Origin: Patescibacteria group bacterium | GTDB taxonomy: Bacteria > Patescibacteriota > Minisyncoccia > Minisyncoccales > UBA5738 | Length of the DNA stretch: 64,000 nucleotides | Assembly (NCBI GenBank): GCA_034678605.1 | Contig: JAXDBQ010000039.1 | Span: 65,172 to 129,171, forward strand | Direction of reading: 5' to 3' | In this document: positions 1 through 64,000 of the stretch, piece after piece | Position numbering within the stretch: position 1 is the first letter of the stretch | How the letters are laid out: each line of letters begins with the position of its first letter | The notes under the pieces: model-generated | Told to the model about the DNA's origin: nothing | Seen by the model: the letters and a program-made list of their open reading frames with translations, nothing else | The model's database searches: none | Made by a program: the position numbers and the translations under genes

Positions 1-1
1 G

Positions 2-484
2 AATAACGAAAAAAGCGGCGAGGAAGTTTTGCGCGCGGTCCACAAATTGAACCAAAAAATTTCCCACGATATCGAAGAATTGAAATTTAACACCGCCATT
101 GCGGCGTTTATGGAATTTTTGAACTTTGCCGAGGCCAACAAAGAAAAAACCGGCAAGGATGTGTTGGAAAGAATGGTTTTGCTTTTGGCGCCGTTTGCAC
201 CGCACCTCGGCGAAGAACTTTGGCAAAAACTTGGCAACAGCGAGAGCGTTTTTAAACAGCCTTGGCCGCAACCCGATCAAGATTTTCTCAAAGAAGACAT
301 GGTTGAGATCATTGTCCAAATCAACGGCAAAATGCGCGACAAAATCTCGGTATCGGTCAATGCCAACCAAGCCCAAATCGAACAACTTGCCAAAGCGTCA
401 AAAATAGTGCAACAATGGATAGACAATAAACCAATCAAGAAAACGATATACGTTGGGAACAAGTTAATCAACTTCGTCATCTAA
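2..484 (+). CDS. leuS: leucyl-tRNA synthetase, C-terminal fragment (gene begins upstream of window)
   Basis: The frame is open from the window edge. The translation (KFNTAIAAFMEFLN...LLAPFAPHLGEELW) fits the LeuRS anticodon-binding/C-terminal domain. Confidence 0.85.
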   Translation, partial: NNEKSGEEVLRAVHKLNQKISHDIEELKFNTAIAAFMEFLNFAEANKEKTGKDVLERMVLLLAPFAPHLGEELWQKLGNSESVFKQPWPQPDQDFLKEDMVEIIVQINGKMRDKISVSVNANQAQIEQLAKASKIVQQWIDNKPIKKTIYVGNKLINFVI

Positions 485-494
485 AAACCAGGAG

Positions 495-562
495 ATAAGA
501 TTTATGATTTATGATTTAAGATTTAATCCAAATCTTAAATCTTAATTCTTAAATCTTAAATC
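495..562. repeat. AT-rich imperfect palindrome built of GATTTA/TAAATC words (leuS-glmS spacer)
   Basis: The left arm gataagatttatgatttatgatttaagattta is roughly complementary to the right arm aaatcttaaatcttaattcttaaatcttaaatc. Confidence 0.8.
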
Positions 563-576
563 AGGCATTTTAAATT

Positions 577-2388
577 ATGTGCGGTATTATCGGTTATATC
601 GGCAAAAACGAAGCGTTTCCGGTGCTCATTTCGGGGCTCAAGCGGATGGAATACCGCGGCTATGACAGCTTCGGTTTTTGTATCCACGGCAACGACAAAA
701 ATTTTTCCACGTTCAAAAAAGTGGGCAAAATTTCGGGCGCCGACGACGACCTGGCGAAAGTGAACGCGGCGGGCAATGTGGGCCACGCGCACACGCGCTG
801 GGCCACGCATGGCGGGGTGACCGATGCCAATGCTCATCCGCATTTGGATTGCCAGGGCGCGATCTCGGTGGTGCACAACGGCATCATCGAAAACTATAAA
901 GAGCTCAAAAAGGAATTGGAGGCCGAAGGCCACAATTTCATTTCCCAGACCGACACCGAGGTGTTGGCGCATCTGGTCGAAAAATATTTCGACGGCAATT
1001 TGGAGCGGGCGGTGAAAAAGGCCGTGGCGCGGGTGCGGGGAACCTATGGCATCGTGGTGATCGCCAAAAGCGATCCCGATAAGATTGTCGCGGCGCGGTC
1101 GGGCAGTCCGCTGTTGATCGGCATCGGCGAGGGCGAGTTTTTGGTGGCGTCGGATCCGGCGGCGGTGGTGGCCAACACCAAAAAAGTGGTCTATCTCAAC
1201 GAAGGCGAAATCGCCACGCTCACGCCCGAAAGTTATTCGATTTATGCCGAGCGCCAGCCCCAAGTAATCGAGTGGGATCTCAAAGATGTGGAAAAGGGCG
1301 ATTATCCGCATTTCATGCTCAAGGAGATCATGGAACAGCCCGAAAGTTTGCGCAATTCGCTGCGCGGCCGGCTTTTGCCCGACGAAGGCAATGCCAAGCT
1401 GGGCGGCCTGATGCCGGTCGAAGACCGCTTGCGCGATATTGAAAAACTGCACATTGTGGCATGTGGTACGGCTCGTTATGCCGGGTTGATTGCGGAATTG
1501 ATGCTGGAAGAATATGCCGGCGTGCCCACCGATGTGGATGCGGCATCGGAGTTCCGTTATCGAAAAAATATTCTTGAGAGAAATTCCGCGGTATTGGCGA
1601 TTTCCCAATCGGGAGAAACGGCCGATACTTTGGCGGCCATCCGCGAAGCCAAATCAAAAGGCGTGCTGACCATCGGCATAACCAATGCAGTTGAGTCGAC
1701 ACAAGCCCGGGAAACCGATGCCGGGATTTATAATCATGCCGGGCCGGAAATTGGGGTGGCGTCTTCCAAAGCGTTCACTTCGCAATTGACCGTACTGGCA
1801 TTGTTGACGCTATATTTGGGACGCCAGCGCGATATGGCGCTGGTGATGGGGCAACGAATTGTTAACGAACTGGCTCAGATCCCTTCACTGGCGGAAAGAA
1901 CAATTGAAAATTGCGCCGTCTTAAAAGAAATCGCTCAAACTTACAAAAATTATTTCAGTTTCTTTTTTATGGGTCGCAAATATAATTTTCCGATCGCGAT
2001 GGAAGGCGCGCTCAAATTGAAAGAACTGGCTTATGTGCATGCCGAGGGAGTTGCCGCCGGAGAATTGAAGCACGGAATGATCGCGTTGATAGAAAAAGAT
2101 TATCCGGTGGTGGTTATTTGCCCGAGTGATTCGGTTTATGAAAAAAATATTTCCAACATTATGGAATTGAAAGCGCGCGGCGCGCGGATTTTAGCGGTGG
2201 CCACCGAAGGCAATGAAGAAATCAAAGATATTGCCGATGATGTGGTTTATATTCCCAAAACCTTGGAAATGCTCACGCCGATCCTTGCCGCGATCCCGAT
2301 GCAACTGTTTTCTTATTATGTGGCCGCGGCGCGCGGTTGCGATATCGACAAGCCCCGCAATCTGGCCAAATCCGTCACCGTGGAGTAA
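577..2388 (+). CDS. glmS: glutamine--fructose-6-phosphate aminotransferase
   Basis: 603 aa with an N-terminal MCGIIGY Ntn-amidotransferase start, two SIS domains and the typical C-terminal end ...AKSVTVE. Confidence 0.95.
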   Translation: MCGIIGYIGKNEAFPVLISGLKRMEYRGYDSFGFCIHGNDKNFSTFKKVGKISGADDDLAKVNAAGNVGHAHTRWATHGGVTDANAHPHLDCQGAISVVHNGIIENYKELKKELEAEGHNFISQTDTEVLAHLVEKYFDGNLERAVKKAVARVRGTYGIVVIAKSDPDKIVAARSGSPLLIGIGEGEFLVASDPAAVVANTKKVVYLNEGEIATLTPESYSIYAERQPQVIEWDLKDVEKGDYPHFMLKEIMEQPESLRNSLRGRLLPDEGNAKLGGLMPVEDRLRDIEKLHIVACGTARYAGLIAELMLEEYAGVPTDVDAASEFRYRKNILERNSAVLAISQSGETADTLAAIREAKSKGVLTIGITNAVESTQARETDAGIYNHAGPEIGVASSKAFTSQLTVLALLTLYLGRQRDMALVMGQRIVNELAQIPSLAERTIENCAVLKEIAQTYKNYFSFFFMGRKYNFPIAMEGALKLKELAYVHAEGVAAGELKHGMIALIEKDYPVVVICPSDSVYEKNISNIMELKARGARILAVATEGNEEIKDIADDVVYIPKTLEMLTPILAAIPMQLFSYYVAAARGCDIDKPRNLAKSVTVE

Positions 2389-2431
2389 AAGTTAATTTGC
2401 ATAAATTTGGCGTTGAAAGTATTATGAGATT

Positions 2432-2704
2432 ATGAAAAATCAATCGAGAAAGAAACAAATAATGGAGTATACTGTGCTCTTCGCTCCCGATGAAGAGACC
2501 GGTTATTTTGCGGCTGAAGTTCCGGCGTTGCCGGGCTGCGTTACTCAAGGAAAAAATTTAGCTGAAGCCAAAAAAAACGCGCGTGAAGCGATAGAATTGT
2601 ATTTGGAAACTTTGGCTGAGAGAAAAATCGCTTTTCCGGAGGATATTGACCCGAATTTTTTGAAGAGCAAAGTGAGCGTGGAAGTTAATTATTGCCCGGC
2701 ATAA
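2432..2704 (+). CDS. HicB-like antitoxin (UPF0150 fold), no adjacent HicA
   Basis: The motif YFAAEVPALPGCVTQGKNLAEAKKNAREAIELYLE is typical of HicB N-terminal domains. The true start may be the internal Met at MEYTV. Confidence 0.6.
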   Translation: MKNQSRKKQIMEYTVLFAPDEETGYFAAEVPALPGCVTQGKNLAEAKKNAREAIELYLETLAERKIAFPEDIDPNFLKSKVSVEVNYCPA

Positions 2705-2758
2705 ATTAAATTATGACGCAGCTTTCGATTCTAAATTATTAAGGGAGAAATAAAAGAT

Positions 2759-3499
2759 ATGCTCGATAGTTTGATTTTGAACAAAGAATCAATTGAGACG
2801 ATTTACAAAACAATATCCGAATTTCACGAAAAATATCTTAAAAAATACGGCGTTAAGATTCCCAAGCTTTGCGATAAAAACAGCAATTTTACAAAAGATG
2901 CGTTGGTTTTGGTTTATTTAGCTTATGGCTATCCAAAAACAAGAAAAGTTTCGAAAGAAGAGTTGACTAAATTTGTGCGGAGTTATTATCCAAACACAAA
3001 TGATGTTCAGCAAGCCCGCCATCTTGGAGCCCAAAGCGGCTGGTGGATTGTTGCTGGCGGGAGAGACAATATTGTGCTCGAAGTAAAAAGAGGTTTATAT
3101 CAATTGTATACTTTGGAACAACCTTATCCTTCTTTCAAAAAGGGCTATCGGATTACCGATACCGGCGATTGGCAAAAAATAAAAGAAAAATATAATTTTA
3201 GATGTGCCACGTGCGGCTCGCTTGAAGGAAAGCCGCATTTTCATTGGCCGGCGACAAAAACCATTTTGCAGAAATCGCATAAAGATCCGAATAAACCATT
3301 GGTTGCCGGAAATATAATTCCGCAATGTCAAAAATGCAATCGTGGTGATAGAAATAGGTGGGTTTATGATGAAAAGGGCAGAGTGATAAAAGTGGCAAAT
3401 CCGACCGTGGTTAATTTTTGCGACATTGAAGTGCAAAAGAAAATCTATCGAATTTTGCATAAAAAATTTCAAGGAAGAAATCCAAATTCTTCGTTATGA
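2759..3499 (+). CDS. putative HNH-type (beta-beta-alpha-Me) restriction endonuclease
   Basis: It carries CATCG...HFHW...SHKDPN...N..PQCQKCN (Cys pairs flanking His/Asn). Its stop overlaps the methyltransferase start (ATGA). Confidence 0.5.
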   Translation: MLDSLILNKESIETIYKTISEFHEKYLKKYGVKIPKLCDKNSNFTKDALVLVYLAYGYPKTRKVSKEELTKFVRSYYPNTNDVQQARHLGAQSGWWIVAGGRDNIVLEVKRGLYQLYTLEQPYPSFKKGYRITDTGDWQKIKEKYNFRCATCGSLEGKPHFHWPATKTILQKSHKDPNKPLVAGNIIPQCQKCNRGDRNRWVYDEKGRVIKVANPTVVNFCDIEVQKKIYRILHKKFQGRNPNSSL

Positions 3500-4482
3500 A
3501 AAACAAAAAATTTTTAAATAAAATTATAGAAGGAGATTCGTTGAAAGCGATGGTTGAAATCGAAGACGATTCGATTGATTTGGTTTTGACCGATCCGCCA
3601 TATTTTTTGGATAAATTGGATAATAATTGGAATTACGAGAAAGTTGGCAAGACTAATAATCAGCATACGGTTACGTCTTTGCCTGCAGGAATGAAATTTG
3701 ATCGGCAGCAAGGGAAAAATTTTTATGAATGGTATTTATTGGTTTCCAAAGAAATTTTTCGGGTTTTAAAACCGGGGGGATTTTTCTTTTCTTTTTCCAG
3801 TCCGCGATTGTATCATCGCATGGCCAGCGCGGTTGATGATGCCGGTTTTGAATTGAGAGATGTTTTTATTTGGCTTTATACTCAAAATCAAATGAAGGCG
3901 ATGGGGTTGAGCCATTTTATAGATAAAATGGGTGTTGATTTGCAAAAAAAAACAGAGATTAAAAATAAATTAAGCGGTTGGAAAACACCGCAAATAAAAT
4001 CTTGTTTTGAGCCGATTGCAATGGGGCAAAAGCCGACAAGCGGCACTTATCTGGAAAATATGCTTGAAAATGAAGTGGGGCTTTTGAATGCGAATTTAAG
4101 AATTGGCGATGAAATGTATCCGGCCAATGTGGTTTCAACCGAAAATATCAGCGAGCAAATAGATAAAGCATTTTTGGTTTCAAAGCCGGACAAAAAGGAA
4201 AAGGGTGAATTTAACGATCATAAAACAGTCAAGCCATTGGCGGTTTGCGAATATTTGATCAATTTAGCGGCATTTTCCAAGGATGCGGTGGTATTGGATC
4301 CATTTTTGGGAAGTGGAACAACCGCGGTTGCGGCCAAAAGAATGGGCAGAAGTTATATTGGCATGGAGTTGAATCGTAAATATGTTGAAATCGCCCAAAG
4401 AAGAATTTCCGAAGTTGGTGTTTGTGCTAATTCGATAAATATCAATAGCAAGCAAAGGCAGATGAATTTTCAACTTAGTTGA
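3496..4482 (+). CDS. DNA methyltransferase, beta-class amino-MTase (N6-A or N4-C)
   Basis: The N-terminal catalytic motif LTDPPY comes before the C-terminal SAM motif DPFLGSGTTAVAA. This order is the circular permutation of the beta class. Confidence 0.85.
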   Translation: MKNKKFLNKIIEGDSLKAMVEIEDDSIDLVLTDPPYFLDKLDNNWNYEKVGKTNNQHTVTSLPAGMKFDRQQGKNFYEWYLLVSKEIFRVLKPGGFFFSFSSPRLYHRMASAVDDAGFELRDVFIWLYTQNQMKAMGLSHFIDKMGVDLQKKTEIKNKLSGWKTPQIKSCFEPIAMGQKPTSGTYLENMLENEVGLLNANLRIGDEMYPANVVSTENISEQIDKAFLVSKPDKKEKGEFNDHKTVKPLAVCEYLINLAAFSKDAVVLDPFLGSGTTAVAAKRMGRSYIGMELNRKYVEIAQRRISEVGVCANSININSKQRQMNFQLS

Positions 4483-4538
4483 TTGAACTTTGTTGATTAT
4501 TAAGATATGAGCAAATACTAAAATATATTTTTATATTT

Positions 4539-6206
4539 ATGAACAAATTATTGGAAAATGAAAAAGGGAAGAAGGTGATGTTTTTGGGGAACGAAGCGAT
4601 CATCCGCGGGGCGCTGGAGGCCGGGGTGCAATTCGTTTCCACCTATCCGGGCACGCCCGCGTCGGAGATCGGCAACAATTTTTATGCTTTGCAAAAGGAG
4701 TTGAAAGACGACCCCAAATTCTTGTTCGAGTTTTCCACCAATGAAAAAACGGCCATGGAGGCGGCGATTGGTGCCAATTTTTCCGGGCTAAAAACCCTGG
4801 CGGCGATGAAAAATTTCGGCTTGAACGTGGCGTTGGAGCCGCTCTTGCCGCTGGCCTACACCGGCACCCGCGCGCCCATGGTGATATTTTTGGCCGACGA
4901 TCCGTCGTGCCACAGTTCGGCGCAAAGCGAGGAGAATACCCGGCCGTTTTCGGTTTTGGGCCATTTGCCGATGCTGGAGCCAAGCGACGCGCAGGAGTGC
5001 AAAGATTTCACGATCGAGGCGTTCAAGATTTCCGAGAAGTTCGGTTTGCCGGTGATCGTGCGCATTACCACGCGCACGGCGCATCAGCGAGCGCGGGTGG
5101 AATTGGGCGAATTGGATCCGAATCGGAAGATAAATTTGAAGGGCGAATTTATTAAAGACAAGCGAAAGTTTGTGACCATGATGCCGCGCCTGCACGAAAT
5201 GAAAAAAGAAATGTTGGAGAGGGAACAAAAATTGGCGGCCTATTTTGAAAAGTGCAAACTGAATCGTGTCGAAGGCCTTGTTAAAGGAAAAAAACAACCA
5301 TTGGGGATTATCACTTCGGCGGTTTCGTATTTGCATGTCCGCGAAGCCATGGAGCAACTGGGGGTTGATTTGCCGGTGCTGAAATTGGGAATGTTTCATC
5401 CATTGCCCGAAAAATTGATCAAGGATTTTATCAATCCGTTGAAGAAGGTGTTGGTGGTGGAAGAATTGGAGCCGTATTTGGAACACCGGCTGGCGATGCT
5501 GGCCAAAGATGTCAATTGCAAATTGCGGATCCACGGCGTTGATCTGCGCTCACAGATCGGCGAAATGAAGCCCGAGATCGCGGCCGATATGATCGCCAAG
5601 TTCACGGGCAAAACCTATAAAATGCCGGTCTTCAAGCCAAATTTCGAGTTGCCCAATCGGCCCCCGCAATTGTGTCCCGGATGCCCCTATTGGCTGGCGT
5701 TTGCCGCGGTGAAAAAAGCCGTGGACGAGCAAAGGGTCATTTTTGGCGGCGATATCGGCTGTTATATGATCGGCGCCTTGCCGCCGCACGAGATCTATGA
5801 CTATATGTTTTGCATGGGATCGGGGATTGGCATTGCGCACGGTATTAAGCGGGCCACAGACCAAAAAGTGATCGCGTTTGTCGGCGACGGCACGTTTTTC
5901 CATTCGGGCATCGAGGGTTTGCTCAACGCGATTTACAACAAATCCAATCCGCTGCTGATCATTTTGAACAACCAGATCACGGCCATGACCGGCCACCAGC
6001 CGCACCCGGACGCGGTGGGCGTGGAAAACCGGATCCCGATCGAAAAAATGGTGCTGGCTTGCGGGGTCAAAGAACAAAATCTAAAGATCGTCGACCAGGG
6101 CAATTCGGAAGAATTCATCGCGGCGGTGCGTGAATTCGTTGAAAAACCCGAAGTGTCGGTTATTATCGCCAGAAGGCCGTGCAAATTTGTGATTCCGAAG
6201 GAATAA
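4539..6206 (+). CDS. iorA: indolepyruvate:ferredoxin oxidoreductase alpha subunit
   Basis: 555 aa with GNEAIIRGALEAGV..STYPGTPASEI at the N-terminus and a TPP-binding GDGTFFHSG motif. I saw no C-terminal CxxCxxCxxxCP ferredoxin repeats. Confidence 0.8.
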   Translation: MNKLLENEKGKKVMFLGNEAIIRGALEAGVQFVSTYPGTPASEIGNNFYALQKELKDDPKFLFEFSTNEKTAMEAAIGANFSGLKTLAAMKNFGLNVALEPLLPLAYTGTRAPMVIFLADDPSCHSSAQSEENTRPFSVLGHLPMLEPSDAQECKDFTIEAFKISEKFGLPVIVRITTRTAHQRARVELGELDPNRKINLKGEFIKDKRKFVTMMPRLHEMKKEMLEREQKLAAYFEKCKLNRVEGLVKGKKQPLGIITSAVSYLHVREAMEQLGVDLPVLKLGMFHPLPEKLIKDFINPLKKVLVVEELEPYLEHRLAMLAKDVNCKLRIHGVDLRSQIGEMKPEIAADMIAKFTGKTYKMPVFKPNFELPNRPPQLCPGCPYWLAFAAVKKAVDEQRVIFGGDIGCYMIGALPPHEIYDYMFCMGSGIGIAHGIKRATDQKVIAFVGDGTFFHSGIEGLLNAIYNKSNPLLIILNNQITAMTGHQPHPDAVGVENRIPIEKMVLACGVKEQNLKIVDQGNSEEFIAAVREFVEKPEVSVIIARRPCKFVIPKE

Positions 6207-6290
6207 ACATTGAACATTGAACTTTAAACATTGACAAAAATGCGCAAGGGCGGAGAGACCCGTCTTTTGCGTTTTTGCATTGCTGTATTT

Positions 6291-6413
6291 TGCATTTGTA
6301 TTTGTAGGGGCGAAACTATGTTTTCGCCCTGATTGCCGAAATGCGGGCGATTACCCACCTTCGTTAAAACTTCGGCGAGACAAGTATAGAATCGCCCCTA
6401 CAATCCAAAATGC
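6291..6413. repeat. GC-rich GTAG-flanked REP cluster (2 hairpins, second with a 31-nt loop insertion)
   Basis: The sequence is tgcatttgtatttGTAGGGGCGAAActatgtTTTCGCCC ... GGGCGATTAC[31 nt]atAGAATCGCCCCTACaa. Confidence 0.85.
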
Positions 6414-6546
6414 GGCGTATTCTATAATTCCAACCCTTTACATTTTCCAAAAAAGTTGTATGAAAATCATATAGCTCGTTTATAATTCGGTGTGAGAGTG
6501 ATGAAAACGTGAGAGGTCGAATTCTAAACGGCTCAAGAGGGATTTA

Positions 6547-6783
6547 ATGAAGATGCAAAATAAAACAAAAAATAGAGGCGAAACGCCTTGTCCGCATTGC
6601 GAAAAAGGAATTTCAAAAAAAGAAGATCTTGTTTTAAAGCATTGTCCGCATTGCGGAAAAGCCATAGAACCTCAGTTCAGGGGTCAGGGGAGGGGTGCGA
6701 AAGTTAAAAAATATATCAAGCTATCAACAGTGAGTACGTCGATTGGCGGAGATCGGGAAACTTTTATCCCCTGTGCGCCTTAA
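6547..6783 (+). CDS. small zinc-ribbon protein, function unknown
   Basis: It has CPHC...x14...CPHC. An SD-like agaggga lies 6 nt upstream of the ATG, and the hairpin agacac...gtgtct plus a T-run follows the stop. Confidence 0.45.
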   Translation: MKMQNKTKNRGETPCPHCEKGISKKEDLVLKHCPHCGKAIEPQFRGQGRGAKVKKYIKLSTVSTSIGGDRETFIPCAP

Positions 6784-6947
6784 TTTTTTAGACACTTTAT
6801 TTTTTGGTGTCTTCTTTTATTTTTATTTGATAATTTCGGTAATCTTTAATAAGATAGAGTTATTAAACGCATGATTTGGGATGTGAGATTTAGTATTTAT
6901 TCATAAATCATAAATCTTAAATCATAAATCAAAGATTTGATAAGATT

Positions 6948-7574
6948 ATGGCAAAGATAATCAATAAAACAAAAATTAAAAAAACAGAAAAGAGCGAAGT
7001 ATTCAATTGCGTGATCGTGGGCACGGGCGGCCAAGGGCTGATCACTTTGCTGGAGGTTTTGGCCGAGGCTGGGGCGAAAAGCGGTTTGGATGTTAAAACA
7101 TCGGAACTGCACGGCTTGTCCCAGCGGGGCGGGTCGGTGGAGGTTCATATCCGCTTTGGCAAGAAGGTTTGGTCGCCCATGGTGGAAGCCAAAAAGGCGG
7201 ATTTGATTGTGGGTGTGGAAATGCAGGAATGTTTGAAAGCCGCGCGGTTTGCCGGGTTGCAGACGCAGTATCTGGTGAATAAAACCGAGATTATGATCCC
7301 GGGCAAACAATTGTTGTCTGAAGAAGAGATTGTCAAAAATCTGCAAAAGTTCACCAAAAAAATCGAAGTTGTCGATGCCGATGAAATTTGCAAGCGGGAG
7401 TTGGGAAACGCCGCGGTGTCAGGGGTTTATTTGCTGTGCTTGGCGGCGTTCAAAAAAATGATTCCGCTGGCGCCGGAGGTAATGCTGGAAGCCATCGAAA
7501 CCGCCGTTGCGCCCAAGCATTTGGAAGTGAACGTGAAAGCGTGGGAATTGGCCCGGAAAAACGCGCAATCATAA
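6948..7574 (+). CDS. iorB: indolepyruvate:ferredoxin oxidoreductase beta subunit
   Basis: 208 aa. The motif VIVGTGGQGLITLLEVLAEAG is typical of the 2-oxoacid:Fd oxidoreductase gamma/IorB fold. Confidence 0.8.
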   Translation: MAKIINKTKIKKTEKSEVFNCVIVGTGGQGLITLLEVLAEAGAKSGLDVKTSELHGLSQRGGSVEVHIRFGKKVWSPMVEAKKADLIVGVEMQECLKAARFAGLQTQYLVNKTEIMIPGKQLLSEEEIVKNLQKFTKKIEVVDADEICKRELGNAAVSGVYLLCLAAFKKMIPLAPEVMLEAIETAVAPKHLEVNVKAWELARKNAQS

Positions 7575-7587
7575 AAATCTTGTTTTT

Positions 7588-7708
7588 TGTAGGGGCGAAA
7601 CTATGTTTTCGCCCTTTTGGGTTTAAACGCGGGCAAATGATTATTTGCCCCTACAAATGCGAAATGCAATACGGGCGATTACATAGAATCGCCCCTACAA
7701 TGCGAAAT
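7588..7708. repeat. GC-rich GTAG REP composite (3 hairpins)
   Basis: It reads GTAGGGGCGAAActatgTTTTCGCCC, then GGGCAAATgatTATTTGCCCCTAC, then GGGCGATTacataGAATCGCCCCTAC. The same order and sequence recur at 45216-45330. Confidence 0.9.
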
Positions 7709-7783
7709 TAAAAAATCCGGCGGTTGCCGAATTTTTTTGTATTTTAATCTTAAATCTTATATCCTAAATCTTAAATCTTGGCA

Positions 7784-9046
7784 TCAGTCGCCGATCTTTT
7801 CAATGTCGGCGCCCAAACTGCGGAGTTTTTCGTCGAATTTTTCCGAGCCGCGCTCGATGTTGGCGATGTTTTCCACGACGGTCTGGCCTTGGGCAATCAG
7901 GCCGGCCAGGGTGAGCGTGGTGCCCGAGCGAATGTCGGAGGCGTCCACGACGGTGCCGAAAAGTTCGGTTTTGCCAAAGATCAGCGCCCGATGCGGATCG
8001 GTAATTTCGATATCGGCGGCCATTTTGCGCAATTCTTCGAAGTGGCGCAAGCGGTTTTCATAGAGCGGCTCGTGTACCAGCGATTTGCCGGCGGCTTGCG
8101 TGAGCAAGACCGAAATTTGCGGTTGCAAATCGGTGGGGAATCCCGGATAGAGCATCACTTGCACGCGCGCGGCTTTGAAATTTTTCGATGGGTTGACGGT
8201 GATCGAATTTTCGCCGATGGCAAAATCAACGCCGATCTCTTTCATTTTTTCCAAAAAGAAAGTGAGATGTTTTGGATTGGCGCGGGTGATCTTTCCTTGG
8301 CCGCCGGTGGCCGCCAGCGCGATCATAAATGTGCCGGTTTCCAGCGGATCCGGACAGACCTCATGGTTGGCGCCTTTGAGTTTGGCCAAGCCCTCGATTT
8401 CCAAAGTGTGCGGATGGATCCAGCTGATCTTGGCGCCCATATTTTCCAGTATCATGATCAAATCCTGAACTTGAGGTTCGGCGGCGGCAATTTCAATGAT
8501 CGATTTGCCTTCAATGGCGGCGGCCAGCATCATGGCGTTTTCGGTGGCGGTGACGGAAAATTCTTTCAAAATAACGCGCGCCGGTTTGAGATTTTTGGGC
8601 GCTTCGAAGCAATAGAATCCGTTTTCGCGCCAAACTTTGATGCCAAATTGCTCAAACGCGTCCAAATGGGTCGAAATCGGCCGCAGGCCGATTTTGTCGC
8701 CGCCCGGATGGGGCACGCGAAATGATCGAAACCGCGCCAAAAGCGGGGCGATGAGCAAGACCGAAACCCGCATTTTTTGAAAAATGTCGGCCGGGATTTT
8801 TTGCGGGTCAAGGTTTTTGGCGTTGATCTTGGCGGTGTGATCGTCGAGCCATTCGATCTCGCCGCCGATCTGGCTCATTATCTCAAGCTGGTTGAGCACA
8901 TCGGACACTTGCGGCAAGTTTGAAATAATCGACGGCTCTTCGGAAAGCAGGGTGGCGGCCAAAATCGCGCCGGCGCTGTTTTTGTAGCCGGAGATTTGCA
9001 CCTGGCCTTTGAGCGGATTGCCGCCCTTGATCAAAAATTTTTGCAT
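7784..9046 (-). CDS. murA: UDP-N-acetylglucosamine 1-carboxyvinyltransferase
   Basis: 420 aa starting MQKFLIKGGNPLKGQVQISGYKNSAGAIL, with an EPSP-synthase-like fold along its whole length. Confidence 0.95.
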   Translation of the reverse strand: MQKFLIKGGNPLKGQVQISGYKNSAGAILAATLLSEEPSIISNLPQVSDVLNQLEIMSQIGGEIEWLDDHTAKINAKNLDPQKIPADIFQKMRVSVLLIAPLLARFRSFRVPHPGGDKIGLRPISTHLDAFEQFGIKVWRENGFYCFEAPKNLKPARVILKEFSVTATENAMMLAAAIEGKSIIEIAAAEPQVQDLIMILENMGAKISWIHPHTLEIEGLAKLKGANHEVCPDPLETGTFMIALAATGGQGKITRANPKHLTFFLEKMKEIGVDFAIGENSITVNPSKNFKAARVQVMLYPGFPTDLQPQISVLLTQAAGKSLVHEPLYENRLRHFEELRKMAADIEITDPHRALIFGKTELFGTVVDASDIRSGTTLTLAGLIAQGQTVVENIANIERGSEKFDEKLRSLGADIEKIGD

Positions 9047-9125
9047 GGGAGATTGAAATTAAAGTATTTTTAGAATATCATACATTCTAAGGAATAAATC
9101 GGATTTTGTCTAATTGTTGTTTGCC

Positions 9126-10133
9126 ATGGACAGGATTAAGCAAAAAAAATTCGGGAAGGTTAAACCTCCCAGAAAGTTAAATATTGTTTGCATTGGTGGA
9201 GGAACGCAGATTCCGCCGTTGCTTTTGGATAGTTTGAGAAAAATGCCGGTGGAAGTTGTCGGTATAACTTCGATGGTTGATTGCGGCGGGTCGGGCGGTT
9301 ATTTCAGGAACAAGTTTGAAGTTTTGCCGCCCAGCGATATCCGGCGCCATATCTTGGGCTTGTCCAATGCGCCGCAATGGAAAAAAGAATTGTGGAAATT
9401 CCGTTTCGGCGAAGAAGAGTTCGAGGATGGCCATAAAGGGCAGGTTTTTGCCAATGCGTTTATGGCCGGATTGGAAAACGCGTTCAAGGATTATCGAAAA
9501 GTGATGCAGTTTGCTTGTGAGTTCATGGAGTTGGGCAAAAATCGCGCGTTGCCGGCCACGATCAAGCAAACGCACATTATTGCCGAATTGGAAAACGGCG
9601 AAATTGTCAAAGGCGAGGCGGAAATCGATGTACCGCGCAATCACGACGCGAAACTGAAAATAAAAAAAGTTTATCTTGAACCGAAAGTCGCGGCATTTTC
9701 GGAAGCAAAAAAAGCGATCTTGGAGGCGGATGCGATCATTGTCGGCCCGGGGGATCTATATTCCAGCATCATTCCGTGTTTTTTGCCCGAAGGCATGGCG
9801 GCGGCGCTGAAAAAATCAAAAGCAAAAAAAATTTTAATTTGCAATTCTTTGGCTAAGATGGGCGAAACGCAGGATTTTTCCGTGGCCGATTTTGCGGCCG
9901 AGATCGAAAGATATATGCAAACAAAATTGGATTTTGTTTTGTACCATAATCAGCCGCTTGATAAGAATTTGCTGGCGGCGTTTCAAAAAGAATATCCGCA
10001 GATTTCCGGCGCATTGAAGATCGATGGCGATTTGCCGCCGGATAAGTTTGTGGGGCGCGATATTTATCAAAAAGATAAAATCGCCTTTGATTCCAAAAAA
10101 GTCATCAAAAACATCTTTAAACTGGTCAAATAA
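9126..10133 (+). CDS. YvcK/CofD-family protein (UPF0052, gluconeogenesis factor / 2-phospho-L-lactate transferase-like)
   Basis: It contains CIGGGTQIPPLL...VDCGGSGG...IVGPGDLYSSIIP motifs. The first ATG is at 9126; the ORF-track start at 9114 is TTG. Confidence 0.75.
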   Translation: MDRIKQKKFGKVKPPRKLNIVCIGGGTQIPPLLLDSLRKMPVEVVGITSMVDCGGSGGYFRNKFEVLPPSDIRRHILGLSNAPQWKKELWKFRFGEEEFEDGHKGQVFANAFMAGLENAFKDYRKVMQFACEFMELGKNRALPATIKQTHIIAELENGEIVKGEAEIDVPRNHDAKLKIKKVYLEPKVAAFSEAKKAILEADAIIVGPGDLYSSIIPCFLPEGMAAALKKSKAKKILICNSLAKMGETQDFSVADFAAEIERYMQTKLDFVLYHNQPLDKNLLAAFQKEYPQISGALKIDGDLPPDKFVGRDIYQKDKIAFDSKKVIKNIFKLVK

Positions 10134-10164
10134 AGTGTAGCAAGGTGAAACCTTGCTACACTTT
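10132..10164. repeat. REP hairpin, GTGTAGCAAGG family (inverted orientation, loop TGAAA)
   Basis: The sequence aaaGTGTAGCAAGGtgaaaCCTTGCTACACttt overlaps the yvcK-like stop codon. Confidence 0.9.
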
Positions 10165-10178
10165 GTTGGTTAAAATTT

Positions 10179-11456
10179 ATGGAAAAACAAAAATTGCAGG
10201 CGGTGATCTTGGCCGCGGGCGAGTCGTCGCGGTTCTGGCCGCTGAATTCAAACCACAAAAGCTTGCTGCGGATAATGGGTAAGCCGCTGATTTGGTACAC
10301 GATTGATGGATTAAGAAAAGCCGGCGTGGAAGAAATAATTATTGTGCAAGGGGTAAATCGCGATATCGAGGAAGAATTGAAAAATTTAAAAGATTGCGCA
10401 CCGGTCAAATATGTTATTCAATCCGAACCCAATGGCATGGCCGACGCGGTAATGTGCGCGAAAAACAAGATAAACGGCCAATTTTTTGTTTTAAACGCCA
10501 ATCGCATTGATTGCCAAGAAATTGTCGTTAAAATGCTGGAAAAAAGCCGGCAAACCGGCGCCAAAACGATTTTATTTGGCCAAGAGGCCAAAACCCCCTG
10601 GCTTTATGGGATTGCCAAGGTCGATGGCGATCGAGTTTTGGAATTGATCGAAAAGCCGGCCGAAGGCGTTGAGCCGTCAAATATAAAAATTCCGGTGGTG
10701 CGTTTGCTGGATAACAAAATTTTTGGATATATTGAAAAAGTTTTAGGCGGTGCCAATAAAAATGAAGAATTCGAAATGGCAATTTCGTTATATGCCAAAG
10801 AAAATGATACGCGGATAATAATTTTGGATAATAAATACGACGGTATATCGCTGAAATACCCTTGGCATTTGTTTGACGCGCAAAAATATCTTTTTGATAA
10901 ATATTTGGCCAAAAAACAGATTGCTAAGTCGGCGTGGGTGGCCAAAAACGCGGTGATTGAGGGCAATGTTTTTGTGGGTGAAAACTGCAAAATTTACGAA
11001 GGCGCGGTGATCAAGGGCCCGTGTTTTATCGGCGACAATTCCATAGTCGGCAACAATTCCGTGGTGCGCGATTATTGCGACATCGAAGCCGATGGGATGG
11101 TGGGCGCGTTGAGCGAAGTGACGCGGTCAATTTTCCAGCGAGACGCGCATATCCATTCCGGTTACATGGGCGATTCGATCGTTGACAGGGGAGTGCGTTG
11201 CGGCGCGGGCGTGATCACGGCCAATGTGCGGCTGGATCGGGAAAAAATATCGGCGCGGGTAAAAAAAGAAAAAGACGGCGTTAAGGTTTTGGCCAAAGTT
11301 GATACCGGCCTGAAGGCCCTGGGCGCGATCGTGGGCCAAAACTCGCGTCTTGGCGCGCGCGCTACCGTTTTGCCCGCTCGCTTTATTGGCAAAAACTGCC
11401 AAATCGCCGCCGGCGCGACAATCTCGCGCAACCTTGACGACGGCTCAAAAATTTGA
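10179..11456 (+). CDS. GlmU-like bifunctional sugar-1-phosphate nucleotidyltransferase / left-handed beta-helix acyltransferase
   Basis: The N-terminus (AVILAAGESSRFWPL) is an NTP-transferase fold. The C-terminal third is made of hexapeptide repeats (VIEGNVFVGENCKIYEGAVIKGPCFIGDNSIVGNNSVV). Confidence 0.7.
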   Translation: MEKQKLQAVILAAGESSRFWPLNSNHKSLLRIMGKPLIWYTIDGLRKAGVEEIIIVQGVNRDIEEELKNLKDCAPVKYVIQSEPNGMADAVMCAKNKINGQFFVLNANRIDCQEIVVKMLEKSRQTGAKTILFGQEAKTPWLYGIAKVDGDRVLELIEKPAEGVEPSNIKIPVVRLLDNKIFGYIEKVLGGANKNEEFEMAISLYAKENDTRIIILDNKYDGISLKYPWHLFDAQKYLFDKYLAKKQIAKSAWVAKNAVIEGNVFVGENCKIYEGAVIKGPCFIGDNSIVGNNSVVRDYCDIEADGMVGALSEVTRSIFQRDAHIHSGYMGDSIVDRGVRCGAGVITANVRLDREKISARVKKEKDGVKVLAKVDTGLKALGAIVGQNSRLGARATVLPARFIGKNCQIAAGATISRNLDDGSKI

Positions 11457-11525
11457 TCCGGCAGTAGATTTTTGGCTCGCTTTGCGATTGCGGTTTTGGA
11501 AAACCGGCCAAAATTCACTGCCGGT

Positions 11526-12987
11526 GTCATTTAATAATGATAATGTCATAGTGCGGTGATAATAGAAATGTCATACCTGGCGGTATGATGGGGTTAAATA
11601 ACTAACCCCATCAACCATGGAAAAAGAAATCATCGGTATGACACAAAAAGATTTATCAAGGTATCAAGTGATCAAAAATTTGATCGCCAAATTGATCAAC
11701 GGCACGGACGCGGCCAAGCAATTATCCCTGTCGGTAAGGCAAGTGAAGCGTTTGAAGGCAAGCGCGATAATTGACGGCGCCAAAGGTATCATCCACAAAT
11801 CGAGAGGCAGGGAAAGCAATCGCAAGACCGATGCGGCATTGTATCGAAAAGCCAAGGAATTGATTCAATCCCTTTACCCGGATTTCGGCCCCAAATTCGC
11901 TCATGAAAAGCTGATCGAAGTTCATCGTTTGGATATCGGCCAAGCCGCCACGCGAAACTTGATGATCGCCGAAAAAATCTGGATTCCGGAAAAGCGGAAG
12001 CAAAACAAGCAATACCGCTGTCAGAGGGAACGCAAAGCAAGCTTCGGCGAAATGGTCCAATTCGACGGTTGTTACCATTTCTGGTTCGAAAACCGCGGCC
12101 AAGAGTATTGCCTCTTGTCCGGCATCGACGATGCCACCGGCCGGCCGGTCAAATTGAAATTCGCCAAAAGCGAAGGTATCCAAGATGTCTTTGGCTACTG
12201 GAAAGAATACATCCAAAAATACGGCAAACCCGTCGCCATCTACCTGGACAAATTCAGCACTTACAAGATCAACCACAAGAACGCCAAGGACAACCATGAA
12301 TTACTCACCCAGTTCCAGAGAGCCTGCAAGGAATTAGGGATCACCCTGATCACCGCACACAGCCCGCAAGCCAAGGGCCGGGCGGAAAACCCATTCGGCA
12401 CTTTCCAGGACCGACTGGTAAAAGAATTGCGGTTGCAAAACATTTCCACCATTGAAGAGGCCAACAAGTTTTTGGATGAATTCTGGGCCGCCGACTACGC
12501 CCGGCGATTCGCCGTCAAACCCAAGAACCAAACCGATCTGCATCGAAAATTGACCGCCAAAGAATTGGCCAATCTGGACGCGATTTTCTCAGTCCAATCG
12601 ATTCGGCAGGTTAAGAACGATTTTACCGTCCAATTTAAAAACCATTGGTATCAATTAAGCAAAAATCAGCCGGCGACTATCCGGCGCCAAGAAAAGGTGC
12701 TCATCGAGGAACGGCTCGACGGATCGTTGGCGATCCGGCTGCGCGGCAAGTATTTGAATTTCAAACTCTTGCCGGCCAAACCGGAAAAAATCAAAGAGTC
12801 GCCGTTCGCGCTGCCTGCCAAAGGCACGGCATATGTTCCGGCCCCGGACCATCCTTGGCGGCGCGAGCTCAACGGTCTTTTCACAAAAAAATCCGGCGCG
12901 CCGGAAATCAGAACACTAACTTATTAAAAGTCAAGTATGACATTTTTAAAAAAATCCATGGTATGACATTTCTATTATCATTTGACA
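11526..12987 (+). mobile_element. insertion sequence (rve/DDE transposase; ISNCY- or IS481-like)
   Basis: The 25-bp imperfect terminal IRs are gtcatttaataatgataatgtcata and tatgacatttctattatcatttgac. The flanking 16-bp direct repeat is aaaattcactgccggt (11510-11525 and 12988-13003). Confidence 0.8.
11617..12927 (+). CDS. DDE transposase with N-terminal HTH and integrase-core (rve) domain
   Basis: 436 aa. The N-terminus QLSLSVRQVKRLKA is an HTH, and the central part resembles the rve fold (FDGCYHFWF...IYLDKFSTYK...TAHSPQAKGRAEN). Confidence 0.85.
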   Translation: MEKEIIGMTQKDLSRYQVIKNLIAKLINGTDAAKQLSLSVRQVKRLKASAIIDGAKGIIHKSRGRESNRKTDAALYRKAKELIQSLYPDFGPKFAHEKLIEVHRLDIGQAATRNLMIAEKIWIPEKRKQNKQYRCQRERKASFGEMVQFDGCYHFWFENRGQEYCLLSGIDDATGRPVKLKFAKSEGIQDVFGYWKEYIQKYGKPVAIYLDKFSTYKINHKNAKDNHELLTQFQRACKELGITLITAHSPQAKGRAENPFGTFQDRLVKELRLQNISTIEEANKFLDEFWAADYARRFAVKPKNQTDLHRKLTAKELANLDAIFSVQSIRQVKNDFTVQFKNHWYQLSKNQPATIRRQEKVLIEERLDGSLAIRLRGKYLNFKLLPAKPEKIKESPFALPAKGTAYVPAPDHPWRRELNGLFTKKSGAPEIRTLTY

Positions 12988-13105
12988 AAAATTCACTGCC
13001 GGTTGACTTTTGGGGCAAGGTGTGATATATAAAAATTGTTAAACAGAATAAACCACGGAGATAATCCGTGTGTTGTGTTTTGTTTTAATATGCGAGGTAT
13101 TGGCG

Positions 13106-13411
13106 ATGGAAAGTGGAATAATTGAAGTTGACGAAGGCAAAAGGTTCGAAATATTTGTATTAATGCTTTTTAACAATTCATTGAATGATGGGAACCCCAT
13201 TTCTGCTTATGGCGGGGCTTTTCTTTATTTTGTGAATAGGCCATTTGGAATGAATAAAGCTGGATATGCCAAATTGATAGCGATTAAATTGTGCGAAATA
13301 TTAAAAAAATCCAAAGAACAAGCAGTAGGAATTGCCAAAGTGGTTGAAAATATCATGCCGGATGATTTAAATGGAATAAATTCGGTGTTGGTTATTGTTG
13401 AAAAGTATTAA
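13106..13411 (+). CDS. hypothetical protein
   Basis: This is an ORF with no recognisable motif. The start is taken at MESGIIEV. Confidence 0.3.
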   Translation: MESGIIEVDEGKRFEIFVLMLFNNSLNDGNPISAYGGAFLYFVNRPFGMNKAGYAKLIAIKLCEILKKSKEQAVGIAKVVENIMPDDLNGINSVLVIVEKY

Positions 13412-13480
13412 GATTTGATGGCCTTGCGCGATGCGCTCGGCTCTTTTTTTATATGGCGGGCGTGATATGGTAGAATGGAA

Positions 13481-13512
13481 ATGCGGGCGAAAACATAGTT
13501 TCGCCTCTGCGG
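13481..13512. repeat. GC-rich REP, single hairpin
   Basis: The sequence atGCGGGCGAAAacataGTTTCGCCtCtGCgg is the reverse orientation of the GGGGCGAAACTATGTTTTCGCCC unit. Confidence 0.8.
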
Positions 13513-13527
13513 ATTAAATTCGAATTT

Positions 13528-14481
13528 ATGGTCAAAGTTCAAAGTTCAAAGTTCAAAGTTGGCTCGTTCGTCATCGGGGTGGACGGTGGCGGGACAAAGA
13601 CCGCGGCGGCATTGGCGGATATGGAGGGGAAAATTATCGCGCGGGTGGTGGCGGGCGGGTCAAGCGTGCGCAATTTTGGGATAAAGCTGGCGGCAAAGAA
13701 CGTGGCCCAAGCAGTTTATGGCGTTTTGAAAGGGAAGCGGAATATAAGGATCGTTTCCACTTTTATCGGTTTGCCGGCAATGGAAGAGGAATATAAAGAT
13801 AAAAAAACCGAAATTGTCAAAGAATTAAAAAAACACAAAAAGATCGCGGCGATCTTCAAAGGTAAAGTCGAGATCGGCTCGGACCAGCTGGTGGCGTTCC
13901 GTTCCGGCGCGCACGGCAAAGACGGCATTTTGGCGATTTGTGGCACGGGCACGGCGATCCATGGTTGGAACGGGGCGCGCGAAGTTTTCGTGAATAATCA
14001 GGGATGGGTGGGGAAGGGATCGGCAATATGGATCGGTACCCGCGCGATGGAGGCGGTCGCGGAGTCAATGGACGGTCGCGGCCAAAAAACAAAATTGGAG
14101 GAAATGATTTTTAAAAAATATAATTCTAAAAATATCAGCCAATTGTTAAAATTTATTTTTGAAGATTTGAAATCGGACCTACCCAAATTGGCGGTGTCGT
14201 GCGACGAGGCGGCCAATCGGGAGGATAAGGTGGCGCAGGAAATTTTGAAACAGGCGGGCAAGGAGATCGCGCTTGCGGTGCGCGTGGCCGCCGCAAAATT
14301 GCAGTTTGTCGAACAGGTGCCGCTGGTGCTGGCGGGCGGGGTGTACAAGTCGCGCTGGATGGCCGATGCCGCGGTGGCTGAGATCGAAAGGTATTATCCG
14401 GGAAAGTTTGATATTGTTTTTGTGGGCGATCCGGTGGCCGGGGCAGTGAAACTTGCCTTGGAAAATGCAAAAAAGATTTAA
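13528..14481 (+). CDS. BadF/BadG/BcrA/BcrD-type ATPase (N-acetylglucosamine kinase-like)
   Basis: It has VIGVDGGGTKTAAALADMEG at the N-terminus and ILAICGTGTAIHG as the second phosphate motif. Confidence 0.75.
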   Translation: MVKVQSSKFKVGSFVIGVDGGGTKTAAALADMEGKIIARVVAGGSSVRNFGIKLAAKNVAQAVYGVLKGKRNIRIVSTFIGLPAMEEEYKDKKTEIVKELKKHKKIAAIFKGKVEIGSDQLVAFRSGAHGKDGILAICGTGTAIHGWNGAREVFVNNQGWVGKGSAIWIGTRAMEAVAESMDGRGQKTKLEEMIFKKYNSKNISQLLKFIFEDLKSDLPKLAVSCDEAANREDKVAQEILKQAGKEIALAVRVAAAKLQFVEQVPLVLAGGVYKSRWMADAAVAEIERYYPGKFDIVFVGDPVAGAVKLALENAKKI

Positions 14482-14552
14482 GATTTAGGATTTAAGATTT
14501 AAGAATTTAAATTCGAATTTATTCATAAATCATAAATCTTAAATCATAAATC
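14475..14552. repeat. AT-rich GATTTA/TAAATC palindrome
   Basis: The arm gatttaagatttaggatttaagatttaagaattt is paired with attcataaatcataaatcttaaatcataaatc. Confidence 0.85.
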
Positions 14553-14593
14553 AAGGCAGTGGAAAAAGGTTGGAAGATATTAGTTTATTGATC

Positions 14594-15709
14594 ATGGGAA
14601 AGGAAATATATTTTTTGGCAATTGAGACATCGTGCGATGACACTTCGATCGCTGTTTTGCGAGCCAAAGAGGACGGCAAGGGAAAACTGAAAAAGATCGA
14701 AGCGTTATCCAATATAGTTTCCTCGCAGACGCAATTGCACGCGGGGTATGGCGGGGTTTATCCGTTTTTGGCCAAGCGCGAGCATCAAAAAAATTTGCCG
14801 CTGGTTTTTGAGCAGGCGGTTAAAAAAACTGATTTGTCAAAGCTGGAATTCATCGCCGTTACCAAGGGTCCGGGATTGGATCCTTGTTTGTGGACCGGCA
14901 TTAATTTCGCGCAAAACTTGGCAAAAAAATGCGATTTGCCGCTGGTGGGCGCCAATCATCTGGAAGCGCATTTTTTGGCCAATTTACTCGCCTTGGGTAT
15001 CGGCGAGGATGAATTTGCTAAAAAGTATTTGCCGGCGGCGTGCCTGGTGGTTTCGGGCGGCCACACGCTGTTGTTTTTGGCCAAGGCGATTGGCGATTAC
15101 CAATTGCTGGGGCAGACATTGGATGACGCGGCCGGCGAGTGCTTTGACAAAGCGGCGCGCATTCTTGGCCTTGGCTATCCGGGCGGCCCGGAAATCTCCA
15201 AGTATGCCAAACAATATATTAGCAAAGATTACAGGGGTTGGACCCCTGTAAAATTGACAGGGGTTGAACCCCTGTTGGTTAAGCTGCCGCGGCCGATGAT
15301 CAACCAAAAAAATTATAATTTCAGTTTTTCGGGGCTAAAGACTGCGATTTTGTATTTGCATCAAAAGCAAGATGAAGAAATTAAAAAATCACCGGAATAC
15401 CGGGCGGCGATGAGCCATGAGATCCAGCAGGCGATCATTGATGTGTTGGTTAAGAAAACTTGCCGCGCTGCAAAAGAATTTGCGGCGCGGTCGATCATTA
15501 TCGGCGGGGGCGTGAGCGCCAACCTTGCCTTGCGCGAGGCAATGAAAGCCGCCGCCAAAAACCTTGGCGTTAGATTTCTCGCGCCGTCAGCCGACTTGTC
15601 GGTGGATAACGCGGCCATGGCCGGAGTGGCCGGTTATTTTGCTTGGAAGCGAAGCGAAATTGCCGCCAACCCTGACGATCTGGTTTCCGAACCGAATTTG
15701 GGAATTTGA
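14594..15709 (+). CDS. tsaD: tRNA N6-adenosine threonylcarbamoyltransferase
   Basis: It shows LAIETSCDDTS, GANHLEAH, GGHT and FSFSGLKTA motifs. The first ATG is at 14594. The gene contains an in-frame 45-nt palindromic insert. Confidence 0.9.
   Translation: MGKEIYFLAIETSCDDTSIAVLRAKEDGKGKLKKIEALSNIVSSQTQLHAGYGGVYPFLAKREHQKNLPLVFEQAVKKTDLSKLEFIAVTKGPGLDPCLWTGINFAQNLAKKCDLPLVGANHLEAHFLANLLALGIGEDEFAKKYLPAACLVVSGGHTLLFLAKAIGDYQLLGQTLDDAAGECFDKAARILGLGYPGGPEISKYAKQYISKDYRGWTPVKLTGVEPLLVKLPRPMINQKNYNFSFSGLKTAILYLHQKQDEEIKKSPEYRAAMSHEIQQAIIDVLVKKTCRAAKEFAARSIIIGGGVSANLALREAMKAAAKNLGVRFLAPSADLSVDNAAMAGVAGYFAWKRSEIAANPDDLVSEPNLGI
15231..15275. repeat. double-hairpin palindromic element, in frame within tsaD
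   Basis: The sequence ACAGGGGTTgGACCCCTGT-aaaattg-ACAGGGGTTgAACCCCTGT is 45 nt (15 codons) and encodes RGWTPVKLTGVEPLL. Confidence 0.9.
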
Positions 15710-15728
15710 ATTTTCGAATTGTGGATTT

Positions 15729-15810
15729 TGCAGGGGCGATTCGGCGTAATCGCCCGCATTGAATCCGCATGCGGGCGAAAACATAGTTTCGCCCCTGCGG
15801 ATGCAAATAC
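15729..15810. repeat. GC-rich REP cluster (2 hairpins)
   Basis: It reads gCAGGGGCGATTcggcgTAATCGCCCgc ... GCGGGCGAAAacataGTTTCGCCCCTGcggatgcaaatac. Confidence 0.85.
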
Positions 15811-15842
15811 TTAAAAAGCGCATTACGCGCTTTTTGAATTTG

Positions 15843-15881
15843 TGCCGAAGGTGGGAGTTGAACCCACACAAGGTTGCCCTT
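15843..15881 (-). other. partial tRNA-Leu: duplicate of variable arm, T-arm and 3' acceptor strand only
   Basis: The minus-strand sequence aagggcaaccttgtGTGGGttcaactCCCACcttcggca aligns with the 3' third of the tRNA at 16502-16585. Confidence 0.8.
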
Positions 15882-16485
15882 AATTTTTTTCGGGTTTTAC
15901 GATTTTCAAAAATTCGGAAACATTTTTTGACAATTTGATGTTGTAGATAATTTTTTGGTTTGACGAATTCCTTTTGGCGCGATATATTTTTGGTTCAAAT
16001 CTCAACGAAACCATCATCTCGAAAACATCGTTTGCCAATTCGAGGATGATGGTGGAAAACATTACTGTTTTATAATTTCTGTCGAAATATATCGAGCCGT
16101 CGGTTTCGATCAATCCTTTAAGGCAATTTATCGCGTATTCTTTATCTTGCTTGATCCAACGCGGCACACTGGCGTTTTGGCGGAATTTCGAACCCTTACC
16201 GGATTTCCAGCCAAGCAGTTTTTCCAAATGGTTCGAATAAACGCTTATGTCCAGGCAATTTTCTTTGCGGTCGACGATGCTCACTTTGTTTTGCGGCAAA
16301 AGCAATTCAAGGGATTTGGCGATCCGTTCGGTTAGAAGAGGATATTTTTTATCGCAAGTGATCCGCAATCTTGTCGCGCGGCCGTTGGGATTGGATAAGT
16401 TCCCGTCGCCCAGCGCCAATCCGATGACATAGGATCGCAAAAGTTTATTTTCGTTAATAATTGTATTCCGAAAATAACCTTTCAT
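15880..16485 (-). CDS. LAGLIDADG homing endonuclease (double-motif, monomeric type)
   Basis: 201 aa with two LAGLIDADG motifs, VIGLALGDGNL and LKGLIETDGSI. It starts 16 nt after the tRNA-Leu 3' end with no obvious SD. Confidence 0.85.
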   Translation of the reverse strand: MKGYFRNTIINENKLLRSYVIGLALGDGNLSNPNGRATRLRITCDKKYPLLTERIAKSLELLLPQNKVSIVDRKENCLDISVYSNHLEKLLGWKSGKGSKFRQNASVPRWIKQDKEYAINCLKGLIETDGSIYFDRNYKTVMFSTIILELANDVFEMMVSLRFEPKIYRAKRNSSNQKIIYNIKLSKNVSEFLKIVKPEKN

Positions 16486-16501
16486 TTGGCGGTTTTAGGT
16501 G

Positions 16502-16585
16502 TGCCGAGAGAGGGAGTTGAACCCTCAAGAGGTTGCCCTCACAGCATTTTGAGTGCTGCATGTTTGCCAGTTTCATCACCTCGGC
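16502..16585 (-). tRNA. tRNA-Leu(CAA), type II with long variable arm; CCA not encoded
   Basis: Manual cloverleaf: acceptor GCCGAGG/TCTCGGC, 3-bp D stem ATG/CAT, anticodon stem CAGCA/TGCTG with loop CTCAAAA, variable hairpin GAGG-gcaa-CCTC, and T arm GAGGG-ttcaact-CCCTC. Confidence 0.85.
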
Positions 16586-16638
16586 AAAAAGTTTGCTGAT
16601 TATTTGTCCACCATTTAATCAGCGGAACCGGATTAATT

Positions 16639-16998
16639 TTATCGATTGTACCCAAGCCAAATGTCGATTACTTGTTCCATGCGCATCATTCGGGAATAGT
16701 TTTTATCGGTTACGCCGCATTTATTTTGAGCTGCGGTCAGAATCTTTGGCCCGAGAGTTTTGCGTTCCTTACTTAAACTTGCAAGGGATAAAATCATGTC
16801 AAATTGGTCGATGGTTTTTGCTAATTCAATCAATCGATCGACAATTGGCGATTTTGCCTCATCGGGGCACTGTTCGCTTAATCCAAATTCCAACAATTTG
16901 TTAAAATTTTTCCTTTTTAAGATTTACTCAAGGATTCCTTCTTTGTCTCTTTCTGTTGCTTCCAGATATTCTTTTTCCAAATCTTGGAAGGATTTCAT
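16639..16998 (-). pseudogene. hypothetical ORF interrupted by one in-frame TAA
   Basis: GGAGGAG lies 4 nt upstream of the ATG at 16998. There are 24 codons, then TAA (16926-16924), and the same frame continues for 95 more codons to 16639. Confidence 0.3.
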
Positions 16999-17140
16999 AA
17001 TTCTCCTCCTTTTTGCTGATAATAAGGTAGCGCAAAAATGGGGAAAAAGCAAGGCGGAATTATAAATGCAAGTGTTCATCGAGGACTGATCTCTGCGAGT
17101 ACGCCGAGGACAGACCTCGACAAACCAAAAATGCGATTTA

Positions 17141-19288
17141 TTATTTTTCGTTTTTCGCTTTAAGCTTTACGCTTTCGTTGCACTCTTTGTTGGAGCATTT
17201 GATCAATCCGCGCTTGGTGGTGATCATCAAATTGCCGCACTTTTCGCATTTTTCGCCGGTGGGTTTGTCCCACAGGGCAAAGTCGCAATCCGGGTAGGCC
17301 GAGCAGCCATAGAAAATTTTGCGCTTTTTGGTTTTTTTCTCCACCACGTGGCCGGTGCCGCATTTTGGGCAGGGAATCTCGACATCGAACGCGGGTTTTT
17401 GCGGTTCCAGATTCTCGGTGTGCTTGCATTCCGGGAATTTGGGGCAGGCATAGAATTTGCCGAAACGCCCCATTTTGATCACAAGATTAGCGCCGCATTT
17501 GGGGCAGAGTTTGTCGGTGGCGATGGCCACTTTTTTGCTTTCCACGGCCTGGTATTTTTCGTCAAGATTTTTTTTGAACGGGTTATAGAATTCGCGCAAT
17601 ACCTTTGTCCATTCAACCTTGCCGTCGGCGATCTCGTCCAATTGGTCTTCCATCTTGGCGGTGAAGTTGATGTCCACAACCTGCGGGAAATGCGCTACCA
17701 AAAGATCGTTGACCATCAAGCCGATCTCGGTGGGGCGGAAGGCCTTGGCCTCGTCTTTTTCGATGTAGTTGCGGGTCTGGATGGTGGAAATGATGGGCGC
17801 GTAGGTGGACGGCCGGCCGATGCCGTGGGTTTCCAGCGCTTTGATCAATGTCGCTTCGTTATAGCGCGCCGGCGGCTTGGTGAAATGCTGGTTGGCATCC
17901 AATTTGATGAATTCCAGGTTTTCGCCGGCCCCCATTGCCGGCAGGTCGGTTTGCTCGAATTTCATGGGATAGACCTTCAAAAACCCGTCGAATTTCAAAG
18001 TTTGGCCTGTTGCCTTGAAGCCATAGATTTTTTGAGAAATCCCGCGGGCATTGATATCAATGCCGATCGAATCAAAAACCGCCGGGTTCATTTGGCTGGC
18101 GATAAACCGCTGCCAGATCAATTCATATAATTTTTGCTGGGGCCGAGTGAGGTCTTTGTCGGCTTGGGCCATTGCCGGAGTTTGATCGGGATAGGCCGGC
18201 CGGATGGCTTCGTGGGCTTCTTGCGCGCCCTTGGCTTTGGTTTTGTAGGTATTGAAATTGCCGGGGTGGTATTCGGCGCCATAGTTTTTGGTGATGAATT
18301 CCTTGGCCTGCGCCAATGATTGGATCGATAAATTGAGTGAATCGGTGCGGTGGTAGGTGATCAATCCCATTTCATATAATTGCTGGGCGGTCATCATCGC
18401 GGCTTTGGCCGTCATTTTGAACCGCTGCCAGGCGGCTTGTTGAAGGGTGGAAGTGGTGAACGGCGGCAGGGGATTTTTGCGAGTTTCTTTGGCAACGATC
18501 TCGGCCACGGAATAGCGCGCGTTTTCCAGATCGTTTTGGATGGCAATGGCCGCGGTTTCATCGGTGATTTCCAATTTGTCGAGCGTTTTATCGCCGACTT
18601 TGGTTAATTTGGCGGCAAATTCTTTTTTGGCCGCGTTTTTGGTGTTTTTCAGATTTGCCCAAATTTCCCAATATTCTTCAGCGTTGAAAGCTGCGATCTC
18701 GCGTTCCCGCTCGGCGATGAGGCGCACAGCCACCGATTGGACGCGCCCGGCCGACAAGCCCTTGGCGATCTTTTTCCACAAGAACGGCGAAATGTTGTAG
18801 CCCACCACGCGGTCCAAAACCCGGCGCGCCTGCTGGGCGTTGACCAGATCGAAATTGAGCGGCCGCGGATTTTTGAGCGCGTCGCTGATCGCGGTTTTGG
18901 TGATTTCGTGAAATTCAATGCGCTGGTATTTCTTGCCTGCCATAGCCCTGGCGGAGGCGGGGTTGCCTTCGACCTCTTTGGCCTCGGGCTTGTTCAATTT
19001 CAATGCTTCCACCAGATGCCAGGCAATGGCTTCGCCTTCGCGGTCCGGATCGGTGCTGAGCAAAATGCTGTCGGCCGCGGCCGCTTCTTTTTTGAGCTCT
19101 TTGACCGTGGTCCGGCCTTTGGGCGTCAAAATATATTTGGGCGCAAAGTCGTTTTCGATGTCCACGCCCAAAGTCGACTTGGGCAAGTCGCGCACGTGGC
19201 CGAAAGACGACAGGATTTTATAGCCCGAACCAAGGAATTTTTGCAAAGTTTTTGCCTTGGTGGGGGATTCGACGATTATGAGTTGCAT
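17141..19288 (-). CDS. topA: DNA topoisomerase I
   Basis: 715 aa with an N-terminal TOPRIM domain (MQLIIVESPTKAKT), the active-site region YHRTDS and three C-terminal CxxC...CxxC zinc ribbons. Confidence 0.95.
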   Translation of the reverse strand: MQLIIVESPTKAKTLQKFLGSGYKILSSFGHVRDLPKSTLGVDIENDFAPKYILTPKGRTTVKELKKEAAAADSILLSTDPDREGEAIAWHLVEALKLNKPEAKEVEGNPASARAMAGKKYQRIEFHEITKTAISDALKNPRPLNFDLVNAQQARRVLDRVVGYNISPFLWKKIAKGLSAGRVQSVAVRLIAEREREIAAFNAEEYWEIWANLKNTKNAAKKEFAAKLTKVGDKTLDKLEITDETAAIAIQNDLENARYSVAEIVAKETRKNPLPPFTTSTLQQAAWQRFKMTAKAAMMTAQQLYEMGLITYHRTDSLNLSIQSLAQAKEFITKNYGAEYHPGNFNTYKTKAKGAQEAHEAIRPAYPDQTPAMAQADKDLTRPQQKLYELIWQRFIASQMNPAVFDSIGIDINARGISQKIYGFKATGQTLKFDGFLKVYPMKFEQTDLPAMGAGENLEFIKLDANQHFTKPPARYNEATLIKALETHGIGRPSTYAPIISTIQTRNYIEKDEAKAFRPTEIGLMVNDLLVAHFPQVVDINFTAKMEDQLDEIADGKVEWTKVLREFYNPFKKNLDEKYQAVESKKVAIATDKLCPKCGANLVIKMGRFGKFYACPKFPECKHTENLEPQKPAFDVEIPCPKCGTGHVVEKKTKKRKIFYGCSAYPDCDFALWDKPTGEKCEKCGNLMITTKRGLIKCSNKECNESVKLKAKNEK

Positions 19289-19405
19289 AAAACAAATGTC
19301 ATAATTTCTAATTTCTAATTTCGAAATAAATGTCTGAATTTTAAAATTTAGAAATTAATAAATTTAAAAATTTATTTAGAAATTAGTAATTTGGAAATTT
19401 TGAAA
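19289..19405. repeat. AT-rich palindrome built of AATTTC/GAAATT words (dprA-topA spacer)
   Basis: The arm ataatttctaatttctaatttcgaaataaat is paired with atttatttagaaattagtaatttggaaattttgaaatt. Confidence 0.75.
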
Positions 19406-20266
19406 TTAATTCAAGCAGTATTCTCCGCCGCCCAGATTGCGGAGGAGATTGTTCATTTCCATTATCGAGATCAGCGCCATTATTTTTTGGGCGGGCAAGT
19501 TGCTTTCGCGGATGATCTGGTCCATAGTTTTGGCGCCGTCAATTAACGCATCGATGATTTTTTGCTCTTCGGGTGTGAGCGCGGCGGCGGTTTTGGCCGG
19601 TCCGGGCAAAATTTCCAGCGCGTCTAAGATATCTTGCGCGCCGGTCGCGGGTGATCCGCCATTTTTTAATAACCAATGGCAGCCGGCCGAATTAGCCGAA
19701 TAGATCGAGCCGGGCACGGCAAACACCGGTTTGCGCTGTTTGCGGCCCCAGTCGGCGGTGATCAGCGAGCCGGATTTTTCCTTGGCTTCGACCACCACCA
19801 CGGCGCGGGCAAGGCCGGCAATGATGCGGTTGCGCTGGGGGAACGAATAGTTGGTGGGCATGAATTCCGGCGGATACTCGCTGATCAAACACCCGCCATT
19901 ATCAACCACCTTGCGCGCCAAGTCAAGGTTTTGCCGCGGATAAAACGAATTTTGGCTTAGCCCGGCGGCGATCACGCCGATGGTGAGGCCGTGGTTTTCC
20001 AGCGCGGCTTGGTGAGCCAGCGTGTCAATGCCTGGCGCCATTCCCGAAACCACGCCCACGCCCGCGCGCGCTAATCCGGAAACAATGTCGTGGGTTGCTT
20101 GCTTGCCATAGACCGACGGAATCCGGCTGCCCACCACGGCGACGATCGGAGTTTCCAAGTCCAGGGTGCCGCGCAAATAGATTTGTTTGGGCCGGCTGGC
20201 AATCAACCGCAAACACGCGGGGAATTCCGCGCTGTCTTCAGGGATATGTTTTATAACGTCGTCCAT
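19406..20266 (-). CDS. dprA: DNA processing protein DprA/Smf
   Basis: 286 aa. The sequence VAVVGSRIPSVYGKQ...SGMAPGIDTLAHQAAL...VVVVEAKEKSGSLITA is the Rossmann-like DprA core. Confidence 0.85.
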   Translation of the reverse strand: MDDVIKHIPEDSAEFPACLRLIASRPKQIYLRGTLDLETPIVAVVGSRIPSVYGKQATHDIVSGLARAGVGVVSGMAPGIDTLAHQAALENHGLTIGVIAAGLSQNSFYPRQNLDLARKVVDNGGCLISEYPPEFMPTNYSFPQRNRIIAGLARAVVVVEAKEKSGSLITADWGRKQRKPVFAVPGSIYSANSAGCHWLLKNGGSPATGAQDILDALEILPGPAKTAAALTPEEQKIIDALIDGAKTMDQIIRESNLPAQKIMALISIMEMNNLLRNLGGGEYCLN

Positions 20267-20429
20267 TTTTCCTCCGCTGTTTTTTTACTATTTCACTATA
20301 CACTATTTTTTTGCTTGCAAAAAATTTTGCCAGGCAACCGCTCGACAGGGTTGTGCATCTCGCATCCATTCCTCCTTTTGTAAAGGAGGTGGCGCGTAAT
20401 CGCGCCGGAGGATTTTTTGATTCAAATTT

Positions 20430-20489
20430 CAAATCCCTCCTTTTCGCTACGCTCAAAGTGCTCCCTTTTCCAAAGGGAGAATAAATGCC
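20430..20489 (-). repeat. 60-nt dispersed repeat (inverted copy of 35148-35209)
   Basis: Its reverse complement ggcatttattctccctttggaaaagggagcactt...aaggagggatttg matches 35148-35209 except for the middle hairpin. Confidence 0.85.
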
Positions 20490-20708
20490 GTTGGTCTTGG
20501 CCGCATTTTTTGCTTTGCCGCCCTTGTCAAAAACCAAAAAATGGCATAAAAAGCAATCAGCAATCTTTACATTCAGCAAAAAAGGATGTGGTTACGATAG
20601 CAAGTCCAAAAGGGGTGCGGAGTTTAAGAAAAAGCAAAGTCGGCAGAAGCCGAGAAAAAATTAAGCAATTAAAAGAACAAAAAAAGAAAGAACAGGGGGG
20701 CATGAGGG

Positions 20709-21194
20709 ATGAGTGAAGAACTTAAAAGAGCAATCGTTGACGGGCTGATTAGAGATAACCCGATAACTATTAGTAAATCTGATATTGATGGAACGCCGGT
20801 GATGCGATGTTGCCTTTCGGAAATCTTGGAAGCAATCCGTTGTTTAAAAGGACGCGAAGCCGGGAAGCAATTTGATTTTTACGCTGAAGTAATCGCATGG
20901 AATCACGGTTGTGAATATATGCATTATGGCAGTCCGAGCTTTTTCATTATTGTTCGGCACCCCCGGGATTTGCGGCTGGGAATTAAAATTGATGAGAAAA
21001 AAATTTTTGGTCAATTGAACGGAGCGCAAAGGGATTTATATGAATGTTTTGCGGGATTGATTGCAAAGTATGTTATCCATCTTTTGATGGATATGCATAG
21101 TGACGGCATATTAGAACCAGCATTGCAATCGTTGGACGAAGAATTGATGGAATATGATGGATACATGGAGGGCGGACAATCGGCAGAATCATGA
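20709..21194 (+). CDS. hypothetical protein
   Basis: 161-aa ORF with GAGGG 4 nt upstream of the start and no recognisable domain. Confidence 0.4.
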   Translation: MSEELKRAIVDGLIRDNPITISKSDIDGTPVMRCCLSEILEAIRCLKGREAGKQFDFYAEVIAWNHGCEYMHYGSPSFFIIVRHPRDLRLGIKIDEKKIFGQLNGAQRDLYECFAGLIAKYVIHLLMDMHSDGILEPALQSLDEELMEYDGYMEGGQSAES

Positions 21195-21265
21195 TGGTTC
21201 GCCGTTTTTTTATAGGAATTCGTTAAAGATCAATGATTGATTTTTAAATTTAAATGCAGTTTTAT

Positions 21266-21312
21266 AGGGGTCGCACCCCTGCTCCGCTGCGCTACGCAGG
21301 GGAACGACCCCT
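21266..21312. terminator. GC-rich 17-bp hairpin between convergent genes
   Basis: AGGGGTCGCACCCCTGC-13 nt-GCAGGGGAACGACCCCT has one 2-nt internal mismatch and lies between the 20709 ORF (+) and pth (-). Confidence 0.6.
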
Positions 21313-21336
21313 CTTAAATGCCAAATTATAAATTGG

Positions 21337-21948
21337 TTATTGGTTGAAGGCAGTCATGGATTTGGCGAGGCCGGAGGCGAGGGCAAGGTCGAGGGCGGCG
21401 GCGGTTAAATCGATAACTTTGTCAAATTCGGTTTGTTCGGCGAGGGTGAATTTTTTTAATACTAATTTGTCGGCGGGGATTTTTTTTAGGTTGGCGGCAA
21501 GCGGCGCGATGCCGATACGGAAACGGATAAAATTTTTGGTTTTCAGGGTGTCGATGATCGATTGCACGCCTTTATGGCCGGCCGCGCCGCGGTTTTTGGC
21601 AATTTTGATCTTGCCTTGGGGAATATCAAGGTCGTCGTTGACCACCCAAAGGTTGGGATAGCTTTTGACCTTCTTGATTTTTAAGCGCGAAAATAATTTG
21701 ACCAGCGCTTTGCCGGAATTGTTCATAAACATTTGGGGTTTTGCCAAAACCACGGCAAGGCCAAAAATCTCTTTTTTTGCCGTCAAAACGCCGTCCGGTT
21801 CCATTTTGAAATTCGGAAATTCGTGTCGTTTGGCAAATTCATCGACAGCTAAAAAGCCCAAATTGTGCCGGGTAAAATGATATTCGGCTCCCGGGTTGCC
21901 CAAGCCGACAATTAAAATCAGGTTATTTTTTTTGGTTTTTTTGTCCAT
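21337..21948 (-). CDS. pth: peptidyl-tRNA hydrolase
   Basis: It contains LIVGLGNPGAEYHFTRHNLGF and GAAGHKGVQS motifs. The start is taken at MDKKTKK. Confidence 0.9.
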   Translation of the reverse strand: MDKKTKKNNLILIVGLGNPGAEYHFTRHNLGFLAVDEFAKRHEFPNFKMEPDGVLTAKKEIFGLAVVLAKPQMFMNNSGKALVKLFSRLKIKKVKSYPNLWVVNDDLDIPQGKIKIAKNRGAAGHKGVQSIIDTLKTKNFIRFRIGIAPLAANLKKIPADKLVLKKFTLAEQTEFDKVIDLTAAALDLALASGLAKSMTAFNQ

Positions 21949-21985
21949 ATTGCAATTATTATAGCACATTATCTTGGGGCGTTGA

Positions 21986-22061
21986 GATAAGATTTAAGAT
22001 TTATGATTTAAGATAAAATGCGGTTTTTTAATCATAAATCCTAAATCATAAATCTTAAATC
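21986..22061. repeat. AT-rich GATTTA/TAAATC palindrome
   Basis: The arm gataagatttaagatttatgatttaagat is paired with aatcataaatcctaaatcataaatcttaaatc. Confidence 0.85.
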
Positions 22062-22136
22062 GGCGTATCCTTGCGAAAGACCAAAATTTGTGGTAGAATC
22101 AAGCTGTTTTCATAATTAAAATACAACAAAATTATT

Positions 22137-22694
22137 ATGTCTTCGGCGATAAAAAACGCGGGCGAGTTTGTTTGGGAATTAGTCCAAGTGGTGCTTTTGG
22201 CGTTGGCGATCATGCTGCCGGTGCGGTGGTTTTTGTTCCAGCCGTTCGTGATTCAGGGCGCGTCGATGGAGCCGAATTTTTATGAGTCGGATTATTTGAT
22301 CGTGGACGAGCTGTCCTATCGGTTGCGAGAGCCGGAGCGGGGAGAAGTGATCGTTTTTAAATATCCCCTGGATCCATCCAAAAGGTTTATCAAGCGGGTG
22401 ATTGGTTTGCCGGGCGAAACTGTGGAATTGAAAGGCGGCCAGGTGTTGATCACGGATGCCGGCGGCCAGACTGTTGTTTTGAATGAGTCCTATATTCCGG
22501 CAAATTTGAAGGCGCCGGATATGCCGCCCGACAAATTGGACGAAAGCGAGTATTTTGTTCTGGGCGATAATCGGCCGCACTCTTCGGATTCGCAAGATTG
22601 GGGCGACCTGCCGCGTAAAAACATTATCGGTGTGGCGCGGTTGCGTTTGTGGCCGCTCACCGATATTGCCAATATCGAAAAACCAACCTACTGA
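22137..22694 (+). CDS. lepB: signal peptidase I
   Basis: It has an N-terminal TM segment, the Ser box GASMEPN, the Lys box KRVIGLPGE and GDNRPHSSDS. Confidence 0.9.
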   Translation: MSSAIKNAGEFVWELVQVVLLALAIMLPVRWFLFQPFVIQGASMEPNFYESDYLIVDELSYRLREPERGEVIVFKYPLDPSKRFIKRVIGLPGETVELKGGQVLITDAGGQTVVLNESYIPANLKAPDMPPDKLDESEYFVLGDNRPHSSDSQDWGDLPRKNIIGVARLRLWPLTDIANIEKPTY

Positions 22695-22775
22695 AGTTAA
22701 AAGTTTAAAGCGCAAAGTGCAAAGTAAAATGCGAATTCTACTTTACGCTTTTCGCTTTGCGCTTTAAGTTTAATT
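22695..22775. repeat. palindrome built of AAAGCG/CGCTTT words, homologous to 50667-50760
   Basis: The arm aaagtttaaagcgcaaagtgcaaagtaaaatgcg is paired with ctactttacgcttttcgctttgcgctttaagttt. Confidence 0.85.
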
Positions 22776-22777
22776 TT

Positions 22778-24055
22778 ATGAAGCCAAAATTCCAAACCGC
22801 CACCGGCATGCATGATATTTTGCCGGAAGACCAAATATATTATGAAAAGATTTATGAAACCGCCAAAAGCATCGCGGCGTGTTATGGTTTTTCGCGCTTG
22901 GAAACGCCGATTTTGGAAAACAGCGATTTATTCGTGAAAAGCACGGGCAGTTCCACCGATATTGTGCAAAAACAGATGTATTCTTTGAAAACCAAGGGCG
23001 GCGACGAATTGACATTGCGGCCCGAAGGCACGCCGTCGATTGTTCGCGCCTATTTGCAAAACGGCATGGCCAATTGGCCCCAGCCGGTGAAATTGTGGTA
23101 TTGGGGGCCGTTTTTCCGCCACGAAAAGCCGCAAGCCGGACGCTTCCGGCAATTTTGGCAACTGGGATTTGAGGCCATCGGCCAGGGAGGGCCGATCGTC
23201 GACGCGCAGATAATTCAGATATATTTTAACATTTTAAAGGAACTCGGGCTGGAAAATCTGGCCATCGAGATCAACAGTATCGGCGATCCGGTGTGCCGGC
23301 CGGGTTATCGCCGGGCGCTGGCAAGCTACCTGCGTAGCCGCGAAAACGCGTTGTGCGCCGATTGCAAGCGCCGGGTGAAAGAAAATCCGTTGCGGGTTTT
23401 GGATTGCAAGGAAGCCAAATGCCAGGCGGTGCGGGCGCAGGCGCCGCAGGCCGTGGACCATCTTTGCGACGAATGCAAATCCCATTTCAAAGAAACTTTG
23501 GATTATCTGGAAGAGATCGGCTTGCCTTACCGGCTTAACCCTTATTTGGTGCGCGGCTTGGATTATTACACGCGCACGGTGTTCGAGATTTACCAAGAAA
23601 GCGGGAACGACCGGACTCAAAGCGCGCTGGCCGGCGGCGGCCGCTATGACGGGTTGATCAAGATGCTGGGCGGCAAGGAAACCCCGGCCATGGGCGGCGC
23701 GCTGGGCGTTGACCGCGCGGCGCTGGCCATGAAAGCGGCCGGCATCAAATTCGAGAGCGAGAGAAAGGTGAAGGTGTTTTTGGCGCAATTGGGCGGATTG
23801 GGCAAGAAAAAATCCCTTAAATTGTTCGAAGAGTTGCGCCGGGCCGGCATTGAAACCGGCGAAGCGTTTGACCGCGATTCGCTCAAATCGCAATTAAAAG
23901 CCGCCGATAAATACGGCGCCAAGTTCACGTTGCTTTTGGGGCAGCGGGAAGCCATCGAAAACCAGGTGATCCTGCGCGACATGGAGTCGGGCAAGCAGGA
24001 AAATCTGAAATTGGACACGGCCGTGGCCGAAGTCAAAAAACGCCTGAGGAAATAG
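22778..24055 (+). CDS. hisS: histidyl-tRNA synthetase
   Basis: It shows GMHDILPED, LRPEGTPS, FRHEKPQAGRFRQF and GGGRYDGL class II motifs. The first ATG is at 22778. Confidence 0.93.
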   Translation: MKPKFQTATGMHDILPEDQIYYEKIYETAKSIAACYGFSRLETPILENSDLFVKSTGSSTDIVQKQMYSLKTKGGDELTLRPEGTPSIVRAYLQNGMANWPQPVKLWYWGPFFRHEKPQAGRFRQFWQLGFEAIGQGGPIVDAQIIQIYFNILKELGLENLAIEINSIGDPVCRPGYRRALASYLRSRENALCADCKRRVKENPLRVLDCKEAKCQAVRAQAPQAVDHLCDECKSHFKETLDYLEEIGLPYRLNPYLVRGLDYYTRTVFEIYQESGNDRTQSALAGGGRYDGLIKMLGGKETPAMGGALGVDRAALAMKAAGIKFESERKVKVFLAQLGGLGKKKSLKLFEELRRAGIETGEAFDRDSLKSQLKAADKYGAKFTLLLGQREAIENQVILRDMESGKQENLKLDTAVAEVKKRLRK

Positions 24056-24094
24056 TAAATAAAAAGTGGAATAAAATTCAAAACGCGCTTATTT

Positions 24095-24346
24095 ATGGCA
24101 AAGATCAATATTTTAGAAAAATATAAAGGCAAACAAATACCATTGATCCTTGAAAAAGGCGAGGATGGTTTTTATGTTATCGAATGTCCGCTTTTTTCCG
24201 GTTGCTACACGCAGGGGAAAACAGTTGGCGAGGCGATGGCCAATATCCGCGAAGTTTTGGAATTGGTTTTGGAAGAAAAAGAAAACCGGCAAATTTTGGA
24301 ATCGCGCAATTTTGATGAAATAAAATTGGAAACGATCACTTTGTAA
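24095..24346 (+). CDS. hicB: HicB-family antitoxin
   Basis: It contains GFYVIECPLFSGCYTQGKTVGEAMANIREVLELVLEE and lies directly upstream of the HicA-like ORF. Confidence 0.7.
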   Translation: MAKINILEKYKGKQIPLILEKGEDGFYVIECPLFSGCYTQGKTVGEAMANIREVLELVLEEKENRQILESRNFDEIKLETITL

Positions 24347-24351
24347 AAAAT

Positions 24352-24574
24352 ATGCGCTTGCCATTGGTTTCAAGCCAAGAATTGATCAAAGCGATGAGCA
24401 AAATCGGCTATTATTCGATAAGGCAAAGAGGAAGCCATATAAGATTGCAATGCGCGGAAAGGCCGTCGATCACCATTCCCAATTACAAGACGATCGACAA
24501 ATCGCTTTTAAAAGAAAATCATGCGCGATGCCGGATTGGATTTGGACGATTTGATCGGGCTGTTGGAAAAATAA
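24352..24574 (+). pseudogene. hicA: HicA-family toxin, apparently frameshifted near codon 54
   Basis: The N-terminus is SSQELIKAMSKIGYYSIRQRGSHIRL. After ...KSLLK the HicA-like end KIMRDAGLDLDDLIGLLEK* lies in the +1 frame, with the shift in the run ttaaaagaaaatc at about 24508-24519. Confidence 0.6.
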
Positions 24575-24595
24575 AAAGAAAGGGCAGGGGGCAAT

Positions 24596-24904
24596 TTGAA
24601 ATTTATGAATGAAAAATTCGCAAAAATATCTTTTGCGCTGGGAATTGTTAATATAATATTGCTACTTGTTGCGTTTTTGGCAATAAAAGGCGCGATGGCA
24701 ATTTATGTTTTTGGAACGGTATCGTTTCTAAATTTTTTAGGAATTATATTCGCGTTGAAGGGAATGCGTGCGCCGAGAAACAGGATCGCAAAAATAAGTT
24801 TGGTGGTTCATGCAGGATTGATCGTTGCTTTTTTACTTTTTCTGTTTTTCGGCGGGTTGATATTTTGGGCCATTTTGAGGGGGTTCAGCGAAAATGGATT
24901 TTAA
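24596..24904 (+). CDS. small integral membrane protein (3 predicted TM helices)
   Basis: Hydrophobic stretches are visible in the translation. No known motif was seen. Confidence 0.4.
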   Translation: MKFMNEKFAKISFALGIVNIILLLVAFLAIKGAMAIYVFGTVSFLNFLGIIFALKGMRAPRNRIAKISLVVHAGLIVAFLLFLFFGGLIFWAILRGFSENGF

Positions 24905-25077
24905 ATAAAAAAAGAGATAGGCAACCGAAGTTGTCTATCAAGATGGTGGGTTGTGTCTCTTTTAAAAGAGGCAACTAATTATTGGCGCACCACAGGAATA
25001 CACCCACAATTCCTAATGCTCCGCAAATTTGGGCATGCAGAAGCATTAGGCCGGGGATGAGGAATATTTCAGACATT

Positions 25078-25425
25078 TTACACCTCCAAGGTGGCGACAA
25101 TTCGCTCGCCGTCTCGGCAATTTGTTTCCCAGAGCTCCGCGCGGAAGTTGTTTTTATCGATTCCGGCGGGAATTGCAACGCTTTCTGAATTTGCGTCAAA
25201 ATTCCTGCCTTTCCAAACAACCGGCACGGTCTTGATGGTTTCTCCCCAGAGCCATCCGGGGCTGGAGAAGGTTAAATTATAAGTTGCTCCTCCCAGCATT
25301 TCGTAATATTCGGTGGCATTTATCGAATCCCCTTCTTTTTTGAGGGAAAATTCGGCGCTTACTACTATGCCTGATAGCAAGGCGATAAAGATCAGCCCTG
25401 CGCTAATCGCTTTTATAGGATTCAT
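25078..25425 (-). CDS. secreted/anchored hypothetical protein
   Basis: It has the N-terminal signal-like segment MNPIKAISAGLIFIALLSGIVVSA. A 33-aa hydrophobic mini-ORF (25076-24975) follows with a GGAGG site. Confidence 0.45.
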   Translation of the reverse strand: MNPIKAISAGLIFIALLSGIVVSAEFSLKKEGDSINATEYYEMLGGATYNLTFSSPGWLWGETIKTVPVVWKGRNFDANSESVAIPAGIDKNNFRAELWETNCRDGERIVATLEV

Positions 25426-25503
25426 TTATATCCTCGATTTAAATCATAGCATAAATTAATAAATTTGTCAAGGTTGACCATAAGCTAAAATTAGGGTAAA
25501 TAT

Positions 25504-25845
25504 ATGGAGTGTGTGTTTTGTGAAATTATCGGCAAAAAGATTCCGGCCACGATTTTGCTGGAAAACGATGCGGTTTTGGCGTTCGAGAACATCAAGCCGG
25601 TGCATCCGGTCCATGTTTTGATAATTCCCAAAAAACACATCGCCAACATCCAAGAGACGGATGCGGCCGACAAAGATGATCTGGCGCAGATGATGCTGGC
25701 GGTTTCGAAGATCGCCAAGATCAAGGGTGTGGATGAAACCGGCTATCGTTTGATCGTGAATTGCGGCAAGGATTCGGGGCAGAGCGTCGATCATTTGCAC
25801 ATTCATCTTGTGGGTGGCCAAGAACTGCCCTTTGCTACCGGATAG
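25504..25845 (+). CDS. HIT-family nucleotide hydrolase
   Basis: It carries the histidine triad HLHIHLVGG and the N-terminal CVFCEII motif. Confidence 0.9.
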   Translation: MECVFCEIIGKKIPATILLENDAVLAFENIKPVHPVHVLIIPKKHIANIQETDAADKDDLAQMMLAVSKIAKIKGVDETGYRLIVNCGKDSGQSVDHLHIHLVGGQELPFATG

Positions 25846-25904
25846 AATTTTGCATTTGTATTTTACTCATTAACTCAAAACTAATAAACTAATCAACTAT
25901 TCAT

Positions 25905-26120
25905 ATGGCTCTCGAAATCAGGAAAAAACAACGGGAAAACGCCCAAGCGATGCTGCGGCGGTTTCAAAAAGCGGTTCAGCAAAGCGGAATTTTGCTGGAA
26001 AAGCGGCGCCGGCAGTTCGTCAAGCGGACAAAATCGGCCAATATGCAAAAACGGTCCGCCTTGCGCAAGGCCGAGACCCGGAAAAAATACGAGCTGATCA
26101 AGAAAATGAAGAAAGCTTAA
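25905..26120 (+). CDS. rpsU: 30S ribosomal protein S21
   Basis: 71 aa, basic, with LRRFQKAVQQSGIL...KRRRQF..KRTKSAN..KR. Confidence 0.9.
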   Translation: MALEIRKKQRENAQAMLRRFQKAVQQSGILLEKRRRQFVKRTKSANMQKRSALRKAETRKKYELIKKMKKA

Positions 26121-26191
26121 TTTATGAATAATGATTTAAGATTTATGAATAAATTCAAAATTCTTAAATCTTAAATCTTAAATCATAAATC
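26121..26191. repeat. AT-rich GATTTA/TAAATC palindrome
   Basis: The arm tttatgaataatgatttaagatttatgaat is paired with attcttaaatcttaaatcttaaatcataaatc. Confidence 0.8.
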
Positions 26192-26197
26192 AGGATT

Positions 26198-26677
26198 TTG
26201 ATGTTGAAGGATAAGATAAATGAGGATTTTAAAATCGCGTTCAAGGAAAAACGCGACCGCGAGGTTTCGGTTTTGAAAATGCTCAAGGCCGCGTTTTTGA
26301 ACAAGGAAAAAGAAAAGGAATACCAAACCAACAAGGCGGGCAAGGACGCGGCGCTGGCCGCGCTCACCGAAGAGGAAATGACCGGCGTGGTTGCCTCCGA
26401 AGTGAAAAAACTGCGGGATTCGTTGGCAATGTTTGAGCAAGGCGGCCGGGCCGACTTGGCCGAAGGCGCCAAAAAAGAGATCGAAATTTTGCTTCGCTAC
26501 CTGCCTGAGCAATTGACCGAGGATGAATTGAAAAAATTGGTGGCCGAAGCCGTGGCGCAATCCGGGGCGCAGACCGCCAAGGACATGGGCAAAGTGATGG
26601 CGGCGTTGATGCCCAAAGTGAAAGGCAAAGCCGACAGCAGCTTGGTGAGCCGGCTGGTGAAAGAAACATTGGGTTAA
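26198..26677 (+). CDS. yqeY: GatB/YqeY domain protein
   Basis: It has MLKDKINEDFKIAFKEK...LKMLKAAF at the N-terminus and GKVMAALMPKVKGKAD at the C-terminus. Confidence 0.85.
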   Translation: MMLKDKINEDFKIAFKEKRDREVSVLKMLKAAFLNKEKEKEYQTNKAGKDAALAALTEEEMTGVVASEVKKLRDSLAMFEQGGRADLAEGAKKEIEILLRYLPEQLTEDELKKLVAEAVAQSGAQTAKDMGKVMAALMPKVKGKADSSLVSRLVKETLG

Positions 26678-26683
26678 TTATCG

Positions 26684-26725
26684 CACGGGGGCGAATGATT
26701 ATTCGCCCCTACAAATGCAAAAATA
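26684..26725. repeat. GC-rich REP, single hairpin
   Basis: The sequence is caCGGGGGCGAATgatTATTCGCCCCTACaaatgcaaaaatac. Confidence 0.85.
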
Positions 26726-26979
26726 CGGAATAAAAAGCGGGGAGGCCCGTTTTTTTGATTTGGGGGCGGAAAATGTTATGATGAGCGCATATGGATACAG
26801 ACGGGCTGCCGCCGGAAAGCGGTAAAAAATCGCTGTGCCGTTGCCGTTGCCGGATATTGGCCGCGTTGGCGGTGTTTTTGGCGGCGGTGGGCGGGGCGAT
26901 TTGGATGCTGGCGGCGGTTGCCGATTGATCAGGGTTGGATTGCGCGAAACAAAAAAATTGTTTGGATTGTAAAATTATT

Positions 26980-27582
26980 ATGGCATTATTGGCGAAAAAC
27001 AGGGCGGTTTCGATTTTGTTGGCGCTGGGAGCGTTTTTTTTGGCCGGGTTTTGGCTGCTGGAGCGGTTCGATCTTTCTTGGGCGCAAAATAGCGCGGTTG
27101 ACGATTGGAAAGAATTTGCCGAAGACCGGCACGGATTTTCAATTTTGTATCCCCAAAATTGGGCTTTTGATATCAGTTATGATAATTATTCGTCGGGTTT
27201 GCTGGCGGCCAAAATCGAGAACAAAAAATGTGAAATTAATTCAAGCCAATGCGCGGCCGGTTGCGTTGATATTCGCATGCTGTCCGGCAAAAAGAATTTG
27301 GAAAGCGGCGCGTCGGCGCTGTTGGTGCAACTCTATGAAAACTTTATGATGGTGCGCGATTTTCCTTCGGCGCCGTTGGTCCAGATTGTCGATATCGGCG
27401 GCAAAAAAGTTTTCAAGGTGGCCGATGAGCAGGCAACATTGGCGCTTAACGGAAATTGCCCCGGGCCGCTTTATGTTTTTGAAACCCAAAACCATTTTGT
27501 TTATGTTTTTGTCGGCAATGGCGCCGATGCCGGCGCTTTGATCGAGGTCGATAAGATCATCGGGTCGATCAATGTCGATTGA
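26980..27582 (+). CDS. secreted hypothetical protein
   Basis: It has the signal/anchor ALLAKNRAVSILLALGAFFLAGFWLL, and the rest has no known motif. Confidence 0.45.
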   Translation: MALLAKNRAVSILLALGAFFLAGFWLLERFDLSWAQNSAVDDWKEFAEDRHGFSILYPQNWAFDISYDNYSSGLLAAKIENKKCEINSSQCAAGCVDIRMLSGKKNLESGASALLVQLYENFMMVRDFPSAPLVQIVDIGGKKVFKVADEQATLALNGNCPGPLYVFETQNHFVYVFVGNGADAGALIEVDKIIGSINVD

Positions 27583-27753
27583 CCGCGTCGCCTATTTTTT
27601 TAGCGGACATTTGTTAAAATAAATTGAAGAAGTCGTGAATTGAATAAGATGAGAGCGTTGAATAATTGATTTCGCGGACTATTTTAAACTTGACGAATCC
27701 GTGGAAATGGCAAAATTCGGCAATTATTCAACGCTCTAAAGATTGTTATTTTC

Positions 27754-27978
27754 ATGGAAAACAAACAAAACGGATTTTTGTTTTTCGCATCATTGGTGAT
27801 CTTGCTGTCGCTGGCCGCGGTTTGGGCCGGCATTTGGGCTTATAACGAGCGCCAAAAACTGCCGCAAGGGGAAGAGTCATTGCCAAACGCGGAAAAATCC
27901 GCCGCGCCGGCGCCGCTTGCCGGCAGCCAAGAAACCGCCACTTCGGCATTGCCGGCCGAACCGCTGCCGCCGCAATAA
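27754..27978 (+). CDS. small membrane-anchored protein with Pro/Ala-rich tail
   Basis: It has an N-terminal TM segment FLFFASLVILLSLAAVWAGIWAY, and a terminator follows immediately. Confidence 0.35.
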   Translation: MENKQNGFLFFASLVILLSLAAVWAGIWAYNERQKLPQGEESLPNAEKSAAPAPLAGSQETATSALPAEPLPPQ

Positions 27979-28001
27979 AATTCCGCGCGGCGGCTTTTTT
28001 T
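27966..28001 (+). terminator. intrinsic terminator
   Basis: GCCGCCGC-13 nt-GCGGCGGC is followed by T7. A second 12-bp perfect hairpin AGGGTTAGCAAT-cgca-ATTGCTAACCCT lies at about 28017-28044. Confidence 0.65.
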
Positions 28002-28142
28002 ACTAACCCATTATAGAGGGTTAGCAATCGCAATTGCTAACCCTTTGCGACGGGTTAAAAATGTGTCGATAGCAAGTACATATTTTAATGAAAAATTTAA
28101 TAGCAGCATATAATTTATCATGAGTGGATCGAATACTTTTTA

Positions 28143-28979
28143 ATGCGTAAAATTATGAAACAAAATCAAAATGGGTTTGCGGCAATGATCGCGGTGCTGG
28201 TCGTTGCGGCGGCATTGGTAGCCGGCGCCGGAGTTTATTTTTACCAAACGCAAGTTGATCAGTCAAAGCCGGCGCCCGCGGTTCAAAAAATCAAAAACCC
28301 GCCGGTTGTGGGTAAAAAAGAGGTTGAAACAAAGAAAGAATCGGGAGTTATTATTGTTAAAGATAAGGGGCAATCTGATAGCAATATTGAATACGAAATG
28401 ATAAAGAATGAAAGAGGATTTGAATTTCCGGAAATCACCGATTTTAAAGATGAAAATGTTAAAAATAAGATAAATCGGCGGATTAAAGAAGCAACTTCCG
28501 ATTTTTGCGAATGTTTATCGGAAGATTGCCAAGTTAAAATCGAAGTAGTGCACGACTTGAATTATATTTTTAGTATAAATGTTTCCGCGATTTGGTATTG
28601 TAAGGGTTATTTGCATGATGCGAGGGTTTTTGAAGGTTTGGTTTTTGATATGAAAACCGGCAATCAAATTAAACTCGAAGATATTTTTGATATGCGCGAC
28701 GATAGGGGTATCTTAAAATTGAACAATGAGGTTATCGCTTTATTGGCAAAATACGCGCAAGATATAAATTGGGAAAATAATGATATGTGTAAAGACGAAT
28801 ATAAGGAAGAATTTTTGAGGCAATATTTTTATTCGTATTATATTTCCGGCAATAACATTATTTTTATTCCCAATATGGCATCGGCAAGTTGGGGTTGCAC
28901 AAATGACATTGTTGTTCCGATCAAAGAAATTCTTCCCATGGCGCGGGCGGGCGGTATTTTGTCGGGATTGGTTAATTAA
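28143..28979 (+). CDS. membrane-anchored protein, possibly DUF4163/DUF3298-like (RsiV/PdaC-type fold)
   Basis: It has an N-terminal TM segment. The patterns FPEITDFKDENVKNKINRRI and VFDMKTGNQIKLEDIF recall those domains, but the match is weak and from memory. Confidence 0.4.
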   Translation: MRKIMKQNQNGFAAMIAVLVVAAALVAGAGVYFYQTQVDQSKPAPAVQKIKNPPVVGKKEVETKKESGVIIVKDKGQSDSNIEYEMIKNERGFEFPEITDFKDENVKNKINRRIKEATSDFCECLSEDCQVKIEVVHDLNYIFSINVSAIWYCKGYLHDARVFEGLVFDMKTGNQIKLEDIFDMRDDRGILKLNNEVIALLAKYAQDINWENNDMCKDEYKEEFLRQYFYSYYISGNNIIFIPNMASASWGCTNDIVVPIKEILPMARAGGILSGLVN

Positions 28980-29068
28980 TGTTGTTTGGTTTTTTGGAGC
29001 TGGAAATATTCCGGTTTTTGGTTTTGGGGTGATGGTGGTAGAATGGAGATGTAAGGGGTATAAAAGAT

Positions 29069-29704
29069 ATGGGCAGGAGGAAAAAGAAAAAAGGGGATTT
29101 TAATTTTATTTTGGGGCTGGCGGCGCTGGTTGTTTTTGGTTGGATTGGAATTGATCTTTATTTTAATTATCAAAAGCGGTCCCAAAAAGAGAGCGTGCCG
29201 CCCGCGATAGTTGCCGAGCCGGAGCAAAAACAGGAATCGGTTCAAGTGGCGGAAGCGCCGGCGGTTGAATTGGAAAGCGGTTTTAAATTGGAAACTTGGC
29301 GCGACGATCGTTATGGATTTGAATTTCAATATCCGATAACGGCGGCGGTCGATGCGCGCTGTCCGAAATTGGAGAAAACTGAAAATGGGTTTGCCGTCGG
29401 TGCGTTTTCGTTGATCGCCGCCGGCAAGCAGGGGACGCTGGCCGATTATATTGATCGCCAGTTGGAAGGCATGGAAGTTGAAACGCGGGAAAATTTGACG
29501 GTGGCCGGCCAAGCCGCGGTGAAAGTCAATTATCAGACGCCGGGAATGGGGTGGTATGGCAGTTCGGTTTTCTTGGAGGGCAAAACCAAATTTTTTGAAT
29601 TTGGCTTGCTGGCCAACGAAGCCGGTGATAAGTGCGGCGGGATTGATGACTATGAAGATCGGGTATATCAATCAATGATTTCCACCTTAAAATTTGCCGA
29701 TTGA
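29069..29704 (+). CDS. membrane-anchored hypothetical protein
   Basis: It has an N-terminal TM segment FNFILGLAALVVFGWIGIDLYF and no known motif. Confidence 0.45.
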   Translation: MGRRKKKKGDFNFILGLAALVVFGWIGIDLYFNYQKRSQKESVPPAIVAEPEQKQESVQVAEAPAVELESGFKLETWRDDRYGFEFQYPITAAVDARCPKLEKTENGFAVGAFSLIAAGKQGTLADYIDRQLEGMEVETRENLTVAGQAAVKVNYQTPGMGWYGSSVFLEGKTKFFEFGLLANEAGDKCGGIDDYEDRVYQSMISTLKFAD

Positions 29705-29767
29705 GACGGCGCGGCCAAGGGGCGATTGCGTTTGCCTTTTTTGTTTGTTAAAATGAGTTATTGGGCG

Positions 29768-30259
29768 ATGGAAATAAATATCGAGATCAACAATTTGACC
29801 AAAACGCCGGTTCCGGCTGGATTGATCAAAAAAGCGGCGCGGATCGCGATCGAAAGCGAATTAAAGGACAAATCGCCCAAATCGCCGATTGAGGTTTCGG
29901 TGGCGTGCGTGGGGCCGCGAAAAATTCGCCGTTTGAACAAAGAGCATCGCCAAATTGATCATACCACCGATGTCCTATCGTTTAGTCAAGGCGATGGCTT
30001 GGAGAGAAAAGATGGTTTGCCGATGGTTTTGGGCGAATTGATAATTTGTCCGGCAGTGGTTAAAAAAGATGCCCAAGAAGTCGGGATAAGTTTTTCCCGC
30101 CAGATGGGCTGGGTGGCGGTTCATGGCATATTGCATTTGCTGGGTTATGACCATGAAAGAGATGAGGCCGCGGCGCGCCGGATGCGCCAAAAAGAAGAAT
30201 TCTACCTTTCAAAATTAAAAATTGAGAATGAAAAAGGAAAAACGAAAATTAAAAATTGA
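29768..30259 (+). CDS. ybeY: rRNA maturation endoribonuclease YbeY
   Basis: It carries the zinc motif HGILHLLGYDHE. The start is taken at MEINIEINN. Confidence 0.88.
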   Translation: MEINIEINNLTKTPVPAGLIKKAARIAIESELKDKSPKSPIEVSVACVGPRKIRRLNKEHRQIDHTTDVLSFSQGDGLERKDGLPMVLGELIICPAVVKKDAQEVGISFSRQMGWVAVHGILHLLGYDHERDEAAARRMRQKEEFYLSKLKIENEKGKTKIKN

Positions 30260-30337
30260 AAATTGAGATCTGTGTTTTTCGTTTTTGCTTTTTAATTGTC
30301 GTTTTTAAGTTTTCATTTTTCCTTTTTAATTTGAAAC

Positions 30338-31561
30338 ATGGCTAAATTTCCAATATTGGTAACCGGCTTGGATGTCGGCACCGGTTCGGTTAAAATGGTG
30401 GTGGCGCAAAAGAAGTCCGCGGACGGCGGGTTGGAAACTCTTTACGCGGGTTGCCGGCCGGCGCGGGGAGTGCGCCGGGGCGTGGTGGTGGACATTGAAG
30501 CGGCGGCAAGATCGGTTCAGGAAATCGTCAAAGACGCGGAATTGGCGGTGGGCCGCGAGTTGGAAAGCGCGCATATCGGAGTTAATGGCAGCCATATATT
30601 TTGCACTCAATCGCGCGGATTGGTGTCGGTGTCGCGCGCCGACGGCAATATTTCGGCCGAAGACGTTGATCGGGTTTTGCAGGCGGCGCGCACGATTTCG
30701 CTGTCGTCAAATAAAGAAATCGTCGACGTTTATCCGCGGGAATTCGCGGTTGACGGCGAATCGGGAGTTAAGGACGCGGTGGGAATGAAAGGGGTGCGCT
30801 TGGAGGCCGAAACATTGATCGTGGCCGGATTCTCGCCTTATTTGCGCAATTCCGATCAGGCGGTTTTGCGCGGCGGTTTGGAGGTGGGCAACCGCGCGCC
30901 GGCGGTGATCGCGGCCGCGACGGCGGTGTTGTCGGATCAGCAAAAAGAATTGGGATCGGCGGTGTTGGACATTGGCGCGGGAACCACCGGATTGGCGGTT
31001 TACGAAGAGGGTGATTTGTCGCATTTGGCGATATTCCCGGTGGGGTCGTCGCATATCACCAATGATATTGCCATTGGCGCCAAGATTGACGTGGCCACGG
31101 CCGAGCGGCTCAAGATCGAAAAAGGAATTTGCGTTTTCAAGGGCGCGGACAAAAAGATAAAATTGGGTGATGGCGGCCAACCGGGAGCAAGCGCGGTTTT
31201 TTCGCAAAGATTGATCGCTCGAATAATCCAAGAGAGAGTGGCCGAAATTTTTGATTTGGCCAACAAGGAATTGAAAAAGATCGGCCGCGAAAAACGTTTG
31301 CCGGCAGGGGTAGTTTTAACTGGCGGCGGGGTGAAATTGGGGCATATCGACGAGATTGCCAAAAAAACCTTTCAATTGACCGTGGGCATCGGCGCGCCGC
31401 GGGATTTTGAAAACATTGATCAAGATCCGGTATTGGCCACGGCTTGCGGCTTGGCGATGTTGGCGTGGAAGGAACAGGAAGAGGAAAGCGCGGCGTCGCC
31501 CCGTTTTTCCGGGAGCGGCTGGAACAGGGTGAAGCGGTTTTTCAAGATATTTGTTCCATAA
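30338..31561 (+). CDS. ftsA: cell division protein FtsA
   Basis: 407 aa with an actin-like fold (VTGLDVGTGSVKMVVA, VLDIGAGTTGLAVY, VVLTGGGVKL) and a C-terminal amphipathic end WNRVKRFFKIFV. Confidence 0.9.
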   Translation: MAKFPILVTGLDVGTGSVKMVVAQKKSADGGLETLYAGCRPARGVRRGVVVDIEAAARSVQEIVKDAELAVGRELESAHIGVNGSHIFCTQSRGLVSVSRADGNISAEDVDRVLQAARTISLSSNKEIVDVYPREFAVDGESGVKDAVGMKGVRLEAETLIVAGFSPYLRNSDQAVLRGGLEVGNRAPAVIAAATAVLSDQQKELGSAVLDIGAGTTGLAVYEEGDLSHLAIFPVGSSHITNDIAIGAKIDVATAERLKIEKGICVFKGADKKIKLGDGGQPGASAVFSQRLIARIIQERVAEIFDLANKELKKIGREKRLPAGVVLTGGGVKLGHIDEIAKKTFQLTVGIGAPRDFENIDQDPVLATACGLAMLAWKEQEEESAASPRFSGSGWNRVKRFFKIFVP

Positions 31562-31634
31562 TTTGTTGGCAATTTCGCGGAAATGATTATTTTGCGAGGA
31601 GGAAATTAAGTCAAAAGTCAAAATTCAAAAGTCT

Positions 31635-31664
31635 GCGCCACAGGCGCATCCGTCCTTTGGCGGA
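31635..31664 (+). promoter_or_regulatory. two-hairpin module GCGCC-nnn-GGCGC-A-TCCGyC-cttt-GGCGGA (copy upstream of ftsZ)
   Basis: The same module recurs at 43817-43846 and 54583-54612. An inverted, covarying copy lies at 31704-31736. Confidence 0.6.
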
Positions 31665-31771
31665 AAAATTTCAAGCCAAAAGTTAAAAAGTTTTTAGTTG
31701 CGGTTTTCCCGCCGGAGGCGGGTGCGCCTTAGGCGCGGACATTTTGGTTTTGAGATTTGAGATGATTTTTC

Positions 31772-32701
31772 ATGTTTAATCCAATCAATATAAAAGTGAT
31801 CGGGGTGGGGGGATCGGGAAGTAATGCCATCGACCGAATGGCCAAGGATCGGATTCGCGGGGTTGAGCTAATCGCTTTGAATTCCGATTATCAAGATCTC
31901 AAAAAAATTAATGCCGATGTTAAAATCCAGATCGGGCGGAAATTGACCCAGGGATTGGGCACGGGAATGAATCCGGAATTGGGGCGCAAGGCGGCCGAAG
32001 AACAGCGCGAAGAGATAAAAAAAGCGGTAGCGGGCGCGGGCATGGTTTTTGTGGCGTGCGGCATGGGCGGCGGCACGGGTTCGGGCGCGGCGCCGGTGAT
32101 CGCCGAAATTGCCAAAAGTTCGGGCGCGCTCACGGTGGCGGTGGCGACCCGGCCGTTTTCGTTTGAAGGCGCTTATCGGCAAAAAATTGCCCAGGAAAGT
32201 TTGGACGCCATTAAAAACAAAGTCGACTCGTTGATCTCGATCTCCAACGATAAGTTGCTGGCGACATTGAATCCCAATGTCACTTTGGCCAACGCGTTTT
32301 GGATTTGCGACGAGATTTTGCGCCAGGCGGTGCAAAGCATTTCGGACTTGGTGTTATTGCCGGGAATTATCAATGTGGATTTTGCCGATGTGCGCTCGAT
32401 TTTGAAAGATTCGGGAAGAGCGATTTTTGGCATCGGCCGGGCCAAAGGCGACAAGCGGGCCGAAGCGGCGGCGCGCGCGGCCGTCGAATCGCCGTTGTTT
32501 GATGTGCCGGCGCGAGGCGCCAAAGGCGTGTTGTTCAATGTTTCCGGCGGACCGGATATTAGCTTGTCCGAAGTTGAAGAAGCGGCCAAGATCATCACCT
32601 CCGAGATCAATTCCCAGGCCAAAGTGATTTTTGGCGCGGTGCACGATCCCAGTTTGCCCAAGGGCGAGATCAAGATCACGGTGGTGGCCACCGGTTTCTG
32701 A
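31772..32701 (+). CDS. ftsZ: cell division GTPase FtsZ (core only, no C-terminal tail)
   Basis: 309 aa with the tubulin signature GGGTGSGAAPVIAEIAK. It ends ...KITVVATGF* right at the end of the globular core. Confidence 0.93.
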   Translation: MFNPINIKVIGVGGSGSNAIDRMAKDRIRGVELIALNSDYQDLKKINADVKIQIGRKLTQGLGTGMNPELGRKAAEEQREEIKKAVAGAGMVFVACGMGGGTGSGAAPVIAEIAKSSGALTVAVATRPFSFEGAYRQKIAQESLDAIKNKVDSLISISNDKLLATLNPNVTLANAFWICDEILRQAVQSISDLVLLPGIINVDFADVRSILKDSGRAIFGIGRAKGDKRAEAAARAAVESPLFDVPARGAKGVLFNVSGGPDISLSEVEEAAKIITSEINSQAKVIFGAVHDPSLPKGEIKITVVATGF

Positions 32702-32840
32702 AAAAAATCCTAAATCCTAAATCCTAAAATCTAAACAAATCAAAAATCCAAAATTAAAAATTCAAAATAAATGCGTAAATTTTTTTCATTTTGGATTTTT
32801 AGTTTTGAATTTGTTTAGGATTTAGAATTTATAATTTGTG
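32702..32840. repeat. AT-rich palindrome built of AAATCC/GGATTT words
   Basis: The arm atcctaaatcctaaatcctaaaatctaaacaaatcaaaaatccaaaat is paired with attttggatttttagttttgaatttgtttaggatttagaatt. Confidence 0.8.
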
Positions 32841-32842
32841 AT

Positions 32843-32899
32843 TTGACGGATTTTGAGGGTGGGGTAGAATGGATATTGTCTTTCAAATTTAAACAATAT
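32843..32899 (+). promoter_or_regulatory. candidate nrdD promoter plus downstream inverted repeat
   Basis: TTGACG (32843-48), a 16-nt spacer and TAGAAT (32865-70) are followed by ATATTGT-13 nt-ACAATAT (32873-32899). Confidence 0.45.
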
Positions 32900-32949
32900 T
32901 TTCCGGTTTGCGCCCCGCGCGGATCGGATTTTAAATCATTAAAGGTATT

Positions 32950-35064
32950 ATGGAAAATAGAATTACCAAAGTTCAAAAAAGGGACGGGCGGATCGTCGAT
33001 TTTGATTTTAATCGAATCATCAGCGCGATTTTCAAGGCGGTTACCGCCACGGGCCATGGCGACGAAGTCAAAGCCAAAAAGATTGCCGATGAAGTTTTAA
33101 AAATTTTCAACCGGCGGTTTAAAAACGACGGCATCCCCAACGTGGAACAGATTCAAGATATTATTGAAGAGGTCTTGATTATGGACGGATTGGTGGACAC
33201 GGCCAAATCATACATTCTTTACCGCGAACAGCGACGGCGCATTCGCGACGCGGCCGTGGCCAGCGACGAGGCGGTGGAAAAAGTGGATCAATATTTGGAA
33301 AAATTGGATTGGGAAGTGCAGGAAAACGCCAACATGGCTTTTTCGCTGCAAGGATTGAACCATTACGGCGTGTCCTATATCGTGAAAAGGTATTGGCTCA
33401 ACAAGATCTATCCCAAAGAGATTCGCGACGCCAACGAATCCGGCGATTTCCATTTGCACAACCTTGACTCGCTGGCGCCTTATTGTTCGGGCTGGGATCT
33501 ATATGACTTTTTGAAGCGGGGATTCGGCGGCGTGCCGGGAAAATTAGAGTCCGAACCGCCCAAGCATTTCCGCACGGTTTTGGGCCAGGCGGTGAATTTC
33601 ATCTACACCTTGGCCGGGGAAGTGGCCGGGGCGGTGAGTTTTTCCAATTTCGACACTTTGGTGGCGCCGTTCATCCGCTATGACGGGTTGAGTTATTCCC
33701 AAGTGAAGCAGGCGATGCAGGAATTTTTGTTTAACATGGCCACGCCCACGCGCGTGGGTTTCCAGTGCCCGTTCTCCAACGTGACTTTAGATCTGACGCC
33801 GGCGCCGTCGTTTGCCAAACAGCCGGTGATCATCGGCGGCCAGCCGCAAAACGAGGTCTATGGCGATTTTCAGGAAGAGATGAATATGTTTAACCGCGCG
33901 TTTTACGAAGTGATGTTGGAAGGCGATAAGAATCAGCGGGTGTTCACGTTTCCGATCCCCACGGTGAGTATCACCAAGAATTTCGATTGGGACAATCCCA
34001 ATTTGGAGCCGATGTGGGAGGCCACCGCCAAATACGGCATCAACTATTTCACCAATTATGTCAATTCGGACATGAATCCCGAGGACGTGCGGTCGATGTG
34101 CTGTCGTTTGCGGCTTGATCTCACCGAATTGCACAACCGCGGCGGCGGGTTGTTCGGCGCCGGCGCGCTCACCGGATCGATTGGCGTGGTGACGATCAAT
34201 ATGCCGCGCATCGGCTATTTGTCCAAAACCAAAAAAGAATTTTTCGCGCGGCTTGAGCATTTGATGGATTTGGCCAAGGAGAGTTTGGAATTGAAGCGCA
34301 AGGTGATCGAAAACTATATCGAAAAGGGCTTGTATCCCTATTCGCGCCATTATCTTTCCAATATCAAAAAAGCCCGGGGCGCGTATTACGGCAATCATTT
34401 TTCCACGATCGGGTTGAGCGGGATGAACGAGATGCTGGTGAACTTTTTGGGCGAAAACATCGCGTCCAAAAAAGGCCGGGCGTTCGCGCTGGAAGTGATG
34501 GATTTTATGCGCGACCGGATGTTGGAATACCAGCGCGAAACCGGCAATATCTATAATTTGGAAGCCACGCCCGCCGAATCCACTTCCTACCGCTTGTGCT
34601 TGAAAGACAAGGCCAAATATCCCGACATTGCCGCGGCCGGCACCAAAAAAAGCCCGTATTACACCAATTCCAGCCAACTGCCGGTGAATTTTACCGACGA
34701 TGTGTTCGAGGCGCTCAAACTGCAGGACGACATCCAGTGCCGCTATAACGGCGGCACGGTGCAGCACTTGTTTTTGGGCGAGCGGTTGAGCGACACCGCC
34801 AGCGTGAAGGCCTTGGTGAAAAAAGTGTTCGAAAAATTCAAATTGCCCTATATCACTCTCACGCCCACATTCTCGATCTGCCCCACGCACGGTTACATCG
34901 AAGGCGAACACTTCAAATGCCCCAAGTGCACCATTGAACAGCCCTGCGAAGTGTACACCCGCGTGGTGGGTTATCTGCGGCCCGTGGGCCAATTCAATGT
35001 GGGCAAACAGCAAGAATACAAAGACCGCAAAGAATACCGCGTCAAAAAAGAATCCCTGGCGTAA
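32950..35064 (+). CDS. nrdD: anaerobic ribonucleoside-triphosphate reductase
   Basis: 704 aa with an N-terminal ATP-cone (ITKVQKRDGRIVDFD), a C-terminal Zn site CPTHG..CPKC and the glycyl-radical region RVVGYLRP. Confidence 0.93.
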   Translation: MENRITKVQKRDGRIVDFDFNRIISAIFKAVTATGHGDEVKAKKIADEVLKIFNRRFKNDGIPNVEQIQDIIEEVLIMDGLVDTAKSYILYREQRRRIRDAAVASDEAVEKVDQYLEKLDWEVQENANMAFSLQGLNHYGVSYIVKRYWLNKIYPKEIRDANESGDFHLHNLDSLAPYCSGWDLYDFLKRGFGGVPGKLESEPPKHFRTVLGQAVNFIYTLAGEVAGAVSFSNFDTLVAPFIRYDGLSYSQVKQAMQEFLFNMATPTRVGFQCPFSNVTLDLTPAPSFAKQPVIIGGQPQNEVYGDFQEEMNMFNRAFYEVMLEGDKNQRVFTFPIPTVSITKNFDWDNPNLEPMWEATAKYGINYFTNYVNSDMNPEDVRSMCCRLRLDLTELHNRGGGLFGAGALTGSIGVVTINMPRIGYLSKTKKEFFARLEHLMDLAKESLELKRKVIENYIEKGLYPYSRHYLSNIKKARGAYYGNHFSTIGLSGMNEMLVNFLGENIASKKGRAFALEVMDFMRDRMLEYQRETGNIYNLEATPAESTSYRLCLKDKAKYPDIAAAGTKKSPYYTNSSQLPVNFTDDVFEALKLQDDIQCRYNGGTVQHLFLGERLSDTASVKALVKKVFEKFKLPYITLTPTFSICPTHGYIEGEHFKCPKCTIEQPCEVYTRVVGYLRPVGQFNVGKQQEYKDRKEYRVKKESLA

Positions 35065-35120
35065 AGCAAACATTGAACATTAATCTTTGAACATTGACGA
35101 TTAACCATTGACCATAAACG

Positions 35121-35147
35121 AAAAACTCCGGCTTTGCCGGAGTTTTT
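35121..35147 (+). terminator. intrinsic (bidirectional-type) terminator after nrdD
   Basis: The sequence is aaaaaCTCCGG-ctttg-CCGGAGttttt. Confidence 0.7.
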
Positions 35148-35209
35148 GGCATTTATTCTCCCTTTTGAAAAGGGAGCACTTGCTCAAATTTTGAGCAAGG
35201 AGGGATTTG
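35148..35209 (+). repeat. 60-nt dispersed repeat (partner of 20430-20489)
   Basis: The sequence is ggcatttattCTCCCttttgaaaaGGGAGcaCTTGCTCAAattTTGAGCAAGgagggatttg. Confidence 0.85.
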
Positions 35210-35295
35210 TTTCGGGTTGTTGCTATGCCACTCTTGACAAAATCCAAAAAAGGTGTATAATAATTGTATTGAAAATTTCATAGGGATTGGTTGAG

Positions 35296-36015
35296 ATGAG
35301 TGGAGTTACTATCAAGACGCTTGCCCCGAGCAAGCAGGTTGAGCCAGTTGCGAACAATGATCACAATAATTCTTTGCCACTTATTATTAAAAAAAGCGAA
35401 GCGGCAGAGATGTACTATCTCGTGATTAATAAACCTCTTGATTGGCAACCGCCGATCGCTGAGGGTGAAGCTAAAACCTGGATGATCGATCGGCAAGAAT
35501 ACCGGCAGATCATGAAGGAGCGCGGGCTGAGGAGCGAAAATGATGATTCCAGATGGATGCCCGTATTTGGAGAAGGCGAGCTTGTCTTACCTTGGGTTTA
35601 TAGGGTAGATATGTCTCGGTTTGTTGATAGTCTTATCGACAACGAGTACTATATTGTTTCTTGCGAAACCGATCTCGTCAAGAAGACGAAAACGGTCCGA
35701 GGGAAACAGCAAGATGTAACAGAGAGGAAGGTCTGGATCGGCTTTGTGGCAAAGCGTTCCTATGAAGAACCCAAGGCAGAAGAGTTCAAGAATCTTAAGA
35801 AGCGGATCCTTGATTGGCTTGAGAAAGATATGTTTGCTCATGGAAAAAGAGTGAATGTTTCTATCTATGCCAATTTGATGGAGAGACTTAAGGATGGTGT
35901 TCGAGAAACGGCGATGCAAATGGCAATGACCTTCGACCGCGAGATCGATGTGGATCCGCGAGAAAAGAGTCCTCGTCTCATAGTCAGGGAAAATGGTCTC
36001 TTGTTGAGGCAATAA
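35296..36015 (+). CDS. hypothetical protein (orphan, island gene 1)
   Basis: ORF of about 240 aa with no motif I recognise. Its codon choice looks different from neighbours (more AAG, GAG, CTT and AGG by eye). Confidence 0.45.
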   Translation: MSGVTIKTLAPSKQVEPVANNDHNNSLPLIIKKSEAAEMYYLVINKPLDWQPPIAEGEAKTWMIDRQEYRQIMKERGLRSENDDSRWMPVFGEGELVLPWVYRVDMSRFVDSLIDNEYYIVSCETDLVKKTKTVRGKQQDVTERKVWIGFVAKRSYEEPKAEEFKNLKKRILDWLEKDMFAHGKRVNVSIYANLMERLKDGVRETAMQMAMTFDREIDVDPREKSPRLIVRENGLLLRQ

Positions 36016-36125
36016 CGATTTCCTGATGCCAATTCAAACGATTAAGGCTGGATTCTGCGAAAGCGGATATCCGGCCATATTTTTTAATAATTTAAAATTT
36101 AAAATTTTTGCTATAATCAAAAAAT

Positions 36126-37262
36126 ATGGATGCAATTCAAAAAAGGCAGGTTTATAGGGTTTTGCTGAACGCGAAGGTTTTTGCGTTATTGCCGGAGAAT
36201 CTCAAAAACTATTTGCGGGTTATGGTTGACCAAGAGGATGTGGCGCTTCGGGGCGGCGCGGTGAAATTAGTTGTTTTGACATCGTTGATGCTGCAAGGGA
36301 AGCTGAATGATCGGAAGCGGTGGGAGGCGGAGCGCAAAGTTAATGATTTTGATGTATCTTTTGTTTATAAGCAGCTGCCGGTTGAATTGAAAAATGAAGT
36401 GGCGGAAAAATTCAATCGCATAAAAACCAAGCTGGATGCGGTGGGCGTTCCGTTGGCGGCCAAAGATGTTGATATCATCGAAGAGCCAACGCAGGAAAGA
36501 GCGGCGGCCCGGATTGTCGGTTTTATTGATATGACCATCAACGAAGTGACGATGATGCCGCAAAACCGGCAATGGTATTTTTATTACACGCCGCAATGTT
36601 ATCGCGCGCTGTCCGAGGGTTTGGGGATTTCCAATCCGCAGCCGGGCCATTTTTGGTTCAATGCCGGCCGGATAATTCCGTCGTCGTTCCAAATGATAAG
36701 GTTGGTAAAGTTTCTTGCCGCGGGAAAGGTAGACAAGATTTATTTGCCCAAGTGGTGGGTGGCGCTTTACATGGAGAATTATCAAAAGAAGGTGGCGGCC
36801 GGGGAGATGCCGGACAGAGCGCCGCTGGGGTTTTATTCGCTGGTGCTGATGAAAAATTATTTTGGCGACAAGCCGTTGCTGCAAAAGCGGGCGATGGTGG
36901 CGCTTTATGACCTGGGGTTCACCGATATGCTGGACCCTGAATTGTATATCCGCCAGCAGGAACAGATTTTCAAGGATTCGGGAACCAAATTCGAGCAAAC
37001 CGATTTTACCATCGAAGAAGTGGTTGATCGTTATTTGGAGGGCAAACGCAAAAAAGAGGAAAGCCAAAACATTCGGCGGCAGGCGCGGGCAAATTGCGTC
37101 CATGAATTTGAAATGATAAATTGCGATTTGTGTGGCAAAAATCGTTGCGTGATCGAGAATTGCGCCAATTGCGGCAAGAACAAAACCGGCGGAATTTTGC
37201 CCTGCACTTTTCGCATGCAAACCGGTCAAACCGATCCGGCCGGGTTTTACGAAATCAAATAA
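36126..37262 (+). CDS. hypothetical protein with C-terminal Cys-rich zinc-ribbon-like cluster (island gene 2)
   Basis: 378 aa. The C-terminus is CVHEFEMINCDLCGKNRCVIENCANCGKNKTGGILPC, and the rest is unrecognised. Confidence 0.5.
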   Translation: MDAIQKRQVYRVLLNAKVFALLPENLKNYLRVMVDQEDVALRGGAVKLVVLTSLMLQGKLNDRKRWEAERKVNDFDVSFVYKQLPVELKNEVAEKFNRIKTKLDAVGVPLAAKDVDIIEEPTQERAAARIVGFIDMTINEVTMMPQNRQWYFYYTPQCYRALSEGLGISNPQPGHFWFNAGRIIPSSFQMIRLVKFLAAGKVDKIYLPKWWVALYMENYQKKVAAGEMPDRAPLGFYSLVLMKNYFGDKPLLQKRAMVALYDLGFTDMLDPELYIRQQEQIFKDSGTKFEQTDFTIEEVVDRYLEGKRKKEESQNIRRQARANCVHEFEMINCDLCGKNRCVIENCANCGKNKTGGILPCTFRMQTGQTDPAGFYEIK

Positions 37263-37415
37263 TTTGAAATCGAGGTGAGAAAAATTCTAACTTGGAGTTG
37301 ACAAACCGGGTTCGAGTCGAAATTTGATAAAAAGTTTGTCATTTCGCGCGTTAAAGGTGAGAAAAATTCTAATCTTTGGATGACAAAATGGCAATATTTA
37401 CCAGAATGTTTAAAT

Positions 37416-37480
37416 TTGACCGGAGGTTTAGTTTTGTTATAATCTAACCAGAGGTTAGCTTTAAGCTAACTTTCAGTTAG
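37416..37480 (+). promoter_or_regulatory. candidate abiEi promoter with alternating CTAAC/GTTAG half-sites
   Basis: TTGACC (37416-21), a 16-nt spacer and TATAAT (37438-43) are followed by CTAAC(37444) GTTAG(37454) CTAAC(37466) GTTAG(37476). This includes the palindrome GTTAGCT-tta-AGCTAAC. Confidence 0.5.
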
Positions 37481-37484
37481 AATT

Positions 37485-38081
37485 ATGAATAAATTGGCGC
37501 AAAAGGGCGATTTTTTGGATATTTTATTGCGGTCGAAAAAAACCGTGTTTTCCGTGCGGGATGTGGTATTGTTGTGGGGCGATTCGAATATCGGCGCGGT
37601 GAAAGTGCGCTTGCATTCCTATGTCAACGCCAAAAAATTGATCCGTTTGCGGAAAGGAATTTACGCGAAAGACGCCGGCTATAATAAATACGAACTTGCA
37701 AATCGTATTTTGCGGCCGTCCTATGTGAGTTTTGAAACGGTGCTGGCGGCGGCGGGCATCACTTTCCAGTATTACGAACGGATTTTTTCGGCTTCCTATG
37801 TCAAAAGAGAAGTTTTTTGCGATGGCGCGGTCTATGAATTTTTTGCGATCAAAAACAGCGTTTTAACCAATCCCGCGGGCATTGATCAGAGCAACGAATG
37901 TTCGATTTCGACGCCGGAGCGGGCGTTTTTGGACACGGTATACCGGAGCAAGGATTATCATTTTGATAATTTGAATCCGTTGAATTGGGAAAAAGTTTTT
38001 GAAATTTTGCCGATTTACGAAAATAAAAAAATGAACGAAAAGGTCAACCAATATTATAAATGGTCCAAGTCCGAAGAATAA
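37485..38081 (+). CDS. abiEi: AbiEi-like antitoxin / transcriptional regulator (type IV TA)
   Basis: 198 aa with an N-terminal wHTH-like segment ending LIRLRKGIYA. It lies immediately upstream of the AbiEii gene (stop, 1 nt, then ATG). Confidence 0.65.
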   Translation: MNKLAQKGDFLDILLRSKKTVFSVRDVVLLWGDSNIGAVKVRLHSYVNAKKLIRLRKGIYAKDAGYNKYELANRILRPSYVSFETVLAAAGITFQYYERIFSASYVKREVFCDGAVYEFFAIKNSVLTNPAGIDQSNECSISTPERAFLDTVYRSKDYHFDNLNPLNWEKVFEILPIYENKKMNEKVNQYYKWSKSEE

Positions 38082-38082
38082 T

Positions 38083-38784
38083 ATGCTCAATATCGCGGCT
38101 CACAAAGATATTTTGCTTCGAATTTTGCGGGATATTTATTCCGATGAAACGATCGGGCCGTTTTTGGGATTCAAGGGCGGAACTGCGGCTTATTTGTTCT
38201 ACGGTTTGGATCGCTTTTCGGTTGATTTGGACTTCGATCTGCTCGACAGCGGCAAAAAAGAATTTGTTTTTAACCGCATCCAAGAAATAATTAAAAAATA
38301 CGGCGATATTAAAGACGCGAGAATCAAAAGATTTAATTTGTTTTTTTTGCTTTCATGCCATAATCGGCAAAAAGGCGCGCAAAACGTCAAGATTGAAATA
38401 AACCATCGCGGTTTTATTTCTCGCTATGAAGTATTGTCGTTTATGGGAATTCCGATGCGAGTTATGGATAAGGAAGACATGTTTGCTTGCAAGTTGACGG
38501 CAATGTATGATCGTCTCGGAAGAACCAACCGGGATATTTACGATGTTTGGTTTTTTGGAAAAAGTATGTGGCCGATTAATAAAAAAATCGCGGAAAAGAA
38601 TTCAAAAATGGCTTATGGCGAATTATTGAATAAAATCCTTGAAAAACTTAAAAAATTCAACGGCAAAAAAATTTTGGATGGATTAGGGGAATTATTAAAC
38701 GAAAAACAAAAGGATTGGGTGCGCAAAAATTTGTTGAAAGAAGTCATTTTTCAAATTAAATTAATGGCGCAAGAACAATCATGA
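38083..38784 (+). CDS. abiEii: AbiEii/AbiGii-family nucleotidyltransferase toxin (DUF1814)
   Basis: It carries the motif FKGGTAAYLFYGLDRFSVDLDFD, and later RDIYD. Its stop overlaps the nrdG ATG (ATGA). Confidence 0.8.
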   Translation: MLNIAAHKDILLRILRDIYSDETIGPFLGFKGGTAAYLFYGLDRFSVDLDFDLLDSGKKEFVFNRIQEIIKKYGDIKDARIKRFNLFFLLSCHNRQKGAQNVKIEINHRGFISRYEVLSFMGIPMRVMDKEDMFACKLTAMYDRLGRTNRDIYDVWFFGKSMWPINKKIAEKNSKMAYGELLNKILEKLKKFNGKKILDGLGELLNEKQKDWVRKNLLKEVIFQIKLMAQEQS

Positions 38785-39494
38785 AAATTTCGGCGATACA
38801 AAAAACCACGTTGATCGATTATCCGGGGCGGGTGGCGGCCACGGTTTTTACCGTTGGCTGCAATTTTCGGTGTCCGTGGTGTTATTCCAAGGAATTGGTC
38901 TTGCCGGAATTGATCGCCAAACAGCCGGAAATTTCCGAAAATGAGGTTTTTGAATTTTTGCAAACCAAACAAGGATTGCTGGAAGGGGTGGTTGTCTGCG
39001 GGGGAGAGCCGACATTGCATTCGGATTTGCCGGAGTTTGCCAAAAAGATCAAGGACTTGGGATTTTTGGTTAAATTGGATACCAACGGTTCAAACCCGAA
39101 GATGTTAAAAGATCTGATCGATAAAAAACTGATCGATTATGTTGCCATGGACATCAAGCTTCCCAAAGAAAGATATTCCAAGCTTTTTGCCAATAATAAT
39201 ATAACCGCGGGGGATATTGAAGAGAGTATCAGGATTTTGAAAAATAGCGAAATTGATTTTGAATTCCGCACCACGGTCGCGCCCGGGGTTCACACGCCCG
39301 ACGACTTGGGCCAAATGGCCCGCTGGATCGGCCAAGAGATTCCCGGCCGCTTGCCCAAATATTTTTTGCAAAATTTCCGCTCCGGCCGCAACATTGATCC
39401 GGTTTTTGAAGCCAAAAAGCCGTTCGGCCCGGAATTTTTCGAACAAGCCCTGGGCAAGATCAAACCCTTTGTCCCAAATTGCCGCGTGCGATGA
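38781..39494 (+). CDS. nrdG: anaerobic ribonucleotide reductase activating protein (radical SAM)
   Basis: It has the CNFRCPWC (CX3CX2C) cluster, GVVVCGGEPTL and a size of 237 aa. Confidence 0.88.
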   Translation: MKISAIQKTTLIDYPGRVAATVFTVGCNFRCPWCYSKELVLPELIAKQPEISENEVFEFLQTKQGLLEGVVVCGGEPTLHSDLPEFAKKIKDLGFLVKLDTNGSNPKMLKDLIDKKLIDYVAMDIKLPKERYSKLFANNNITAGDIEESIRILKNSEIDFEFRTTVAPGVHTPDDLGQMARWIGQEIPGRLPKYFLQNFRSGRNIDPVFEAKKPFGPEFFEQALGKIKPFVPNCRVR

Positions 39495-39505
39495 ATTTAG
39501 TATGG

Positions 39506-39538
39506 TAAGTGTAGCAAGGTTTCACCTTGCTACACTTA
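39506..39538. repeat. REP hairpin, GTGTAGCAAGG family
   Basis: The sequence is taaGTGTAGCAAGGtttcaCCTTGCTACACtta. Confidence 0.9.
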
Positions 39539-39548
39539 CGCGATCAAA

Positions 39549-39842
39549 ATGATGGTTCCAAAATACGATCTGGAGAAAATAAAAGCCGGGGTGGAGGAAA
39601 AAAAATGGCAACGGGCGGCGGATTTGTACAGCCGTGGCATGGTGGCCGAATTTGAGGAAACACCCAACGGCTTTACGGCGCTGGTTTCGGGAACTCATCC
39701 ATACGACGTCGCGGTATCGGAAACTGATTTTCGTCAAGGCGATTGCAGCTGTTTTATGGGTAGCAACGGCACAGTTTGCAAGCACATGCTGGCGCTGGCG
39801 ATCCACGCGGTCTTGCGCGGCGCACCCATTGTCAAAAGTTAA
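39549..39842 (+). CDS. SWIM zinc-finger protein
   Basis: The sequence CSCFMGSNGTVCKHMLALAIH is a CxC...CxH SWIM signature. Confidence 0.7.
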   Translation: MMVPKYDLEKIKAGVEEKKWQRAADLYSRGMVAEFEETPNGFTALVSGTHPYDVAVSETDFRQGDCSCFMGSNGTVCKHMLALAIHAVLRGAPIVKS

Positions 39843-39872
39843 TAGTTAAAGGTTAATAGTTAAAAGTTATCC

Positions 39873-41366
39873 ATGGTTTATCCGCAGATATTTTTGTGGG
39901 GGTGTTGCGCGGCGCTGGTTGGGGTGGGGGCGGCGTCGCTGGTTGGGATTTCAAATTTTTTGTTTTGGTTGTTGGCGGCGGGAGCCATTTTTTTGTTTTT
40001 GGGCGGTTTGATCGGCCGCAAGCATAAAATTGCCGTGGCTGGAATTTTTTGCTTTTGTTTTGTTTTGGGATTTTGGCGGTTTAAGGTTGCGTGGCAAAAA
40101 ATCCAAGATAATGATTTGAAAAAATTAAACGGCCAAACCGTGGAAATCAGCGGCCGGATCGCCAATGATCCGGTTTTGAGCGAGGCCAGCCAGCAAATTA
40201 TTTTGCGGCCCGACGGACTCAAGGGAAAGATCTTGGTACTGGCGAGCCGCTGGCCGGAATACAAATATGGCGATGTGATAAAATTCACGGCCAACTTGGA
40301 AGCGCCGCAACCGTTTTCCGGATTCGATTACAAAAACTATTTGGCCAAGGACGGGATTTATTCAATGGCTCGCTATCCGGAAATTGAGTTGATCGGCCGG
40401 GGCGAGGGCAATTTGATCTATTCGGGATTGCTGCGGATCAAGCACAAACTAAAAGCGGGGATTGGCCAGGCAATGCCGGCGCCGCACAATTCATTGTTGA
40501 TCGCGATCTTGTTGGGTGACCAAAGCGGGTTGTGCGATTGTTCGGCCAAGGAATTGGCGGCCGATCCGGAGTGCGCCAAATTGAAGGAAAAAATGAACAT
40601 TGCCGGATTGCGCCATTTGGCCGCGGTTTCGGGCGCGCACGTGGCGATTATGGCCAATATTATCGCGCCGTTTTTAATCGCGTTGGGATGGTGGCGGCAA
40701 AAAGCGTTGTGGGCAACGCTGGCGTTCGTTTGGCTGTTCGTGGCGATGATCGGCTTGCCGGCCTCGGCCGTGCGGGCGGCAATTATGGGCGGGTTGATGA
40801 TTGTGGCCAAAATTATTGGCCGGCCGGGCGAAAGTTTGCGCTTGATGGTGATCGCCGCTTTTTTTATGGCCTGGCAAAATCCACTGGTTTTGCGATTTGA
40901 TGTCGGGTTCCAATTGTCGTTTTTGGCGGTGGCGGGCATGATATTTTTTGCCCGGCCGATCGAATTCAAATTAAAAGCATTGCCGGAATTTTTGCGCCAA
41001 TCAATTGCGGTGACATTGGCGGCGTTTGTTTTCACCTTGCCGCTGTTGGCCTATAATTTTGGCAATGTGTCGGCCTATGGCTTGCCGGCCAATGTGCTGG
41101 CCGGGCCGATCGTGCCGTTTATCACGATCTACGGCTTTGTGTTGGCGATTGCCGCGGCGATTGGCCCGATTTTGGGTTGGCTGTTGTTCTTGCCGATGTG
41201 GTTGGCGTTATCCTATTTGTTGGTGATCGCCAACATATTTTCGCAATTACCCGGCGCCAAATTAAGTTTTGAAATCGGACATTTCTGGCTGGCGTTATCC
41301 TATTTTATTTTGGGTATTATCGCTTGGCGCGCCAAAGAAAAACAAAAACTGGAAAATTTGATTTGA
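39873..41366 (+). CDS. comEC: ComEC/Rec2 competence membrane channel (no beta-lactamase domain)
   Basis: 497 aa and polytopic, with a DUF4131-like N-terminus and the core GLRHLAAVSGAHVAI. Confidence 0.85.
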   Translation: MVYPQIFLWGCCAALVGVGAASLVGISNFLFWLLAAGAIFLFLGGLIGRKHKIAVAGIFCFCFVLGFWRFKVAWQKIQDNDLKKLNGQTVEISGRIANDPVLSEASQQIILRPDGLKGKILVLASRWPEYKYGDVIKFTANLEAPQPFSGFDYKNYLAKDGIYSMARYPEIELIGRGEGNLIYSGLLRIKHKLKAGIGQAMPAPHNSLLIAILLGDQSGLCDCSAKELAADPECAKLKEKMNIAGLRHLAAVSGAHVAIMANIIAPFLIALGWWRQKALWATLAFVWLFVAMIGLPASAVRAAIMGGLMIVAKIIGRPGESLRLMVIAAFFMAWQNPLVLRFDVGFQLSFLAVAGMIFFARPIEFKLKALPEFLRQSIAVTLAAFVFTLPLLAYNFGNVSAYGLPANVLAGPIVPFITIYGFVLAIAAAIGPILGWLLFLPMWLALSYLLVIANIFSQLPGAKLSFEIGHFWLALSYFILGIIAWRAKEKQKLENLI

Positions 41367-41390
41367 CAGGCGGGAGCGGGGGGGCAAAAT
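41363..41390 (+). promoter_or_regulatory. cassette A promoter: TTGACA-16 nt (ending G7)-CAAAAT
   Basis: The block tgatTTGACAggcgggagcGGGGGGGcaaaat has its -35 overlapping the comEC stop. The block is conserved at 43774 and 54535. Confidence 0.65.
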
Positions 41391-41491
41391 AGTCAAAAAG
41401 TAAAAATGAAAAAGTAAAAATTGGAATTAAAATCCAATTTTGAAAAATAACCTTCAAAGATCAAAAATAATAATAAGATTTTTGAAAAAAT

Positions 41492-41878
41492 ATGGTTAGA
41501 GAAAATTTATATACTGAAGCAATTGAAATCCAAGAAGAGGGTGAGCCGAAAGTTGAAGTTTTTAAAAATATAGGCGATGGGGCGGATGTAGAAATCAGTT
41601 CTTTTATCGAAGAAGGCAAAAAAAATAAGGTGACAAGCGTTTTAGCATTGTCGTCAATTTTGGGGATTGTATCGTCGGAAGTGATATCAATGGCAAAAAA
41701 TATTATTGTTGCCGAGGTTTTACAAATTGCACCGCGAACTCCGGATTATACCGCTGCTTTAATCGATTTGGATAATGTTTCCGCGGGGATGCTTATTGCT
41801 TCCTTAATTTTGGGTGGGGCTGCTTTGCGAAGTTACGCGAAATCGTTGGAAAAAAATTCAGCTATAACCGAAAAATAA
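41492..41878 (+). CDS. cassette A variable protein (acidic N-terminus, two hydrophobic segments)
   Basis: 128 aa with no known motif. It occupies the same position as 43893-44801 and 54713-55180 in the paralogous cassettes. Confidence 0.55.
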   Translation: MVRENLYTEAIEIQEEGEPKVEVFKNIGDGADVEISSFIEEGKKNKVTSVLALSSILGIVSSEVISMAKNIIVAEVLQIAPRTPDYTAALIDLDNVSAGMLIASLILGGAALRSYAKSLEKNSAITEK

Positions 41879-41932
41879 ATTTAAAATGATGAATAACAGA
41901 AATTTATTAAAATAAATTAATTAAAATATCTT

Positions 41933-42304
41933 ATGGATAACAAAAATCAACAAATGCAGGAAGCGTTGAAAAAGGTTTATACAATTCTTAAATTCAGTGA
42001 GAAAGAGGTTAAGGACGCGTTAAATGACTTGGCGGGGATTCAGCAGGTGGCGGTGGCCACCGAGTTGGTGAAGGTTTTGACCGAAGATGAGGTGAAAACG
42101 CTCAATGATTTGGCGCAAAAGAGCGACGCGGAGAAAAAGGCGGCCATGGAGCAGATCGCCAAGGCGCACGCGGGTGACGAAAATTTCAAAAAGGCGGCGG
42201 CCGAGGCGGCCAAAAGGGTGGTTGACGAGCATGCGGCTTATCTGAAAACCCGGGGCGACGAGGCGCAAAAGGCCGAGATTGCCAAGATCCTTTCGGAAAT
42301 TTAA
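41933..42304 (+). CDS. cassette A conserved ~123-aa helical protein
   Basis: It is near-identical to 55374-55742 and homologous to 44825-45196. All three share the end DEHxxYLKTxGDEAQKAEIAKIL. Confidence 0.75.
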   Translation: MDNKNQQMQEALKKVYTILKFSEKEVKDALNDLAGIQQVAVATELVKVLTEDEVKTLNDLAQKSDAEKKAAMEQIAKAHAGDENFKKAAAEAAKRVVDEHAAYLKTRGDEAQKAEIAKILSEI

Positions 42305-42426
42305 TTATACGCTCCGTTAAACATTTAATCATGAGGGCAGGCGCAAGGGCTTGCCCTTTTGATATGTGGATATTATTGTTCCATGATTATTGCGTTGTAG
42401 GACAATATTTGCTATTATTGTTCTAT

Positions 42427-43719
42427 ATGGAACCAAATATAAAACAATTATTGCGCCAGATCGTGGGAGATTGGCAAAATGGCGTGTTGCCGCGAATTTG
42501 CGATCGGGAAACCGATCTGGCGGATTATTTTGATCCGAAGTTGAAAAAAATAATCGCGGTGACCGGTTTTAGGCGCGTGGGCAAAACCTTTTCTTTGTTT
42601 AACTTTGCCAAAAAATATGGCAAGGAAAATTGCGTTTATTTCAATTGTGAGGACGAAAGATTACCCAAAGAGACCTATGTTTTGACGCAATTGGCGGAGG
42701 TTTTGCCGGAGTTGTATGGAGATAAGCCGCTGGTTTTGCTGGTTGATGAAATTCAGGAAATTCCCGATTGGAGCCGCTGGGCGCGCCGGATAAATGAATC
42801 CGGTGATTATCGTTTGGTTTTGAGCGGATCTTCGTCAAAATTGTCTTCGGCCGAGATTCCCACGGAATTGCGCGGCCGGACGCTCAATGTGCGAATGTTT
42901 CCGTTGAATTGGCGGGAATATTTAAAATTCAAAAACGAGGATTTTTTCAAATTGGCGCCCGAAAAAAGATTTTTTATGTTGCGCGATTTTTTGTTTTTTG
43001 GCGGTTTGCCTGAAATTGTTTTGGCGCAAGAAGGATTGCGGCCGATGCTTTTGGACGATTATTATCAAACATTCGTCCAGCGCGACATTATCGGCCGGGA
43101 AAAAATAAGAAACAAAAACGCCTTGCGCGATCTTTTGAAGCTGGCGCTAAACAGCCGGTTTTTCACCTATTCCAAATTCGCCGGCAATTTAAAAAGCATG
43201 GGGCACAAGATCGGCAAGGCCACGGTGATTGATTATTTGCGCGCGGCGCAAAACGCGTATTTTGTTTCGATTTTGGAAACCGGATCGCCAAGCGTCAAAA
43301 AAAGATCGCAATCCGGCAAAAAAATCTATCCGGTGGACACATTTTTTTCCCATCGCTATGGCGCGGCGTTTTCGCAAAATCTGGGCCATTTGATGGAGCA
43401 AGCGGTTTATTTGGAATTATTGAGAAAAAAATCTAAAGACGGACTTTTGGAGATATTTTTTTGGAAAGATTACCGGGGACGCGAAGTTGATTTTATGCTG
43501 GCCAAAAACGGCCGCATGGAAAAACTTTGCCAAACCACTTTTGCCGAAAACTTGGCCGATTTGGCGCCGCGGGAAACCGAATCGCTGTTTTTGGCCGGGC
43601 AAAAATTTCCCGGCGCCGATCTGGCGGTCATCACTTGGGATTTGGAAACTCAACTGCAAAAAAACGGCCAAACGATAAAATTCATTCCGTTATGGAAATT
43701 TTTACATGATCAACAATAA
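42427..43719 (+). CDS. AAA-type ATPase with DUF4143-like C-terminal domain
   Basis: It has Walker A VTGFRRVGKT and Walker B LLVDEIQ. The start is taken at MEPNIKQ. The architecture is as in the AAA_14/DUF4143 family. Confidence 0.8.
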   Translation: MEPNIKQLLRQIVGDWQNGVLPRICDRETDLADYFDPKLKKIIAVTGFRRVGKTFSLFNFAKKYGKENCVYFNCEDERLPKETYVLTQLAEVLPELYGDKPLVLLVDEIQEIPDWSRWARRINESGDYRLVLSGSSSKLSSAEIPTELRGRTLNVRMFPLNWREYLKFKNEDFFKLAPEKRFFMLRDFLFFGGLPEIVLAQEGLRPMLLDDYYQTFVQRDIIGREKIRNKNALRDLLKLALNSRFFTYSKFAGNLKSMGHKIGKATVIDYLRAAQNAYFVSILETGSPSVKKRSQSGKKIYPVDTFFSHRYGAAFSQNLGHLMEQAVYLELLRKKSKDGLLEIFFWKDYRGREVDFMLAKNGRMEKLCQTTFAENLADLAPRETESLFLAGQKFPGADLAVITWDLETQLQKNGQTIKFIPLWKFLHDQQ

Positions 43720-43734
43720 AAAAAATCGCGAAAT

Positions 43735-43766
43735 GGCGCAAGGATTTACCTTGCGCCGTTTTTTTG
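43735..43766 (+). terminator. intrinsic terminator
   Basis: GGCGCAAGG-attta-CCTTGCGCC is followed by gTTTTTTT. Confidence 0.85.
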
Positions 43767-43773
43767 TATTGAT

Positions 43774-43802
43774 TTGACAGGCGGAAGCGGGGGGGGTATT
43801 AT
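43774..43802 (+). promoter_or_regulatory. cassette B promoter: TTGACA-17 nt (ending G8)-TATTAT
   Basis: The sequence is tgatTTGACAggcggaagcGGGGGGGGTATTAT. Confidence 0.7.
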
Positions 43803-43816
43803 TAAGGCAAAAGTCT

Positions 43817-43846
43817 GCGCCGGAGGCGCATCCGCCCTTTGGCGGA
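43817..43846 (+). promoter_or_regulatory. two-hairpin module in cassette B leader
   Basis: The sequence is GCGCC-gga-GGCGC-a-TCCGCC-cttt-GGCGGA followed by aaaaa. Confidence 0.6.
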
Positions 43847-43892
43847 AAAAGGCAAAAGGCAAAAGTGAAAGTCAAAATTAAAAAGTAAAAAT

Positions 43893-44801
43893 ATGTCATT
43901 TGAAAATCTAGATAAAACAGAATCTTTATCAGAAAGATTTCAAGGAGTTGTGGATAATTTGGGTGGTTTGTTGAAAGCGCAAGAGGATAAGTTGCGTCAA
44001 GCGATTGGCGATTTGTCTTGCGACAGAAGAACTTGTTGCGTGGCGCTGACAGCATTAATGTTGGCAAAAACCGCGTTTACCCCGGATTTGCTGGAAGCGG
44101 GGATAACGGCGGGTGATTTGATCGGATCGCTGGGTTTTGGCGGCGTGGATTTGAATGCTGGCCTTGACAATTTCGATGTTGATGGCGTTTTGGCGCAAGC
44201 GGAAGTCGTTGAAAATCCGATCGCGAGTAAAAACAATATGTCCGGCTATCATTCAATGAAAGTTGCCGCGGAAGCTCCGTTGCCGCCGCATCCCGCCGAT
44301 CAAAAGGGAATACCGATTGCCAATCTTGCCGAACAAGGGGCGAATCCACATCCTGCGCAAGCGGACGCGGAAAAGATTTTTGGCGGCAGTGGTAGCGGGG
44401 ATAACGGTCATGGCCGGATAAATGAAACTTTGGATGTGAAAAATACGCTTCCGGTCGCGGAAAAACTTCCTTCAATAGATGATTCGGGGTCGGAAACGAT
44501 TATTCCGGCAAGCGCGGACCAGTTGGATCGCGATGTGCAAAATCCCGACGGATCGAATGACGGTGGAGATTCTAAAAATATTGATGGCGATCTCGGTAGT
44601 CGCGAGAACATTGGCACTCATCATATCGAAAGCGGTCATGACAAAACCAGAGTTGATTTGAGCGGGGCGCATGAAGGCGGGCAAGAAGCGGTTGAACTTG
44701 GTTCTCGCACGGGCGCGGATAGCGTTGGCGGGAAAATACAAGATACCAGCGGAAAAGCCGGCAGGGATCTTGCCAAAAATATATTTAATAAGAAATCTTG
44801 A
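43893..44801 (+). CDS. cassette B variable protein (long D/G/S-rich, low-complexity)
   Basis: 302 aa with weakly hydrophobic segments near residues 45-95, then an acidic tail that looks disordered. No known motif was seen. Confidence 0.55.
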   Translation: MSFENLDKTESLSERFQGVVDNLGGLLKAQEDKLRQAIGDLSCDRRTCCVALTALMLAKTAFTPDLLEAGITAGDLIGSLGFGGVDLNAGLDNFDVDGVLAQAEVVENPIASKNNMSGYHSMKVAAEAPLPPHPADQKGIPIANLAEQGANPHPAQADAEKIFGGSGSGDNGHGRINETLDVKNTLPVAEKLPSIDDSGSETIIPASADQLDRDVQNPDGSNDGGDSKNIDGDLGSRENIGTHHIESGHDKTRVDLSGAHEGGQEAVELGSRTGADSVGGKIQDTSGKAGRDLAKNIFNKKS

Positions 44802-44824
44802 TTTATTAATCGATATTAAAAAAT

Positions 44825-45196
44825 ATGATCCAAGATATTCAAAAAATTAATGATTGCGTGGCCAGGATTTATGAAATCCTTGAGTTTGCGCCGGAACAAA
44901 TCGAGGAGTTAAAGGGTGATTTGGCCAAGGCGCAACAAGCGGCCGCGGCCGCGGAAATGTTGAAAAATCTAACTCAAGATGAACTAAAATCGATCGATGA
45001 GGCGGCGCAAAAATCCGATGGAGAGAAAAAAGCCGCGATAGAGCAGATTGTTAAGTCGCGTGCGGCCGATAAAAATTTAAAACAAGCCGCGGCGATAGCG
45101 GCCAAGAAGGTTTTGGATGAACATATTGATTATTTGAAAACCCAAGGTGATGAGGCGCAAAAAGCCGAGATTGCCAAGATTTTGGCCGAGATGTAG
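44825..45196 (+). CDS. cassette B conserved ~123-aa helical protein
   Basis: It is homologous to 41933-42304 and 55374-55742, with the same invariant C-terminal block. Confidence 0.75.
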   Translation: MIQDIQKINDCVARIYEILEFAPEQIEELKGDLAKAQQAAAAAEMLKNLTQDELKSIDEAAQKSDGEKKAAIEQIVKSRAADKNLKQAAAIAAKKVLDEHIDYLKTQGDEAQKAEIAKILAEM

Positions 45197-45200
45197 AATT

Positions 45201-45350
45201 TGTGTTTTGTATTCCGTAGGGGCGAAACTATGTTTTCGCCCTTTTGCGTTAAATACGGGCAAATGATTATTTGCCCCTACGATGCGAATGCGGATAAATC
45301 GGGCGATTACATAGAATCGCCCCTACAAATACAAATACAAATGCAAATGC
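45201..45350. repeat. GC-rich GTAG REP composite (3 hairpins), copy of 7588-7708
   Basis: The order cGTAGGGGCGAAActatgTTTTCGCCC, GGGCAAATgatTATTTGCCCCTAC, GGGCGATTacataGAATCGCCCCTACaaatacaaatacaaatgc matches the earlier copy. Confidence 0.9.
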
Positions 45351-45356
45351 GAGATT

Positions 45357-45401
45357 ATGGGGGTTCAACCTTTGTAAATTTGACAGGGGTTAAACCCCTG
45401 T
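45357..45401. repeat. intergenic copy of the tsaD double-hairpin element (first hairpin degenerate)
   Basis: The sequence is atGGGGGTTcAACCtttGT-aaatttg-ACAGGGGTTaAACCCCTGT. Confidence 0.8.
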
Positions 45402-45439
45402 TTTTTGGTGGAAAATTATTTTTTTGGTATGATGGACAA

Positions 45440-46834
45440 ATGGAGGAAAAAAATAAAAAAATAAAAAAAGTCGCCAAGGCGAAGGGCAAAATAAAAAAAA
45501 TGGCGAAGGGCGATAGATCGGAAAGAAAAATTTCGCAAAAAGCGTGGGTGGCGGCGGTGAATATGGGCTACGGCCATCAGCGCACGGCGCATCCGTTGCG
45601 CGGTTTGGCGTATAAGGGGCGGGTAATCAACGCCAATGATTATCCGGGTATTCCCAAAAAAGACAAAGATATTTGGGAGAACAGCCGCAAGTTCTACGAA
45701 GCGATTTCCAAATTCAAGCGCGTTCCGTTGGTGGGCGGCGCGGCGTTTTCGCTTTATGACAACTTGTTCCAAAAGATCATTGAATTTTATCCGCGCCAGG
45801 ATTTGTCGCGGGCGCCGTTTTTGACCAACAACACTTATAAATTGATCAAAAAGGGATGGGGCCGGGATTTCGTGGAAAAATTAAAAACCAAAAATTTGCC
45901 GCTGGTGGCCACATTTTTCATTCCGGCGTTCATGGCCGAGGAATTCGATTATCCGGGCGAAATCTATTTGGTGGTGTGCGATGCCGATATCAGCCGGCAA
46001 TGGGCGCCGTTGAATCCGTTGGCGACGCGCATCAAATATTGCGCGCCCACCAAAAGAGCGGCCGAGCGGTTAAAGCTTTACGGCATTCCCAAAAAACAGA
46101 TTTTTTTGACCGGTTTCCCTTTGCCGGAAAGCAATATTTTTTCCAAAAAAGACGCGGGCGATGATTTTGAAATTGCCAAATTTGATTTGGGCCGGCGTTT
46201 GGCCAATCTTGATCCGGCGGGCGCTTACACGGAAAAATATTGCGGCTTGGTGAAAGAACAGTTGTGCCGTTTGCCCCAAAAAACCAAGCGGCCGCTCACA
46301 ATTATGTTTTCCGCCGGCGGCGCGGGCGCGCAAGGCGAGATCGGCGCGGCCATCGCCCGGCAATTGAAAGACAGAATTTTTGCCGGCCGCTTGAAATTGG
46401 TTCTTTCGGCGGGGACCAATGCCAAAGTGCGAAGTTTTTATCAAAAAATCGGCCGGGAATTGAATTTGGCCGAAGCGCCGGGATTTGAAATTTTATTTGA
46501 AAAAGATATTAAAAGTTATTTTGACCGGTTCAATAAAACTTTGCGGCAAACCGATATTTTGTGGACCAAACCCAGTGAGTTGTCGTTTTACGCGGCGCTG
46601 GGGTTGCCGTTGATCGTGGCGCCGACCATCGGCTCGCAGGAGGATTTTAACAAAAGCTGGCTTTTGAAATCGGGGTTTGGCATTGAGCAGGGATACTTGC
46701 GGTGCATCGGCCAGTGGCTGGATGACCTGCTGGACAACGGCTATTTGGCCGAAGCGGCCATGGAAGGTCTCATTGAGGGCGAAAAAATGGGCGTGGCCAA
46801 CATCAAAAAACTTGTTTTTCGCGCCGGTGTTTAA
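45440..46834 (+). CDS. putative GT28/MGDG-synthase-like glycosyltransferase
   Basis: 464 aa from MEEKNKK. The C-terminal pattern DILWTKPSELSFYAALGLPLIVAPTIGSQEDFN resembles the MurG/UgtP-type GT-B donor site. The assignment is tentative. Confidence 0.5.
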   Translation: MEEKNKKIKKVAKAKGKIKKMAKGDRSERKISQKAWVAAVNMGYGHQRTAHPLRGLAYKGRVINANDYPGIPKKDKDIWENSRKFYEAISKFKRVPLVGGAAFSLYDNLFQKIIEFYPRQDLSRAPFLTNNTYKLIKKGWGRDFVEKLKTKNLPLVATFFIPAFMAEEFDYPGEIYLVVCDADISRQWAPLNPLATRIKYCAPTKRAAERLKLYGIPKKQIFLTGFPLPESNIFSKKDAGDDFEIAKFDLGRRLANLDPAGAYTEKYCGLVKEQLCRLPQKTKRPLTIMFSAGGAGAQGEIGAAIARQLKDRIFAGRLKLVLSAGTNAKVRSFYQKIGRELNLAEAPGFEILFEKDIKSYFDRFNKTLRQTDILWTKPSELSFYAALGLPLIVAPTIGSQEDFNKSWLLKSGFGIEQGYLRCIGQWLDDLLDNGYLAEAAMEGLIEGEKMGVANIKKLVFRAGV

Positions 46835-46860
46835 AATTTAAAAAGTACCTATTTTTTTGA

Positions 46861-46932
46861 TGATTTTGATTTAAGATTTAAGAATTAAGATTTAAGATTT
46901 GAGATTTATCATAAATCATAAATCTTAAATCA
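46861..46932. repeat. AT-rich GATTTA/TAAATC palindrome
   Basis: The arm tgattttgatttaagatttaagaattaagatttaagatttgagattt is paired with atcataaatcataaatcttaaatca. Confidence 0.8.
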
Positions 46933-46951
46933 TTATTCTTGTATTTTGACG

Positions 46952-47860
46952 ATGGTGTGGCTTTTGGTGGCCGTGGCCGGGTATGTGATGCTTGCCGGAG
47001 CGGCCCTGATCGATAAATTTTTACTGGCGGGGAAGCTTGACGATCCCAAATTATACGCGTTCTACATCGGCGCGCTGAGCTCGGCGGCGTTTTTGCTGTT
47101 GCCGTTCGGTTTTTGGAGCTATCCTGCCGCGGGAATTTTTTTGATCGGCATGGCCGCGGGCGCGGCGCAGATCTACGGGTCGTTTTTTTATCTTTCGGCG
47201 CTCAAGCGCTTTGAAGCCGCGCGGGTGGTGCCCATCGTGGGGGGTCTGAATCCGGTTTTCGGATTTTTTTTGACCGCCGCGGTTTCAGGCGGCAGCGCGA
47301 TCTTGGGACAAAAGGAGCTGGCCGGATTTTTTTTGCTGATCGCCGGCGGCTGGCTGATGATGGTGTCGGGATTTTCGTTCAAAGCCAAAGAATGGGGGTT
47401 TGCGATTATTGCCGCGCTTTTTTACGCGCTGTCGGTGGTGCTGGCCAAATTGGTTTATTTGCAGTTGCCGTTTGCCAACGGATTTTTGCTCACCGCTTTT
47501 GGTTCGGCGGCTGCGGCCATGACGTTTTTACTATCGAAGCCGGTGCGGCAAGCGGTTTTTGGCAAAAAGAAGGCGAGCGTCAAAAACCGCCCCAATTTTT
47601 TGTTTTTTTGCGGCCAGGCCATGGGCGGGGCGGCGTTTTTACTGCAAAGCGGCGCGGTTTATCTGGCGCCGCAGGCCAATGTGCCGGCGGTCAACGCCCT
47701 GGCCGGAGTGCAATATGTTTTCATTTTTGCAATTTCTTTGGTTTTGGCGCGGCGTTTCCCCAAGCAGTTTGCGGAAAAGACCACGCCCGCGCAATTCGCG
47801 CAAAAAATCTTTGCCATCATCTTGATCATGATCGGCCTGGCGATATTCGCCCTGAATTAA
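46952..47860 (+). CDS. EamA/DMT-family transporter
   Basis: About 300 aa with 10 hydrophobic helices in two similar halves. Confidence 0.7.
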   Translation: MVWLLVAVAGYVMLAGAALIDKFLLAGKLDDPKLYAFYIGALSSAAFLLLPFGFWSYPAAGIFLIGMAAGAAQIYGSFFYLSALKRFEAARVVPIVGGLNPVFGFFLTAAVSGGSAILGQKELAGFFLLIAGGWLMMVSGFSFKAKEWGFAIIAALFYALSVVLAKLVYLQLPFANGFLLTAFGSAAAAMTFLLSKPVRQAVFGKKKASVKNRPNFLFFCGQAMGGAAFLLQSGAVYLAPQANVPAVNALAGVQYVFIFAISLVLARRFPKQFAEKTTPAQFAQKIFAIILIMIGLAIFALN

Positions 47861-47887
47861 AATTGCATACACCAGGTGTATGCAATT
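47861..47887. terminator. perfect 27-nt palindrome between convergent genes
   Basis: The sequence is AATTGCATACACC-a-GGTGTATGCAATT. Confidence 0.55.
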
Positions 47888-47915
47888 TGAATTAAATAAA
47901 AAAAGAGGCGCGGGA

Positions 47916-48101
47916 TTATTTCCGGCCATTTATTTTTTGATAAAATCTCTCAACGATTATCGTGGCAGCGGTCAAGATCATAAATAAGAAAAGAATTGGA
48001 TTCAGAAATTTGCCATTAAGACCAATATTAGATATATCGTTAAGAGCCGTTATGGATATCAACGCGGCCGTGATAACCGCGAACAGAAAAGATAGTCCCA
48101 T
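47916..48101 (-). CDS. small membrane protein (2 TM)
   Basis: 61-aa hydrophobic ORF convergent with the DMT gene. Confidence 0.3.
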   Translation of the reverse strand: MGLSFLFAVITAALISITALNDISNIGLNGKFLNPILFLFMILTAATIIVERFYQKINGRK

Positions 48102-48200
48102 TAAATAGAGCCTCCATGATCAGATTGGTCTAAAATTTTTGAAATGTCAAATTTTTTGGGGAGGAGAAATTTGGTATAATGAATAAAACACAATAAATTA

Positions 48201-49187
48201 ATGCGAAAGAAAATCGTGATGTTGATGGTAGTAATCTTATTGGCGCTGGCAGTGTGTTTTTTCTATATTTATAAAGCACCAATGGCAAAAAATATCGTTT
48301 GGGGCGCGGCGTTTTCCCAAAAGCACGCGGTTGATATGGGGCTGGATTGGAAAGAAACTTATTCGGCGTTGCTCGACGACTTAAAAGTGAAAAACATTAA
48401 ATTGGCGGCGCATTGGGACATCGTCGAGCCGCGAAACGGAGTTTATGATTTTTTCGATCTTGATTGGCAAATGGATGAGGCGGCCAAGCGAGGCGTCAAA
48501 GTGATGTTGGCCATCGGCATGAAAACGCCGCGCTGGCCCGAATGCCATGTGCCAATTTGGGCCGAGGGTTTGGGCAAAAACCAACAACAGAAAGCGATCG
48601 TGGCTATGCTAAAAGCGGTGGTGGGCCGCTATCAAAACCATCCGGCGCTGGCATCATGGCAAGTGGAAAACGAACCGTTGTTCGCGTTTGGAAATTGCCC
48701 GTGGAAAGATGAAAATTTTTTGAAAAAAGAGGCGGCGTTGACGCGGGCTCTTGACGCGACGCAAAAACCCGTTGTAATATCTGATAGCGGGGAAGGGTCG
48801 TGGTGGTGGCGCGCCGCGGCGATCGGCGATGTCGTGGCGATAACCATGTATCGCCGGGTGTATTTTCGCGAAATCAAAACCTATATTACCTATCCGATCT
48901 CGCCGGCGTTTTACGCGGCTAAAGCCAAGATCGTGGATTTGATTTTTAAAAAGCCGGTGATTTGCGGCGAATTGCAAGCCGAGCCCTGGGCGGCCAATCA
49001 GTTTTATGACGGCGGTAAAAACGACGCCAAAACCATGGATGTTGAGCAATTTCGAGACAACATCGCGTTCGCTAAAAGCACCGGCTTGGACGCATTTTAT
49101 TTGTGGGGCGGCGAATGGTGGTATTGGATGAAACAAAAACACGATCGGCCGGAATTTTGGGAAGAAGCCAAAACCCTCTTCGAATAA
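48201..49187 (+). CDS. membrane-anchored TIM-barrel glycoside hydrolase-like protein (GH5/GH42-like)
   Basis: It has an N-terminal TM segment, then HWDIVEPRNGVYDF..LDWQMDEAAKRGVKVMLAIG and WQVENEP (the acid/base NEP motif). Confidence 0.55.
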   Translation: MRKKIVMLMVVILLALAVCFFYIYKAPMAKNIVWGAAFSQKHAVDMGLDWKETYSALLDDLKVKNIKLAAHWDIVEPRNGVYDFFDLDWQMDEAAKRGVKVMLAIGMKTPRWPECHVPIWAEGLGKNQQQKAIVAMLKAVVGRYQNHPALASWQVENEPLFAFGNCPWKDENFLKKEAALTRALDATQKPVVISDSGEGSWWWRAAAIGDVVAITMYRRVYFREIKTYITYPISPAFYAAKAKIVDLIFKKPVICGELQAEPWAANQFYDGGKNDAKTMDVEQFRDNIAFAKSTGLDAFYLWGGEWWYWMKQKHDRPEFWEEAKTLFE

Positions 49188-49373
49188 AAATCCGAAGCAC
49201 GAAGTACGAAATCCGAAACAAATTCAAATGTTCTCCGCCAAAGGACGGATCCGCCTCCGGCGGAAAATTTAAATTTTCAAAACAAAATTTCGCATTTTAT
49301 TTTGATTGTTTTGAAATTTGAAAATTCGATATTGTTTCGAATTTCGATATTCGATATTCGAATTTGCATATTT

Positions 49374-50666
49374 ATGTATAATCTTAATTTGGGCGAAAAT
49401 AAGTCGAAAGACCAAAAAAATTTGAAAAAAAGCTTGCTTTTTGTTTTGGCGTTGGCGGTGAGTTTTGGGCTGGGGGCGGCATTGTTCAATCAAGATTTTT
49501 TTGCCAAGCAATTTAACGCGGCGCTGGCTCCTAAAACGCCGGCGATTCAAAATGGTGATAACCCCGTCAAAATCGAATATGTGGCGCAAACTTCGCAAGA
49601 GGAGGCCGTGATTAAAGCGGTGAATGATTATTCGCCGGCGGTGGCTTCGATTATTATCACCAAAAATATGCCGGTATACGAACGATATTATTCGACGCCG
49701 TCGGAAATGTTCGATCCGTTTGGTTTTTGGGAAAATTTTCAGGCGCCGCAAGTGCGCCAGCGGGGAACCGAGAAAAAAGAAGTGGGCGCCGGATCGGGAT
49801 TTATCGTGTCCGAAGATGGCATGATGGTCACCAACAAGCATGTGGTGCGCGACGCGAACGCCGAATACACCGTGATCACCGCCGATGGCGAAAAGTATCC
49901 GGCCAAGGTGCTGGCGCTGGATCCGGCGCAGGATTTGGCGGTGGTTAAAATTTCCGGCGGCGAGGAAAAAAAATTTCCATTCGTGAAACTTGGCGATTCG
50001 TCGAATTTACAAATTGGGCAAACCGTGATTGCCATTGGCAACGCGCTGGGAGAGTTTGACAACACGGTGTCGGTGGGAGTGATCTCGGGGTTGAAGCGAT
50101 CGATTACCGCTTCCGGCGGGGGCGCGCGCGAGACCTTGGAAAATTTGATTCAGACCGACGCGGCGATCAACGAGGGGAATTCGGGCGGACCATTATTGAA
50201 TTTGAAGGGCGAAGTTATCGGCGTGAACACCGCCATTGCCAGCGGCGCGCAAAACGTGGGGTTTGTTTTGCCCATCAACGCGGCCAAGCGGGCTTTGGAG
50301 CAAGTTAAAAATTCGGGGAAAATCAGTTATCCCTATTTGGGAATCTATTACACTATTGTTGACGATGACGTTAAAAAAGAAAACGATTTGCCGGTTGGTT
50401 ATGGCGCGTGGATCACGTCGCCGGGAACAAATCAAAATGGCCGGCCGATCGCGCCGGTGATCGCCGGCTCGCCGGCCAAAACCGCGGGATTGAAGGATCA
50501 AGACATCGTTTTGGAAATAAACGGCGAAAAGATCGACATGAAAAACACTTTATCGCAGGCCATTGCCAAATATAATGTGGGCGATAAGATAAAGTTAAAG
50601 GTTTGGCGCGATGGAAAGGAGATCGAGGCGGAAGTTATCCTCGGCGACCGGAGCGAGAGCGAATAA
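49374..50666 (+). CDS. htrA: HtrA/DegP-family serine protease with PDZ domain
   Basis: The catalytic residues are His in VTNKHVV, Asp in DLAVVKI and Ser in GNSGGPLL. The C-terminal PDZ domain includes GSPAKTAGLKDQDIVLEING. Confidence 0.88.
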   Translation: MYNLNLGENKSKDQKNLKKSLLFVLALAVSFGLGAALFNQDFFAKQFNAALAPKTPAIQNGDNPVKIEYVAQTSQEEAVIKAVNDYSPAVASIIITKNMPVYERYYSTPSEMFDPFGFWENFQAPQVRQRGTEKKEVGAGSGFIVSEDGMMVTNKHVVRDANAEYTVITADGEKYPAKVLALDPAQDLAVVKISGGEEKKFPFVKLGDSSNLQIGQTVIAIGNALGEFDNTVSVGVISGLKRSITASGGGARETLENLIQTDAAINEGNSGGPLLNLKGEVIGVNTAIASGAQNVGFVLPINAAKRALEQVKNSGKISYPYLGIYYTIVDDDVKKENDLPVGYGAWITSPGTNQNGRPIAPVIAGSPAKTAGLKDQDIVLEINGEKIDMKNTLSQAIAKYNVGDKIKLKVWRDGKEIEAEVILGDRSESE

Positions 50667-50760
50667 ATACAAATTTAAAGCGCAAAGCGAAAAGCGTAAA
50701 GTAGAACGCGGATTCGAATTTTTACTTTACGTTTTACGTTTTTAGTTTTACGCTTATTTT
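50667..50760. repeat. palindrome built of AAAGCG/CGTAAA words, homologous to 22695-22775
   Basis: The arm aaatttaaagcgcaaagcgaaaagcgtaaagtagaacgcg is paired with tttttactttacgttttacgtttttagttttacgc. Confidence 0.8.
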
Positions 50761-53475
50761 ATGATTAACCCAACTCCCAATTTTACCCACAAGGCTCAGG
50801 AGGCGATCGTTTTCGCCCAGGATTTGGCGCGCGAAAAAGGCCAACAACAGATCGACGCGCTTCATTTGCTGGCGGCGTTGCTGGCGCAGGAAAAAAGCTT
50901 GATTTTAAATTTGCTGGAGCGGATGAGCGTTGATGTCGAAGCGTTGCAACGGGTCGCGTCTTCGTCTTTGGCTAAATTGCCGGTGATTTCGGCGCCGCAG
51001 GCGTTTGGCCAATTTTATTTGACTCAGGATATGGCCAAAGTTTTGGAGCGGGCGCGCGAAGAGGCGTCGAAATTCGGCGATGAGTTTATTTCGGTGGAGC
51101 ATCTTTTTTTGGGACTCTTGGCGGTGCCCACCAAGGCCAAAGAAATTTTAGATCGGGTGGATTTCGTGGGTTCCGAGGGCGGATTTGCCATGCCCGAGCC
51201 CGGGCGGCTGGATTATGAGGCGGTGCTCAAGGAATTGGTGAAAGTCCGCGGCGGCCAGCGCGTTACCGATCCGGAACCGGAATCAAAGTATCAAGTGATC
51301 GAAAAATACACTCGCAATCTCACTTTAATGGCCAAACAGGGAAAACTTGATCCGGTGATCGGCCGCGAAAACGAAATTCGGCGGTTGATGCAAGTGTTGA
51401 GCCGCCGCACCAAAAACAATCCGGTGCTGATCGGCGAAGCGGGCGTGGGCAAAACCGCCATCGTGGAAGGATTGGTCCAGCGGATCGCGTCCGGCAACGC
51501 GCCGGAAAGTTTGCGCGACAAGGAGATTATTTCGCTGGATTTGGGTGCGTTGATCGCGGGAACAAAATATCGCGGCGAGTTTGAAGATCGCATCAAGGCG
51601 CTGTTGCGCGAAGTGGAGCGCGCCGCCGGTCGCTATGTGTTTTTTATCGATGAATTGCACACGCTCGTGGGCGCGGGCGCGGCCGATGGCACGATCGACG
51701 CGTCAAATTTGCTCAAGCCGGCGCTGGCTCGAGGCGAATTAAAGGCCATCGGCGCCACCACTTTGAAAGAATATCAAAAATATATCGAAAAAGATCCGGC
51801 GTTGGAGCGGCGTTTTCAGCCGGTTTTCGTGGCCGAACCGTCGGTGGAAGACGCCAAATTGATCTTGTTGGGCCTGAAAGAAAAATACGAACTGCATCAT
51901 GGGGTAAAAATCGATGAAAAGGGTTTGGCCGCGTGCGTGGAATTGGCGTCGCGCTATATTTCGGATCGGTTTTTGCCCGACAAAGCGGTGGATTTAATGG
52001 ACGAAGCGATGAGTTCATTGCGGTTGGACATCGAGTCCGAACCCACCGAAGTGGAAAAATTGCGCAAGGATTTGCAAAAGCTGCGCGTGGAATACGAAGC
52101 CATTAAAAAAGACCGCACTCCGGAAAACTTGCGCCGTTTAAAAGTGATTGATCGCGAATTGGCCGATCTGGAAGAAAGGTCAAACGCCTTGGAGGCGCGT
52201 TGGCAATCGGAAAAAGAAACCATCAATAAGATCAAGGATCTCAAAAAGCAGTTGGAAAATTGCCGGTTTGAAGTTGATCAAGAAGAGGCGCGCGCCAATT
52301 TGCAGCGGGTGGCCGAATTGAAGTACGGCAAGATTCCTCAATTGACCAAAGAGTTGAAAGCCGCGGAAAAAAAATTGGCGCGTTTTCAAAAATCACGGCC
52401 GATCCTTAAGGAAAGGGTGACCGAAGAAGACGTGGCCAAAGTGGTGTCGCGGTGGACCGGCATTCCGGCGACGCGTTTGATTGAGGAAGAGGCGCGCAAA
52501 TTGCAAAATTTGGAAGACATTTTAAAGCGCCGCGTGGTGGGGCAGGAGGCCGCGATCGCGGCCATTTCCAATGCCATCCGCCGCGCCCGCGCCGGCATCG
52601 CCGAAGAGAACCGGCCGCTGGGTTCGTTTATGTTTTTGGGACCCACGGGCGTGGGCAAGACCGAAACCGCCAAGGCCTTGGCCGCGTTTCTTTTCAACGA
52701 CGAGAACGCGCTGGTGCGGTTGGATATGTCCGAGTATATGGAAAAACACACCGTGGCGAGGATATTGGGTTCGCCTCCGGGCTATGTGGGCTACGAAGAA
52801 GGCGGCCAGTTGACCGAAAAGATCCGCCGTCGGCCCTATTCGGTGATATTGCTTGATGAGATCGAAAAAGCGCATCCGGAGGTATTTAATATTTTGTTGC
52901 AAATCTTGGAAGACGGCCGGCTCACCGACGCCAAGGGCCGCGTGGCATCATTTAAAAATTCGATTTTGATCATGACGTCCAATATTGGATCGGATATCAT
53001 CGCCAAGGAAGCGGCGTTGGGATTTTCGGTGCGTTCGGCCGAGGATGCGACCAAGGAGAAGACCCATGACAAAGTGATGGCGGTGTTGAAGGAATCATTT
53101 CGGCCGGAATTTTTGAATCGCGTGGATGAGATCGTGATTTTCAATTATTTGGGTAAAGACGAGATTAAAAAGATCGTGGATTTGGAATTGCAAAAAGTGG
53201 ACAAGCGTTTGCGGGCCAAAAATATCCGCGTCACGGTTTCGGAGGGCGCCAAGGAGTTGCTTTCACAGCGAGGGTTTGACGCGAATTTGGGCGCCCGGCC
53301 GTTGCGGCGGGTGATCCAAAAATTGGTTTTAGACGCCTTGGCGTTAAAAATTGTTTCCGGCCAAGTGATTGAGGGCGACAATGTGCTGGTGGATGTCGAA
53401 AACAACGAAATCACGGTCAAACCGCCGTTAAAAACCGTTAAACCGCGGGCGAAAACCGCGAAAGTGGAAGTTTGA
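50761..53475 (+). CDS. clpB: ATP-dependent chaperone ClpB
   Basis: 904 aa with a Clp_N domain, two Walker A motifs ([16 protein letters not shown]) and a long coiled-coil middle domain between NBD1 and NBD2. Confidence 0.93.
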
Positions 53476-53598
53476 TTGATCGCGAAAATCAGCTCTCGGC
53501 AAGTTTTTTCGCAACGCGCGATTTTGTTGCTACAAAATCGCTCATGCTTGGCCGCCGCGTTCGCAATCATTGCGAAAAAACTTGCCTTCGATTGATTT
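53476..53598. repeat. long imperfect palindrome (clpB downstream spacer)
   Basis: The arm aaaatcagctctcggcaagttttttcgcaa is paired with ttgcgaaaaaacttgccttcgattgatttt, with about 45 nt between them. Confidence 0.75.
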
Positions 53599-53619
53599 TT
53601 GCGAATAAAATTTTTGGTT

Positions 53620-54330
53620 ATGCATACTAAACGATTGGCGACATTGATCGCGGCCGTGCTGACAACGGTCGCCGGCGGCGCGCTGGGCGGGTTGTTGGCG
53701 TTTTCCTATTGCGTCGGTTCATTGTCGTCCGACTGGCAAAACATTGGCAGTTTGTCGGTTTTGCCGTCGGTGGAACGGCATGAGATCGTCATTCAAGAAA
53801 ACAAGGCGCTCAAGGACGCGATCGCCAAGGTATCCGGCGCGGCGATCGGCGTGAAGGTTGTCTCCGGAAAAAGCGCGGCCTATGGGTCGGGGGTGGTTTT
53901 GACTTCGGACGGGCTGGCGGCCGTGCCTCATGATTTATTCCCGCCCGGAGCCAATACCGAAATTTTTACCAATGGCCAAAAAGTTGAATTTGAGGTGGTT
54001 AAGCGCGACAAAACCGCCAATTTGGCGATCTTGAAATTGAAAGCCGCCAATTTGGCCACAGCCGGATTTTATAATTTGGAAAATTTGAAGCTGGGCGAGC
54101 GCATTTTTTTGGCCGGGGTCTTGGCCGACGGCCGCAATTTTGCCAGCGAAGGCATGGTGCGCGATTTTACCGCCGAAAGCATTGCCACCAATATTTTTGA
54201 AAAAGCCGAAGCCGCCGGCGCGCCGGCGTTCGACATCGAAGGCAACATTCTGGGCATTGCCCAGGTGGCCAAATCCGGCCAAGTCTCGATCATCCCGATC
54301 TCCAAGATCAAAGAAGTGAGCGGCTTATAA
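53620..54330 (+). CDS. trypsin-like (S1C) fold protein, probably catalytically inactive
   Basis: It aligns by eye to the htrA core. His is kept (VPHDLF), but Asp becomes Asn (NLAILKL) and GNSGGP becomes AAGAPA. Confidence 0.5.
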   Translation: MHTKRLATLIAAVLTTVAGGALGGLLAFSYCVGSLSSDWQNIGSLSVLPSVERHEIVIQENKALKDAIAKVSGAAIGVKVVSGKSAAYGSGVVLTSDGLAAVPHDLFPPGANTEIFTNGQKVEFEVVKRDKTANLAILKLKAANLATAGFYNLENLKLGERIFLAGVLADGRNFASEGMVRDFTAESIATNIFEKAEAAGAPAFDIEGNILGIAQVAKSGQVSIIPISKIKEVSGL

Positions 54331-54398
54331 TTATCTGAACATTTAATCATTTAATCATACGCTTCGCTGATCATATAATCATCGAAACACTGGAACAG

Positions 54399-54522
54399 CA
54401 TTTCGTAGGGGCGGGCTTTATGCCCGCCCTTTGTGTTGCAACAAAAAGAATGCGGGCGGGCACAAGGCCCGCCCCTACGGAACGAATGCGAATGCAGGCG
54501 AAAACACAGTTTCACTCCTATG
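54399..54522. repeat. GC-rich GTAG REP cluster directly upstream of cassette C promoter
   Basis: It reads cGTAGGGGCGGGCtttatGCCCGCCC ... GCGGGCGGGCacaagGCCCGCCCCTACgg ... aggcgaaaacacagtttcac (degenerate). Confidence 0.85.
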
Positions 54523-54534
54523 GCGAACGTTGAT

Positions 54535-54564
54535 TTGACAGGCGGGAGCGGGGGGGGGTATTAT
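54535..54564 (+). promoter_or_regulatory. cassette C promoter: TTGACA-18 nt (ending G9)-TATTAT
   Basis: The sequence is tgatTTGACAggcgggagcGGGGGGGGGTATTAT. Confidence 0.65.
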
Positions 54565-54582
54565 AAAATAAATTAAAAATTT

Positions 54583-54612
54583 GCGCCCGAGGCGCATCCG
54601 TCCTTTGGCGGA
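54583..54612 (+). promoter_or_regulatory. two-hairpin module in cassette C leader
   Basis: The sequence is GCGCC-cga-GGCGC-a-TCCGTC-cttt-GGCGGA followed by aaaaa. Confidence 0.6.
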
Positions 54613-54712
54613 AAAATTCAAAAGTCAAAATTGAAAGGCAAAAGTAAAAAGTTGGAATTCAATTTTGGTAATAATCGTCAAAGATTAAAACCAATATAAT
54701 CTTTGAAAAAAT

Positions 54713-55180
54713 ATGGAAGGAGAGCCACAATACGAAACTTCTTCAGAATATCTGGAGAAAGTAGCAGATGCTGGCGATGAAGACGCGCATATGGGAGAAG
54801 GAGCGCCAGAGAGTTTGGATTTAGAGAAAATAGATTCGGAAATTTCTGATGTAATAACAAAAGAAGCGGCAGCGAAACTGGAGGCGGGAGAATCTCCTGA
54901 TTCTGTTGAAGTTTATTTGCAAAGGGCAAGTATGCTCAAAAGTCGATTATTCGATTATATTCGAATGACTTGGGAGAAGCATCCGGGTGGTGTGGCCTTT
55001 TCTGTCGGTTGGATAAGTATTCTGTCTCTTTTTCTATGGACGCAACTTGTTGATTATGTACCGGCAGAAACTACTTTGGGCAAAATTATGTTTGCGGTTT
55101 GGGGTGCTGGGTCTTTAGCGGCGTGGCCATTAAATGCGGCGAGGGACAAGGCAAATTCGGAGGGAACCTCGAGAAAATAG
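54713..55180 (+). CDS. cassette C variable protein (acidic N-terminal half, two C-terminal TM helices)
   Basis: 155 aa. The hydrophobic segments are VAFSVGWISILSLFLWTQLV and IMFAVWGAGSLAAWPL. No known motif was seen. Confidence 0.55.
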   Translation: MEGEPQYETSSEYLEKVADAGDEDAHMGEGAPESLDLEKIDSEISDVITKEAAAKLEAGESPDSVEVYLQRASMLKSRLFDYIRMTWEKHPGGVAFSVGWISILSLFLWTQLVDYVPAETTLGKIMFAVWGAGSLAAWPLNAARDKANSEGTSRK

Positions 55181-55373
55181 TTCGAAATTATGTATAAATC
55201 TTACTAGCTATATCCATAGCATATCGGCTTATTAAATCGTTTAATTGAAAATTGTGAAAAAATCTTATCGCAATTGAATGTTTTCATCAGATTCCGTTTT
55301 GCGGGCGGATTTTGGTTGAGTTTGAAAATTTGTTTAAAAGTGAATTTTGTAATTTCAAGAAAATAAAAAAATT

Positions 55374-55742
55374 ATGGAAAATCAACAAATGCAGGAAAAA
55401 TTAAAACAGGTTTACGCGGTACTCAAATTCAGCGAGAAGGAAGCCAAGGATGCGTTAAATGATTTGGCCGGGATTCAGCAGGTGGCGGTGGCCACGGAGT
55501 TGGTTAAAGTGTTGACCGAAGACGAGGTGAAAACTTTAAATGAGCTGGCGCAAAAGTCGGATGAGGAGAAAAAGGCCTTGATGGAGCAAATTGCCAAGGC
55601 GCATGCTGCGGATGAGGGATTTAAAGCGGCGGCCCAGGCCGCGGCCAAAAAGGTGATCGACGAGCACGTAGCTTATCTCAAAACCCGGGGCGACGAGGCG
55701 CAAAAAGCCGAAATCGCCAAAATTCTGGCCGAGATCGGGTAA
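55374..55742 (+). CDS. cassette C conserved ~122-aa helical protein
   Basis: It is near-identical to 41933-42304 (for example LNDLAGIQQVAVATELVKVLTEDEVKTLN is shared). Confidence 0.75.
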   Translation: MENQQMQEKLKQVYAVLKFSEKEAKDALNDLAGIQQVAVATELVKVLTEDEVKTLNELAQKSDEEKKALMEQIAKAHAADEGFKAAAQAAAKKVIDEHVAYLKTRGDEAQKAEIAKILAEIG

Positions 55743-55744
55743 GG

Positions 55745-55906
55745 TATTTGTATTTTTGCATTCGTAGGGGCGGGCCTTGTGCCCGCCCTTTTGCTGAAAT
55801 CGGGTATGGTGTTTGCATTTTGTATTTGTAGGGGCGATTCTATGTAATCGCCCTTTTGGGTTTGAATGCGGGCGAAAGCATAGTTTCGCCCCTACAATGC
55901 AAACGC
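55745..55906. repeat. GC-rich GTAG REP cluster (3 hairpins) directly downstream of cassette C
   Basis: It reads cGTAGGGGCGGGCcttgtGCCCGCCC ... GTAGGGGCGATTctatgTAATCGCCC ... GCGGGCGAAAgcataGTTTCGCCCCTACaatgc. Confidence 0.9.
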
Positions 55907-56007
55907 GGGTGGCTTAACGGACGTGAAGTTTCGATTCTCGTAGAAATAAGGCCATAAAATTGGCACCAAAATCGAAAGAAAAAATAATCAGGCAATAGGA
56001 TATTGAA

Positions 56008-56035
56008 AGTGCACAAGGTGACACCTTGTGGCACT
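56008..56035 (+). terminator. hairpin plus T-run, sequence-related to the GTGTAGCAAGG REP
   Basis: aAGTGCACAAGGtgacaCCTTGTGgCACTttttttg has one bulge. Confidence 0.5.
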
Positions 56036-56073
56036 TTTTTGTTAAAATCGGCAGGATTGGGTATAATAGAATA

Positions 56074-56781
56074 ATGGAAATTCATTGGGAGGGAAAATAT
56101 GTTGCCGTGGGGTTGCTGGCGGTTTTGTTGTCGGCCGGGTTGTTGGTTTTGGGGTCAAAAAGCGGGATGCTTGGAAAGGGAATGGCCAATTTAAGCCAAG
56201 CGGGGAACGGCTGGGTGGAAATAAAGCCGCGGGTGGACAGCGCCACCAGTTCGGTTGCTCAAACCGAAACCAAAAATGAGATAAAACCGGCCAAAGTTGT
56301 CGTTGAATGGTGCGAACTCAAGGGCGGCAAACCAACCGTCGAAAAGCAAATAATTTTCAACGAGATCGCCTGGATGGGCGGCCAAAACAGCTATAGCGAC
56401 GAGTGGATCGAATTGAAAAATGTTGGCGGCAACGAGGTTGATTTAAACGGCTGGCAGTTGCAAAACAAAAACAAAAAGATCAAAATTTCGTTTGGCGAAG
56501 GCGAAATTTTGGCAGCCGGCGGATTTTATTTGTTGGAGCGCACCGATGACGAAACCGCGCCCGGGGCCGCGGCCGACAAGATCTACAAAGGAAGTTTGGG
56601 CAACGCCAACGAGGCGCTTTATCTTTTTGATTCGGATTGCGTTTTGCGGGACGCAGCGGCCGCGACAAGCAAATGGCCGGCGGGCGACAATGCCGCCAAA
56701 AAGACCATGATCCGCTTGCTCAATTTGAATTGGAAAACTTCGTCTGTCGCCGGCGGCACCCCCGGCGCGGAAAACAAATAA
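56074..56781 (+). CDS. membrane-anchored lamin-tail-domain (LTD) protein
   Basis: It has an N-terminal TM segment. The sequence FNEIAWMGGQNSYSDEWIELKNVGGNEVDLNGWQL...GFYLLER is the LTD signature. Confidence 0.75.
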   Translation: MEIHWEGKYVAVGLLAVLLSAGLLVLGSKSGMLGKGMANLSQAGNGWVEIKPRVDSATSSVAQTETKNEIKPAKVVVEWCELKGGKPTVEKQIIFNEIAWMGGQNSYSDEWIELKNVGGNEVDLNGWQLQNKNKKIKISFGEGEILAAGGFYLLERTDDETAPGAAADKIYKGSLGNANEALYLFDSDCVLRDAAAATSKWPAGDNAAKKTMIRLLNLNWKTSSVAGGTPGAENK

Positions 56782-56854
56782 AATTTTGGACAATTTGGGC
56801 GAAAAAGCGTATAAGTAAAATTAAAAGGTATAGGGTTTTGGGAGGTCAATTTTT

Positions 56855-57613
56855 ATGGACAAAAAAATTTTTATCGAACTGGCCCAAGAAATTTACAAAC
56901 TCACGGTTCTTTTTCCCAAAAAAGAGCCATTGCGCTATGAATTGCGCCGGGCGGTTGATGAGGTTATTGCCGAATTTATAAAGGAAAACAACGGCTATTT
57001 TGACGATATCGGCCGCGGGTTTGAATTGATGGAAAGTTATCTTGAAGTGGCCGGCAGCCAGGATTGGGTCGCGCCGGCAAAAATCGCCCAAATCAAAGAA
57101 AAGATTGCGCGAATCGCGCGGGACTGGGAAAAATTCGCGATCGGCAATCGATGGGACGAGAGCAAGATCGAGAAGATCATCCAAGAAACTCAAGAGCAAA
57201 CAATTGATGATGATTTTGGCATAATCGAGCCCGAAATGCGGGAGCCGGATTTTATTTTGATGCCTCAAGAATCAAAATCCGGATTGATCGAATCGTTGCC
57301 GCGCGATTTGATGGAAATCGAAGTGCCCGAGCCGTTGGCGGCGGTTGCTTCCGCGGCGGCGGATGAACCGGAAGCGGAAAGCGAAACGAGCCAAACCGAA
57401 TTAACATCGGCGCAAATCGCCCGCCAAAACCGGATCATGGAATTCTTGAAAGAGCGGGGCGGCGCCCAGGTGTGGGAGATCCAAAAAATTTTTCCCAATT
57501 TGAGCAAGCGCACCATTCGGCGGGATTTTCGATCGTTGCTTGAGCAGGGATTGATCGAAGCCACCGGCGAACACAACACCACCGCTTATAAATTAAAAAT
57601 CAATCTTGCGTAG
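56855..57613 (+). CDS. helical N-terminal domain plus C-terminal winged-HTH (DeoR-like) protein
   Basis: The C-terminus RIMEFLKERGGAQVWEIQKIFPNLSKRTIRRDFRSLLEQGLI is a DeoR-type HTH pattern. The N-terminus is possibly a four-helix-bundle family member. Confidence 0.5.
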   Translation: MDKKIFIELAQEIYKLTVLFPKKEPLRYELRRAVDEVIAEFIKENNGYFDDIGRGFELMESYLEVAGSQDWVAPAKIAQIKEKIARIARDWEKFAIGNRWDESKIEKIIQETQEQTIDDDFGIIEPEMREPDFILMPQESKSGLIESLPRDLMEIEVPEPLAAVASAAADEPEAESETSQTELTSAQIARQNRIMEFLKERGGAQVWEIQKIFPNLSKRTIRRDFRSLLEQGLIEATGEHNTTAYKLKINLA

Positions 57614-57837
57614 TTTGTCAAGGCCATTTGTCTTGATTTTTTCGGGAAATTGTAGTATAATAAATAGGATATGATTGGGTTAGCCGAAAAGCGATTTTCA
57701 ACAAATTTTTTGAGGAGCACGTAAATTTTTCTGCTGAAAAATTTCCTGGTGTTCCGCGCCGGTCGCGCGGAACAGCGCTCCATCAAAAAAATTGTTTCAA
57801 TCGCTTTTAGGGTTGTTTTTTAGAGCAAAAAAAGGAA

Positions 57838-58341
57838 ATGGAGAAGGCGCGGGAACAATTTGGCCGGATCTATGACGATCATGTGGAAAAGATCTATCGG
57901 TTTGTGTTTTTGCGGGTCAATTCCAAAGAGATCGCGCAAGACATAACTTCGGAAACATTTGCCAAGGTGTGGGCCAGTTTCCAAAAACAGCCGGAGGCGA
58001 TCGCCAATCCGCGGGCGTTTTTGTACAAAACCGCCAAAAATTTGGTGGTGGACCATTATCGCGCCAAAGCCAAAAATCAAACTGCACTGCCGGAAAATTG
58101 GGAGGATCGTTTGGCCGATCCCAAGATCGATTTGGAAGGGAAGGCGGTTTTGGCTTCGGACATGGATAATGTGCGCCGCGCCATGGCCCATCTCAACGAG
58201 GATTATCAAAACGCGATCATTTGGCGTTATTTGGACGATTTGCCGATAAAAGAGGTGTCCCATCTGCTTGACCGCTCCGAAGACGCCACCCGGGTATTGC
58301 TCCATCGCGCCATGAAAGAACTGCGCACGAAGTTGTCTTAA
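57838..58341 (+). CDS. ECF-type RNA polymerase sigma-70 family factor
   Basis: 167 aa with region 2 (YRFVFLRVNSKEIAQDITSETF, DHYR) and region 4 (LPIKEVSHLLDRSEDATRVLLHRAMKEL). Confidence 0.88.
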   Translation: MEKAREQFGRIYDDHVEKIYRFVFLRVNSKEIAQDITSETFAKVWASFQKQPEAIANPRAFLYKTAKNLVVDHYRAKAKNQTALPENWEDRLADPKIDLEGKAVLASDMDNVRRAMAHLNEDYQNAIIWRYLDDLPIKEVSHLLDRSEDATRVLLHRAMKELRTKLS

Positions 58342-58396
58342 GAGGGGTGTAACATTTTTGCCGGTTTTGCGTCATCAGCAGTGTAAAGCCAAAATC

Positions 58397-59161
58397 ATGA
58401 ATTCGGAAAAAGAACTCATCAACCAAATAAGAACTTTGAGCAATATCAAACCCGATGAAAATTGGGTGGTTTCGTGCAAAGCGCGGTTGTTGGGACAAGA
58501 GGCGATGGGACAGCGTTCGTCATTCATGGTTTGGTTGAAAAATTTCGCGTTCCAATATCGCGCCGCGTTGGCGGCGTTGGTGTTGGTTTTGGGCGCCGGC
58601 GGCGGGTTGGCGGCCGCGGCGCAAAACGCGTTGCCGGGCGAACCGCTCTACGCGGTGAAAAAAGCAGCCGAAAAAGGCATGGCGTTGGTGGCCGGGCAAA
58701 AAGACGATCCTATGGCGAATTTGCAATTGGCGGCCAAGCGATTGGAGGAAATGAATTTGCTTTCGCAAAAAAACTTGGTCAAAAACTTGCCGGCGGCTTT
58801 TTATGAATACAAAACCGCCAAGGCCGCGGCCAAAAAAGAAGTGGCCGCGTTGGTCAAGGACAATCCCGCGAAAGCCGGCCAGATCATTAAAGAAGCGGGG
58901 ATCGCGATGAAGGAAATCGACATCAAGGAAAAGCAGGTCTATGGCGTGCTGGGGCTGGACGCCGAGGCCACCACCACCGATGACGGCGGGGAAGCGGTTT
59001 TTGACAAAGCCATCGTTGAATCGTTGATGGATTATTTCAAAGACGCCGCCGCGCTTTCCGAGCAGGGATCTTTTGATCTGGCGGAAGTGAAAAAAATTTA
59101 CGAGGCCGGCGAGTATGGCCGGGCGGTTGATTACTATCTGAACAGTTCGTTGAATCGTTAG
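58397..59161 (+). CDS. anti-sigma-like membrane protein (DUF5667-like helical ectodomain)
   Basis: It lies immediately after the ECF sigma gene, with a single TM segment (AALAALVLVLGAGGGLAAAA) and then a helical domain. The family call is tentative. Confidence 0.5.
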   Translation: MNSEKELINQIRTLSNIKPDENWVVSCKARLLGQEAMGQRSSFMVWLKNFAFQYRAALAALVLVLGAGGGLAAAAQNALPGEPLYAVKKAAEKGMALVAGQKDDPMANLQLAAKRLEEMNLLSQKNLVKNLPAAFYEYKTAKAAAKKEVAALVKDNPAKAGQIIKEAGIAMKEIDIKEKQVYGVLGLDAEATTTDDGGEAVFDKAIVESLMDYFKDAAALSEQGSFDLAEVKKIYEAGEYGRAVDYYLNSSLNR

Positions 59162-59382
59162 CGGCAGGATCAAAAAGCCGCGGGAGGGGCTTGCTAATTT
59201 TATAAAAGAAGTTGGCAAACCTCTCCCGCGACCCGCGTAAAAAAAACTGCGCGGGACAAGGGAATAAGAAGTCGCGGATGATCACAGCTTCAAAGCTTTG
59301 GCTGGGATCGTTTAAAGGGTCGGCGCGACCGAAGTTTAAAAAGGTCTATAATATTGACCTCAGTAAAAAAGATAAATAAACA

Positions 59383-61389
59383 ATGACTAGCAAGAAATTA
59401 ATCGCCGGCATGATTGCTTTGGCGATGGCGGTGGCGATTGTCCCGGGCGCGACCCAGGCCGCGACTGCCGAAGAATTGGCGGCGCAAATTGCCGCGTTGC
59501 AATCTCAATTGGCCGGTTTGATGGGCCAGCTGGGAGGCGACACGACCGCGACTGCGGGCACTGTCTCGGCCACCGCTCCGGCGGCGTGCGCGGGCATCTC
59601 GTTCACGAGAAATTTGACCTTGGGCTCGCAAGGCACCGATGTCAAATGTTTGCAAACTATGCTGAATCAAGATCCGACAACCGCGGTGGCGGTGACGGGC
59701 GTGGGTTCGGCGGGTAACGAAACGATGTATTTTGGCGGCTTGACCAAGGCCGCGGTGGTGGCTTTTCAAAACAAGTACGCCGCTGAAATTTTGGCTCCGG
59801 TCGGTTTGACCGCGGGCACCGGTTTTGTGGGCGCTTCCACTCGCGCGAAATTGAACGCGATGTTGGCGGGCGGCACCACCACCGGCACCACCGGCGACAC
59901 CGGCACCACCGGCACCACCGGCGACACCACCACCACTGGCGGTTTGACCATGACCGGCGCCGAAGGCGCGATTACGGTTTCCATCAACCCCAGCCCGGCC
60001 AATGGCGTCAAGTTGTATGAAGGCGACGGAAAGGTATCGGTTTTGGGTATCAAAGTGAAGGCCACCGGCTCGGATGTGGATGTTCAACGGGCAACCTTGA
60101 GATTCGCGGATCAACCGTATTCATACTTCACCAATGTGTATTTGTATGACGGCGACACCGAAGTTGCTTCGGCCGCGTTGAACTCAACCACGGTTTCCAA
60201 AGTGTCTTCGACCAACTATCAGATTACTTTGAGCGGTTTTGCCAGCAAAGTGATCGTGGCCAAGAATGCGGAAAAAGTGTTGACGGTGAAGCTTGATGTT
60301 TTACCGGGCATTTCCAGCGGTTTGTTGACTGCGGGAGTTAAGAACACCAGCATCGGTATGCCTTCGGAAACCGCGGTGCGGGCGGTGGATCAGGCCGGCT
60401 TAAATCAATACGGCGGTGTTGCCTATGATACCGCGGCCACTTATCGGGCGTTTTCGGTGAACCAATCGCAATCGGCCAATGCCACTTTGACATTGAGCTT
60501 GAATGCCAATTCGCCCAAAAAGCGCAATATCATTGCCGACTCAAGCCAGGAACTCAATGGCGTGACTTTGATGGCGTTTGATTTGAAGGCGACCAAAGAT
60601 AATTTGATCGTCGATGAGATCTTGGATGTTGATTTCGGGTCTTCCGGATTGCCCACAACCGCTTATGTGGTTGATGACGGTGGCACGGTTATCGGCACGA
60701 TCACTCCCAGCGCCACTGCGACAAGCAATGATTTCACCGAATTGAATTACACTATTGCCAAGGACACGACCAAGACCTTGTCGATCAAGATCGATGAATC
60801 GGTAGCGGCGCCCGATTCCACCACTCATGTGAGCACCAATGACGGCGATACCTACACGGTGGTGATTGGCAGCGGCAAAATTGGTTTTACCAAAACCAAT
60901 GGAAGCACCGGTACCAGCACGGGCACGGCCACCAGCAACGCGGCTTATGTCTATGGCGAAGGTGCCGAATTGTCTTTGACCAGCATCACCACGACCAACA
61001 CTCAAGCTCCGTTTAGCACGGCCAGCTCCACATTGTCGGCGACATTCAACATCAATGTGGCGGCTAAGAGCGGCGATGTGTATATCGCCAATTCGGGCGC
61101 GTTCACGGTGCACAAGAGCATTGGCGGCGCTACCTCGACAGTTTCGGATGTGACCTATGTCCAGCCGAGCAACACAGTGGCTTCCGGCTCTAACTTCAAA
61201 ATTAGCGACGGCAACAATGCCACTTTCGCGGTTAACGCGACCTTTGCCAACGCGGGTGTTGCCGGAACCTATGATCTCCGGATCGCGGAGATTAAATGGG
61301 GTCATGTAACCGACACTCCGACGGCGGTGACTTCAAGCTTCATGAACGGCGAAGCGGCTTGGATCAGCCCGGCGGTCTACCTGCGCTAA
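59383..61389 (+). CDS. large secreted surface protein with PG_binding_1 domain and Thr/Gly linker
   Basis: It has a signal peptide ending PGATQA-AT, a coiled segment, a PG-binding motif (GSQGTDVKCLQTMLN...GGLTKAAVVAFQ), a TTGTTGDTGTTGTTGDTTTTGG linker and a beta-rich remainder. Confidence 0.7.
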   Translation: MTSKKLIAGMIALAMAVAIVPGATQAATAEELAAQIAALQSQLAGLMGQLGGDTTATAGTVSATAPAACAGISFTRNLTLGSQGTDVKCLQTMLNQDPTTAVAVTGVGSAGNETMYFGGLTKAAVVAFQNKYAAEILAPVGLTAGTGFVGASTRAKLNAMLAGGTTTGTTGDTGTTGTTGDTTTTGGLTMTGAEGAITVSINPSPANGVKLYEGDGKVSVLGIKVKATGSDVDVQRATLRFADQPYSYFTNVYLYDGDTEVASAALNSTTVSKVSSTNYQITLSGFASKVIVAKNAEKVLTVKLDVLPGISSGLLTAGVKNTSIGMPSETAVRAVDQAGLNQYGGVAYDTAATYRAFSVNQSQSANATLTLSLNANSPKKRNIIADSSQELNGVTLMAFDLKATKDNLIVDEILDVDFGSSGLPTTAYVVDDGGTVIGTITPSATATSNDFTELNYTIAKDTTKTLSIKIDESVAAPDSTTHVSTNDGDTYTVVIGSGKIGFTKTNGSTGTSTGTATSNAAYVYGEGAELSLTSITTTNTQAPFSTASSTLSATFNINVAAKSGDVYIANSGAFTVHKSIGGATSTVSDVTYVQPSNTVASGSNFKISDGNNATFAVNATFANAGVAGTYDLRIAEIKWGHVTDTPTAVTSSFMNGEAAWISPAVYLR

Positions 61390-61513
61390 TCGCGCGCTCC
61401 CAATCGTTTTCTCGCGAGAATTATTTTTCGCCAAGAATTGTTTTTTTCAAGAATTGTTCTTGTTAAAAATTATTATTCTTGCCGATTATTTTTCCGCGAA
61501 AAGCGAAACGGAC

Positions 61514-61546
61514 GAAAACCGCTCCCAACTTTTGGGAGCGGTTTTC
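61514..61546 (+). terminator. strong intrinsic terminator
   Basis: GAAAACCGCTCCCA-acttt-TGGGAGCGGTTTTC is a perfect 14-bp stem. Confidence 0.8.
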
Positions 61547-61566
61547 CGTTTCCTTTTCCAAAACCA

Positions 61567-61609
61567 ATATTCAAGTGTAGCAAGGTTTCACCTTGCTACA
61601 CTTGAATAT
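61567..61609. repeat. REP hairpin, GTGTAGCAAGG family, extended 19-bp perfect stem (left flank of RAYT)
   Basis: The sequence is ATATTCAAGTGTAGCAAGGtttcaCCTTGCTACACTTGAATAT. Confidence 0.95.
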
Positions 61610-61656
61610 GTTTGATAAAATTTATATATGGATAAATAATCAAAAATATAAAAATT

Positions 61657-62319
61657 ATGCCCAATTTAAAACGGGAATTTTTAAATGGCGGAATTTATCA
61701 TGCTTTTAATCGCGGCGTGGAAAAGCGCAATATTTTTATGAATGAATCCGATTATTATCGGTTTATTTTTTCTCTTTACGAATGCAACGATGCGGTTTCA
61801 GTGAGGGTGACGCAACGAATCATAAATCGACGTGCGCGAAACTTATCGCGAAGTGTAGCAAGGTTTCACCTTGCTACACTTGATCGCGTGGTTGATGATT
61901 CAAAATTGAAATCTTATAAGAGGGAATTATTGGTTGATATCCTGGGGTTTGTTTTAATGCCAAACCATTATCATTTGATTTTGCGTCAGTTGGCGGAGGG
62001 CGGGATATCATTGTTTATGAAAAAAATGAGCAACAGTTATACCGGTTATTTTAACGATCATTATAAAAGAAAGGGCGTGGGCGCTTTGTTCCAAGGAGCG
62101 TTTAAAGCGGTGCCGGTGGCTGGCGAGGGGCAATTGATGCATTTGGTCGAATATGTTTTTTCCAATCCGGTTGAAATTATCGATCCGGATTGGAAAAATC
62201 GGGGGACGGAAAATCCAAAAGAGGCGCTCAATTTTTTGAAAACCTATAAATGGTCAAGTTATTTGGACAGCGTTGGGATCGATAATTTTCCGTCAGTTAC
62301 TGCGCGTGAATTTTTGTAG
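61657..62319 (+). CDS. REP-associated tyrosine transposase (RAYT; IS200/IS605-like Y1 HUH transposase)
   Basis: It has the HUH motif MPNHYHLIL and the Tyr motif EYVFSNP, and is flanked by REP hairpins. It contains a REP copy in frame, and its TAG stop is followed by 37 more in-frame codons. Confidence 0.8.
   Translation: MPNLKREFLNGGIYHAFNRGVEKRNIFMNESDYYRFIFSLYECNDAVSVRVTQRIINRRARNLSRSVARFHLATLDRVVDDSKLKSYKRELLVDILGFVLMPNHYHLILRQLAEGGISLFMKKMSNSYTGYFNDHYKRKGVGALFQGAFKAVPVAGEGQLMHLVEYVFSNPVEIIDPDWKNRGTENPKEALNFLKTYKWSSYLDSVGIDNFPSVTAREFL
61851..61880. repeat. REP hairpin, GTGTAGCAAGG family, inside the RAYT coding sequence
   Basis: The sequence aaGTGTAGCAAGGtttcaCCTTGCTACACtt is translated as SVARFHLATL. 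Confidence 0.95.
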
Positions 62320-62434
62320 AAAATTTTTGGCGACAACAAAGGCATTGAATCAGGCAAGCAAAAAATTAAAAAATCCGTTCAAGAATGGGTCGAAAACAAA
62401 AGATTTTTAAATCCCAAATTAACATTGGAGTAAA

Positions 62435-62467
62435 CAAGTGTAGCAAGGTTTCACCTTGCTACACTTG
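62435..62467. repeat. REP hairpin, GTGTAGCAAGG family (right flank of RAYT)
   Basis: The sequence is caaGTGTAGCAAGGtttcaCCTTGCTACACttg. Confidence 0.95.
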
Positions 62468-62572
62468 GTTTGTGCGGCGGCGAATTTTGTGTTGTAAAAA
62501 AGAATTAAGATGGGTTATAATCAAATAATTTGGACAATTAAGACAATTGATTTTAATAACGCAACATAAAAT

Positions 62573-62914
62573 ATGAAAAAATCGCAAAAAATTTGGCTGG
62601 CAATTTCCCTGTCAATGTTCTTGCTTCCGGAATTGTTATGGAGTTCAATTGGAAATTTTTATTATGAATTTTTTCAAAGCGGCGATGTTCATCCATTTAG
62701 AAATAATTTTCTAACAAATAGCGAAAATTTTGGCACATTGAAATTTATATTTTTTGTTCAATTTGTTGGCGCGATTTTGTTTTTGTTGCTTGTTCTTTTC
62801 AAAAAAATAAATAAATTAATGAAGGTATTTTTATTATTTTTTTCATTACTACTGATTTTGATTATTGGTTTTGTGGTTTTGTTCGCTTTTTATAATAACC
62901 CGCGTATCGGTTAA
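62573..62914 (+). CDS. small integral membrane protein
   Basis: 113 aa with 3 hydrophobic helices, AT-rich coding sequence and no known motif. Confidence 0.4.
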   Translation: MKKSQKIWLAISLSMFLLPELLWSSIGNFYYEFFQSGDVHPFRNNFLTNSENFGTLKFIFFVQFVGAILFLLLVLFKKINKLMKVFLLFFSLLLILIIGFVVLFAFYNNPRIG

Positions 62915-62919
62915 AAAAT

Positions 62920-64000
62920 ATGCGAAAAATAAATTGGCGATTTTTATTATCTTTGGCGACGGCAATTGGCTTGGCGGCGGGATCTTTTGCCTTTGAAAAC
63001 CAAGGATTAAAAATCGAAAACGCCGATGAATTGGCCGACTACGATTTGCAAATTCCGCTCGATGACATGCTTGATGCCGGCGAGGCCAGTGAGAAATTTT
63101 CCAACGATATGGCGATTTGCCATGCCGACGAAGTGAATACCATTGAATTGGAAGCGCCTTTGGCTGATATGTTTGACGCTTCCGAAGCGATCGAGAACTT
63201 TTCCAACGATATGGCAATTTGCCATGCTGACGAGGTGATCACGATTGATCTGGAGCCGGTGGAAATTCCCGAGGCCACGGCCGGAGTTTTATCCAAAACG
63301 CCGGTTTTGTTTGTGCCGGGGTTATTGAGTACGGAAATAAATGAAAAAAGTGATTTATTGTGGTTAGATTTAGAAAAATTGTTTTGGTCGAAAACAGATG
63401 ATTTTCTTGATGGGCTTGTGTTTGATTCTGATTTAGTGTCCAGAAATAATCAATTATCGTTGGCAAGTGTCATTACCAAAAAGGTGGTGCCTTTTTGGCA
63501 AGATTATGATTATACCGAGGGGTTGATCAAGGAGTTTGAGATGGCCGGGTATCGCGCGGAGGGGGCGGGCGGGGAACAAACATTTTTTACTTTTCTTTAT
63601 GACTGGCGCTATGGGGCCAGCGGGGCCTATCCGGTGCCGGAAAACACCGGCCAGCGGCCCATTACCAATGTTGATTTGTTGGCGAACAAAATCGCCGAGC
63701 TGGCGCAAATTTCGCCCACGGGCAAGGTGGATGTGATTGCCCACAGCTTGGGCGGGTTGATCGCCAAAAAATACGCGCTGGAAACCGGCCAGCCATTGAT
63801 CGGCAAATTGGTGTTTTTGGGGGTGCCCAATTTGGGCACGCCGCTGGCCGGCCGGGCGCTGTTGCTGGGCACCGATTTTGGGGTGTTTGGCCTCAACCCG
63901 TTGGAATTAAAAAAGATTTCTCAAAATATGCCGGCGGCCTATGATCTTTTGCCCAGCCGGGAATATTTTGAATCAAAGAGCGGCTGGATCAACATCTACA
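62920..64000 (+). CDS. secreted alpha/beta-hydrolase, lipase/LCAT/PGAP1-like (partial, continues past window end)
   Basis: This ORF is absent from the supplied track because it has no stop in the window. It was hand-translated without stops. It has a signal peptide, a 2x34-aa repeat, PVLFVPG, and the nucleophile elbow IAHSLGG. Confidence 0.7.
   Translation, partial: MRKINWRFLLSLATAIGLAAGSFAFENQGLKIENADELADYDLQIPLDDMLDAGEASEKFSNDMAICHADEVNTIELEAPLADMFDASEAIENFSNDMAICHADEVITIDLEPVEIPEATAGVLSKTPVLFVPGLLSTEINEKSDLLWLDLEKLFWSKTDDFLDGLVFDSDLVSRNNQLSLASVITKKVVPFWQDYDYTEGLIKEFEMAGYRAEGAGGEQTFFTFLYDWRYGASGAYPVPENTGQRPITNVDLLANKIAELAQISPTGKVDVIAHSLGGLIAKKYALETGQPLIGKLVFLGVPNLGTPLAGRALLLGTDFGVFGLNPLELKKISQNMPAAYDLLPSREYFESKSGWINIY

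What the first reader, a model, noticed from the sequence alone, without database searches (positions are those of the whole stretch)
61567..62467. RAYT locus: a Y1 transposase flanked by its REP hairpins, with a third copy in frame inside the gene and a TAG-truncated end
The 220-aa ORF has the HUH (NHYHLIL) and Tyr (EYVFSNP) motifs of IS200-like/RAYT transposases. It is bracketed by perfect copies of the hairpin GTGTAGCAAGG-tttca-CCTTGCTACAC (61567-61609 with a 19-bp stem, and 62435-62467). This is the classical REP-RAYT arrangement. The hairpin contains GTAG, as do the GC-rich REPs. Two things are unusual. First, a third perfect copy lies inside the coding sequence (61851-61880), between the N-terminal strand and the HUH motif. 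It is read in frame as SVARFHLATL, so the element has apparently inserted into its own presumed mobiliser without breaking the frame. Second, the ORF ends at a TAG (62317-62319), but the same frame continues for 37 codons (KIFGDNKGIESGKQKIKKSVQEWVENKRFLNPKLTLE*) up to the right-hand REP. That suggests a recent nonsense mutation. Solo copies lie at 10132-10164 (inverted) and 39506-39538, and a diverged relative at 56008-56035.
Basis: partly seen in the sequence, partly recalled or inferred. Interest (0 to 1): 0.6.

Follow-up and report, generated by a model that had tools for sequence, protein, structure and literature searches.

The report
Transposase-like gene carrying its own hairpin
A RAYT-like tyrosine (HUH) nuclease gene of a Patescibacteria bacterium has the same perfect DNA hairpin before it, after it and in frame inside it. 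This three-site layout is conserved and co-evolving across a large gene family, so it is not a one-off insertion. The copy in this window also carries a recent stop-codon mutation.

Summary
Five perfect copies of GTGTAGCAAGGTTTCACCTTGCTACAC lie in the window (0 expected). Three sit at the Y1/HUH gene: upstream, in frame as RSVARFHLATL, and downstream. The TAG is a G-to-A change of a family-conserved Trp codon. A 99%-identical metagenomic allele has TGG, and the 37-codon tail is conserved family-wide.

The interpretation needs revising. The internal hairpin is not a recent self-insertion. Among 80 homologs from Patescibacteria genomes, 51 carry a strong in-frame palindrome at the same loop, and 46 of those have the same palindrome within about 130 bp upstream of the start and/or about 30 bp after the stop.

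Hairpin sequences differ between lineages but match within a locus. They co-diverge with the protein through compensated changes and are more conserved than the codons around them. Pairing is Watson-Crick only. Loop orientation of the flanking copies looks random. GTAG is not conserved.

The predicted fold is closest to E. coli TnpA_REP (4ER8), but the curated RAYT model is not met. Synteny indicates a resident gene.

Best reading: a RAYT-like nuclease with three cognate hairpin sites, the internal one probably acting in self-regulation. That last step is inferred. I found no prior description.

The parts
61567..61609 (.). Upstream (UP) copy of the cognate hairpin: perfect palindrome with a 20-bp stem and 3-nt loop TTC. 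It ends 47 nt before the ATG.
   Evidence: The equivalent UP copy is present in most homolog loci.
61612..61640 (+). Promoter-like site TTGATA-17-AATAAT between the UP hairpin and the ATG. This is a consensus match only.
61657..62319 (+). Y1/HUH tyrosine nuclease gene, truncated allele (220 aa, W221*).
   Evidence: AF2 model pLDDT 84. Foldseek top hit 4er8_A.
61851..61881 (.). Internal (IN) copy of the hairpin: 14-bp stem, in frame, encoding R65-SVARFHLATL75. It lies in the low-confidence loop between the 51-70 helix and the HUH strand.
   Evidence: It is homologous in position to the in-frame hairpins of 51 of 80 family members.
61963..61974 (+). HUH motif N103-H104-Y105-H106.
   Evidence: N103, H104 and H106 are invariant in 120 homologs.
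62152..62154 (+). Putative catalytic Tyr166, in E-Y-VFSNP.
   Evidence: Y166 and N170 are invariant and P171 is at least 90% conserved in 120 homologs.
62317..62319 (+). TAG nonsense codon at a position where homologs have Trp (TGG in L001 and L204).
62320..62433 (+). Ancestral C-terminal tail: 37 codons plus TAA. It is now untranslated in this allele. The nucleotide sequence is identical to the intact allele.
   Evidence: It forms a confident helix (residues 230-250) in the model.
62435..62467 (.). Downstream (DN) copy of the hairpin: 15-bp stem, starting 2 nt after the ancestral TAA.
   Evidence: The equivalent DN copy lies from -6 to about +26 nt of the stop in most homolog loci.
10132..10164 (.). 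Solo copy with opposite loop orientation (GAA). It is intergenic and overlaps the stop codon of the upstream gene by 2 nt.
39505..39539 (.). Solo copy with a 16-bp stem, in a 54-bp spacer between co-directional genes.
56008..56039 (.). Diverged, imperfect relative: AAAGTGCACAAGGT-GAC-ACCTTGTGGCACTTT.

Best explanation
The locus belongs to a large, Patescibacteria-wide subfamily of RAYT-like Y1 (HUH) single-strand-DNA nucleases. Each member comes with its own lineage-specific perfect palindrome.

The palindrome occupies three canonical sites:
- just 5' of the gene;
- in frame, in a poorly structured surface loop between an Arg-rich helix and the HUH beta-strand;
- just 3' of the stop codon.
A few solo copies also lie in intergenic spacers right after stop codons.

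Shown: the three sites are kept alike within a locus and co-diverge with the protein by compensated (both-arm) changes. They are conserved at the nucleotide level beyond what coding requires. The gene stays in a conserved genomic position among its closest orthologs.

Inferred: the encoded enzyme recognises these palindromes as extruded hairpins, on either strand because the stems are perfect, and cleaves and rejoins next to them as TnpA_REP and IS200/IS605 TnpA do. The flanking copies correspond to the ancestral element ends. The internal copy is a third recognition site that makes the gene a target of its own product. The most likely role is negative autoregulation or self-limitation. A side effect is hairpin-to-hairpin deletion, as in the truncated gene in L023.

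The internal peptide itself is probably only tolerated. In this window the gene carries a very recent TGG-to-TAG change that removes a conserved C-terminal helix.
For: Family-wide layout:
- L002 is a 60%-identical, syntenic ortholog with hairpin doublets at all three sites.
- Of 80 homologous genes, 51 have an in-frame hairpin of at least 9 pairs in the 75 codons before NHxH. Of those, 37 have the same apex both upstream and downstream and 46 on at least one side. Only 1 of 66 control regions reached 9 pairs.

Covariation:
- 83.9% of cells are paired against 56.8% in shuffles. The covariation score is 0.648 against 0.152 (0 of 500 shuffles reach it). Slid controls are at most 41% paired. Only one one-sided (wobble-type) change was seen.
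- Stem positions 7-10, beyond the detection threshold, are 85%, 85%, 74% and 62% Watson-Crick.

Co-divergence and conservation:
- Stem identity tracks protein identity (Spearman 0.46; 86% stem identity for proteins at least 70% identical). Paralogs within one genome have distinct hairpins.
- Between orthologs the hairpin is 0.81 identical, against 0.59 for adjacent loop codons and 0.52 for third-codon positions. It is 100% identical in three pairs.

Pairing versus operator: copy-specific stem positions remain paired in 61 of 136 copies (45% against 25% expected, p = 4e-7), with runs up to 15 bp.

Protein:
- PF01797 is above its cutoff.
- HUH and YxxxNP are conserved: H104, H106, Y166 and N170 are invariant and P171 is at least 90% conserved.
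- The model has pLDDT 84, with the only region below 50 at residues 71-83, next to the hairpin peptide.
- The best PDB fold match is 4er8_A (TnpA_REP with its REP hairpin), followed by IS608, ISDra2 and IS200 TnpA.

Residency: the homolog of the upstream 668-aa protein is adjacent in L002 and L004-L007.

Dispersal: two solo copies in the window and about 10 solo doublets in metagenome contigs.

Hairpin-to-hairpin rearrangement: the L023 gene lacks its N-terminal third and is bounded by its own hairpin on both sides.

TAG.
Against: - No biochemical evidence exists that this protein binds or cuts these hairpins. Recognition must differ from TnpA_REP, which needs a 5' GTAG and a bulged stem (PMC3479197); both are absent here.
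- About 15 family members keep the UP and DN hairpins but have lost or degraded the internal one, so it is dispensable.
- The UP hairpin's distance to the ATG varies from 3 to about 110 nt. No single regulatory geometry holds: it sits upstream of a promoter-like site here but abuts the start codon in other loci.
- Autoregulation is inferred from position alone.
- Palindromes of a second family sit in frame in tsaD. In-frame residence is therefore not unique to the Y1 gene and could partly reflect simple tolerance.
- The recombination breakpoint in L204 is not at a hairpin.
- Concerted evolution could come from ordinary gene conversion between nearby repeats.
Confidence: 0.6

Rival explanations
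1. By-product model. The hairpins are small mobile palindromes that repeatedly land near or in the gene of their mobiliser, because the enzyme acts preferentially in cis. The loop is simply the only permissive in-frame site. The internal copy has no function.
For: - Palindromes of a second family sit in frame in tsaD in this window, and intragenic REPs are known in other bacteria (PMC3733652).
- The internal copy is read in different frames and forms in different clades: singlet or doublet; G-x-T, E-V-G-L or RFHLA. That implies turnover.
- About 15 members lack it.
- The peptide lies in a low-confidence loop.
Against: - The position is fixed relative to conserved residues across homologs at about 40-100% identity. 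G78 and T80 are at least 90% conserved in 120 sequences.
- The hairpin is more conserved than the adjacent codons and third-codon positions between orthologs.
- It almost always matches the flanks.
Confidence: 0.2
2. RNA-level model. The three hairpins act in the transcript as a 5' stabiliser or RBS occluder, an internal pause or RNase III site, and a 3' terminator or stabiliser. They do not act as DNA sites for the nuclease.
For: - DN copies often have A-run/T-run outer stems, like bidirectional intrinsic terminators, and lie 0-26 nt after the stop.
- Solo copies lie just after stop codons.
- Some UP copies abut the ATG.
Against: - There are essentially no G:U-type pairs or one-sided changes.
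- The loop orientation of flanking copies looks random: --8, ++7, -+6, +-3. That would change the RNA loop.
- In the window the UP copy lies upstream of the best promoter-like site.
- This model does not explain why each hairpin type tracks its own Y1 paralog.
Confidence: 0.15
3. Active insertion sequence. The unit hairpin-gene-hairpin is a mobile IS200-like element with a third internal hairpin, and the solo copies are its miniature derivatives. It is not a domesticated, resident RAYT.
For: - Several genomes carry 3-4 paralogs, some adjacent.
- Truncated and chimeric copies exist: L023 and L204.
- L204 has a different upstream neighbour.
- Contigs often break at these genes, as expected for repeats in MAGs.
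Against: - Paralogs within a genome are diverged (at most 72% aa identity in the assemblies compared) and have different hairpins.
- No near-identical copies were seen.
- Synteny with the upstream gene is conserved across orthologs at about 60% identity.
- There is one copy in 64 kb.
Confidence: 0.15
4. Double-stranded operator. The interrupted palindrome is bound as duplex DNA by a dimeric protein (the Y1 protein or a separate regulator), and hairpin formation is irrelevant.
For: Perfect two-fold symmetry with a 3-bp centre and Watson-Crick-only compensated changes is what a dimer operator would also show. The loop flip would not matter for a symmetric binder.
Against: - Stem positions that differ between copies of one locus are still paired far above chance, with copy-specific extensions up to 15 bp. 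One protein specificity cannot explain that.
- Stems of 20-28 bp are much longer than operators.
- In doublet lineages the large ~50-bp palindrome is perfect even where the mini-hairpin is mismatched.
Confidence: 0.07
5. One reading: a one-off recent insertion of the REP into its own transposase gene in this genome.
For: The internal copy is identical to the flanking ones and is flanked by a 6-bp direct repeat, ATCGCG.
Against: Homologs from dozens of species have an in-frame hairpin at the same site. The 6-bp repeat can be chance.
Confidence: 0.03

Closest known systems
E. coli TnpA_REP (RAYT, YafM) with REP/BIME ('REPtron'), PDB 4ER8
   Same: - Y1/HUH fold; it is the best structural match.
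- HUH and YxxxNP motifs.
- Gene flanked by its cognate palindromes, which also occur dispersed in intergenic DNA.
- Resident, largely vertically inherited gene.
- Hairpin and protein co-diverge, as reported for Stenotrophomonas RAYTs (PMC2817692).
- Has a C-terminal extension beyond the catalytic core.
   Different: - Sequence similarity is marginal: NF047646 scores 37 bits against a cutoff of 80, and the PDB profile E-value is 0.06.
- About 90 extra residues.
- The hairpins are perfect, have a 3-nt loop, and lack the 5' GTAG and the bulge that TnpA_REP needs (PMC3479197).
- Flank orientation is not consistently inverted.
- Low copy number.
- A conserved third copy lies in frame inside the gene, which I did not find described for RAYTs.
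IS200/IS605 TnpA (IS608, ISDra2) with LE/RE subterminal hairpins
   Same: Same fold and catalytic motifs. A hairpin lies at each end of the gene. The chemistry is expected to act on single-stranded hairpins.
   Different: - Those are multicopy mobile elements with imperfect, strand-specific hairpins and tetranucleotide guide and target sequences.
- Here no identical copies were seen, synteny is conserved, the palindromes are perfect, and there is an internal in-frame site.
REPINs (inverted REP doublets; Bertels & Rainey, PMC3116915)
   Same: In the L002, L004, L007 and L206 lineages each site is an inverted doublet that forms one long palindrome. Solo doublets are dispersed.
   Different: The window's lineage has singlets. 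Copy numbers appear to be tens, not hundreds. One doublet lies inside the coding sequence.
Intragenic REPs and Rickettsia palindromic elements (PMC3733652)
   Same: Short palindromic repeats are read in frame inside protein-coding genes, probably in permissive loops. The tsaD case in this window is of this kind.
   Different: Those insertions are scattered among unrelated genes and mostly not conserved in position. Here the host gene is the cognate nuclease itself, and the site is conserved across a whole family with covariation.
Parvovirus/AAV terminal hairpins with flip/flop orientations processed by an HUH Rep (from my own knowledge; not tested here)
   Same: An HUH nuclease, perfect stems, and loops found in both orientations.
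   Different: Those are ends of linear viral DNA replicated by rolling-hairpin synthesis. Nothing here shows such replication. This is an analogy only.

Membership tests
Pfam PF01797 Y1_Tnp (IS200-like Y1 transposase superfamily) | Score above the Pfam gathering threshold | tested here: met
   28.9 bits against a cutoff of 23, E = 1.4e-6, residues 84-167 only.
Pfam PF01797 Y1_Tnp (IS200-like Y1 transposase superfamily) | HUH motif and catalytic Tyr on a following helix (YxxxNP) | tested here: met
   N103-H-Y-H106 and Y166-VFSNP. H104, H106, Y166 and N170 are invariant and P171 is at least 90% conserved in 120 homologs.
Pfam PF01797 Y1_Tnp (IS200-like Y1 transposase superfamily) | Y1 HUH fold | tested here: met
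   AF2 model pLDDT 84.4. Foldseek against PDB: 4er8_A at E = 2.6e-5, then the IS608, ISDra2 and IS200 transposases.
RAYT / REP-associated tyrosine transposase (NCBIfam NF047646 equivalog) | Score above the curated cutoff | tested here: not met
   37.3 bits against a cutoff of 80.
RAYT / REP-associated tyrosine transposase | Gene flanked by two cognate REPs in inverted orientation (PMC2817692) | tested here: inconclusive
   Flanking by the cognate palindrome is met in the window and in most loci. Orientation, judged by the loop, is the same in 15 loci and opposite in 9 of the 24 with assignable loops. The stems are perfect, so orientation is nearly undefined.
RAYT / REP-associated tyrosine transposase | REP with a 5' GTAG head and an imperfect (bulged) stem, needed for TnpA_REP binding (PMC3479197, PMC3733652) | tested here: not met
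   GTAG lies inside the stem in the window only and is absent from the other lineages' hairpins. All stems are perfect.
RAYT / REP-associated tyrosine transposase | The cognate palindrome is abundant and dispersed in extragenic DNA (usually more than 100 copies per genome) | tested here: inconclusive
   There are 2 solo copies plus 1 diverged copy in 64 kb. There are 18 solo copies in about 1 Mb of homolog loci. About 10 solo doublets occur in metagenome contigs. This suggests tens per genome. No complete genome could be scanned.
RAYT / REP-associated tyrosine transposase | Single-copy, vertically inherited, housekeeping-like distribution (PMC5581495) | tested here: met
   One copy in the window. 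Synteny with the upstream gene holds in L002 and L004-L007. Several genomes have multiple diverged paralogs, each with its own hairpin, as reported for Stenotrophomonas, which has six rayt genes each flanked by REPs (PMC2817692).
IS200/IS605 insertion sequence | Several (near-)identical copies per genome at different sites | tested here: inconclusive
   None were seen; paralogs are at most 72% identical. However, MAG assemblies collapse repeats.
Intragenic REP / RPE-type in-frame palindromic element | A member of a dispersed palindromic repeat family lying in frame inside an ORF without breaking it | tested here: met
   61851-61881 is read as RSVARFHLATL. A second family sits in frame in tsaD.
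Rfam RNA families | Match at or above the gathering score | tested here: not met
   Only sub-threshold generic hairpin matches were found.

The most novel reading that the evidence does not exclude
The three-hairpin layout may be a functional module in which a cellular HUH nuclease is wired to act on its own gene. The in-frame hairpin would serve as a self-targeting site for autoregulation, or as a built-in 'fuse' that allows hairpin-to-hairpin excision.

Three further features may be the footprint of nick-and-fold-back (rolling-hairpin-like) resynthesis at chromosomal sites:
- the perfect stems;
- the copy-specific stem extensions;
- the flip/flop loops.
That would also explain how the three copies are homogenised and how REP-like palindromes are born and spread.
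Probability: 0.2. Interest if true: 0.85.

Novelty: new variant of a known kind. Interest (0 to 1): 0.72.

Why it matters
What RAYTs do, and how REP/REPIN palindromes are made, matched to their enzyme and kept in genomes, is still unresolved.

This family offers an unusually clean handle:
- small genomes;
- short perfect palindromes;
- several enzyme-hairpin pairs per genome;
- a conserved copy of the substrate inside the enzyme's own reading frame.

Covariation is extensive, at 13 of 14 stem positions. The internal site can be recoded synonymously, which separates the DNA or RNA role from the protein role. The hypothesis is therefore directly testable.

It also matters for annotation. Conserved residues such as the 'G-x-T' of this family can be a by-product of a nucleotide-level palindrome rather than a protein-level constraint. 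Similar in-frame palindromes also occur in essential genes such as tsaD in these reduced genomes.

Tried and rejected
- Exact 28-base hairpin scan of JGI metagenomes: 0 hits. It returned mostly chance 7-bp-stem singles in GC-rich contigs, so it gave only a qualitative view of dispersal.
- First structure prediction with 30 sequences: pLDDT 58, unusable. Repeated with 120 sequences.
- PDB sequence searches: nothing at E ≤ 0.01 and only 4er8 at E = 0.06. Fold comparison was needed.
- Rfam: no family reached its threshold.
- My first motif-regex locus parser missed half the loci. I replaced it with tblastn mapping.
- GTAG as a REP-class tag: rejected because it is not conserved.
- TAG as a reassigned or read-through codon: TAG ends 6 of 57 long ORFs in the window, so there is no sign of reassignment. 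Read-through cannot be excluded.
- Hairpin as the recombination breakpoint in the chimeric allele L204: rejected. The breakpoint is about 130 nt downstream, in conserved coding sequence.
- The 6-bp direct repeat ATCGCG around the internal copy as a target-site duplication: not pursued. It may be chance, and Y1 transposition makes no duplications.
- Literature searches found no description of a REP inside a RAYT ORF or of this Patescibacteria family. The library is incomplete, so absence is not proof.
Full report
**1. Observation**

The region reads as described. The 27-mer GTGTAGCAAGGTTTCACCTTGCTACAC occurs five times without mismatch, at 10135(-), 39509(+), 61575(+), 61853(+) and 62438(+). 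No copy occurred in any of 100 dinucleotide-preserving shuffles.

With a 3-nt loop the perfect stems are 20 bp (61567-61609), 14 bp (61851-61881), 15 bp (62435-62467), 15 bp (10132-10164) and 16 bp (39505-39539). The shared core is AAGTGTAGCAAGGT-NNN-ACCTTGCTACACTT. Each copy is palindromic for 0-6 further copy-specific base pairs.

ORF 61657-62319 encodes 220 aa. The internal copy is read in frame as R65-SVARFHLATL75. TAG lies at 62317-62319, followed by 37 open codons and TAA at 62431-62433. Both solo copies are intergenic and sit directly after stop codons of co-directional genes. The 'diverged relative' at 56008 is an imperfect hairpin. There is only one Y1 gene in the window.

**2. The protein**

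Pfam Y1_Tnp is matched above threshold (28.9 against 23 bits), but only over residues 84-167, after the hairpin loop. NCBIfam's curated REP-associated tyrosine transposase model scores 37 bits, well below its cutoff of 80.

A search of 5.8 billion proteins gave 768 relatives. The best 120 are 216-296 aa and cover 85-100% of the read-through query. Source names are Paceibacterota, Nealsonbacteria and 'Patescibacteria group'. In a 50%-identity representative library, 144 clusters match at E ≤ 1e-30 and 2,774 at E ≤ 1e-10.

H104, H106, Y166 and N170 are invariant in 120 sequences, and P171 is at least 90% conserved. An AlphaFold model from that alignment has pLDDT 84.4. Its only stretch below 50 is residues 71-83, and 61-70 is weak, so the weak region sits at and just after the hairpin-encoded peptide. 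A first model from 30 sequences was unusable.

The best PDB fold match is 4er8_A, E. coli TnpA_REP bound to a REP hairpin, followed by the IS608, ISDra2 and IS200 transposases. Sequence-only PDB searches are marginal.

**3. The TAG**

P0001 is 258 aa and 99% identical. Its contig L001 has TGG where the window has TAG. Trp is the consensus at that column, and the tail is conserved across the family: F224 is invariant in 30 sequences, and K238 and W244 are at least 90% conserved.

Between the window and L001 the ORF differs at five positions: three synonymous, V167I, and the nonsense change. The 37 tail codons are identical at the nucleotide level. The stop is therefore very recent, or a minority or erroneous base. 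I could not check reads.

TAG ends 6 of 57 long ORFs in the window, so there is no sign of codon reassignment.

In TnpA_REP the C-terminal tail is autoinhibitory, and its removal raises cleavage activity (PMC3479197). Truncation therefore need not mean loss of function. The tails are not demonstrably homologous, however.

**4. The internal hairpin is a family feature**

L002 encodes a 60%-identical ortholog in the same genomic context. It has an inverted doublet of the same core (GCAAGGTTTCACCTTGC ... GCAAGGTGAAACCTTGC) upstream, in frame (SSARFHLASVQGETLQNF) and downstream. L206 (66% identity) shows the same layout with the core changed on both arms to ACAAGG...CCTTGT.

I fetched 80 loci from species-representative genomes, out of 496 relatives found, essentially all Patescibacteria. 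I mapped each gene by tblastn.
- 51 of 80 genes have a hairpin of at least 9 pairs in the 75 codons before NHxH.
- 37 of these have the same apex both within about 130 bp upstream of the ATG and within about -6 to +26 bp of the stop. 46 have it on at least one side.
- Only 1 of 66 control regions (225 nt after the HUH motif) reached 9 pairs.

Two apex classes follow the two protein clades:
- GGT-NNN-ACC, read as G-x-T. This explains the at least 90% conservation of G78 and T80 in the protein alignment.
- GAAGT/GACGT-CGG-ACTTC/ACGTC, read as E/D-V-G-L/R.

In the window the single hairpin is read in the other frame (RFHLA). It corresponds to the first half of the doublet of its relatives. The second half (QGET) is replaced by DRVVD.

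**5. The constraint is at the nucleotide level**

On 36 aligned internal hairpins, 83.9% of cells are paired against 56.8% in shuffles. 13 of 14 pairs show changes on both sides. The covariation score is 0.648 against 0.152, reached by 0 of 500 shuffles. Slid controls are at most 41% paired. Only one one-sided change was seen. The inner six pairs were used for detection, so the outer eight are the unbiased ones. Positions 7-10 are 85%, 85%, 74% and 62% Watson-Crick, with almost no G:T.

Stem identity rises with protein identity: Spearman 0.46 over 903 non-independent pairs, and 86% stem identity for proteins at least 70% identical. Paralogs in one genome have different hairpins.

Between orthologs the hairpin is 0.81 identical, against 0.59 for the 30-nt loop flanks, 0.72 for the rest of the gene and 0.52 for third-codon positions. 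It is 21-23 of 21-23 nt identical in three pairs.

**6. Hairpin or duplex operator?**

A symmetric operator would also covary on both arms. However, positions that differ between copies of the same locus are still paired in 61 of 136 copies (45% against 25% expected, p = 4e-7). Copy-specific extensions reach 15 bp, and there are compensated substitutions between copies, for example L078 AATATGGGG against AACTTGGGG and L033 CCATG against CACTG. In doublet lineages the large palindrome is perfect even where the mini-hairpin has an A·C mismatch. This favours intrastrand pairing, or a process that copies one arm from the other.

One caveat: some 'extensions' may be remnants of a longer ancestral palindrome that was kept in only one copy.

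Loop orientation of the flanking copies relative to the internal one looks random: --8, ++7, -+6, +-3. Together with the absence of wobble pairs, this argues against a purely RNA-level element. However, DN copies often look like bidirectional terminators.

**7. Resident or mobile?**

The homolog of the upstream 668-aa surface-type protein is directly upstream of the Y1 gene in L002 and L004-L007. L001, L002 and L204 also share the downstream LCAT-domain gene. The gene is therefore stably placed in this lineage, as RAYTs are.

Solo copies are few. There are 2 in this window and 18 in about 1 Mb of loci. About 10 solo doublets occur on metagenome contigs, three of them at separate sites on one 309-kb contig. 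This suggests tens per genome.

About 15 family members retain the UP and DN hairpins but have lost or degraded the internal one.

**8. Rearranged alleles**

L023 holds a 146-aa Y1 remnant that starts at the HUH strand. It is bounded by CTTAGGGAC-TTA-GTCCCTAAG on both sides and lies between fpg-like and holA-like genes. This is the product expected from a deletion between the UP and IN copies. It is a single case.

L204/L205 comes from the same study as L001 and was recovered in two independent assemblies. It is identical to the window from 62011 onward, including the window-type DN hairpin. Its 5' part is diverged, with GTCGAGGT-NNN-ACCTCGAC at both UP and IN, a different upstream gene and no in-frame ATG. 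Two of the three alleles seen in this population are therefore damaged. The breakpoint is not at a hairpin.

**9. Mechanism**

Shown:
- a Y1/HUH fold with catalytic motifs;
- three matched palindromes per gene;
- covariation;
- nucleotide-level conservation;
- residency;
- a low number of dispersed copies.

Inferred from the known chemistry of TnpA_REP and IS200/IS605 TnpA: the enzyme binds the extruded hairpins and cleaves and rejoins single strands beside them. The flanks are former element ends. The internal copy makes the gene a substrate or binding site of its own product. I consider negative autoregulation or self-limitation the most likely role, at about 0.4 for this step.

The promoter-like site in the window lies between the UP hairpin and the ATG. 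This geometry is not conserved.

**10. Comparison and novelty**

The locus works like a REP-RAYT pair, but it fails the curated RAYT sequence model and lacks the GTAG head and bulge. It is not demonstrably an active IS200.

Intragenic REPs and RPEs are known in other genes (PMC3733652), and RAYTs are described as flanked by REPs (PMC2817692). In the searchable literature I found no report of a conserved, covarying copy of the cognate palindrome inside the RAYT reading frame, and none of this Patescibacteria family. I rate it a new variant of a known kind.

Noticed in passing
window 15229-15280 (inside ORF 14570-15709): The tsaD gene (TIGR03723, 331 bits) carries an in-frame tandem pair of a second palindrome family: ACAGGGGT-TGG-ACCCCTGT and ACAGGGGT-TGA-ACCCCTGT, read as ...DYRGWTPVKLTGVEPLL.... 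This hairpin type is the cognate of other Y1 paralogs (L023, L026), yet no second Y1 gene is in the window. Further copies lie at 45383-45401 (perfect; probably upstream of the true start of the ORF there) and at 21264-21282 (2 mismatches, no ORF).
   Followed up: partly
window 62600-63550 compared with L001 and L204: Identity is mosaic between strains. The Y1 gene block is 99-100% identical up to about 62600. Identity then falls to about 57-88% through the small membrane-protein gene and the first part of the LCAT-domain gene, and returns to about 100% from about 63600. The LCAT protein is 78% identical overall. This suggests a hypervariable or recombining segment next to the Y1 gene.
   Followed up: partly
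L204 1-935 (also L205): Chimeric allele. The 5' part comes from a different lineage, with different UP and IN hairpins, a different upstream gene whose stop codon TGA lies in the hairpin, and no in-frame ATG. The 3' part from window position 62011 is identical to the window, including the window-type DN hairpin. It was seen in two independent assemblies.
   Followed up: yes
L023 16930-17414: An N-terminally truncated Y1 gene (146 aa, GTG start after an AAGGAG that lies in the hairpin arm). It is bounded by the same 9-bp-stem hairpin on both sides, between fpg/mutM-like and holA-like genes.
   Followed up: partly
window 61845-61850 and 61883-61888: The internal hairpin is flanked by the direct repeat ATCGCG. 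This could be chance or a trace of how the singlet arose from a doublet.
   Followed up: no
L120 3444-4200: A paralog only 37% identical to the window protein uses nearly the same core (CAAGGT-NNN-ACCTTG) at all three sites. The UP and IN copies have one mismatch. The DN copy has a perfect 18-bp stem overlapping the stop. The internal copy is read as HSQGETLRIV.
   Followed up: partly
window 61514-61546: A separate, unrelated 15-bp-stem terminator-like hairpin (GAAAACCGCTCCCAA-CTT-TTGGGAGCGGTTTTC, followed by a T-rich tail CGTTTCCTTT) follows the upstream 668-aa gene. The UP palindrome is therefore not simply that gene's terminator.
   Followed up: partly
window 59383-61389: The upstream 668-aa protein is rich in Thr/Gly/Ala low-complexity repeats and looks like a cell-surface protein. 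Its homologs keep the same position next to the Y1 gene in five other genomes (L002, L004-L007).
   Followed up: partly
window 43735-43757: GGCGCAAGG-ATTTA-CCTTGCGCC followed by a T-run. This terminator-like hairpin shares the GCAAGG/CCTTGC core with the Y1 palindrome. The relationship is unknown.
   Followed up: no
L016 5046-7640; L050: Two diverged Y1 paralogs sit within about 1-10 kb of each other in some genomes. Each has its own UP/IN/DN hairpin set.
   Followed up: partly
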